A program made the translations under genes and the position numbers. Below the pieces are notes generated by a model. That model searched no databases and was not told the origin of the DNA. It saw only the letters and a list, made by a program, of their open reading frames with translations. A stretch of DNA of 31,327 bases from a virus. Lineage: Duplodnaviria; Caudoviricetes. This document shows, piece by piece, positions 1-31,327 of this stretch (its first letter is position 1; every line of letters begins with the position of its first letter). Location of the stretch: the IMG/VR virus record IMGVR_UViG_3300031787_000556, positions 1 through 31,327 of that record; one strand, written 5' to 3'.

Positions 1-3000
1 GGAGGTCGGCAAGGTTCCGCATCGTCTCGACGTAGCGGTCATACTCGTCGTCGGTCAGTTCACGCTTGAGTTCTTCCTTCAGACCCTTGATCTTTTCAGT
101 GGTTTTCTTGGTCTTGTTACCTTCGACGGCTTCCTCGTAGGTGATCTCCGCGCCGTCTTCGAGTTCCTTCTTGGAGAGTGTGCCGATGGCGAGGAGCCTC
201 TTGAGTACATCCTCGTCAACCTTCGTGTCACGCCCGGAACCGTCCAGACGTTCATCACCGAGGATGAGCAGAGGAGCGTTGCGGAGTTCCTTATCCAGCT
301 TGAACCGGGGGCTGGCAATGCGGCGGCTAATCACCAAGGCATAAGATACCACGAGGCGAGAGTTTCCCGTCAGTGCCAGCAGCTTGGCGAGACGTTCATT
401 ATACGTGTTGTACAATTTCGCCGCGTTCGTGCGCATGGCGTCCTTGAGATGCTCAGCGATGTTTGCCCCATGGTTGCGCAGAGCGTTGTAAGTACCCAGA
501 CGCAGGAACTTGCGCACGAACCTCTCGAACCTGTCGAGGTTATCGATCTTGAGGTCCCTGAGAGTGTTGGTCGCTTCCTCCATGCTGGCGGGCGGCGTAG
601 GGAGAAGGTCAAGCTGATTGCGCAGTGAATGCTGCGCAGAGTAGACCGAGTCTTGACTGAACCTACCCGTGCCGTTGTTGGTCATCACGGTCTGGAGGTT
701 GAGCGCGAAGGTGCTGGGCGTGAACATGGACGAACCATTGCGCACGGTGCTGCGGGCCTGAGACACGAGATAGCGGACGATGTCGTCCTCGAACTTCACA
801 CCCAGCTTGTTCAGTACATCCTTGATGGCATACCAGACACGGGCGAGGATGCTGCTGTCCAGCTTCTCAGCGAACTTCGCCATGTACTCTTCGACCGCCT
901 CGCGGCGGGCACCGAGCATGTCAACATCTTCGCTAGTAGTCGGACGAGCTTCTCTCTTTGTATCACCTCCAACTTTCTTCTTAACCATGTCCAATGTAGA
1001 GCGGAGATGGTCTTCAATCTCGATGTTCCTCTTTTGGTAGGCTTCCTCTACCAGCGAACTGAACTCTTTCAGTAGTGAAGATGCGTTACCTTCATTGTCT
1101 TCAAACCAATTCTGGATAATTAAATCCGCATCGTCTTGGTATTCAAGATCGGTAAGAAGTTTACTGAGTGCTCTGCTGCTACCTTCAACATCACCGTCTA
1201 GTGATCTGGCGTTGTCGAGGATGCTGTCCATCTTGGCGATGGCTTGTTTGTAGTCAGAACCCTTGATCGGAGAGAGTATCTCAAGAAAGAGGTCACCCAC
1301 CTTTCCGACACTGTCGGGGTTGTTGATATTACGCAGCTTCTCTTGAACTTCAGAGAATGCGCTAACAAACGTACCCACATCTAGCTTTGCTGGGATGCGC
1401 GGCATCTTGGGAACAGCAACAGCCCCGATAACAGAGCCTGCACCTTTCAGAAAACCGCGCCGAGACATAGGCGCAACCCCGGCAGGACGTAAGCCAAGAG
1501 CACCATCGACCGACTGACGCACACTGGGGTTATTATCATAGACGTAGTCCATGAGTGCATCGAACTGCTTCGCGGGCAGCAGAGCACGCATACCATAGTG
1601 ACCGATGGCCTCGTGAGCCAGCAGGAACCGCATGTGCTTCTCGGTCGGGATGCGGTCGGTGAAGACCAGCACCGTGTTGTCGAAGGCGTAGCCCGAAGCC
1701 GGGGCAGTGTCGAAATCTCCCTGCGGACGCGCTGCCACTGCACGTTGGTACAGTTCGGGATTGCGGCGCTGGAGGTCAGCTTGGTTCTTGTAGACGTAGA
1801 AGCGCGGAGCCTTGGCAAGACCACTGCGGAACTTGTCCACGATAGCCTTGGCCCGGATCGGGTTCACACCCTTGGCGGGGCGACCGTTCTCATCCACGGG
1901 GTTAGTGACGGCGTCGAACTGGGAGAGGCGATACCGCCCTTCATCGATGTCCTTGAGCGCCTGCTCAACACCGGCCCACCCTTGGGATGTCTTGTCCTTG
2001 TAAGTTTCAAGATACGCACGCGCAGTCCACTGCGCCTGATCAGAGATACCCTGCCCCTTGGCCCAGAAGATGAGGTTAGTAAAAGCGTTCCTGTACTCTT
2101 CCCTACGTTCGGGCGTATCCTTACCGGCCTTGGCTAGGCCCTTGATCTTATCTGTCTGCTTCCTGACTTGAGCAACGGCGGAATAAACCTCCTCCAACTC
2201 ACTGGCGGGAACCTTATTCTCATCGATGTTTTTCGACCCCTCCATGGCGTCTGCGGCAAGGTCAGCCTTGGCGTCATCCGATAGGTCCGCGTACTTGGCA
2301 TCTGCCAGACGGGCAGCTACCATTATCTGTTCCAGCGGGCTGAGTTCGGTGACAATGTACTCTTGCGCCTTGGCGCGTGCAGCGGGCGAGAGTTTCTCGT
2401 CGTTACCCATCCGCACAAGCTGAGCAAATGCAGTCGTGCGCTCATCCGCGTTGGCATTATTGGCTGCTATGATAGCGTCATCGACCTTCTTCAGGTCCTT
2501 CGCAGCTTTCTCAGCGGCCTTCTTCTCAGCCTTCAGTTCAGCGGGGGTTTTTGAGGGGGCGACCGCGACCGCCCCTTGGGCTTTTGGGGGTCGCGGTTTC
2601 CTGCCCGTTGGCTTCTTTTCCTCTAGCTTAGCGGCCCCACCAGCTTCTTCCCGTAGGGTTTCACTCCGGGCGGCAGGCCCTTGTTCTGCTTGCGCGGGTT
2701 CTTGGGCGGCGGTCTGCTGTCTTGCGCGGCCACGATTGCGCGGGCCTGCCGTTCCGCCTGCTCCGGGCTGCTCGGCCTGCTGTTCCCCAGTCTCCCTGTC
2801 TGCTGGTACGTCTGCAAGAGTCCTTGTATCCGCGCCTCCCGGTCCTGATCTGAAGTCATCAATGACCTCCTGCCTGATGGTGAACTCTTCACCGCCTGTA
2901 CCGAATGTGCGTGCGCGATCAGCAACCTTGAGCGTGTTGACCATGGTATCAGCAAACCGCTGTACCTTCTCTTTCTGCTCAAGCGTAAGCCTCTCGACCT

Positions 3001-5665
3001 TCAACAGCTTGGTCACCTTCCCCAGCTTCTTGAAGATATGCTTGGCGATGTCGCTCTCATTGAACTGCGTCTTGCCAGCAAGCAAAAGCTGGTTGAGGAA
3101 AGTACGGATACGCTGCGATGCCTTACCGACGTTGGGTGTAAGTTTAGGCGTAACACCAGTCGAAAGCGTTTCGACTTGCGCAGCAGTACCTGTGGGTATC
3201 ACATCTTCAGTGCCACGCTGGACAACTGTAACCTTACCAGTCGGCTCGCCCTTCTTACCCTTTGCTTTGCCGCGCTGAAGGCGCTGCAATGTGGCAGTAG
3301 GGGTTTCCGTTCCAGACCTAACGGGTGCGTAGCCAGTCACACCACCAAGCTGTTCCGGGGTGTACGTTGCCTGCATACCAGCACCCATAGGGGTCTGGGC
3401 AATCGGCTGGCGCTGCGGCCCTGCAACGAACTGCTGCGCCCGCCCACGGGCAAGCTCAGCCTGACGGTTGGCAACAATACGATCCGTAGCGACGCGGCGG
3501 CGGGCTTCGGTCGTGGTGGGAACACCACGCACCACATCAGCAATCGGAAGGGCAGGTGCCGTACCGGGTGCCACACCAGTGGGGATAGGCTGCGCAGGCG
3601 CAGCCTGACTGCCGAAAAATTGCTGCGCACCCTGCCGCTGTGCGGCCTGCTGCTGTACGCCCTGCTGCGCCTGCGCTGCCTGCTGCGCCTGTGCCAATGC
3701 AGCGGCTTGGAACTGTTCAAACGTACCGAAACCACCCGTCTGAGCGGGGGTCATGGTGGTGCCCATACTCATGGGACCACCCGTCACGGGGGGAACCGCA
3801 GGCGTGGGAGGAGCCACAGGAGACATCTGCAACGGCGGCGCACCGACAGTCATCGCACCCGGAGTTACAGTCGGAACAGGACCAGCCTGCCCCATAGCGC
3901 CGGGTACGGCACCTTCAGTACCGAAGTATGGGCCGGGGATCGTGCTGGGGATAGCGGGTGTAGGACCAACTTGGAACGTCTGGTCAGCAGCACCCGTCAG
4001 CGGGGCCTGCGTACCAGCAAAAGGCTGAAGACCAACGACAGGGTTGGTCATCTGCTGCACAGCGGCCTGCTCAGCCGCCTGCTCTTCCATGATACGGGTG
4101 TAGGGCTGCGGCGGGGCGAAGACCTTCTTATACTCAGTGTCACCGATCTGCTTCTTCAGATCGATAAGATACTGGGCATAGCCGGGATCGTCCTGAGATA
4201 CCGGCAGCAGGAGATTGGCTTCGGTCTTATTGTCAGCCAGCGAACCAGCGAACGCACCACCGGCACCGCCCATCACGCCACCCATTAGGGCACCGGCAGC
4301 GAAGGCGTTGATGATACGATTGGTCGCTTCAGCGGAGTTCAGGTCGAGGACAGGGTTAGCTGCGATCTGGAGGACTTCCTGCGTGCCTTCAGTTGCGCCT
4401 TCGATACCCATGCCAAGTGCGCCGTATCCGGCGATGCGGCCTGTGCGCCCCTTGGCGACACCCTTGAGGATGTCCATGGACTTGCGCTGGGTTTTGGCAA
4501 CGCCGACAACGTCACCCGCGAGTTCACTGAAGAGACGGCCAGCCAGCAGCAGTTCGGGGGCAGTGTCAAGAAGACCGCCAAGCGTACCGACCAGCAGAGA
4601 CACAGGGCGGTTGCCCTCGCCCCCGTCAGCCATGGTTTCGCCGTAGGCAGCACCCGTTTGCTGGAAGATATTTGAAGCAGTAGACGCTGCGATACCACCA
4701 CCGATCTGCCGCATACGGCGCTCAATGGCAGGGGCCTGCTTCATCACAGCCTGCGCACCAGCCGTCAGACCCTCGTTCAGCATCTCGTCAAAGGCACCGG
4801 GAGCAAGGCGCGTCTTGGCGGCATTCGCCGCCGCGTTGGTCATGCCAGCCGCAGAGAGCATGAGCTTCTTTTCGGCGGCGTCCAGTGCTTCGCCCTTCAA
4901 CTGCTTCTTGGCAGCTTCGAGCAGCGCCTTCTTGACCGCCGCCTTACCGAAGAATCCACCGATGGCACCAAGCACGGCACCAGCGGGGGCGGCAGGACCC
5001 GTAGCAGCACCACCAGCGACAGCACCAACACCGGCAGTGATGGCAGACTCGACCACGTTGGGGCCAAGGCGACCGATGGTCGCGGCCATCCAGTCAAGGA
5101 CGCCGTTCTCAGGCGTAGAGCCAATATCGGTGAAGTTGCGACTGTAAACCTGATTGGGCTGGAGGTCTGCTTCCTGATCTGCCAAGTACTGCCCGGTCTG
5201 CTCTGCACCCAGCCACTGAAGCCCGAGACCAGCCATCTGCTGCATCTCGTCCGTACCCATGCTGAAGTTCTTGCCCATCAAGGTCAGAAGACCGGGGTCA
5301 CGGATGCTCTGCACATACTGGCTGAAGCTGGTATCGTCCACCACTTGCCAGTTACCTTCAGGCAGCGGGGCTTCCTGCCCAGCGTACTTCGACATGACCG
5401 CAACGTCTGTGTCGTTGTTGGCGTCAACGACATGACCACCAATGAAGTACTTGTTCTCTTCGGGGCTGTAGGCGACACGGGCAGTACGCTGCGTGGGTTC
5501 TTCTTCCGGCTGCATAAACTGCTGGTTTTGCGTCCTCAGACCCGCGCGGATACCAGCAGCGTACTGGTCGATATCGCGCGAGGCCCTGTCGGCAATCGCC
5601 TGCGGAGTGTTCTGCCCCAAACCCTGAAGCATGGGGGAAGTTGTTCCGAGGAACCTGTCAGCCAT
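1..5665 (-). CDS. Giant virion/ejection (large polyvalent-type) protein, at least 1888 aa, 3'-truncated by the window edge; contains a zincin metallopeptidase-like motif
   Basis: Hand translation from ATG 5665 (MADRFLGTTSPMLQG...) stays open to base 1. The ORF track lists no minus-strand ORF in this frame, as expected if there is no in-window stop. It has Gly/Ala hydrophobic segments and an EGATEGTQE motif near the N-terminus, a Pro/Gln-rich middle, LLAHEAIGHYGMRALL (HExxGH at 1598-1615) and AVEEYMAKFAE (EEY at 884-892). It is the last gene of the ejection cluster. Confidence 0.9.
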   Translation of the reverse strand, partial: MADRFLGTTSPMLQGLGQNTPQAIADRASRDIDQYAAGIRAGLRTQNQQFMQPEEEPTQRTARVAYSPEENKYFIGGHVVDANNDTDVAVMSKYAGQEAPLPEGNWQVVDDTSFSQYVQSIRDPGLLTLMGKNFSMGTDEMQQMAGLGLQWLGAEQTGQYLADQEADLQPNQVYSRNFTDIGSTPENGVLDWMAATIGRLGPNVVESAITAGVGAVAGGAATGPAAPAGAVLGAIGGFFGKAAVKKALLEAAKKQLKGEALDAAEKKLMLSAAGMTNAAANAAKTRLAPGAFDEMLNEGLTAGAQAVMKQAPAIERRMRQIGGGIAASTASNIFQQTGAAYGETMADGGEGNRPVSLLVGTLGGLLDTAPELLLAGRLFSELAGDVVGVAKTQRKSMDILKGVAKGRTGRIAGYGALGMGIEGATEGTQEVLQIAANPVLDLNSAEATNRIINAFAAGALMGGVMGGAGGAFAGSLADNKTEANLLLPVSQDDPGYAQYLIDLKKQIGDTEYKKVFAPPQPYTRIMEEQAAEQAAVQQMTNPVVGLQPFAGTQAPLTGAADQTFQVGPTPAIPSTIPGPYFGTEGAVPGAMGQAGPVPTVTPGAMTVGAPPLQMSPVAPPTPAVPPVTGGPMSMGTTMTPAQTGGFGTFEQFQAAALAQAQQAAQAQQGVQQQAAQRQGAQQFFGSQAAPAQPIPTGVAPGTAPALPIADVVRGVPTTTEARRRVATDRIVANRQAELARGRAQQFVAGPQRQPIAQTPMGAGMQATYTPEQLGGVTGYAPVRSGTETPTATLQRLQRGKAKGKKGEPTGKVTVVQRGTEDVIPTGTAAQVETLSTGVTPKLTPNVGKASQRIRTFLNQLLLAGKTQFNESDIAKHIFKKLGKVTKLLKVERLTLEQKEKVQRFADTMVNTLKVADRARTFGTGGEEFTIRQEVIDDFRSGPGGADTRTLADVPADRETGEQQAEQPGAGGTAGPRNRGRARQQTAAQEPAQAEQGPAARSETLREEAGGAAKLEEKKPTGRKPRPPKAQGAVAVAPSKTPAELKAEKKAAEKAAKDLKKVDDAIIAANNANADERTTAFAQLVRMGNDEKLSPAARAKAQEYIVTELSPLEQIMVAARLADAKYADLSDDAKADLAADAMEGSKNIDENKVPASELEEVYSAVAQVRKQTDKIKGLAKAGKDTPERREEYRNAFTNLIFWAKGQGISDQAQWTARAYLETYKDKTSQGWAGVEQALKDIDEGRYRLSQFDAVTNPVDENGRPAKGVNPIRAKAIVDKFRSGLAKAPRFYVYKNQADLQRRNPELYQRAVAARPQGDFDTAPASGYAFDNTVLVFTDRIPTEKHMRFLLAHEAIGHYGMRALLPAKQFDALMDYVYDNNPSVRQSVDGALGLRPAGVAPMSRRGFLKGAGSVIGAVAVPKMPRIPAKLDVGTFVSAFSEVQEKLRNINNPDSVGKVGDLFLEILSPIKGSDYKQAIAKMDSILDNARSLDGDVEGSSRALSKLLTDLEYQDDADLIIQNWFEDNEGNASSLLKEFSSLVEEAYQKRNIEIEDHLRSTLDMVKKKVGGDTKREARPTTSEDVDMLGARREAVEEYMAKFAEKLDSSILARVWYAIKDVLNKLGVKFEDDIVRYLVSQARSTVRNGSSMFTPSTFALNLQTVMTNNGTGRFSQDSVYSAQHSLRNQLDLLPTPPASMEEATNTLRDLKIDNLDRFERFVRKFLRLGTYNALRNHGANIAEHLKDAMRTNAAKLYNTYNERLAKLLALTGNSRLVVSYALVISRRIASPRFKLDKELRNAPLLILGDERLDGSGRDTKVDEDVLKRLLAIGTLSKKELEDGAEITYEEAVEGNKTKKTTEKIKGLKEELKRELTDDEYDRYVETMRNLADL
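2623..2859 (-). CDS. Putative nested (+1 frame) 78-aa basic protein inside the giant ORF
   Basis: AGGAGGT (2871-2865) lies 5 nt upstream of ATG 2859, and the ORF MTSDQDREARIQGLLQTYQQTGRLGNSRPSSPEQAERQARAIV... ends at TAG 2623. Host-frame codons are unusually A-ending across this interval. Confidence 0.55.
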   Translation of the reverse strand: MTSDQDREARIQGLLQTYQQTGRLGNSRPSSPEQAERQARAIVAAQDSRPPPKNPRKQNKGLPPGVKPYGKKLVGPLS

Positions 5666-5675
5666 AACGATACCC

Positions 5676-8495
5676 TTATTGCGGCGTAACGCCGGTAGCC
5701 CGTGTCACCCTAACCTGCGGCTGGGGTCTTGTCACTACCCCTTGTGGCGTTGTCGTCTCCGCACCCATGGTGTACTCGATGATGTTACCACGCTCATCGG
5801 TAAAGACAATCTTACCAAGCTTACCTGAGACAGGGTCCATCTCTTCGCTGGACTTCGTCAGCTTGTTGGTAGCGATCAGCTTCTGGAACTCTGCGTTCTG
5901 CTTCAGTTCTTCGAGCGTCGTGACTTCAGCAATCTTACCCTGTATTTTCACTTTTTCGAGAAGGACTTCGCGCTCAAACTCAGCGTTCTTCTCGGCGGTT
6001 GCTGCCTGTTCGGCTGCTGCCGACGCCTTAATCTTCGGCAAGAACAGGTCCCGCGCTTCCGTTGCGGTGATACCGCCACCGGAGATGAGTTCGTTGTTAA
6101 CATACACCTGAACAAGCGTAGAGTTCTCGACCGGTACAATCTCAACAAGCTGTCCAGTGCCGCGAGACACCATGTCCGCAAACGGCTTCGGGTTGTTATT
6201 AACCATCAACTCGTTGACAGCAATGTTGATGTACTCATCGACACGAGCCAGATTGAGTTCTTCGATCTTGAGTTCAGCGGCACGCTCAGCCTGTCGCACC
6301 GTGTCCTCGACATCCGTCAGGTTTGTTGCAACACCTTCGATCTCAGCGAGGATCGTCTGGGCTTCGTCGTACCTGCCAAACTGCTTCGCCACTTCGAGGC
6401 GGCGCTGAAGGTCCTGATACTTCTTGGTTGCGGTGGCACGCGCCGTTTCCGCCGTCTGGTAGCTGTAGTTCAGATCGGACTCGACACGCACCTGCTCCCG
6501 GTCGTACTTCTCCAGATTGAAGGTAGAGAGTTCGGTCGGCCTCGCCGTATCAGTGGTCATCGGCGTGTTGGCAACCACACGCGCTTCGTTGTAGAGCGTA
6601 GCGAAGTACGCATTGTAATCGCTGTTGGTAAGACCAGCGATACCTTCCTTGCCCGCATCGTGCGTAGCCGTGGGCGCACCCATCTTGAGTACATCCCAAG
6701 CGTTACCCTGATACGCAGCACCCCAGAGGTTAGGGGGGATACCGAGAATTTCGATCATCTTGAGTTGGAGCAGCGCCGCATCGACGCTTTCTACTTTCTC
6801 CATCCCACCGGCAAAAATTTCATTGGCAAGCTCAGTGAACTTGGGCGGAACGCCGTATTCCGCAATGAATGCTTCGTCGGTGTAGAACTTCTTCAGTAGA
6901 TCAAGCTGACCCTTCTGGACATGGAAGTCACCAAACGTACCGGAAACGGGGTTCTTGCGCTTGTCCTTACCAAAGGCACTCTCAATACCCCAGACAGCAA
7001 CGAGCGCCGCACGAGGTACTTCAAACTCATCTGCGCGAGCCAGATACTCCTGACCCTTTTTCGACTGTACGGCGGGACCAAGAAGCGGAAGACGTTCAGG
7101 GACGCGCTCAGCGACTGCACTCGCGGAAAAATCGGTAATGGCCTTCACACGCGCCGGATCACCCGTGAGCGGCGTAGCCGCTGGGATATCCAAAGCAGGA
7201 TAAGCCCCAGCCACAGCTTCAGGCGTCTGCGGAGGAGTTACACCGGGCGCAGCCTGAAGGTCCGTCTTACCACCAGTAGCAGTCTGAGCAGCAGCGGCAT
7301 CAGCGACAGGGGTTGGACCTTTAGCAGTTTTACCAAACCTACCCTTGTACTTCTGATAATACCCAAACGGGTCTTTCTGAGCCTCTTCAATTGCTGCCGG
7401 GTTGGCAAGCATGAAATCCTTTACCGCAGGTGTCTCGAACCACTGAAGAGCTTCAGTGTTGCGTGCCTTCATCGTCTGGCGAGTATCGTAATCAGCCTGC
7501 GAACCAAAAAGATAGCTACCTGCATCCCCGAAAACATTCGTCATAAGGGAGCCGCGCAGACGATTATACTGGATAATAGCCCGCTGATTTGCCTTGTACG
7601 CTTCTGTCGCATTGGCCGCTGGCGGTAGATACGACTTCGGCTCATATCCGCCGCCACCGGGGGGCAGGGCGCTGGATGGTGTATCAACAACATACGGCGG
7701 CAGACCAGCCAGACCTGCGCGAGAAGCGGGGGCAGTGCCGGGAGCGCCGGGGGCGGGAGCGACAGCACCGGTAAACCCGATGGAGTCGGGAGCCGGGATG
7801 GCATTTGCCCTGCCGCTCTCACCGACACCACGGGGCTGCGTTTCACGTTCCGGCATGGTCCCACGGGGCTGTGCAGCCGGAAGTTCGCTTACAGACTGAG
7901 CGGCAAGGTTTGCACGCTTGTAGTCACCGGTACGGATCGCCTCATCGATAGTCGTGAAGATATCATTAAAGAAGGTCACACGCTCACGAGTACCGCCGAC
8001 CTTGGTAGCAATATCTCCATCAAGTTTTGTAAGCGCAGCGCGAATGCGCGGCTGCATGTTGGGCGGGGCCACTCGCAACTGCTGCTCAAGGATATACTTC
8101 TCACGCCCAAGGCTGTCGATCTCAGCCTTCTGGGCAGCAAGTTCAGAATTGTACTGTCCCTCAAGGAGCTTGCGCCTTTGCACGGCGCGGTCGCGCTCAT
8201 AAGACACACCAGCAGCACCGCCAGCATCGGCAGCACCGCCACTTCCCGGCTTCGGAGAAGTCATACCGGGCGGCATGGGCGGGGCCGCAGGAGCAGCCCA
8301 ATCGGGGAGCGCAACTTCAGACCGGGGCGTCAGACCAGCGGTGAATTGATCCAGCCCCGCCTGCTGCTGACGCATCAGACCTGCGCGTTCGCGTGCCGCA
8401 CGCTGTTCATTCAGTTCCTGCGCTTTGGCGTAACGCTCACGTTCAAGAGCAGCAACCGAGCTTGCGGTAGTGTAAAGACCCGGAGTGTATGCCAT
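5676..8495 (-). CDS. Internal virion/ejection protein with a lytic transglycosylase-like segment
   Basis: 939-aa ORF with coiled-coil and Pro/Ala-rich linkers. The segment ADEFEVPRAALVAVWGIESAFG resembles SLT-family motif I, with the putative catalytic Glu at about 6981-6983. Confidence 0.75.
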   Translation of the reverse strand: MAYTPGLYTTASSVAALERERYAKAQELNEQRAARERAGLMRQQQAGLDQFTAGLTPRSEVALPDWAAPAAPPMPPGMTSPKPGSGGAADAGGAAGVSYERDRAVQRRKLLEGQYNSELAAQKAEIDSLGREKYILEQQLRVAPPNMQPRIRAALTKLDGDIATKVGGTRERVTFFNDIFTTIDEAIRTGDYKRANLAAQSVSELPAAQPRGTMPERETQPRGVGESGRANAIPAPDSIGFTGAVAPAPGAPGTAPASRAGLAGLPPYVVDTPSSALPPGGGGYEPKSYLPPAANATEAYKANQRAIIQYNRLRGSLMTNVFGDAGSYLFGSQADYDTRQTMKARNTEALQWFETPAVKDFMLANPAAIEEAQKDPFGYYQKYKGRFGKTAKGPTPVADAAAAQTATGGKTDLQAAPGVTPPQTPEAVAGAYPALDIPAATPLTGDPARVKAITDFSASAVAERVPERLPLLGPAVQSKKGQEYLARADEFEVPRAALVAVWGIESAFGKDKRKNPVSGTFGDFHVQKGQLDLLKKFYTDEAFIAEYGVPPKFTELANEIFAGGMEKVESVDAALLQLKMIEILGIPPNLWGAAYQGNAWDVLKMGAPTATHDAGKEGIAGLTNSDYNAYFATLYNEARVVANTPMTTDTARPTELSTFNLEKYDREQVRVESDLNYSYQTAETARATATKKYQDLQRRLEVAKQFGRYDEAQTILAEIEGVATNLTDVEDTVRQAERAAELKIEELNLARVDEYINIAVNELMVNNNPKPFADMVSRGTGQLVEIVPVENSTLVQVYVNNELISGGGITATEARDLFLPKIKASAAAEQAATAEKNAEFEREVLLEKVKIQGKIAEVTTLEELKQNAEFQKLIATNKLTKSSEEMDPVSGKLGKIVFTDERGNIIEYTMGAETTTPQGVVTRPQPQVRVTRATGVTPQ

Positions 8496-8513
8496 CAGAT
8501 GGTCTTTCCGTTA

Positions 8514-9740
8514 TCATTCAAACGATGCGAAATTACGATCACCCAGTCGCCTGCGTACCCGTAGCTCTTCCTCGTCCGCGCTCGTCAGTGTCGTGTTACG
8601 CGGTCTGAACTCTTCCGCGAAGGGTGTGAGGATGCCAGCAATGTCAGAAGCAAGACCGGCCTGACCCCGCTCTGCGCGGGAAAGGTTACCTTCAAGGTAG
8701 CCGGAAGTCGAACTCTGGTAGCGCGGCGGCTGCAAGCCAGCCAGACCTTGCAGCTTTGCACCGAAGGACCGCCAGTACTCATTGCCGTAGGCAGTGGACC
8801 CCATACCTGCGCCTTCGATTTGCAGCCTGCGCTCTTCAGCTTCCTTGTACTGCTTGCCAGATGCACCACCTGACATCTCAATATTACGGAGGTTCTCACT
8901 GGACTGCTGCGCCACCCGGCGCTGAACGTCAGCTTCAGCAGACTGCGCGAGGGCCGTGGGGTCAATCTGACCGTATGTGGCGACCAGCGTGTCGTAGAGT
9001 TCGCGGGCCTTCTGGTACGCAGCCATGTCGGACTGCTGAAGACGGGCCATCTCAGCCTGAAGTTCTGCCTGCGCCTGCGCGGCGTCGGCGTCCGACAGAC
9101 CGGCAACGACGGTGCCGATGGCACCCGGAGCCGCCTGAATGGCTGCGTTGAGCAGCTTGGAGCCGATGCCGGGGGTAGCCGTGGCAGAGACGGGAGTAGC
9201 AGTCACAGTGCCCGCAGAACCGGGCACCGTCTGGACGACATTCCAAGTCTCACCTGCTGCGCCAGTTACAGTACCGGCAGGGGAAATACCACCAACCGAT
9301 GGCAGGGCACCAAGGCCAGAAGCGGGTGCCTGCGACGGAGAAAGAGCGCCGAACAGCCCTCCTGTCTGGCTATAACCCGCAAAGCCGCCGCCGATAGCAC
9401 CGCCAAGAAGGCCAAGGCCAGCACCCATGAGGACGTTCTGTCCTGTGCCGTAGGCCGTCAGGGCACCTGCGGCGGCACCGAGTCCAGCGCCTGCGATGGC
9501 AGCGCCGATGGCACCTGTGGCAAGGGCTGTTCCACCAAAGATAACACCAGCAACAGCCGGGGCGATGAAGGGCACCGCGATGGACGCAGCAATACCGACG
9601 ATGGCGGCGAGGGGCTTGGCGTATTTCTTGAACGCCTTCTTGATGCTACCCCACAGGCCGAACTCGGTGAGTGCCACGGCGGGGGTCGTCATGGCCGAAG
9701 AGTGGTTCAGCGCCGACTTGATGTAAGTGATCTGGGTCAT
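8514..9740 (-). CDS. DNA ejection/pilot-like protein
   Basis: 408 aa. A basic amphipathic segment (EFGLWGSIKKAFKKYAK) is followed by long Gly/Ala-rich hydrophobic segments and a Gln/Ala helical C-terminus. ATGA overlap with the upstream gene. Confidence 0.7.
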   Translation of the reverse strand: MTQITYIKSALNHSSAMTTPAVALTEFGLWGSIKKAFKKYAKPLAAIVGIAASIAVPFIAPAVAGVIFGGTALATGAIGAAIAGAGLGAAAGALTAYGTGQNVLMGAGLGLLGGAIGGGFAGYSQTGGLFGALSPSQAPASGLGALPSVGGISPAGTVTGAAGETWNVVQTVPGSAGTVTATPVSATATPGIGSKLLNAAIQAAPGAIGTVVAGLSDADAAQAQAELQAEMARLQQSDMAAYQKARELYDTLVATYGQIDPTALAQSAEADVQRRVAQQSSENLRNIEMSGGASGKQYKEAEERRLQIEGAGMGSTAYGNEYWRSFGAKLQGLAGLQPPRYQSSTSGYLEGNLSRAERGQAGLASDIAGILTPFAEEFRPRNTTLTSADEEELRVRRRLGDRNFASFE

Positions 9741-10726
9741 GCCTGCACCTTATCCTTACCGATGAGCTTGTCGAAGAACTCCGTGCCCTTGCGCTCCACG
9801 ACGTGCTTCGGGATGACGTACTCACCACCGGAGACGCGGATCGGGATGTCGTCGGCGCGGCCTGTGTTGTCGCCCGTGGGGCTGCGGGTCATGGGGATGT
9901 GCCCGCCTTCCTTCATCATGGCAGTCGCGCCCTGCGGGGCGGGAGTAGCAGGAGCCTGCTGCATTGCACCACCGGCCTGCTGCATCGCAGTACCAGCCAC
10001 GATGAGCGAGAAGACGATGCCCTGATCGTATTGCATGGGCAGGTCTTCTTCGTCAGCCAAGTCCTGCTGGATCGCCATCTGGCGAAGGCGGGGGTAGAGT
10101 TCAGGGTTCTGGGCGGCGGCGACCGCCATCTGAACCAGCATCGTGATCTGCTGCGGGGTCACGTCACCCGACTGGACGCCCTCCATCAGAGACTCACGGA
10201 TGAGTTGTATTGCCTGCGGGTTCGCCTGCGCGAACTTCTGGGCTTCCTGCTGAAGCTGCTGGAGCGACATGCGCTGGGGTGCAGCCCCGCCTGATGGAGC
10301 AAGACCGGGCTGTTGGGGTGCCATACCGGCCTGCGGCGGGGCTGCACTGGGGGCAGGAGGCACCATTCCCCCGTCTGCGTACTTACCCTGCTGAGCTACC
10401 ATCATCGCCGCCTGATCTGGCTGGTAGCCCTTGTTAACCAGATTAACAATCTGGTTCAGAGTGTTCATGTCGTCAGGCAATCCAGCTTTTGTCGCGGCAC
10501 GAACAAAAACACCCCCGTCCAGTTTCGCCGCAGGCATGACCTTGCCCCCGTCTGCGTAAGCGGGCGGCATACCCGGTGCGCGAATGTTGAGTGTCGACCC
10601 CGACATGGGGGTCGAAGACCCAACTGGCGCAGCAGTCGCCATTGGATTGACATTGACATAGGGGTTCTGGGGCAGGAGTCTGCGGATGTCGAACCCGCCC
10701 TCTGGATTAAGCCCACCTCTCTTCAT
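9737..10726 (-). CDS. Putative internal virion/ejection protein with xADGG motifs
   Basis: 329 aa, rich in Pro/Gln/Met, with two YADGG motifs and a C-terminal TGRADDIPIRVSGGEYVIPKHVV motif. AGGAG RBS upstream. Confidence 0.65.
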   Translation of the reverse strand: MKRGGLNPEGGFDIRRLLPQNPYVNVNPMATAAPVGSSTPMSGSTLNIRAPGMPPAYADGGKVMPAAKLDGGVFVRAATKAGLPDDMNTLNQIVNLVNKGYQPDQAAMMVAQQGKYADGGMVPPAPSAAPPQAGMAPQQPGLAPSGGAAPQRMSLQQLQQEAQKFAQANPQAIQLIRESLMEGVQSGDVTPQQITMLVQMAVAAAQNPELYPRLRQMAIQQDLADEEDLPMQYDQGIVFSLIVAGTAMQQAGGAMQQAPATPAPQGATAMMKEGGHIPMTRSPTGDNTGRADDIPIRVSGGEYVIPKHVVERKGTEFFDKLIGKDKVQA

Positions 10727-10740
10727 GCCATGTCTCCTGA

Positions 10741-11046
10741 TCAGCTACGAAGCTGTGCGACGAGTATGTTTACCGTATCGCGCAATGCTTGTACATCGTT
10801 AATGAGGACCTGCAAAGTGGCTGCTATCTGAGCGATGTCAGTGGCAGCAGCCCCGGAAACTGCAACCGGAGTTGCACTCCCAGCCGGGGCACCCGCAACC
10901 GTGACTTGCCCGGATACGATAGCCTTGCTGACACGGGTACTCTGCCCGGTGAGCAGGTTGATATTCTCGTGGATCGCAGCCAGCAGGCGATACTCGGCCT
11001 CGGTGAGGCCAGACTGCGGAACCGGAGGAAGAGCAGCAAAACTCAT
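10741..11046 (-). CDS. Small virion structural protein with a C-terminal coiled coil
   Basis: 101 aa, ATGA-coupled to the upstream nozzle-like gene, with heptad-like IAQIAATLQVLINDVQALRDTVNILVAQL. Confidence 0.7.
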   Translation of the reverse strand: MSFAALPPVPQSGLTEAEYRLLAAIHENINLLTGQSTRVSKAIVSGQVTVAGAPAGSATPVAVSGAAATDIAQIAATLQVLINDVQALRDTVNILVAQLRS

Positions 11047-13661
11047 ACGTTCACCAATCCTGCTGGGGTCTCACCGAAGTGGATCGACCGGATGCGGGCA
11101 GAACCTGACACCGACACCTCGAACGTATCGGACTTGTACCCTGTGGGGAGACGGAAGATGTCAGAGTCCGAGATCACCACATCTGCGATCTGTATCTTGT
11201 TGGCCCAGAGCTTGAAGTTCACGAAGTAGGAACCGACCGGTTCGAGGCGGTACTGCATGAACTGGTCGCCATTGAACATCACCGTGTTGAGCGTGCCGAG
11301 CGGATCGACCGTGGTCAGCGTATCCGGGTCAGTGTAGCTGAGCGGGCCGTTGAGAACGCCAAGTTGCGGGACATAGGTCCACAGGGTCGTGTTGAACGCG
11401 ACGACTTCGAGGTTGAACGCCGTAATCGCATCGGCTTCTTCCGAAGACGAACTGTAGTCCGCAACGACGCGGGCAGCGCCGATGTTCATATAGCCCTTGT
11501 CAACGAAGACCTTGGACTTCCATTCCAGTGACAGAAGCGGCTGATCGGAAGCATCCCACTCATAGATGATATCAACATCATCGGTGGTGAAGTAGAACTT
11601 GTCGTAGCGCCCGTCGTAATAGGACGCGCTGAACCTGATGGGCGTCGTGACGAACACACCGCCGACCTGATCGTCTCGCTCAAAGATGAACGAACCATCG
11701 CTGTGCGAACAGAAATACTTGCCGTTATAGAACTCAGCAATCATCGTCGTGGGGTCGTATGCTTCCTTCCACGAGTCGAAGTCGTAGAGTGCCTTGGTGA
11801 CGAGAACTGCGCCCGTATCCGGGCCATACATGGCGATGCCGCCCCACGTCGGATACATGACGGAGGTGCCCATATTGGTCACGCCGCGCTTCGAGGTGCA
11901 AGGCAGCGGGATGTCGATGCGGCGCGAACCCATGTTCTCAGGAACAGTACCGTCAACGATATACGGGTATTCCGTGGTCATCACGAGGATCGAACCCGCG
12001 ACCGGCGCGACGGCGACGATGGGGTACTCGAACACAAGGCGATAGGCAATCGGCCAAGACCACGGACGCCCCGGCTCCGAGAAGCAGAGTTCGTTCTCCA
12101 CGAAGCCGATCAGGATGTTGTTGTGGGCCATGGCGAGGCCCTTCATGTTCGCATCCGGCGCATCGGCATTGACAGTGTCCAGACCGATGCTCAGACCGCT
12201 GACATCGTAGTCATCCACAAATGTGGTGGACTCATAGTACCGCGAGGTGGAACTGTCGGGTTCCGCGATATCCCAGAACAGCGTGCCTGCCGATGTGGCG
12301 GTCGTCGCCTTGTTCGTACCGGTGCTGGCGTAAGTGAAGGTGTACTTGTCTACGACGGACGCGACGAGGGCGTCGGTCGCATTGAAGCTCGTGTCGGGTG
12401 ATCCACCGAAGGCTACGCTCGTGATCTTGATCTTGTCGCCTACGACAAGCATGTGCGGATGTGTGGTCTTGACCGTCGCCACGTTCGTCGTGCGCGAAGC
12501 GGACACCAGTGTGTTGGAGAAGTACACGGTCTTGAGGCGAAGATACGCCGTGCCCGTCGCACCGGTCACCGTGCGATAAAGGCGGAACCCACGGACGTTG
12601 TTGTTTCCCGAAGGCTTCGCGGTCGGGAGAGTGCCGACAGTGACAACCTGCCCTTCGCGGATGTAGATCGCATCAGACGGTTCGCTGGGGATCGACTCTT
12701 CACCCCACGGGGTCAGCCAAGTGTACACATACTTGCGGCTCTGCGGATTACCCGCGAGATTGATCTTGCCGGTCGAGACAGAGATTGTCGGCGTCTTGGG
12801 ACCAATGGACGGGTAGGTGAACGTCGTGCTGTCCACCACCGTGACTTCAGCTTCGTTGGTGTTGAAGTCGTATAGGCCGACGTAGACATCGGGCGTGCCG
12901 GTAGTTGCACCGTTGTTCGCCGGGTCCTCGAAGGTGAAGGTGTTGGTGCCGGTGTTCGTGATGACATAGGTCCCGGTCTGGACAAGACCGTTCTGGTTCG
13001 TCACCGCTGCCGTCGTCCACGGCTCAAAGGTCATGTAAAGCTGCGTGCCGGTGTCATAACCATGGCCGTTGAGGGTGACGGTGACCGTGCTGCCGGTACG
13101 TGAATACGTACCGGTGCGATAGGTCAACTTGGCAACGCTGATGTTCGTGCCAGTGATGAGGCCATGCGCTGCCGTCGTGACGATCTTTGCAGTGTTGTTG
13201 CCGTCGCGCTCAATCGTGCTGGTCGTCTTCTCGGAAAACGCCGTGAACGAAGTGGTCGGCTTCACCGAAGGGAGGGGGAGTCCAAGGTCATACGAAGACG
13301 CCGGATACGGCCCGCCACCGCTGATCGCCATCGCGTAGTCGGTAACCTTCGGAGCGCCGTCACCCGTGTAGTAGATGCGCTGCTCGTTCTCTTCCAGCGT
13401 CGTCGGTACGGCGATATCAACGTCAGTCAGCCACGACAGCCACTTGTTGATCGTCGGATCGTTGGGATCGCGCATCGGGTAGATGGTCTGCGCCGTGCCA
13501 GCACGAAACGTGTCACCCACATCTTTCGGATTGCGGTAAGGGATAAGATCGCCAGAGTAGAGCTTGGCATTCACGGCAACCTGCGCAAACTGCGCACCAA
13601 GAAGCTCCGGGGAAATCTTCGGCGCGATACCCAGAAAGTTTGAAATCTTGATGCCAGCCAT
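11043..13661 (-). CDS. Tail nozzle / tail tubular B-like (DNA stabilisation) protein with inserted beta-rich domains
   Basis: 872 aa, located between the adaptor/fibre genes and the ejection genes. Motifs include FLGIAPKISPELL, YVYTWLTPWGEESIPS, NELCFSEPGRPWSWP and WKSKVF..FRLPTGYK, plus three Thr-rich HGxxxG modules. Confidence 0.7.
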   Translation of the reverse strand: MAGIKISNFLGIAPKISPELLGAQFAQVAVNAKLYSGDLIPYRNPKDVGDTFRAGTAQTIYPMRDPNDPTINKWLSWLTDVDIAVPTTLEENEQRIYYTGDGAPKVTDYAMAISGGGPYPASSYDLGLPLPSVKPTTSFTAFSEKTTSTIERDGNNTAKIVTTAAHGLITGTNISVAKLTYRTGTYSRTGSTVTVTLNGHGYDTGTQLYMTFEPWTTAAVTNQNGLVQTGTYVITNTGTNTFTFEDPANNGATTGTPDVYVGLYDFNTNEAEVTVVDSTTFTYPSIGPKTPTISVSTGKINLAGNPQSRKYVYTWLTPWGEESIPSEPSDAIYIREGQVVTVGTLPTAKPSGNNNVRGFRLYRTVTGATGTAYLRLKTVYFSNTLVSASRTTNVATVKTTHPHMLVVGDKIKITSVAFGGSPDTSFNATDALVASVVDKYTFTYASTGTNKATTATSAGTLFWDIAEPDSSTSRYYESTTFVDDYDVSGLSIGLDTVNADAPDANMKGLAMAHNNILIGFVENELCFSEPGRPWSWPIAYRLVFEYPIVAVAPVAGSILVMTTEYPYIVDGTVPENMGSRRIDIPLPCTSKRGVTNMGTSVMYPTWGGIAMYGPDTGAVLVTKALYDFDSWKEAYDPTTMIAEFYNGKYFCSHSDGSFIFERDDQVGGVFVTTPIRFSASYYDGRYDKFYFTTDDVDIIYEWDASDQPLLSLEWKSKVFVDKGYMNIGAARVVADYSSSSEEADAITAFNLEVVAFNTTLWTYVPQLGVLNGPLSYTDPDTLTTVDPLGTLNTVMFNGDQFMQYRLEPVGSYFVNFKLWANKIQIADVVISDSDIFRLPTGYKSDTFEVSVSGSARIRSIHFGETPAGLVNV

Positions 13662-13906
13662 TACCGCCGATCCCTACACCGCTTCTTGAAGTTATCCCAC
13701 TCCCCGCCGCGTCGAATACACTCGTGCATCCGTGCTTCGACCTCCGGGGTGTTGCGCCGCAGGTACTCGAAAATCTTCGGCTTCAGCGCCGTGAACACGC
13801 GGACACCGAACTCAATCCAGAAGGAAGGGCGACGGCCATATATGAACGCACCGGCCAGAAGGCCGATGCACACCAACAGGACCGCCACTCCCTCCTGCCA
13901 AGCCAT
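13661..13906 (-). CDS. Membrane-anchored lysis-cassette protein (possible spanin-like accessory)
   Basis: ATG 13906 directly follows the upstream TGA. 81 aa with an N-terminal TM (GVAVLLVCIGLLAGAFIY) and a C-terminal CIRRGGEWDNFKKRC. TAATG overlap with the next gene. Confidence 0.6.
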   Translation of the reverse strand: MAWQEGVAVLLVCIGLLAGAFIYGRRPSFWIEFGVRVFTALKPKIFEYLRRNTPEVEARMHECIRRGGEWDNFKKRCRDRR

Positions 13907-13907
13907 G

Positions 13908-14078
13908 TCACGCCTTCTTGTTGGGGATCGCCCAGACAAGAACCGGGGTCAGCAGACCGATGATGGTCGTCACCGTTTCGGCGCTGATCCAAGAAAGGTT
14001 GAACCCAGTGTAGGTCTGCACGATGAACAGCAGGCCCATGATGAGTGCGACGAGCGCCTTGTCAATCGAAGTGAACAT
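13908..14078 (-). CDS. Holin-like two-TM protein
   Basis: AGGAG RBS before ATG 14078. 56 aa (MFTSIDKALVALIMGLLFIV...IIGLLTPVLVWAIPNKKA) with two hydrophobic helices and a basic tail, directly after the endolysin. Confidence 0.65.
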   Translation of the reverse strand: MFTSIDKALVALIMGLLFIVQTYTGFNLSWISAETVTTIIGLLTPVLVWAIPNKKA

Positions 14079-14092
14079 ACACGTCTCCTGTG

Positions 14093-14500
14093 TTAGCCGG
14101 GGTACTTCTTCCACGGCAGTTGAAAATGTGGTTTGTCGCTGAAGGTTTTCCAGTCGCCGCCCCACTCAACCGGGACACCGACATCCTTCGCGGCCTTCTT
14201 CACGATGGGGCCGAGTTGCTTGAACAGTGGCTCATCCCAACGGACCTTGCCGTTGAGCTTGATGGCAAAATCGACTGCGTGGGAGAGTTTATTGGTCTTG
14301 CCCGGTAAGTGCCGGGAGCGCATCGTCTTGGATGCGCCTGCGGCGACGAGAACCTTCTGCTCCGCAAGAGTGCGCAGCGAACAGGTGATGAAAAAAATGC
14401 GGTCCTTGTGCGGCCAGATGGCGGCAGCACGGCGCACCACCCGCGCAAGATCGGGGTGGAGCTTCTTGAGATGGGCTTCGTCCTTGGGCGTCAGCTTCAC
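14093..14500 (-). CDS. Endolysin, M15-family (L-Ala-D-Glu peptidase-like)
   Basis: Motifs LRTLAEQ, SRH...HAVDF and WGGDWKTFSDKPHFQL are typical of M15 Zn peptidases. GTGA overlap with the upstream gene. Confidence 0.9.
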   Translation of the reverse strand: MKLTPKDEAHLKKLHPDLARVVRRAAAIWPHKDRIFFITCSLRTLAEQKVLVAAGASKTMRSRHLPGKTNKLSHAVDFAIKLNGKVRWDEPLFKQLGPIVKKAAKDVGVPVEWGGDWKTFSDKPHFQLPWKKYPG

Positions 14501-14736
14501 TTGCGCAGGGCCTCCTCTATCGAACTCAGCTTGTCCATGATGGCACGACTGGTCTCTCGGATTTCCTTGATCTCACGGTCATGCGACAGTTTCGCAGACG
14601 CAGTCTCAGCTTTCAGGACCGCGATATCCGTGTGGTGTGTCTGCTGTTTCTGGTAAAGCACCCAGACGAACGCAGCCACTGGGGCTACGATCCACTGCAT
14701 GATCACGTTCAGTACTCTCAGAGCTTCGCTGTCCAT
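14497..14736 (-). CDS. Single-TM coiled-coil protein, holin/antiholin-like
   Basis: TM segment VIMQWIVAPVAAFVWVLY followed by a coiled coil, immediately upstream of the endolysin. GGAG spacing favours ATG 14736 over GTG 14748. Confidence 0.6.
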   Translation of the reverse strand: MDSEALRVLNVIMQWIVAPVAAFVWVLYQKQQTHHTDIAVLKAETASAKLSHDREIKEIRETSRAIMDKLSSIEEALRK

Positions 14737-14744
14737 GAGGGGGA

Positions 14745-15824
14745 TCACTCCAACACCTTAGAAATTCTGACGATGGTGTAGACTTCGGTGCTAAACCCGC
14801 AGGCACGACCAAACCCAACTGTTGCTGTTGATGCCGAACCACGATGTCTGATCTCGAACGCCTTACTCGCCGCGATGGTAACAACCGCACACCCAGAACT
14901 CTCATTACCCGCGTAATCACCGCCGTTGTTAGAGAATGCACTTTGCCCTCTGGCAACTACTACGGCGTCCGTGACGTTATAGAGTAGTGATTGATGCGAG
15001 TCCACTTTATAGGCCGGTGCCGACCACTCGATGAAGTAGGTCCCAGCAGGGAGCGTGAAGCGGTTCGAGGAAAGAGAAGCGAGTGAGTTGAGGTTGCGGA
15101 CCAGTGTATTCAGTGTCCGCGTCCGGTCTTCGGTGTTGTTGAACGTGCCGCCGTCAGTACCCGAGGTCTTCTGGTCTTGGATGATCACATCCGGTGCATA
15201 GGACGGCTTGCCCCATGCGACGTTAGCAGCAGCGCCACCTGACACCAAAGCCTGAACGGCAGTGCCCGGAGCCAGAACTACCCAGCCGCTGGCCCCACGG
15301 TATGCGACGTTGCCTTGCGTGGTGCCCAGAAAGTCGAGAAGCTGCGAAGCAGTGATCTCTTCGACATCACCTGAGAGTGCCGACGAGCGCCCCAGCGCAC
15401 GGGCTGTGGCGATGTTCTGGATTTTGGCGAAGGTAACGGCGTCGGCGGCAATCTTGGCTGTCTCAACCGCATTACTCGCAAGTTTTGCCGCCGTGACAGT
15501 GCCATCACCGGGCGTGATGCCGTCGCGGATATCTTGGATCAGCGCAGCGGTGATGCGGAGTTCGATGCGAGAGCCAGAGGAGTAAGCCCGCGCCGTCGTC
15601 CCGTCCTGCGCACGCACCACGGTAAGCGTGTCGGTCGAACGGGCAGTGACCTTGACCACTTCCAGATTGTTGGAGGTATCGATCAGTGTTGCGTAGAAGT
15701 AATCACCGCCAGAGATCACGGGGAACCGCGAACCAGTTCCGGCAGCAAGTGAGATCGACGTGGCGACATCCGTGATCGTGGACGCCAGTGTGCTGTAGGC
15801 GTTGTTCTTCACCAAAACGGCCAT
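14745..15824 (-). CDS. Tail fibre / receptor-binding-like protein
   Basis: GGAG RBS before ATG 15824. N-terminus NNAYSTLAS...EVVKVTARSTDTLTVVRAQDGT, then VTAAKLA/VETAKIA/VTFAKI fibre repeats and a C-terminal beta domain (FTLPAGTYFIEW). Confidence 0.75.
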   Translation of the reverse strand: MAVLVKNNAYSTLASTITDVATSISLAAGTGSRFPVISGGDYFYATLIDTSNNLEVVKVTARSTDTLTVVRAQDGTTARAYSSGSRIELRITAALIQDIRDGITPGDGTVTAAKLASNAVETAKIAADAVTFAKIQNIATARALGRSSALSGDVEEITASQLLDFLGTTQGNVAYRGASGWVVLAPGTAVQALVSGGAAANVAWGKPSYAPDVIIQDQKTSGTDGGTFNNTEDRTRTLNTLVRNLNSLASLSSNRFTLPAGTYFIEWSAPAYKVDSHQSLLYNVTDAVVVARGQSAFSNNGGDYAGNESSGCAVVTIAASKAFEIRHRGSASTATVGFGRACGFSTEVYTIVRISKVLE

Positions 15825-15848
15825 GTCGATCTCCAAAAGCTTGCGTAT

Positions 15849-15876
15849 GTTATACTAATACGTGCGGACATATCAA
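15849..15876 (-). promoter_or_regulatory. Putative sigma70-like internal promoter upstream of the fibre and lysis genes
   Basis: TTGATA-N16-TATAAC in a ~48-bp AT-rich intergenic gap, overlapped by an imperfect palindrome CGTAT...ATACG. Confidence 0.45.
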
Positions 15877-17276
15877 GCGGCTTCCCTCTCGGCTACCACA
15901 TCCCAGCAGGTGTCGAACGTAACTCGCGGGTAGGAGACAGAAGCGACGAGCCGGGGGCTTGCAACAGACGCAGCCAGTCGGAGGTTACTTACAACCGCTG
16001 GTGTGTTATGTACCTCATACGATGCCTTAAGATACGTGTAAGTTGCAGTAGCCCGCAGCTTTACAACTGGCTCAATTGTCACGTCTGCGACAATTGCCGC
16101 AACCGACGCCGTGGCCCTGATAACGCAAGGTGCCTCAAAGAGGCTCTTTACAATCGTAGCCTGTACGGTGTCACCAGCTTGGGTCTGATCCAGCGTGGCA
16201 AACGTCGTGGCTTCGACAGAACTAACCGATACGTTGTTGGCTTGCGTCTGAGATAGTACAGCCTTGACCGCGACGGCGGCTGTCGCGCTGACGCTGTCGC
16301 CAGCTTGGGTCCGCGAAAGCGTACCGGCAACCCTGACCGCCGCCGTGGCGACGACGGTGTTACTTGCCTGCGTCTGGGACAGCGTAGCAAACGTCGTGGC
16401 TTCGATAGAAGCACTGACACTGTCGCCAGCTTGGGTTTGCGAAAGGGTAGCCTTGACCGCGACAGCCGCTGTCGCGCTGCCGCTGTCACCGGCTTGGGTC
16501 TGCGAGAGTGCAGCCTTGACCGCGACAGCCGCCGTCGCGCTGACACTGTCGCCAGCTTGGGTCTGTGAGAGTGTAGCCTTGACCGCGACAGCCGCTGTCG
16601 CGCTGACGCTGTCACCGACTTGGGTCTGTGAGAGATCAGCCTTGACCGCGACAGCCGCCGTCGCGCTGACGCTGTCATTAGCTTGGGTCTGCGAGAGATC
16701 GGCCTTGACCGCGACAGCCGCCGTCGCGCTGACGCTGTCGCCAGCTTGGGTTTGCGAGAGATCGGCCTTGACTGCGACAGCCGCCGTCGCGCTAACACTG
16801 TCACCAGCTTGGGTCTGCGAGAGATCGGCCTTAACAGCAACAGCCGCCGTCGCGCTGACAGTGTTGTCATCTTGGGTCTTATCAAGGTTGGCGACCGTAC
16901 CAGTGGATAGCGTGTACTCGGCGCTAACGGTATCACCAGCTTGGGTCTGTGAAAGGGTAGCCTTGACCGCGACAGCCGCTGTCGCGCTGACACTGTCACC
17001 GGCTTGGGTCTGTGAAAGATCGGCCTTGACCGCGACGGCGGCTGTCGCGCTGACACTGTCGCCAGCTTGGGTCTGTGAAAGTGTAGCCTTGACCGCGACG
17101 GCGGCTGTCGCGCTGACACTGTCACCAGCTTGGGTCTGCGAGAGTACAGCCTTGACCGTGACAGCCGCCGTCGCGCTGACACTGTCACCAGCCTGCGTGG
17201 CAGACACGCTCGCATTAACACCGGCTGAAGGAGCCGCTGCTAAGGGTAGTTTTGCGAGGGCGTCAAAACCAAGCAT
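15873..17276 (-). CDS. Virion-associated repeat protein (21-aa tandem repeats)
   Basis: 467 aa with N-terminus MLGFDALAKLPLA, then ~17 copies of SQTQAGDSVSATAAVAVKAxL. Located in the tail appendage module. Confidence 0.8.
   Translation of the reverse strand: MLGFDALAKLPLAAAPSAGVNASVSATQAGDSVSATAAVTVKAVLSQTQAGDSVSATAAVAVKATLSQTQAGDSVSATAAVAVKADLSQTQAGDSVSATAAVAVKATLSQTQAGDTVSAEYTLSTGTVANLDKTQDDNTVSATAAVAVKADLSQTQAGDSVSATAAVAVKADLSQTQAGDSVSATAAVAVKADLSQTQANDSVSATAAVAVKADLSQTQVGDSVSATAAVAVKATLSQTQAGDSVSATAAVAVKAALSQTQAGDSGSATAAVAVKATLSQTQAGDSVSASIEATTFATLSQTQASNTVVATAAVRVAGTLSRTQAGDSVSATAAVAVKAVLSQTQANNVSVSSVEATTFATLDQTQAGDTVQATIVKSLFEAPCVIRATASVAAIVADVTIEPVVKLRATATYTYLKASYEVHNTPAVVSNLRLAASVASPRLVASVSYPRVTFDTCWDVVAEREAA
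16150..17205 (-). repeat. 63-bp coding tandem repeat, ~17 units
   Basis: Recurrent gccttgaccgcgacagccgccgtcgcgctgacactgtcgccagcttgggtctg with synonymous variation and a few divergent units. Boundaries are approximate. Confidence 0.95.
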
Positions 17277-17284
17277 CGTCTAAC

Positions 17285-17767
17285 CTACAACAGTGAAGCC
17301 GCGACGAAGAACTGATCCTTCTCCTGCTCAGAAAGACCCATCAGGTCCAGCAGTAAGTTGTTGCGATAGTAGTTGATGGCGGCGAAGTCAATCTCAGCAA
17401 AGATACGCTGCTCTGGCGTCCAGTTCCCCTCCCCAACCTGAGCGTCAAAGATCGCCGCGATGGCAGCAGGAACCGTCGCCGTCTTGGTCATGTCGAGAGC
17501 TTCTTGCGCGGAGATGTAGCCCAAGGCGTAAAGTTGAAGTGCAGCCTGCCGACGCGAAATGTAATCCGGTACATCCGGTGGGAGCGTGGCCGGATCAACC
17601 GTGCGGACCACCCAGTCACTACCCTCAAGGCCCTCGAACGGAGTGCCGTACTCGCGCACGACAGGGTGCCACACCACTTTCTTGTGGGGAATATCTTCGG
17701 GTTTCGTATCGTAGCGGCGAATTTCCTTGAACTCACCATCAATCAGAAGTGCAAACTCAGTAATCAT
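17285..17767 (-). CDS. Hypothetical protein, tail-fibre-assembly-like
   Basis: 160 aa with VPDYISRRQAALQL...KDQFFVAASLL, a pattern I recognise from genes that follow phage fibre genes. Confidence 0.6.
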   Translation of the reverse strand: MITEFALLIDGEFKEIRRYDTKPEDIPHKKVVWHPVVREYGTPFEGLEGSDWVVRTVDPATLPPDVPDYISRRQAALQLYALGYISAQEALDMTKTATVPAAIAAIFDAQVGEGNWTPEQRIFAEIDFAAINYYRNNLLLDLMGLSEQEKDQFFVAASLL

Positions 17768-18418
17768 TTATGGCCCCCACGATGCGGCGGTACAGACGTT
17801 GGCATTTGACGAAGAAATAGATCGGGCAGTTTCAGCAGCGACGAGCGCAATGCTCGCACCCGAAGACTGCTGGTTTGTAATCGCCACGTCAAAATTCTCA
17901 GTCGCCCCCGTCCACGTTGTTGTGCCGGTAAGTTTCTTCACCGATGACCCCACCACCAAACCATTCTCGGGGATGTTGATACTTACAGTGGACGGAACAG
18001 CACCTGCATCTGTAGCACTAGCAAACGGTATTGGGTTGACCCCGAACAAATTCCAGATAGCGATGTTCACGTCAGCAACGGTATTGGAAAACGTAATCGA
18101 CACGGTGGCGGTCGCCGCCGTAACCCCCGTCACGCGATAGAGGTAAGCCCCTTGGAAGTCGCCGCCGCCGTCGAACTTTGACCCGTTGACGAGGGTTGCC
18201 GCTATACCGTCTACTGTGACGGCTGTGATATTCCAGTTGTTGTTACCAATGCGCGTCGTGATACCCAAGACGATGAGTTCGCCATTGGAGGCCCCGAGGT
18301 TGACGTTCGCGAAGTTTCTGGTTCCCGACGCCTGACCCGTAAACGTCTGGTTTCCGACATAGGTGATGCCGGTGAGTCCGTGACGCCCACACCCTACCAG
18401 TTGCGTTGCACGCAGCAT
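17768..18418 (-). CDS. Beta-rich putative tail appendage/adhesion protein
   Basis: 216 aa rich in Thr/Ser/Asn/Val with alternating beta pattern. Tightly coupled to its neighbours; locally lower GC. Confidence 0.65.
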   Translation of the reverse strand: MLRATQLVGCGRHGLTGITYVGNQTFTGQASGTRNFANVNLGASNGELIVLGITTRIGNNNWNITAVTVDGIAATLVNGSKFDGGGDFQGAYLYRVTGVTAATATVSITFSNTVADVNIAIWNLFGVNPIPFASATDAGAVPSTVSINIPENGLVVGSSVKKLTGTTTWTGATENFDVAITNQQSSGASIALVAAETARSISSSNANVCTAASWGP

Positions 18419-18421
18419 GGC

Positions 18422-19282
18422 TTAGTCATCCCGCGCTGCATTGGTGGTGTAGTGGATTTTGACGCCGTGCAGACGAGCGTCGATTGCCATCGTATCGGAG
18501 GCGTTGGCAGGGACACGCGCCACTTGGAAGACAACCCACTCCTCCGGTGCCGGGGTTCCAGCGACGGTGATGGCGGCTGTCTCGGGAGAAATATAGATAT
18601 CATTCGTCGTGCCACCGGTATCGGTCGCCGTCTGTGCGGTTCCGAACGCGGCGTCTGCGGCATCATCATCGGTAAAACCTATTGCCTGCAACTGCCACAC
18701 CACGCCGAAGTTGGTCGTGGTCGCCGCGTGCGACCAGACGAACTGTGCCACGATGGTGCCCTCGTCCCACGACTTCGGCATCTGGATGGCAAACTGCGCG
18801 AACTCCTGCGTGGTCGTATCGAAGTTCAGCGTGCGAAGCATCACGCGGTTCGTGGTCGTCTCCACTGACCCCAATGCTGGGGGGTTAGTGGTGCGTGGGA
18901 CCATTGCGATGGCCGGAACCCAGATCGTCTGCTGACCGTCGATCTCCAGATTACTGCGGGCAACCGATGGGTTGACCGCGTCGAGGTTCCTGATCGCGGA
19001 GGTCGGGGCGGTAATGAATACCGACGCAGAGCCACTGAGGTTGAGCAATGACCCCGTAGAACTTTCCACCAGTGTGCGAGACAGCGTCGTACCCGACGCC
19101 GTGTAGGTGCCAGTGCCGATCTCCCATGCCGTACCGTCTTCGATGGTGTAGTGAACCACCGTGCCATCCGTGACACCCGCAGCCGCGAACGACTGATAGC
19201 CGGTGACCGCAGAACCGAGCGTAATCGTGCCCGTGCCTGCGGTCGCCGTCGTCATTCTGGCGCGGTTGAACACGTCAGTCAT
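18422..19282 (-). CDS. Tail fibre/appendage protein
   Basis: 286 aa. The N-terminal [27 protein letters not shown]...[18 protein letters not shown] is an anchor-type domain I recognise from phage fibre-like proteins; the C-terminus is a beta domain. Confidence 0.7.
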
Positions 19283-19293
19283 GGGAGAACCCC

Positions 19294-19701
19294 TTAAGCG
19301 TTACCGGCAGAGATGGTGAAGCCCGTGACCGTGACCGTCTGACCAGAAGCGATGGAGGTGTTATCCACCGTCATGTCGCCGCCACCGCCCGTCGCCGTGA
19401 TGGTGCCCTGCATGTGGACGGTGGTGCCGTCCGAGGCATAGACGCGGAAGTGACCCGCCGTGCCCGTAGCATCAGCAGCCGTATCTTCCCACGTACCGGA
19501 CTTGGCCTTGGAGCCAGCCGACGCCGCCGCCATCCAGTCGGAGGGCAGGTTGAGTGTCGCCAGCACCGTGCCGCTGTCAGCAGTGGCGCAGTTAGCCGGA
19601 ACCGTACCGCTCCTGATCTTCAGGACCGCTGAAGCGCCGATTGCCGTCTCGAACGCATCAAGCTGAGCGTTGCGAACCGTCACAGAATACTGAAGTGCCA
19701 T
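19294..19701 (-). CDS. Virion structural protein (tail fibre/whisker-associated)
   Basis: 135 aa (VRNAQLDA...[11 protein letters not shown]...[20 protein letters not shown]). GAGGAG RBS. Confidence 0.7.
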
Positions 19702-19715
19702 AGTCTATCTCCTCG

Positions 19716-20045
19716 TTAGAAGTCCGCACGGACCCGGAATTTGAGAACATCATATACCGTATGCGTAGCGCCATCGATATTCACTTCGATCTCGCCCTCA
19801 TACATGCCGGGGTCCACATCAAGGATGCCACCGGAAAAGTCGAACTCCACCACACCATTCACCGCGTCAACCTTGGCGCAGGAGATAATCTGCGGAGTAG
19901 CGGTCGTGCCGGTGGCGCGAAACTTGATGCTGACGGTAGTCGATGGGTTGGAGAGGTCGAACGGATCGCCGGTCGCCTCATCCGTCAGTGTCAACGTGAT
20001 GAGCGGCTTCGTGTCACCTTGAACAACCTTGATCACTTCAGACAT
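19716..20045 (-). CDS. BppU N-terminal-like Ig-fold virion protein
   Basis: 109 aa with IKVVQGDTKPLITLTL..PFDLS..DAVNGVVEF..PGMYEGEIEV..FRVRADF. Confidence 0.65.
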   Translation of the reverse strand: MSEVIKVVQGDTKPLITLTLTDEATGDPFDLSNPSTTVSIKFRATGTTATPQIISCAKVDAVNGVVEFDFSGGILDVDPGMYEGEIEVNIDGATHTVYDVLKFRVRADF

Positions 20046-20053
20046 GCTGTCAC

Positions 20054-20722
20054 CTATGCAAGAGGAACCATGCGCACGGTCAGGGGCGCACGGGTGGCAC
20101 CAAGATTGGCCTTGGCGCGGCGAAGAGCCGTCTTATACGTGTACTGCTTGGCGTGATAGGACGCCAGATTGTAGTCCGTCCACGACTTGTCAGGCAGTGT
20201 ATGAAGATGCTGAAGCACGCCGTGCGTGATCAACTGCTCACACTCATCGAAGGCGATCTTGTCCATCCCCGTGGCATCAGGCGTCGGCCTCAATGCCAGA
20301 AACATCTTAACGGTATACACCCGCGTACTGTCAGGGACGGGAGCCACCACAAAATGATCGGGGTCGAACTGCCCGACGAAGCGCGGCGACGACCGCTTAT
20401 TGGCGTCGGCAGACGGCCAGTCGGGGTACATGCGATGCAGGTCTTCCTGAACTGCCGGGTCCAGCGTGTTGAGGAACTCGACGCCAGAGTTGAGCGCCGC
20501 GTGGATCACAGCGACCACCTCGCTGCCGGTGGGGATGTCGTAGTCGTATTCGTAGACACCGGAGGTGAGCGTGATCGGGTCCTGCTCGTACCGCCACACC
20601 AGTGTCTTCTCGCAGACTTCGATGGCGATATCGCGCACGAACTGTTCGATGGTCGGGCGCGGGCACCCCGGCACGTTGGCAGCAATCTTGTTTTCGAGCG
20701 AGACGAAGGTGCGGGTCGCCAT
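20054..20722 (-). CDS. Head-tail adaptor / tail tubular A-like protein
   Basis: 222 aa with VPGCPRPTIEQFVRDIAIEVCEKTLVWR, FVVAPVPDS and LALRPT. Located after the capsid module. Confidence 0.7.
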   Translation of the reverse strand: MATRTFVSLENKIAANVPGCPRPTIEQFVRDIAIEVCEKTLVWRYEQDPITLTSGVYEYDYDIPTGSEVVAVIHAALNSGVEFLNTLDPAVQEDLHRMYPDWPSADANKRSSPRFVGQFDPDHFVVAPVPDSTRVYTVKMFLALRPTPDATGMDKIAFDECEQLITHGVLQHLHTLPDKSWTDYNLASYHAKQYTYKTALRRAKANLGATRAPLTVRMVPLA

Positions 20723-21375
20723 CAGGGAAGCTCCCTCTTGTCCATACCGGCGCTGTCGAGATCGGTGAACAGGCGGGTCTTGTAGTTGGCTTCGAGGCTG
20801 GCAGCGAAGTTGTCGAAGAACATCTTCGCGCGGCCCGAGGTGATGTGTTCGTTATCGACGCTCTCGGCCAAGAACACCGTGCCGTCGATCACGGTGGTGA
20901 AGTAGGCATCTGGTAGCAGGGCAACCGTGTCACCAGAGGCGTAATCAGGCGGGGCCTTGGCGTACTCGCCAATCAGCACATGCGCGGCAGGAGCCTTGGG
21001 ATAGATGAAGAACTTGTTGGGGTTGCGCGGGTGGCGCATCCAGTTGACCGTGGCACCAGCGGTGGCATCCACCCAGCCGGGGTAGGTCTGATCGATGGTC
21101 TGTCGGTTCGTCTCACGCACTGCGGAGCCGTTCTTGACCCGGAAGATTTCCATGAGGCGGATGGAGTCGGACGGGGCAGACTGCACCACCTCGCCCGCCG
21201 TGCATGAAATTTCTCCGACGTAAGCAAAGAGGTCGGGACGGACAAGCGCAATGCGCTTCAGGGTCTGGTTCGCAAACCCCAAGAGCGTAGCGTCCGAGAA
21301 ACGCTGAAGGGACACGTCAGCATTCGTGTCCTGCAACAGCTTCCGTGCCTCTGTGATCACGTCGGAGAGGATCAT
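20722..21375 (-). CDS. Head-tail adaptor protein (DUF6682-like, from recall)
   Basis: 217 aa with VITEARKLLQD...RFSDATLLGFAN...LVRPDLF and FFIYPKAP. TGATG overlap with the next gene. Confidence 0.7.
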   Translation of the reverse strand: MILSDVITEARKLLQDTNADVSLQRFSDATLLGFANQTLKRIALVRPDLFAYVGEISCTAGEVVQSAPSDSIRLMEIFRVKNGSAVRETNRQTIDQTYPGWVDATAGATVNWMRHPRNPNKFFIYPKAPAAHVLIGEYAKAPPDYASGDTVALLPDAYFTTVIDGTVFLAESVDNEHITSGRAKMFFDNFAASLEANYKTRLFTDLDSAGMDKRELP

Positions 21376-21614
21376 ACCTGCGTCTTCCGCGTCAGTTCGT
21401 CGTTGAGTTCCGCCATCTCATCGCTGATCGGCGGTTCGGGGATGTCGGTCGTGGTCAGGCTGACCTTGGGCTTGCGGCCCTTGGCGACCTTGGGTTCAAA
21501 CCGTTCGGGGAACGCCTGTTCCTCCGTCACCTGTTCGATGTTCGGGTGATCCGCCAGAAACGGATTGTACTCGTACACCGTACCCTTGCTCTTGTGCCTG
21601 AGATAGGTCTTCAT
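21372..21614 (-). CDS. Hypothetical protein
   Basis: 80 aa, coupled to both neighbours, with genome-typical codon usage. Confidence 0.75.
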   Translation of the reverse strand: MKTYLRHKSKGTVYEYNPFLADHPNIEQVTEEQAFPERFEPKVAKGRKPKVSLTTTDIPEPPISDEMAELNDELTRKTQV

Positions 21615-21615
21615 A

Positions 21616-21717
21616 TTACTTCTTGCCCTTCATCAGGCACTTGCCAGCAGCCTTGCACTTGGCGGGCGACGGGCACTTGGAGCAGGGAGTGAACTTCATC
21701 ATCGGCTTCTTTGCCAT
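21616..21717 (-). CDS. 33-aa Lys/Cys-rich peptide (not in the ORF track)
   Basis: AGGAG-N6-ATG, then MAKKPMMKFTPCSKCPSPAKCKAAGKCLMKGKK*. It fills the intergenic gap exactly. Confidence 0.75.
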   Translation of the reverse strand: MAKKPMMKFTPCSKCPSPAKCKAAGKCLMKGKK

Positions 21718-21726
21718 TGTAGGCTC

Positions 21727-21960
21727 CTATCTGTACTTCGCTGTCTTTTTGGCAACCTTGTCTGGCTGACGCACAAACTGCTTGCCGCTCTTCATACCCT
21801 TACGCTTCGCTGCGGTCGTAGCCGCGTACTCTGCGGAGGATAATGCCTTAATGGCTGCTTCCGGTAAATATCTTTCTCCCGTCTTGGAGGACGGCTTACC
21901 GGACTTGGTGCGCCACTTCTGGGCGGTCCAGTCCTTGAGGGACTTCTGGGGGGCTTTCAC
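21727..21960 (-). CDS. Small basic protein, similar to the C-terminal half of DUF5872-like proteins
   Basis: GTG 21960 overlaps the upstream TGA. KAPQKSLKDWTAQKWRTKSGKPSSKTGERYLPEAAIKALS...GKQFV. Confidence 0.75.
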   Translation of the reverse strand: MKAPQKSLKDWTAQKWRTKSGKPSSKTGERYLPEAAIKALSSAEYAATTAAKRKGMKSGKQFVRQPDKVAKKTAKYR

Positions 21961-22136
21961 GACGTGTAGCCCCCGCCTGCCGCCTTGTACTTCTTCGCCA
22001 GAAGCTGGGCCTTGCGGGCCGACCACTGACCGGCCTTGGTGCCCTGCACCGCCGCACCCTTGATCTCGTTGAACAGGCGCTTGCGGAGGGCAGGCTTGGT
22101 GTAGTTCCCGGCCTCGTTGACCTTGGACTTGCTCAC
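21957..22136 (-). CDS. Small basic protein, similar to the N-terminal half of DUF5872-like proteins (not in the ORF track)
   Basis: GTG 22136 overlaps the upstream TGA. 59 aa: MSKSKVNEAGNYTKPALRKRLFNEIKGAAVQGTKAGQWSARKAQLLAKKYKAAGGGYTS*. Confidence 0.8.
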   Translation of the reverse strand: MSKSKVNEAGNYTKPALRKRLFNEIKGAAVQGTKAGQWSARKAQLLAKKYKAAGGGYTS

Positions 22137-22303
22137 CGCTTCTTGCTCCTACCGGCCTCGCTCAGCGCGATGGCAATGGCCTGCTTGCGGTTCTTGACCA
22201 CGGGTGCCTTCTTCGGCCCCTTCGGATCAGCGCCGCTGTGAAGTGTGCCCGCCTTGAACTCGCGCATCACCTTGGAAATCTTCTTCTGAGCCTTGGTTTT
22301 CAT
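22133..22303 (-). CDS. Small basic protein, DUF6496-like
   Basis: 56 aa: MKTKAQKKISKVMREFKAGTLHSG...VKNRKQAIAIALSEAG. TGATG overlap with the upstream gene. Confidence 0.8.
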   Translation of the reverse strand: MKTKAQKKISKVMREFKAGTLHSGADPKGPKKAPVVKNRKQAIAIALSEAGRSKKR

Positions 22304-22557
22304 CAGCAGTTCCACGCTCTCAGGGACTTGTTGATGCGGGAGTTCGGGTCGTTGGCGGTCTTGGCCGACGTGAGCTTCTTCTTCATGCCCTTCATCCGGG
22401 CGCAGAAGCTGTCACGGCGCGGCCCGCCTTCCGGCTGCGGTGCCTTAAGCCCCGGCTTGCCGGGGTTCGCAGCGTTGTAGGAGGCCCGCCCCTTGGCGTT
22501 CAGACCGCCCTTGGGGTTCTTACCTTCCTTGCGCTGCCATGCAGGTGTCTTCGCCAT
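22303..22557 (-). CDS. Small basic protein, DUF6321-like
   Basis: 84 aa from ATG 22557: MAKTPAWQRKEGKNPKGGLNAKGRASYN...RRDSFCARM...SRINKSLRAWNC. Confidence 0.8.
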   Translation of the reverse strand: MAKTPAWQRKEGKNPKGGLNAKGRASYNAANPGKPGLKAPQPEGGPRRDSFCARMKGMKKKLTSAKTANDPNSRINKSLRAWNC

Positions 22558-22558
22558 T

Positions 22559-22849
22559 CTACGCCTCGTTGAAAAAGACGGTGCATTTGCAATCTGTCGG
22601 AAGCTCGACGTAGATACCCTTGTCGAACAGGATACCCGGCTCAGGCATATCCGTGCCCTGAATGCTCTTACCGTAAACATAGTAGTGGTAGTAGGGTTCA
22701 CCCCCTACCGGAGCAGCATCCAGATCATAGAACTTCAACTCGGCATCACCCCCACCTGAGTGGAAGATCAGCACCTTGAGGAAGTAGGCCCGCGAGGTAG
22801 TCACAAGCCCCGTAGCCGAAAGCTGTACAGCCATGACGCCACGCTGCAT
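22559..22849 (-). CDS. Hypothetical small beta-sandwich virion protein
   Basis: 96 aa with an AGGAGG RBS and a C-terminal PEPGILFDKGIYV motif. Confidence 0.75.
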   Translation of the reverse strand: MQRGVMAVQLSATGLVTTSRAYFLKVLIFHSGGGDAELKFYDLDAAPVGGEPYYHYYVYGKSIQGTDMPEPGILFDKGIYVELPTDCKCTVFFNEA

Positions 22850-22862
22850 CGTACCCTCCTGC

Positions 22863-22895
22863 GAAAAAGAGGAGGGGGGCCGAGGCCCCCCATCC
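22863..22895 (-). terminator. Intrinsic terminator/attenuator after the capsid genes
   Basis: GGGGGGCC-TC-GGCCCCCC stem followed by TCCTCTTTTT on the minus strand. Confidence 0.7.
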
Positions 22896-22897
22896 GG

Positions 22898-23362
22898 TTA
22901 CGCGACCTCGACCACCAGTGCCCAGACGCGGACCACAGCAACGTCGATGCTGTTGTGGTTGAGCGTCAGGTCGATGGTGTCGGCAGCAGAGTAGTACTTG
23001 CCGTTCGAGTACCCCGTGATGGTGTTCGGGGCACCTTCGGTGAGTGCCAGCGACGAGACGCCGGAACCAACCGAGTTGAGGTTGACCGCAGCGAGGAAGC
23101 CGTCAGCGTCAGAGCCGTCACCAATGTGCATGGTGGCGGTTGCGCCTTCGGCGGTCGTCACGTCGTAACCAACCATCAGGACGTGCGTCTTGGCCGCGAT
23201 ATCGAAAATCTGATACACATCGGAAGACGCGAGAGCCGTCAGACCGGCAGAGGCCCGGTACGAGGCGATTTCTGCGAAGTCGAGCGTGCGCTCAATACGC
23301 AGGATGTTGCCACCAAGAGCCATGGAGCGCCCAGCGACGTAGTCAGCGGCATAAGTAGCCAT
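22898..23362 (-). CDS. Putative capsid decoration/minor capsid protein
   Basis: 154-aa beta-rich protein directly after the major capsid gene and before the terminator, with a strong GAGGAG RBS. Confidence 0.65.
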   Translation of the reverse strand: MATYAADYVAGRSMALGGNILRIERTLDFAEIASYRASAGLTALASSDVYQIFDIAAKTHVLMVGYDVTTAEGATATMHIGDGSDADGFLAAVNLNSVGSGVSSLALTEGAPNTITGYSNGKYYSAADTIDLTLNHNSIDVAVVRVWALVVEVA

Positions 23363-23392
23363 AGTGATATCTCCTCAGAGAGTTTGGTTGAG

Positions 23393-23411
23393 TGGGGGCC
23401 AGCGGCCCCCA
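23393..23411 (-). other. GC-rich intergenic hairpin without a U-tract
   Basis: TGGGGGCC-GCT-GGCCCCCA just after the capsid stop codon. Confidence 0.6.
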
Positions 23412-23415
23412 CCAA

Positions 23416-24324
23416 TTATGCCAGCGTGATGACGCCGTGGGCGAGAGCTTCCGGCTTCACGGTCTGGTAACCGTAAACCTGAAGGCCGCGCACGATGTTG
23501 CCGAAGGTAGACTCGGCACGGATCGTCTCCATCTCCGTCATCTGCGATGCGAAGGTGAAGCCCATCTTGTGGCCCGCGATGATGTCGAACTTGCCAGAGG
23601 CAACCGGCAGGTTGTGGCTCATGTAGACCGTGAAGCGGTCGATCATGCCGAGACGCCCGTTGCGCAGCACCGAGGTGCTGTCACCCGCGAGGGAGGCGTC
23701 CTTGAGATCGGACTTCTTGATCATGCCCGCCATCTTCGCCGGGATGATGATCCAGCGGTTGGACTCGGGCGCGTTGGCCTCATCCAGCACCGTGCCGAGG
23801 TCCACGATGTATTCGAGGACGTTGGTCTTGGTGATGGCGATGGGAGTGCCGGTGGTGCCGAGGTCAATGTTGTTCGAGATACGGCCAGCGGTCGCACCCT
23901 CGTTGTCAGCCGACACATCAGCCACGATAGCGGCCAGCACGCGCTGGTCGATCTTGATCTTCATACGCTCGGAAGCGTCCTTCGACCAAGTGTCCATCAG
24001 GTTGATGTCGGACTGGACCTTGTCCACGTCGTCTTCGATGCAGGCGAAGTACTCGCCCTTGTCGATGCTGAGCTGGATTTTCGGCTTGTCCGGGTTCTCG
24101 ACGGTGAGGGTCTGACCCTTCACATAGGAGCGGATCGTGATTTCCGGCGTGGTGCGGATGTTCACGGTGTCACCCATGCGGCGGATTTCGCCCTCGTAGT
24201 CCGTGTTGGCGATAGCCGACAGGACCGTTGCGTCATAGAAGTTCTGGATAAGCTTACCCGACCAGATTTCGGGGATGAAGTTGCCCGAGTAGTTCGGGCG
24301 ACCAGAGGCGACGGGGAAAGACAT
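23416..24324 (-). CDS. Major capsid protein (P22 coat-like, HK97 fold)
   Basis: NFIPEIWSGKL...NTDYEGEI..MGDTVNI...FGNIVRGLQVYG. AGGAG RBS, follows the scaffold gene. Confidence 0.9.
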   Translation of the reverse strand: MSFPVASGRPNYSGNFIPEIWSGKLIQNFYDATVLSAIANTDYEGEIRRMGDTVNIRTTPEITIRSYVKGQTLTVENPDKPKIQLSIDKGEYFACIEDDVDKVQSDINLMDTWSKDASERMKIKIDQRVLAAIVADVSADNEGATAGRISNNIDLGTTGTPIAITKTNVLEYIVDLGTVLDEANAPESNRWIIIPAKMAGMIKKSDLKDASLAGDSTSVLRNGRLGMIDRFTVYMSHNLPVASGKFDIIAGHKMGFTFASQMTEMETIRAESTFGNIVRGLQVYGYQTVKPEALAHGVITLA

Positions 24325-24339
24325 GGAAGTCTCCTAGAT

Positions 24340-25380
24340 TTAGCTTGCTTGCATGATGCGTCCATCCCGCTGTGCAGCGAAGATGTCGCGTTCGATACGG
24401 TCACGCTCCGTCTCACGGCCCCTGTACTTACCGGAGCGCACATCATTGAAGAACTTCCTGATGTCTTCCGGGGTATAGGTCTTCGCATTCGTGCCGCCCG
24501 TCGCGCTTCCTGCGCTGCGGGACCGGCCCGGTGCAATCTGCCGCTCCAACTCCGAAGCCTGCCGAGTAGGTTGAGCATTCGCTGCTGGCGCAAACTTGCC
24601 AGACGCCGCCGTGAAGGCGCTGAAGAACGCCGTGACACGGTTCACGTCGAGATCACGCTGGGCGATCTCAAGGTGTGTCTGCCGCGAAGTGTTTGTCAGC
24701 GGATCGATCTCCAACAGCCAAGACTGGAAGTCCGGGTCGTTGTTGATCTGCTGCCAGTTGGGTACGCGCTGGGCGAGGTTCGACCAGAACCGCTCTTCCG
24801 ACGTTGCAGCCTGCTGCTGTGCAACACGCTGAACCTGCGGAATGACCGATCCCGATACGCTCTGCGTGAGGTTGGCGATGACACCCTCAAGCTGGGCGAT
24901 CTTGCCCTGCAAGGAGCCGACTTCCTCACGAGTAACCTTGCGCATCATGTCAATCGACTCGCCATACTCGGCCACGTCGTCGTCAGTCACGAGCTTCTGC
25001 ACGGACTGCGGTGCTGCGGAAGCAGCGGGCGCGGCGGGAGTAGAGAGTGACGACAGAAGGTTCTCCAACTGCGCGACACGGGCCTGCAATTCTTTGTTTG
25101 CGCCCCGCAGTCGCGGTACTTCTGCGTTGAACTGACCCTGAAGCGTGCGCCAACGCTGGGCATACGTCTCAGAGTTCGGGTCTTCCTTGGCACCATGCTC
25201 AGTCGTGCCAGAGGATTGAACGGACCTCTCCGCATCGTCAGCCTGCGGGGCAGGAGCAGGATCGGAATTGGACTCGTCAGTGGGCGGATCGGCCACAACG
25301 GCCTTCGGCTCACCAGTCAGTTCCTTGATCTTGTCTTCCGCAGCTTCGATCTGCTTACGAATTTGTTCAGGCAATGCCAT
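24340..25380 (-). CDS. Capsid scaffolding protein
   Basis: 346 aa with an acidic/Pro-rich N-terminus, coiled coils and VPNWQQINNDPDFQSWL. Located between portal and capsid genes. Confidence 0.75.
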   Translation of the reverse strand: MALPEQIRKQIEAAEDKIKELTGEPKAVVADPPTDESNSDPAPAPQADDAERSVQSSGTTEHGAKEDPNSETYAQRWRTLQGQFNAEVPRLRGANKELQARVAQLENLLSSLSTPAAPAASAAPQSVQKLVTDDDVAEYGESIDMMRKVTREEVGSLQGKIAQLEGVIANLTQSVSGSVIPQVQRVAQQQAATSEERFWSNLAQRVPNWQQINNDPDFQSWLLEIDPLTNTSRQTHLEIAQRDLDVNRVTAFFSAFTAASGKFAPAANAQPTRQASELERQIAPGRSRSAGSATGGTNAKTYTPEDIRKFFNDVRSGKYRGRETERDRIERDIFAAQRDGRIMQAS

Positions 25381-25391
25381 CTAATACGCTC

Positions 25392-25640
25392 CTATCCGGT
25401 ATGCGTAGGGTTGGTCGGCGAGCGTGGCTGCTTTGCCGCCAAATCAGGGGAATTGGTAGCCAACTTTACGAGTTCGGCTAGAACTTGACAGCGCCCCTGC
25501 GACACTGCCGAGTTTTGGAAGGCGAAGGGAAGCTGTTCGAGTTCGTGGGCCTTCCACTCACTGAGAAAGGTCAGTACCTGCGGGTACTGCCTCACAATGA
25601 GGGCAAAAGCCTTCACAACCTCGTCAGTGGGACGGATCAT
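25392..25640 (-). CDS. Small post-portal hypothetical protein
   Basis: 82 aa with ATGA overlap to the portal stop and an SQGRCQVLAELVKL helix. Confidence 0.75.
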   Translation of the reverse strand: MIRPTDEVVKAFALIVRQYPQVLTFLSEWKAHELEQLPFAFQNSAVSQGRCQVLAELVKLATNSPDLAAKQPRSPTNPTHTG

Positions 25641-27685
25641 CCGGCCCCTCCCGACGCATTGGGTGAAACGACGTTGGCCTGCTGCCCGCCTTTCGGCGCT
25701 CCGTCAGGCTGTGTCGGAACTGGTTTGCCGCCGCCCTGCGGTGGCTGTCCCTTCGACGGGCGCTGTACCAGCGCCAGCGTCTCGCGGGACGGAATGATGT
25801 CCTCAGTGGGCATCTGAAGGCTCTTGGCGACCTCGCGCAGCAGCGCGGCGCGGCCATCAGGACCCATGATCTCCATGTCGGCGGGGTTCGCCGTGGCATT
25901 GAGGAACTCAATGCGGCGCACATTCATCGTTTCGCGGTTGGCGAGATTGATGGCACCGCGCGGCATGATCTGGAGATCACCCTTGATGCTCTCATCCTCG
26001 TCATAACGCATGTTGTAGACGTACTGACGCTCCACGATGGGCTTGATCACGTCGGAGTCGATGTGCATGACCACCTGACGGATGCCCTTACCGGCGCTTC
26101 CCATGAGCATGGAGAGGCCAGAGGAGGTGCGGCCCGCGCCTTGGACGTTCAAATCACCGTACAGGTAGGCCGGAATGCCGGAATGCTCGTCGGCTAGGCG
26201 TGAGAACCTCTCGTAGACGCCCATGAGCATCTGAGCATTTGCTTCAGGCTGCGTAAAACGCACCGCTGGTGCGCTCGAACCAGTCGGATCGTTCGTGACC
26301 TGCCAAATCTTCCATGGGTAGATTTGCGTGATGTCTTCATTGGCCGGAATACGCTCCAGATTGACCTCAACTTGGGGTCCAGACGAGATGCCCATGTTGT
26401 TGACAAGGGCACGCGCAGCCGCATTGCAGATATTTTGCAGGTCTTCGATGATTTCGGGGATGCCTTTACCCCAAAATGCGCCCGGACACTTGATGAACGA
26501 GGTCTTGGCGTAGGGCTTTTCGCCCAACGGGTCGTAGTTGAGGACCGCTTTCAGCACGAAATTGCCGCAGACCCACACATTTGCGTCGTATTCGAGCGCC
26601 GCATCGGGCACTTCGTCCTCCGACATGCCCCATTCGCGCAGCATCGCACCGGAAACCTTGCCCCAGAACTCCAGAGCGTCGAAAATCTGCGTCGGGCGCA
26701 TCTCCGTATGGAACTTGCGCTCCTCTTCTTCCTTGATCAACTCAATGTCTTGGTTGATCCACGAGCTTCCGTTGCCCTCTTCGAGCAGTTTGCGGATGGC
26801 CGCGTCGTCGTAACCGGGCATTCCGATGAGATCGGAGAGCATTGTGCGGGTCAGCGGGTGGTGCTGGAAGCAATACCCATCCTGAATGCGGGTGATCCCC
26901 GGCTCCGGGTAGAAGTAGAACGGATCGACGCGCTCATACTCAGGCGCGATCTTGTCCACCGGCACCGCCATGGTGCGCCCCGAGGCGTCCTTCTGCCAGC
27001 CCAGTGTGCGCTGGCGGCGCACGACGGGACCCTTGATGACAGCGGCGGGGTAGGTGACGAGGTCGGTGATGAAGTCGTTGAAGCTCTCGGCCCAGCCGCC
27101 CTCTGCGAACTGGTCGGAAATCTTGTGCTTCATCTTGTCGGCGCGGTTCTGCGCCGCCTGAAGCATCTTGAACCGGTACTCCTGCGACACCGCCTCCTTG
27201 GCCTCGGCCATCTCGGACGGCGTCATGGCGCGGAGTTCTTCCTGAAGCAGGCGGGCGACCATGTCAGCGAACGCCGCCTTGATCTCCTGTGTCTGTGTAG
27301 GTGACAGGTCGGGGATCGGCGTGGGCTGGATGTCCCACGGAGGTGTGCCTGTGTCGAGCAGGATGTCCCGCAGCCAGCTTTCGGCGGCGCGGCACTTCAC
27401 CTCGGTGATCATCATGTAGACTTCGGAGCCGCCCTGCTTCTGGATCGCATTGAGCTTCTCGGGTTCGTACTCACCGTTGCGCTGGCGCATGGCCCGCAGC
27501 ATGATGTCTTCGATTGGCTTCTTGGCGATCTTCGCCGCGTCCCAGCACTCGCGCAGATAATCCACGATGCCAAGCATGAGGGAACTGGACTGCCGTGCCT
27601 GAAGCTCACGGTCAATCTGTTCGCGTTCCTGCCGTGCAAGCTCGTCGTTCGAGACTACACGGAATATGCTCAACCCAGCAGCCAT
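25637..27685 (-). CDS. Portal protein
   Basis: 682 aa immediately after TerL. Motifs RVDPFYFYPEP, FWGKGIPEIIEDLQ..NAAARALVNN..SSGPQV and GRTSSGLSMLM. Confidence 0.88.
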   Translation of the reverse strand: MAAGLSIFRVVSNDELARQEREQIDRELQARQSSSLMLGIVDYLRECWDAAKIAKKPIEDIMLRAMRQRNGEYEPEKLNAIQKQGGSEVYMMITEVKCRAAESWLRDILLDTGTPPWDIQPTPIPDLSPTQTQEIKAAFADMVARLLQEELRAMTPSEMAEAKEAVSQEYRFKMLQAAQNRADKMKHKISDQFAEGGWAESFNDFITDLVTYPAAVIKGPVVRRQRTLGWQKDASGRTMAVPVDKIAPEYERVDPFYFYPEPGITRIQDGYCFQHHPLTRTMLSDLIGMPGYDDAAIRKLLEEGNGSSWINQDIELIKEEEERKFHTEMRPTQIFDALEFWGKVSGAMLREWGMSEDEVPDAALEYDANVWVCGNFVLKAVLNYDPLGEKPYAKTSFIKCPGAFWGKGIPEIIEDLQNICNAAARALVNNMGISSGPQVEVNLERIPANEDITQIYPWKIWQVTNDPTGSSAPAVRFTQPEANAQMLMGVYERFSRLADEHSGIPAYLYGDLNVQGAGRTSSGLSMLMGSAGKGIRQVVMHIDSDVIKPIVERQYVYNMRYDEDESIKGDLQIMPRGAINLANRETMNVRRIEFLNATANPADMEIMGPDGRAALLREVAKSLQMPTEDIIPSRETLALVQRPSKGQPPQGGGKPVPTQPDGAPKGGQQANVVSPNASGGAG

Positions 27686-27693
27686 GGTTTACA

Positions 27694-27722
27694 GTTGTAG
27701 AGGATTTGTGCTGTGGTTGCAA
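27694..27722 (-). promoter_or_regulatory. Putative sigma70-like promoter for the portal/head operon
   Basis: TTGCAA-N17-TACAAC ending 8 nt before the portal ATG, directly downstream of a terminator. Confidence 0.55.
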
Positions 27723-27727
27723 TACCC

Positions 27728-27761
27728 AAAAGAAAAAGGCCCTCGACGGTAGGCGAGGGCC
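27728..27761 (-). terminator. Intrinsic terminator after terL
   Basis: GGCCCTCG-N8-CGAGGGCC followed by TTTTTCTTTT. Confidence 0.85.
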
Positions 27762-27807
27762 AAGTCACAGGGGTTGGTCTCATGGGAGGAAACCGAGGTG
27801 GAAGCTA

Positions 27808-29196
27808 TCACGTCCAGCCTGCGGCGGCAAGCACCTTGACCTCGCGCCGCGCCTGAAGGGCCGCACCCTCACCCGCCGTGGCGATGTGCAGCATCAGGTA
27901 CTGCAAGGCTTCTGCAACGTGTGAGTGTTTGTTCTTATCGATATCGCTGTCGCCCTTGGGTTTGTAGCGATATCCGCCCATCATTGCAGCCTTAAGCTGT
28001 GTACATCTGGGGTCCACGAGGAAGGCCGGGTCGCCGTCCACCTGCCGCATGAGGTAGTCATCCACCGCGTTGATACGCGCGGAGATAGAATTTGTCCGCG
28101 CCGGGATGACCTTCAGCCCTTCGGCCTTGATGATGTCCACCGCCGACCTCTCGTCCGTCTGCGCCCGCTGGATGCCAGCGGGGTCTGTAACGACGAGAAT
28201 GGGCGACCCCGAAAACCGCTCGAAGAGCAGTGGCTTGAGGATTTGGCGCACGAACCGCTGGACCCCCATGTCGAAGCTGACCGCCTCGGCAAGGACGAGC
28301 GCCCGCCCGCGCGGGTCCTGCTGACCGATGACAGCAGCAGGCGTAAGGCCCAAGTCCATGCCCACCACAATGGGACGCACGCCATTGGCAATATGGCGAA
28401 GACACTCAGAGGCCATGTGATAATCAGTACGGAAGTACTTATACACAGGCATACCCGCCGAACTGAGGCCGTACTCACCGTCGATGTAAACCCGGATGTA
28501 CTCATCTGAGCGTCCTTGGGTGTCGTAGTAACCATCGGGGAGATTTTCGATGTTCTCGGCGTAGGGACTGCGGCCTGACGGCTGCTTGAACACAGCCCAG
28601 CCGTTGTCGTTGGGGCTGACGCCGTCCTTCGGGTCCAGCTTCTCCATCTGATAGTACCACCATGTGTCCATGGTGGGCGGGTTGGTGTCGCCCCACATCC
28701 CGTGCCACGTCGGCCCGCCGTCCTTCGCGGACGGGAAACGGCCAATACGCTTGGACATGGCGTCCACGATGTCAGGGTGGATGTCCCGGCACTCGTTGAA
28801 CCACGCGAAGGTCAGTTCGAGCGAGTTGAGGTTCGCCACATCGTCCGCGTCGTCCAGCGCACGGAACATGATCTCGCACTCGACGTTGCCGACCTTGAAG
28901 TAGTAGGTCTTCGTGGTGCGCATGTACTCGCCGCACACCCCCGGTGGGAACCAGTCGAGGAAGGTCTTGATGGTGGTATCTTGGAGTTGTCGTGCCGTCT
29001 CGCGGACGACCGCCGCGCGGGTCTTCCTGATACCTTGGGCGTTAGGCTTTTGCAGGCTGGCCCTGCGCACGATCTCAAAGGAACAGGTTACGCTCTTCCC
29101 CGAACCTACCGGTCCCATGAGCGTGCGCATCTTGGAGTTATCCTCCATGAAGAGCTTGCCGGTGGGCGGCGGCGTGTAGTTGATCTCAAGTCCCAT
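27808..29196 (-). CDS. terL: Terminase large subunit
   Basis: Walker A GPVGSGKS, Walker B-like FAWFNECRD, coupling motif DTNPP, and nuclease motifs GMDLG, DPAG and SHVAEALQY. Confidence 0.93.
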   Translation of the reverse strand: MGLEINYTPPPTGKLFMEDNSKMRTLMGPVGSGKSVTCSFEIVRRASLQKPNAQGIRKTRAAVVRETARQLQDTTIKTFLDWFPPGVCGEYMRTTKTYYFKVGNVECEIMFRALDDADDVANLNSLELTFAWFNECRDIHPDIVDAMSKRIGRFPSAKDGGPTWHGMWGDTNPPTMDTWWYYQMEKLDPKDGVSPNDNGWAVFKQPSGRSPYAENIENLPDGYYDTQGRSDEYIRVYIDGEYGLSSAGMPVYKYFRTDYHMASECLRHIANGVRPIVVGMDLGLTPAAVIGQQDPRGRALVLAEAVSFDMGVQRFVRQILKPLLFERFSGSPILVVTDPAGIQRAQTDERSAVDIIKAEGLKVIPARTNSISARINAVDDYLMRQVDGDPAFLVDPRCTQLKAAMMGGYRYKPKGDSDIDKNKHSHVAEALQYLMLHIATAGEGAALQARREVKVLAAAGWT

Positions 29197-29359
29197 TGAG
29201 CAGGTCGATCCTATATTCGAGGCCGCGCTTGCGCGTCTTGATGATCCGTGTACGGAAGGACAGGTTGTTGTCCCTCAACTGGCTCTCGACTTCAGCGGCG
29301 GCAAGGGGTGACGTGAACACCGCACAACCACGGTCGTCAAATAGACTCAGCAGGCTCAT
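29186..29359 (-). CDS. Small hypothetical protein between terS and terL
   Basis: 57 aa from ATG 29359 (MSLLSLFDDRG...RKRGLEYRIDLLNGT). It overlaps both terminase genes and fills the gap between them. Confidence 0.6.
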   Translation of the reverse strand: MSLLSLFDDRGCAVFTSPLAAAEVESQLRDNNLSFRTRIIKTRKRGLEYRIDLLNGT

Positions 29360-29786
29360 GTTCGACAACGCGCATCTCCTGCGAGGTTCCACCGAGATTG
29401 ATCGTGATCGACACACCACCAGTGCTTTCTGGCGCGTCACCCTTGACCTCCAGTCCTGCCCACTTGACGGTGGACTTGATCAGGTCGGCCTTGACGGCGG
29501 CGCTGACATCCGGGTGGTGGATGAGAGACCATGAGGTCGTGAGAAGTTCCTCGGCCTGTGCGCGTGCCTTCAGCCGGAAGGTGATGCCCTTCTCGCGGAT
29601 TTCATCCCGGTAGTGCTTGACCTTCTTGTCGAACACCGGGTCCTTGGAGATGTCCGCGAGTTCGGAAGAGGACAGGCTATGCCGCGCAAGGATTTCCGGC
29701 AGGTCCTCGCCACTGCCCTCCAGCTTGAGGGCAATGTCAAAGCAGAGACGGTCGGTCCACTTGGTGTACTCGACGGGTGCGAACAT
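29337..29786 (-). CDS. Putative terminase small subunit
   Basis: 149-aa helical protein upstream of terL, ending in a GGVSITINLG beta-strand typical of TerS C-termini. Confidence 0.7.
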   Translation of the reverse strand: MFAPVEYTKWTDRLCFDIALKLEGSGEDLPEILARHSLSSSELADISKDPVFDKKVKHYRDEIREKGITFRLKARAQAEELLTTSWSLIHHPDVSAAVKADLIKSTVKWAGLEVKGDAPESTGGVSITINLGGTSQEMRVVEHEPAESI

Positions 29787-29794
29787 GGGGAGGG

Positions 29795-29823
29795 AAGGTA
29801 ACCTGCGGGTGCGGTAGTGTCAA
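29795..29823 (-). promoter_or_regulatory. sigma70-type promoter for the terminase operon
   Basis: TTGACA-N17-TACCTT, followed by CCCTCCCC and the ATG. Confidence 0.7.
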
Positions 29824-30045
29824 GTCAGTGCGTTTTTGGAACGGCCGAGCCGGGGAAGTTGTAAGTTAATGTTAACAATGGTTTTTGGGGTCTTGCTTTG
29901 AGAGGTTGCCTACAAATGGGGGGCCGGTCGGATTTTCTTGTCCATGTACCCCCGGTGCCCTGCTTCCGCCGCGCCGCGCGGCGATTGCGCGGCGATTGCG
30001 CCTGCTCATTGGCAAGCGCCGAATTGCTTGGATTGCCACGCCGAT

Positions 30046-30074
30046 TTGACAATCTGGTATGGATATGCCACATT
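30046..30074 (+). promoter_or_regulatory. sigma70-type promoter for the small plus-strand operon
   Basis: TTGACA-N17-CACATT with an extended -10 TG. The predicted start near 30081 coincides with the base of a hairpin. Confidence 0.6.
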
Positions 30075-30153
30075 GGAGTCACTGGAAAGCAGATGCCTTC
30101 CAGTGTCGGCAGGGCAATCCTGCCCTGCTGATTGACATCGTAAGGAGACTAAA

Positions 30154-30438
30154 ATGTCCAAGGACAATTCCTCGAACGGCTCCACCGTCAAGAAGGCAAT
30201 CGAGCCGATCACTTTCGTGATCGAGCTTACGGCAGATCGAGTGAACGAGAACGGCACGTTCTCGGGTATCAAGATCGGCTCCATCAAGTCCACGGTTAAG
30301 GACTTGTCTGGTCACCTTCGAGTGTCCTGCCCGCCAATGGGCGGCGGCAAGATGTTTCTGATCACCGACACCCTGAAGGGCGTCAAGGTGCTCGGAGAGA
30401 TCGGGACGGCAAAGCCGGAAAAGAAGAAGTTGTTCTAA
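30154..30438 (+). CDS. Hypothetical protein (94 aa, beta-rich, basic)
   Basis: TAAGGAG RBS and genome-typical codons. First gene after the promoter. Confidence 0.85.
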   Translation: MSKDNSSNGSTVKKAIEPITFVIELTADRVNENGTFSGIKIGSIKSTVKDLSGHLRVSCPPMGGGKMFLITDTLKGVKVLGEIGTAKPEKKKLF

Positions 30439-30501
30439 CACCAACGGGTCCCGCCTCCGGGCGGGACCTACCTTCCTCAACCTCAACAAAGGACCAAGAC
30501 C

Positions 30502-30657
30502 ATGAGAAAGACCATTGCCGTGGAAATTTCCACGAAGCGCGGCACCCGCCGCGTCCTGCAAACCGTGTACGTCGAAGTGCGGGCGAGGAACATCGCTGAG
30601 TTCCTCAAGCGCATCCAGATGAGGCACAAGCTCAAGGCTCGAATTGTGGAAGGCTGA
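30502..30657 (+). CDS. 51-aa basic hypothetical protein (not in the ORF track)
   Basis: AAAGGA RBS. MRKTIAVEISTKRGTRRVLQTVYVEVRARNIAEFLKRIQMRHKLKARIVEG*. Confidence 0.75.
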   Translation: MRKTIAVEISTKRGTRRVLQTVYVEVRARNIAEFLKRIQMRHKLKARIVEG

Positions 30658-30712
30658 CACCAACGGAGAGCGGGAATGGTCCCGCTCTCCAACTTCTTTG
30701 AAAGGACAGCAC

Positions 30713-30787
30713 ATGCTTCTGACCCTCGGGTTCTACCTCGTGTTCATCTGCACAGGATATCTCTGGGTGTTCCACTGGAACGATTGA
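30713..30787 (+). CDS. 24-aa hydrophobic membrane peptide (not in the ORF track)
   Basis: AAAGGA RBS. MLLTLGFYLVFICTGYLWVFHWND* ends immediately before the terminator. Confidence 0.6.
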   Translation: MLLTLGFYLVFICTGYLWVFHWND

Positions 30788-30792
30788 CCCTG

Positions 30793-30823
30793 ACCCCTCT
30801 GGCTTCGGCTGGAGGGGTTTTTT
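30793..30823 (+). terminator. Intrinsic terminator with a C(UUCG)G loop
   Basis: ACCCCTCTGGC-TTCG-GCTGGAGGGGT followed by a T run. Confidence 0.9.
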
Positions 30824-30939
30824 GTTGCCTGCGTTTTGACCTGCCGCGCCTGTGGCGTTGGGGGGTTTTGCCCTCACTTCGTTCGGCCATACGTCGGGGG
30901 CCTATAGCTTGCCGTAAAAAGGTGAACTCTTAAGTCCTC

Positions 30940-31320
30940 TGGCTATCTTACAACCTAAGCCCCTTATGTAAACCCGATTATAACTTTACACTCAATGATT
31001 TCAAGCACTTAGCGCCAACTATCTGCGATTTGGGCTGTGCTAGATGTAAAATCTGTAGCTAACTTTACACGAACAAAGAGGGAATACTTTACAGTATAAT
31101 TCCCGAAAGACCAATGAAACCAAGGACTTAGCAAAATACCAGAGCGTCTATCTATCTATACTATCTAACTATCTGTATATTATTAAGAGTCACTCACCTT
31201 TTTTTTTTTCATATACTCTACTAAGACACTAGGACTTTACACTCCTAACCCGCCTCACCTTCCCAAGTTACCCCCACATTAACAGAAAAAACACAGATAG
31301 TTCAGATAGTACAGATAGCA
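30940..31320. repeat. AT-rich non-coding region with several short repeat families (origin-like)
   Basis: ACTTTACA occurs four times. CTATCT(G) copies on the left face three CAGATAG copies on the right. There is a T11 run and two CAATGA-N4-AAG-N-ACTTAGC-like copies. Confidence 0.7.
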
Positions 31321-31327
31321 CCCAATA

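Follow-up and report, generated by a model that had tools for sequence, protein, structure and literature searches.

Inside the predicted zincin domain of a giant, virion-type phage protein sits a cassette that opens with a twin-arginine head, much like the signal sequences read by the Tat translocase, and continues into an acidic cargo. This cassette is real, selected, mobile and widespread, and it joins two known kinds of element. Judged from sequence comparison, our tentative reading, which we hold to be not quite probable, is that it is a mobile mimic of a Tat signal, placed in a zincin loop of a protein that is likely injected, and that its head docks uncut on host TatBC. There is a fair chance that a new phage–host mechanism is at work.

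What carries the cassette?

The window, by which we mean the whole 31,327-nt stretch of DNA that was analysed, looks on its minus strand like the structural module of a podophage, in which genes for terminase, portal, capsid, tail fibre and an internal virion protein are accompanied by a 939-aa gene and the giant open reading frame (Table 1). The full-length form of the giant protein (P0002) has 2890 aa, and its C-terminal region (2426-2884) shares about 25% identity with giant proteins from F116-like Pseudomonas phages, some of these proteins being annotated as structural or internal virion proteins. The product of the 939-aa gene is likely the partner ejection protein: it has matches to PF13406 (E 8.9e-5) and to TIGR02283 (E 7.9e-6) that fall short of the cut-offs. 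Here, as with podophage ejection proteins of the gp16/gp50 kind, a lytic transglycosylase gene, if a weakly matched one, adjoins a giant gene within the structural module. Packaging in the virion and injection of the giant protein are likely by analogy with two proteins, phi24B gp47, a virion protein of 2811 aa that includes a metallopeptidase domain and is a proposed ejection protein (10.64898/2026.04.10.717836), and N4 gp50, which carries an HExxH domain and is modelled as membrane-anchored while refolding in the cytoplasm (PMC13434306). The likeness to these and to the F116-like proteins lies in very large size, possession of a zincin and a place in the structural module.

A Pfam search of the giant protein gave no match to RNA polymerase, LPD or MPTase families, positions 1-6000 of the window gave none to Rfam, and the zincin region had no match among cultured phages. 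A genome scan produced 12 weak matches only (E 9e-7 or worse), which we do not take as evidence of a host. Other exchangeable domains occur in family members, among them ART-PolyVal, MORN repeats and what its source labels an 8-oxoguanine glycosylase (P0039, P0060, P0068, P0084; P0098, P0102; P0096, P0100).

Table 1. Features of the giant protein, its cassette and the neighbouring gene, in window coordinates
Feature	Position	Strand	Basis or remark
Giant virion-type polyvalent protein ORF	2..5665	-	Cut by the window end; 1888 aa visible
Zincin C-terminal half with EAVEEY helix (AVEEYMAKFAE at 866-898)	746..916	-	Motif; AlphaFold2 model
In-frame cassette of 192 aa, Leu1392-Met1583	917..1492	-	Replaces a 4-residue loop (DSKD of P0004)
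Cargo, acidic (21% D+E), predicted all-helical	917..1396	-	AlphaFold2 model; composition
Tat-signal-like head, MSRRGFLK-GAGSVIGAVAVP-KMPR	1397..1468	-	RR motif; Gly-rich h-region; basic c-region
Zincin (MPTase-like) N-terminal half: helix, three strands, HExxGH helix	1493..1870	-	AlphaFold2 model; zincin fold matches
HEAIGH zinc-binding motif, residues 1351-1356	1598..1615	-	H, E, G and H invariant in 56 aligned sequences
939-aa gene upstream of the giant ORF	5676..8495	-	Short lytic-transglycosylase-like match

Is the insert genuine?

A preliminary description of this DNA had remarked that HEAIGH and AVEEYMAKFAE stand some 240 residues apart where a few dozen would be normal, and both halves of the remark are borne out. 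HEAIGH begins at residue 1351 (nt 1615), while residue 1590 (nt 898) is the first of AVEEYMAKFAE, and when the distance from HExxGH to E[AVI][AVIT]EE was surveyed in 121 proteins (the window's own and 120 listed of 190 matches) it came to 47-50 in 117 of them, to 238 in three (the window protein, P0001; its full-length form; and P0003) and to 221 in one (P0029). The alignment check that had been suggested therefore finds the insert absent from 117 of the 121 listed homologues, including relatives with flanks about 90% identical; for example, P0004-P0017 and L005-L007 lack it between flanks that are 73-95% identical. Its boundaries were set from the protein rather than the DNA alignment. They alter one detail, since MSRRGFLK is indeed present, with Met1400 at nt 1468, but the insert opens eight residues earlier, at Leu1392 (nt 1492).

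The GC content of positions 930-1470 is 47.5% against 58.6% for the whole window, the line at 1081 has the 23/60 GC first reported for it, and only the far end of the window (about 30600-31327) lies lower than the insert region. That far end, upstream of the terminase genes, is the lowest-GC part of the window over 30600-31327 (43-45%). Identical copies of the insert allele are carried by four other viral contigs, so it is not an assembly artefact.

Does the zincin domain survive the insertion?

It is predicted to, going by the AlphaFold2 model, in which the zincin core is confident (pLDDT 83-97 across model residues 21-150), as is the EAVEEY helix, which presumably supplies the third zinc ligand; the head is disordered and the cargo helical with low confidence. 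The elements H28-40, E47-51, E84-87, E90-94, H101-120 and H337-360 follow the MPTase arrangement of an N-terminal helix, a sheet of three strands, an HExxH helix and a Glu helix further on, and the zincin motif is of the four-residue HExxGH type. Structure prediction had been proposed as a check that HExxGH and EEY come back together, and in the model they do form one zincin-like unit, with weak Z: PDB zincins reach only Z 4.3-5.5, several of them covering both halves, and are interleaved with unrelated helical matches. Wss1, for instance, aligns to model residues 27-380 with an rmsd of 2.9 over 69 residues. The top BFVD matches of the zincin model are polyvalent proteins, and Foldseek against the PDB gave no match at E<=0.001 for either model. 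[quoted passage not shown] 2017, PMC5512222, in its main text). A sequence search of the PDB with the family profile returned low-complexity matches only and was discarded.

The peptidase motif is intact in the window protein and lost in allele L260. This allele (L260:320-345), which is 94% identical to the window and is known from one contig, keeps the cassette and reads LEAIGHL in place of HEAIGHY.

How Tat-like is the head?

Compared with the Tat signal sequence as set out in the available text of PMC7317946, the head fits, as far as its letters go, in everything except position. SRRGFLK, with its helix-capping first residue, is the exact (S/T)RRxFLK consensus, as had been noted at Met1400; GAGSVIGAVAVP makes an h-region of 12 aa with a mean hydropathy of 1.58 and a Pro 16 residues after RR, which is borderline for an h-region of at least 12 residues, rich in Gly, with a helix breaker 12-17 residues after RR; and K1420 and R1423 provide the basic c-region. 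In all these respects it resembles the canonical signals described by PF10518 and TIGR01409. Unlike them, and unlike Tat classes I-III, which are N-terminal, it lies at residue 1400 of an open frame and has no clearly conserved signal-peptidase site, the AxA-like site falling within the h-region (AVA in the window and L261, AAA in L260, AAVV in P0003). The head is the sole match to PF10518 in the window at 26.2 bits (cut-off 22.7, E 4.3e-7), although hmmscan places it lower, at 18.6 bits for the whole ORF and 21.8-22.1 for fragments, all under the cut-off; TIGR01409 scores 15.1 for the whole ORF and 18.6-19.6 for fragments, with a cut-off of 16.7. The h-region is only 9 aa long in the P0029 and P0110 heads. 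A complex prediction that paired the 40-residue head with E. coli TatC scored 0.00, which gives no answer either way.

Does the cassette recur, and is it selected?

Among the 260 listed family proteins, a set that includes 150 listed of 230 from a HMMER search, zincin inserts of at least 170 aa number five (P0001, P0003, P0029, P0110 and P0167), so that most members do without a cassette, and all five start, past a short linker, with [ST]RRx[FI][LMIV], two of the heads being degenerate. The three shorter inserts in the same set (29, 36 and about 90 aa) do not start this way. There are two insertion sites, one after the HExxGH helices (P0001, P0003, P0029) and the other between two strands before HExxGH (P0110, P0167). 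In a flank tree built in quick mode and leaving out P0167, four changes are needed for the four insert-bearing rows among 120, each with insert-less sisters; the cassettes of P0001 and P0003 are identical at 130 of 192 positions, and since these two proteins share one cassette, the pair reflects exchange or loss. A further 159 loci from metagenome and viral scans added no cassette lineage, the spacing at the upstream site being unreadable in many of them.

How far the heads stand out depends on the rule applied. A score matrix trained on heads from outside the family gave four matches above 12 bits in 601,710 positions (P0001, P0003, P0110 and P0176), with two shuffles peaking at 13.1 and 9.6, and it left the P0029 and P0167 heads, which have Ile for the consensus Phe, below 12 bits. 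A loose RR/KR rule showed no enrichment (5 matches against 1-9 in shuffles), and a stricter one, drawn up after the heads had been seen, found 10 against 1.27, made up of the five insert heads, P0176 and four unrelated matches.

Compared with L261, synonymous changes outnumber non-synonymous ones in the head (residues 1392-1431) by 19 to 5, as against 23 to 30 in the cargo (different from the head, p=0.006) and 32 to 30 in the flank upstream (p=0.03); the RR head is under purifying selection. The earlier idea of an exchangeable module inside the peptidase domain has accordingly stood up well, the insert being absent from most homologues, recurring as independent cassettes and carrying a selected head.

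Mobility is seen in the P0029 cassette which, in a search that included its head, recurs in 16 other giant proteins with little else in common. The pattern TRR[RK][IL][VL] is kept in all 16, LPD38 is present in eight of the nine that were scanned, and the cassette lies just before the zincin in 13, inside it at the equivalent loop in two and truncated in one. By this sequence evidence the cassette is mobile, shifting between giant-protein families. In one cluster of its carriers (P0275-P0288) the cargo consists of two blocks, each in two versions and in mixed combinations, behind an invariant head, and looks like it is recombining and diversifying.

The cargoes themselves are hard to place. 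No homologue of the window cargo was found in proteins of 339-2000 aa, an ESM Atlas search with it gave only sub-0.9 Tat-signal look-alikes, and HHalign probabilities among the five cassette lineages are below 4% in all 10 pairs; shuffle-based p-values for cargo relatedness (0.002-0.2) were set aside as prone to composition effects. The P0029 cassette was modelled at pLDDT 74, and its fold drew generic helical-bundle matches only (best Z 8.4, rmsd 3.3, 109 aligned), which we did not accept as an identity.

Where else do such heads occur?

When viral contigs were scanned with a head pattern, 31 matches came up, 15 of them internal and followed by an h-region (five of these are the window allele or its variant, and two have a doubtful start), against six matches and no h-region for a scrambled pattern. 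Relatives of BPP-1 Bbp10, giant proteins with LPD22, are among the carriers. Internal heads are common in marine pelagiphage-like proteins: an AT-rich pattern found 66 among the 120 listed of about 480 matches, the carriers checked being mostly genes near terminase and portal, and we estimate that the marine pattern alone occurs in about 1100 stored viral stretches. One AT-rich locus matches gp42 of the Pelagibacter phage HTVC027P, which resembles our case in having an internal head, here PS-KRKFIK-LGAGLMSLPIIGK. That head lies some 150 aa before the C-terminus, and its gene stands between the terminase and capsid genes; the differences are in carrier, cargo, the KR form and the annotation as hypothetical.

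The marine heads also show what is conserved. In one family picked out by its cargo, RRxF[LM]K is present in all 77 loci that reach the head, of 80 close relatives. In a blind scan that left the two arginine positions free, 120 loci yielded 105 distinct readable matches, of which 88 read RR, 10 KR, none RK or KK, and seven were unrelated chance matches; a basic site near the heads is K in 90 and R in 3. The 10 KR rows may stem from few events, since a similar context is common to all of them, and the asymmetry belongs to a marine phage family different from the window's. According to the accessible parts of two studies, KR is tolerated and RK blocking in thylakoids, with a native KR in TtrB (PMC6708511), and TatC binds the signal on the cytoplasmic side, the second Arg forming a salt bridge with E103 (PMC13323110), so the occurrence of RR and KR without RK or KK mirrors recognition by TatC.

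What might the cassette do?

In the mechanism we tentatively favour, a conserved twin-arginine head and a variable acidic cargo would be displayed from the zincin loop; after ejection the head would bind the host TatBC receptor from the cytoplasmic side, uncut, and the injected protein and its cargo would be held at a host membrane machine early in infection. That the head binds TatC we infer from its sequence. Since both ends of the cassette are anchored in a domain predicted to be one unit, it is likelier that the head docks on the translocase, or occupies it, than that export runs to completion. Docking is also favoured over cutting, since internal Tat signals exist, an internal start is not general and L260 keeps its cassette. 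The idea that a Tat signal must stand at an N-terminus to function is not supported, internal, non-cleaved signals of classes IV and V being known (PMC13673990, in the sections available). Against docking, a Tat tag on a protein that needs packaging could misroute it late in infection.

A bolder proposal, which we regard as doubtful, is that many uncultured aquatic podophages, the abundant pelagiphage-like ones included, seize the Tat translocase at entry by means of such cassettes in their injected proteins, the translocase giving the ejection machinery a place to dock at the inner membrane or a transient pore, or giving exchangeable cargo a route across the membrane.

Closest to the original suggestion, and in our view unlikely, is cutting of the giant protein near residue 1392-1400, by its own zincin or another protease, or an internal start there, which would free a Tat substrate and carry the cargo into the periplasm. 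Autoproteolysis has been proposed for the MPTases of polyvalent proteins (PMC5512222, main text), an A-x-G-G-R-I-G-F element that could be a cut site precedes marine heads, and the fuller signals of L013 and P0176 end in an AxA-like site ahead of the zincin. From inside the zincin, however, a single cut would drag along about 1300 residues unless a second followed, the AVA site is lost in P0003, and L260 kept the cassette and lost the first zinc His, so self-cleavage, suggested earlier as one way to expose the RR, looks dispensable (on one contig). As for an internal start, 41 of the 66 distinct, mostly marine, internal heads (within the 120 listed of about 480 matches) have a Met ahead of RR, but it is missing in P0029, P0110 and P0167, and the codon directly before the head is CTC in L023, L031 and L036 and ATC in L013; such a start is not general, Met before RR being unconserved across cassettes. 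Nor is the GGGGT before Met1400, offered as a start signal, conserved, since the L010 variant reads GGTGT.

It is improbable, we think, that the head acts late, on newly made protein, either tethering the giant protein, or heads under assembly, to the membrane via TatBC or saturating host Tat export. The gene does lie within the late structural module, and N-terminal Tat-like heads are also common on small phage ORFs that stand alone, but recurrence in virion-type giant proteins adjoining lysozyme-like genes fits an early role too. About as improbable, and next in order, is that the head binds the membrane as a helix, or serves a signal-peptide chaperone, SlyD for example, as ligand, and is Tat-like and independent of TatC. 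The h-region is short and the Phe degenerate in some lineages, and SlyD binds Tat signal peptides with the arginines contributing (PMC13673990, same sections), yet generic lipid binding would allow K/R exchange, whereas none of 98 distinct family-like heads, from phages that use Lys at neighbouring basic sites, has Lys in place of the second Arg. Finally, a captured fragment of a host Tat-substrate gene riding as a neutral passenger in a tolerant loop would suit the low GC, the known variable MPTase inserts (PMC5512222, main text) and the rarity of the cassette (5 of 260 listed proteins), but it is very improbable in view of purifying selection on the head, repeated independent gains of the same head, movement between giant-protein families and a cargo for which the search of proteins of 339-2000 aa found no cellular homologue.

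What is new, and why does it matter?

The carrier resembles the MPTase domains of polyvalent proteins in its HExxH helix, later Glu helix and giant virion-module protein, and the main text of the paper describing them (PMC5512222) contains neither 'twin-arginine' nor 'signal peptide'; likewise, the available text on N4 gp50 (PMC13434306) mentions no twin-arginine element, and that of 10.1101/2019.12.14.876532 no Tat. In the accessible sections of PMC13673990, the class IV and V signals of actinobacterial Rieske proteins and FecR are also internal, possibly uncleaved RR elements after a folded cis domain, but they belong to host proteins and anchor them in the membrane before an exported C-terminal domain. 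The window head is instead phage-borne and mobile, with a short h-region, in a loop inside another domain; the folded cis domain and internal uncleaved signal would fit class V, and what follows is the cargo and then the second half of the same zincin. The open-licence literature, to which our search was confined (subscription papers and supplements lay outside it), yielded no account of a phage-borne Tat cassette. According to the available parts of one study (PMC13412088), three Klebsiella phages had tatC hits and SignalP detected no phage signals; the study sought phage Tat motifs with SignalP only and in other phage families than the window's. Because the tag is internal, predictors that read N-termini would probably overlook it.

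Little is understood of how podophage proteins, once ejected, engage the inner membrane, and the available text of PMC13434306 calls the inner membrane complex of T7 'poorly understood'; a Tat-type tag that recurs and is selected points to one particular host partner. If true, seizure of Tat at entry would be a route of phage entry or takeover that we have not found described. A cultured carrier of the marine head exists in HTVC027P, on Pelagibacter HTCC1062.

Further observations

Many small stand-alone phage ORFs start with a Tat-like signal at the N-terminus (L011, L021, L024, L028, L029, L046, L050, L057, L069, L102 and L108). In L026 an N-terminal Tat-like signal precedes what we take to be a trypsin-like protease pattern. 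Fuller Tat-like signals with an AxA-like end lie directly before the zincin, inside giant proteins, at L013:1352-1981 (minus strand) and in P0176 (residues 300-560). Marine proteins are punctuated by an A-x-G-G motif, which could be a protease or packaging signal and appears as A.GGRIGF before the RR head and as ASGG[IL]A.[ML]LG[EV] at the C-terminus (L039-L158 and L166-L245, and gp41 and gp42 of HTVC027P, L165:5379-9510).

Follow-up and report, generated by a model that had tools for sequence, protein, structure and literature searches.

The window analysed here is the whole 31,327-nt stretch of the Caudoviricetes record IMGVR_UViG_3300031787_000556. Its minus strand encodes a virion module comprising terminase, portal, major capsid, adaptors, tail fibre, endolysin, an internal virion protein and several large genes, with a giant ORF at the end. 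Nested in a linker of the giant gene is a second, small gene; we refer to this site as the slot. The features are as follows.

2..5665, minus strand: giant gene, start at 5665, ORF running off the window; the last large gene, at the end of the virion module
1598..1615, minus strand: HEAIGH motif, in the conserved giant domain downstream of the slot
2621..2860, minus strand: host-frame linker over the same DNA as the nested gene, low hydrophobicity, giant residues about 936-1015
2623..2859, minus strand: nested 78-codon gene, +1 to the giant frame, ATG at 2859, TAG ending at 2623
2626..2718, minus strand: Pro/Lys-rich tail, only in the window clade (5 distinct sequences plus P0001/P0002), conserved end LPPGVK.YGKKLV
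2728..2829, minus strand: core of the family (residues 11-44), aligned with stand-alone MPLKK/KQAVAIA genes at 31.4 bits, against 7.9 for the best of 2000 shuffles
2865..2871, minus strand: Shine-Dalgarno sequence AGGAGGT, 5 nt before the nested ATG; the host frame reads QEV
22133..22303, minus strand: stand-alone DUF6496 gene, a distant paralogue of the nested gene, among small basic genes after the major capsid gene
23416..29196, minus strand: head module (major capsid 23416-24324; portal 25637-27685; terminase large subunit 27808-29196)

The giant protein is 2,901 aa when complete, as seen in four viral contigs; these are 100% identical to the window over 10-11 kb and thus give no independent support. 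Its C-terminus matches phrog_11358. The conserved domain, in which HE..GH and EA.EE motifs are invariant, may be a zincin-like metallopeptidase. A library search with the HEAIGH-bearing domain was without match, and a search with the giant domain gave weak matches to DarB-like and DdrB-like giants. Like the polyvalent proteins described in the main text of PMC5512222, where the words 'overlap' and 'linker' are absent, the giant is encoded among virion genes and contains a conserved HE..GH domain; unlike them, it has no polyvalent domain in a Pfam search. We infer that it is an ejected internal protein of the polyvalent type. Within the HE..GH domain, positions 920-1486 (minus strand) encode an insertion of about 189 aa and 48% GC that is absent from 24 aligned homologues (L011 lies outside the alignment) and begins with a twin-arginine-like stretch scoring below the Pfam cut-off.

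What the initial annotation had read from the nested start holds on the sequence: AGGAGGT-CATTG-ATG opens an ORF of 78 codons, offset by +1 from the giant frame. Its counts of codons ending in G/C (63 of 78 nested, 40 of 78 host) were reproduced, as was its estimate that about a third of the host codons end in A (26 of 78, vs a gene mean of 8.8 and a gene maximum of 28 at the same spot). The host linker, described there as disordered-looking, has 5 hydrophobic residues among the 79 overlapped. Another stretch of the gene reaches a +1 GC3 of 65/78, and we discarded GC3 as evidence for the nested gene because 63/78 lies within the gene background. ORF length was discarded likewise, with 13 stop-free +1 stretches of more than 60 codons in the giant gene. 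The ribosome-binding site (RBS), at -11.0 kcal/mol, is the strongest of 133 out-of-frame starts (ORFs of at least 40 codons in 12 long genes; next -6.5) and outscores all 15 regular gene starts tested. Both RBS and ATG lie partly within a predicted hairpin. No internal promoter or terminator was identified in a consensus scan of 2400-3400, and Rfam gave no match in the window. Two RNA sequencing runs mapped to the window leave 2537-3608 uncovered, a neutral result for transcription.

The nested product would have a mass of 8.6 kDa and a net charge of +8. AlphaFold2 predicts a helix (4-21), a loop, a second helix (32-47) and an unstructured Pro/Lys tail (mean pLDDT 78). Fold searches of viral and PDB libraries gave no match at E<=0.001 (best VIA Z 4.3). 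Kinship to Arc, the sole match in sequence searches of solved structures, was rejected as repeat-driven (E 0.066). No further nested gene was indicated by a position-1 excess in well-aligned stretches of 11 pairs, either in the window giant or in the clade of giants lacking a nested gene; two flags fell in saturated stretches.

The nested peptide belongs to a family, here family A, whose profile was built from 63 stand-alone phage genes only (MPLKK…KQAVAIA type). By this profile it is the best of 780 six-frame segments of the window, with an E-value of 1.8e-8, and the second-best match is the DUF6496 gene at 22133-22303. The initial annotation had noted a loose echo between the nested peptide and the protein of that gene, and this proves to be real homology: the gene is DUF6496 and aligns to the family profile at hhalign 96.5%. 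For the window protein the DUF6496 link is distant, via the profile (96.5%) and atlas leads at 0.84. It has no match to Pfam DUF6496 (PF20106) at the curated cut-off of 24 bits, and no direct match in Pfam or PHROG, including phrog_2423. Nested relatives L015, L030, L033, L035 and L039 do match phrog_2423 (E 3e-10 to 3e-6), and DUF6496 is touched by 20 of 81 family members (best E 2e-6). With 8,000 protein clusters scored, at least 6,847 are recovered by this profile. Relative to phrog_2423/DUF6496 proteins, the window protein forms a divergent branch, its N-terminus altered and a Pro/Lys tail added; MTSD stands in place of the MPLK N-terminus, and the sister copy L011 starts MPLT.

A search for more members of the window clade yielded nothing new from viral contigs, one identical copy from the portion of the metagenomes scanned and one short contig from bacterial genomes. 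Window positions 2630-2677 and L005:8144-8191 share 48 identical bases at the 3' end of the nested gene, although only about half of the residues agree between the two proteins. In P0001, an N-half of the short type is fused to a C-half of the window type. The nested gene itself thus has a mosaic look. Longer homologues fuse the A module to DUF6496 or DUF6321, other small head-module domains. In P0126, P0172, P0186, P0189 and P0197 the A module forms the N-terminus of a longer protein and is followed by Glu motifs resembling, by eye, the L/I-X-E site of the T4 prohead protease. In the window, three consecutive small, very basic genes follow the capsid gene (21727-22701): DUF6321, DUF6496 and phrog_14910, with net charges of +25, +14 and +16 when translated from the longest ORFs. 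ChaB, a candidate relative, was rejected, as it is matched by 0 of 81 family members.

A second small family, B, has members that start MPFKS and a predicted model with two short helices. No kinship of A and B is detectable by hhalign (16%), and a view of the window clade as a chimaera of an A head and a B tail was also rejected (hhalign 1.9%).

Giant homologues were fetched by the conserved domain downstream of the ORF (37 loci, of which 3 identical copies were dropped). Among the remaining 34, a +1 gene occupies the linker in 16 (10 of family A, 6 of family B), 16, including several near duplicates, have none, and 2 are cut too early. In the 16 carriers the nested gene lies 200-570 codons upstream of the conserved domain. 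In L032, which holds B, and L033, which holds A, the giant gene is near-identical on both sides of the nested gene, before its start codon and after its stop. In a tree of the conserved domain (38 rows), giants without a nested gene, 11 members in all, form one clade (99/92) inside the nested-gene carriers. The tree requires one loss and 8 A/B changes, a count of changes that open forks and mosaicism make an upper figure. A single A-bearing giant clade is rejected (p-AU 1e-36), in a test that came after inspection of a related tree. At the level of sequence comparison, trees and alignments show the two small families exchanging within the slot, with one loss.

The view that a real second gene sits in a linker serving as a coding slot therefore fits well, since homologues keep the start, the RBS and the open frame while the occupants swap. 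Retention of the linker with the start gone, the pattern named beforehand as fatal to this view, is absent from the 5 window-clade sequences, and the clade without a nested gene has a different linker. A loose first look at the rest of the genomes, some records of which are incomplete, found no A match in 4 nested-B genomes and no B match in 5 nested-A genomes; 5 genomes that lack a nested gene yielded a single weak match of A type and none to B. At L192:1175-6174, the slot of a full-length giant homologue is empty and a B gene starts directly at the giant's stop, which represents a natural state without nesting; at L177 and L187 a B gene also lies right after a giant.

Nesting extends beyond this giant family. 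In scans biased towards nested queries and covering the best 80 loci each, family A gave 72 stand-alone and 7 nested genes (79 classified), and family B gave 41 stand-alone genes, 37 inside giants (one of them cut by the contig) and 2 within read-through ORFs of about 400 codons. None of the 159 classified loci is nested in the other same-strand frame. Earlier loci included, the distinct read-through cases number 55 (17 of A, 38 of B), and their hosts form three main BLAST clusters (24, 18 and 8), a pair and three singles. Host clusters 1 and 3, both with phrog_11358, may be distantly related. Distant hosts of nested copies carry LPD38, ART-PolyVal or MutS-I. At L189:3653-4801 and L197, B genes lie within host ORFs of about 400 codons that start 43-58 codons upstream, and at L196:1247-6462 a giant that has RNA polymerase beta-like matches is followed directly by a fusion gene containing the B module. 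Positions 450-605 of phrog_32588 (residues 443-598 of the L158 giant) cover what the host frame reads across a nested B gene, and the hidden gene is therefore probably present in the other members of this PHROG as well. No nested copy was seen in a cultured phage: the window peptide and one linker query were without match, and four small-gene queries matched only separate small genes, in 5 records. The Y3 giant has no A or B match.

Substitution patterns in the overlap follow the nested frame. Across 13 disjoint pairs, whose overlaps were aligned with the nested protein as guide, host codon positions 1/2/3 show 204/120/92 changes in the overlap vs 2718/2178/4373 downstream, position 3 being the lowest in the overlap and the highest downstream. 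Nested identity exceeds host identity in 23 of 23 pairs, and host-guided sliding windows in 3 close pairs show the same inversion at the nested gene only. Among stand-alone copies, just 1 of 63 for A and 3 of 37 for B have an open host-type frame, which indicates that the host frame is also constrained in nested ones. The substitution patterns show purifying selection on the nested frame for the family and, more weakly, suggest it for the divergent copy of the window. Starts in the 55 read-through cases are ATG (45) or GTG (10), with a mean RBS energy of -5.2 vs -1.9 kcal/mol in controls, a comparison that is partly circular because starts were searched near the expected position. Proline is second in 54 of 55, the window copy, with its MPL start lost, being the sole exception. 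The embedded gene is, with high probability, real. We consider it very likely that nested genes across the family are translated independently, and quite likely that the window copy is too.

Two unrelated families at one site, together with stand-alone copies that show no relic of the linker, favour embedding of an existing gene, which is the probable origin as far as sequences can tell. The term 'overprinted' used in the initial annotation is less apt in its de novo sense, since the protein belongs to a very large family that is mostly stand-alone (72 of the 79 loci classified among the best 80 for A, and the at least 6,847 clusters above). Homologues outside the overlap, which a gene born de novo would lack, are present. 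It is unlikely that the family was instead born by overprinting in giant linkers, with the stand-alone copies as escapees, a scenario compatible with any function. It would account for the position of nested A copies outside the main stand-alone clade, with only 2 state changes, for a nested gene being ancestral in this giant family, and for the resemblance of L192 and L177 to relocated nested copies. However, it would require two folded families without kinship to have originated at the same site, and the stand-alone copies, present in many phage types, contain a mean of 5.5 stops in the host-type frame for A and 3.7 for B. The small-gene trees cannot order embedding and escape, since neither for A (p 0.23) nor for B (p 0.22) do they reject a single nested clade.

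The gene neighbourhood of stand-alone copies bears on function. The nearest upstream ORF (>=100 aa) is the portal in 48 of 68 distinct stand-alone A copies (38/73 cluster representatives scanned), and others are preceded by a head protease, capsid or adaptor gene. An A or B gene lies between the portal and capsid genes in DSL-LC04 and 023Pt_psg01, and the small gene of S-CBS2 is located after the capsid gene. Stand-alone B neighbours are mixed (tail fibre, terminase, portal, ligase), and the B copy of P-RSP2 lies among unannotated genes, so no head context can be read there. Net charges of the small proteins range from +7 to +14. The predominance of the portal gene upstream of A copies makes an accessory role in the head interior likely, and we lean, on neighbourhood, charge and the analogy with T4 internal proteins, towards a basic accessory protein inside the head. 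T4 packs small basic internal proteins (IPI-III), non-essential or semi-essential, in its head and has the core proteins gp67 and gp68, as outlined in part of PMC9026906. These internal and prohead-core proteins, all small and located inside the head, are a working analogy; the head placement of the present family is a proposal, and no sequence or fold similarity to them was found.

We propose that a complete gene of an old family sits in the +1 frame of the giant's linker and would be translated from its own RBS on the giant's late mRNA. The product would be an accessory head-interior protein contacting DNA or the prohead core, and for ribosomes translating the host frame this DNA would merely encode a spacer. 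Taken whole, this account has a little better than an even chance. As the linker must only remain stop-free and hydrophilic, the slot would accept any small gene with a stop-free host-frame shadow. With two such cleared genes available, recombination in shared flanks could swap them. More broadly, and tentatively, the giant ejected-protein genes of many aquatic phages might hold a standing gene-within-gene cargo slot, a linker expressed in a second frame from an RBS of its own, whose unrelated small basic occupants are interchangeable and help load or release the giant with the genome, forming a separate recombining pool that moves in and out unseen by annotation; we regard this extension as possible but doubtful.

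Close to the initial suggestion, the nested protein could be a dedicated partner of the giant (loader, chaperone or inhibitor), with nesting locking the pair together. The site is fixed in giants of at least three BLAST-unlinked clusters. The B genes directly after giants at L192 (where the slot is empty), L177 and L187 also suit a partner, and those of L192 and L177 group with nested copies (SH-aLRT 91 and 85). Yet A and B, unrelated as they are, substitute for one another in giants whose conserved domains hardly differ, the 11-member clade has neither, with no B and one weak A-type match in the 5 genomes checked, and most stand-alone A copies lie beside the portal rather than a giant. Two unrelated occupants and a giant clade without either argue against an obligate specific partner, and we hold this reading to be unlikely.

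A protein that is made but stays in the cytoplasm, binding DNA, RNA or ribosomes and forming no part of the virion, would suit the positive charge, the accessory distribution and the failure to find structural homologues. The clustering of stand-alone copies with portal, protease and capsid genes and the fusions to the head-module domains DUF6496 and DUF6321 render it rather improbable.

Decay of the window copy into a relic that is no longer useful is suggested by its long branch, the lost MPL start and a flat substitution pattern vs L011 (23/21/21 when nested-guided, Fisher p 0.011 vs control; 20/19/27 when host-guided). It is highly improbable given the strongest RBS measured in the window, an intact core and an overlap that is 72% DNA-identical to L011, against 47% and 61% in the flanking linker; moreover, the five diverged members of the window clade all keep the nested frame open, with indels of whole codons. 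Entry into the +1 frame by programmed frameshift, giving a truncated giant with a basic tail, can be dismissed almost entirely: before the window ATG the +1 frame does run for 47 codons free of stops, but a +1 stop within 10 codons upstream of the start in 35 of the 55 cases argues against frameshifting, as do the RBS enrichment at nested starts and nested N-termini that match those of stand-alone genes.

The nested head-protein gene proposed here can be set beside two known systems. In lambda, Rz1 lies inside Rz as a whole gene in the +1 frame, its functional part over a mutationally silent host linker, and the two are subunits of one required complex, according to the sections of PMC5295617 that treat the pair. 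Our nested gene is like Rz1 in lying wholly within the host ORF, in the +1 frame and with its own start signals. It is unlike Rz1, as presented there, in having a 2,900-codon host and in being dispensable in one clade, from a mostly stand-alone family and exchanged for an unrelated gene. Nor does it resemble an embedded spanin: the product has no cysteine and no hydrophobic signal, and the host is a giant non-lysis gene. The ShiLan domain is an HNH endonuclease lying out of frame in a phage methylase, a proposed homing nuclease whose RBS is given as not detectable in the part of PMC11855218 devoted to it. Both cases involve an existing gene out of frame, a host that reads through stop-free and a patchy distribution; as far as that account goes, the slot differs in its strong RBS, its two interchangeable occupants and the lack of a nuclease match. 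Pfam and PHROG gave no HNH or other nuclease domain in the nested product, and the model is of two helices in 78 aa. An exchangeable, dispensable occupant distinguishes the slot from both Rz1 and ShiLan as these sources depict them. Searches of the open-access literature found no description of families A and B or of such a slot.

Embedded +1 genes are known from few fixed pairs, whereas the one described here is an exchangeable accessory: A, B or nothing at one site, in several giant-gene lineages. It follows that some low-complexity linkers in giant phage proteins may be the shadows of missed genes. The two very large microprotein families have a wider distribution than annotation would indicate, and they offer a natural series for testing gene entry into and exit from other genes. 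They also point to cultured phages in which the function of the microproteins is testable. The B genes at L207:5001-5111 (S-CBS2), L208:4001-4120 (P-RSP2) and L209:3001-3102 (C75C1) are unannotated in the GenBank records.
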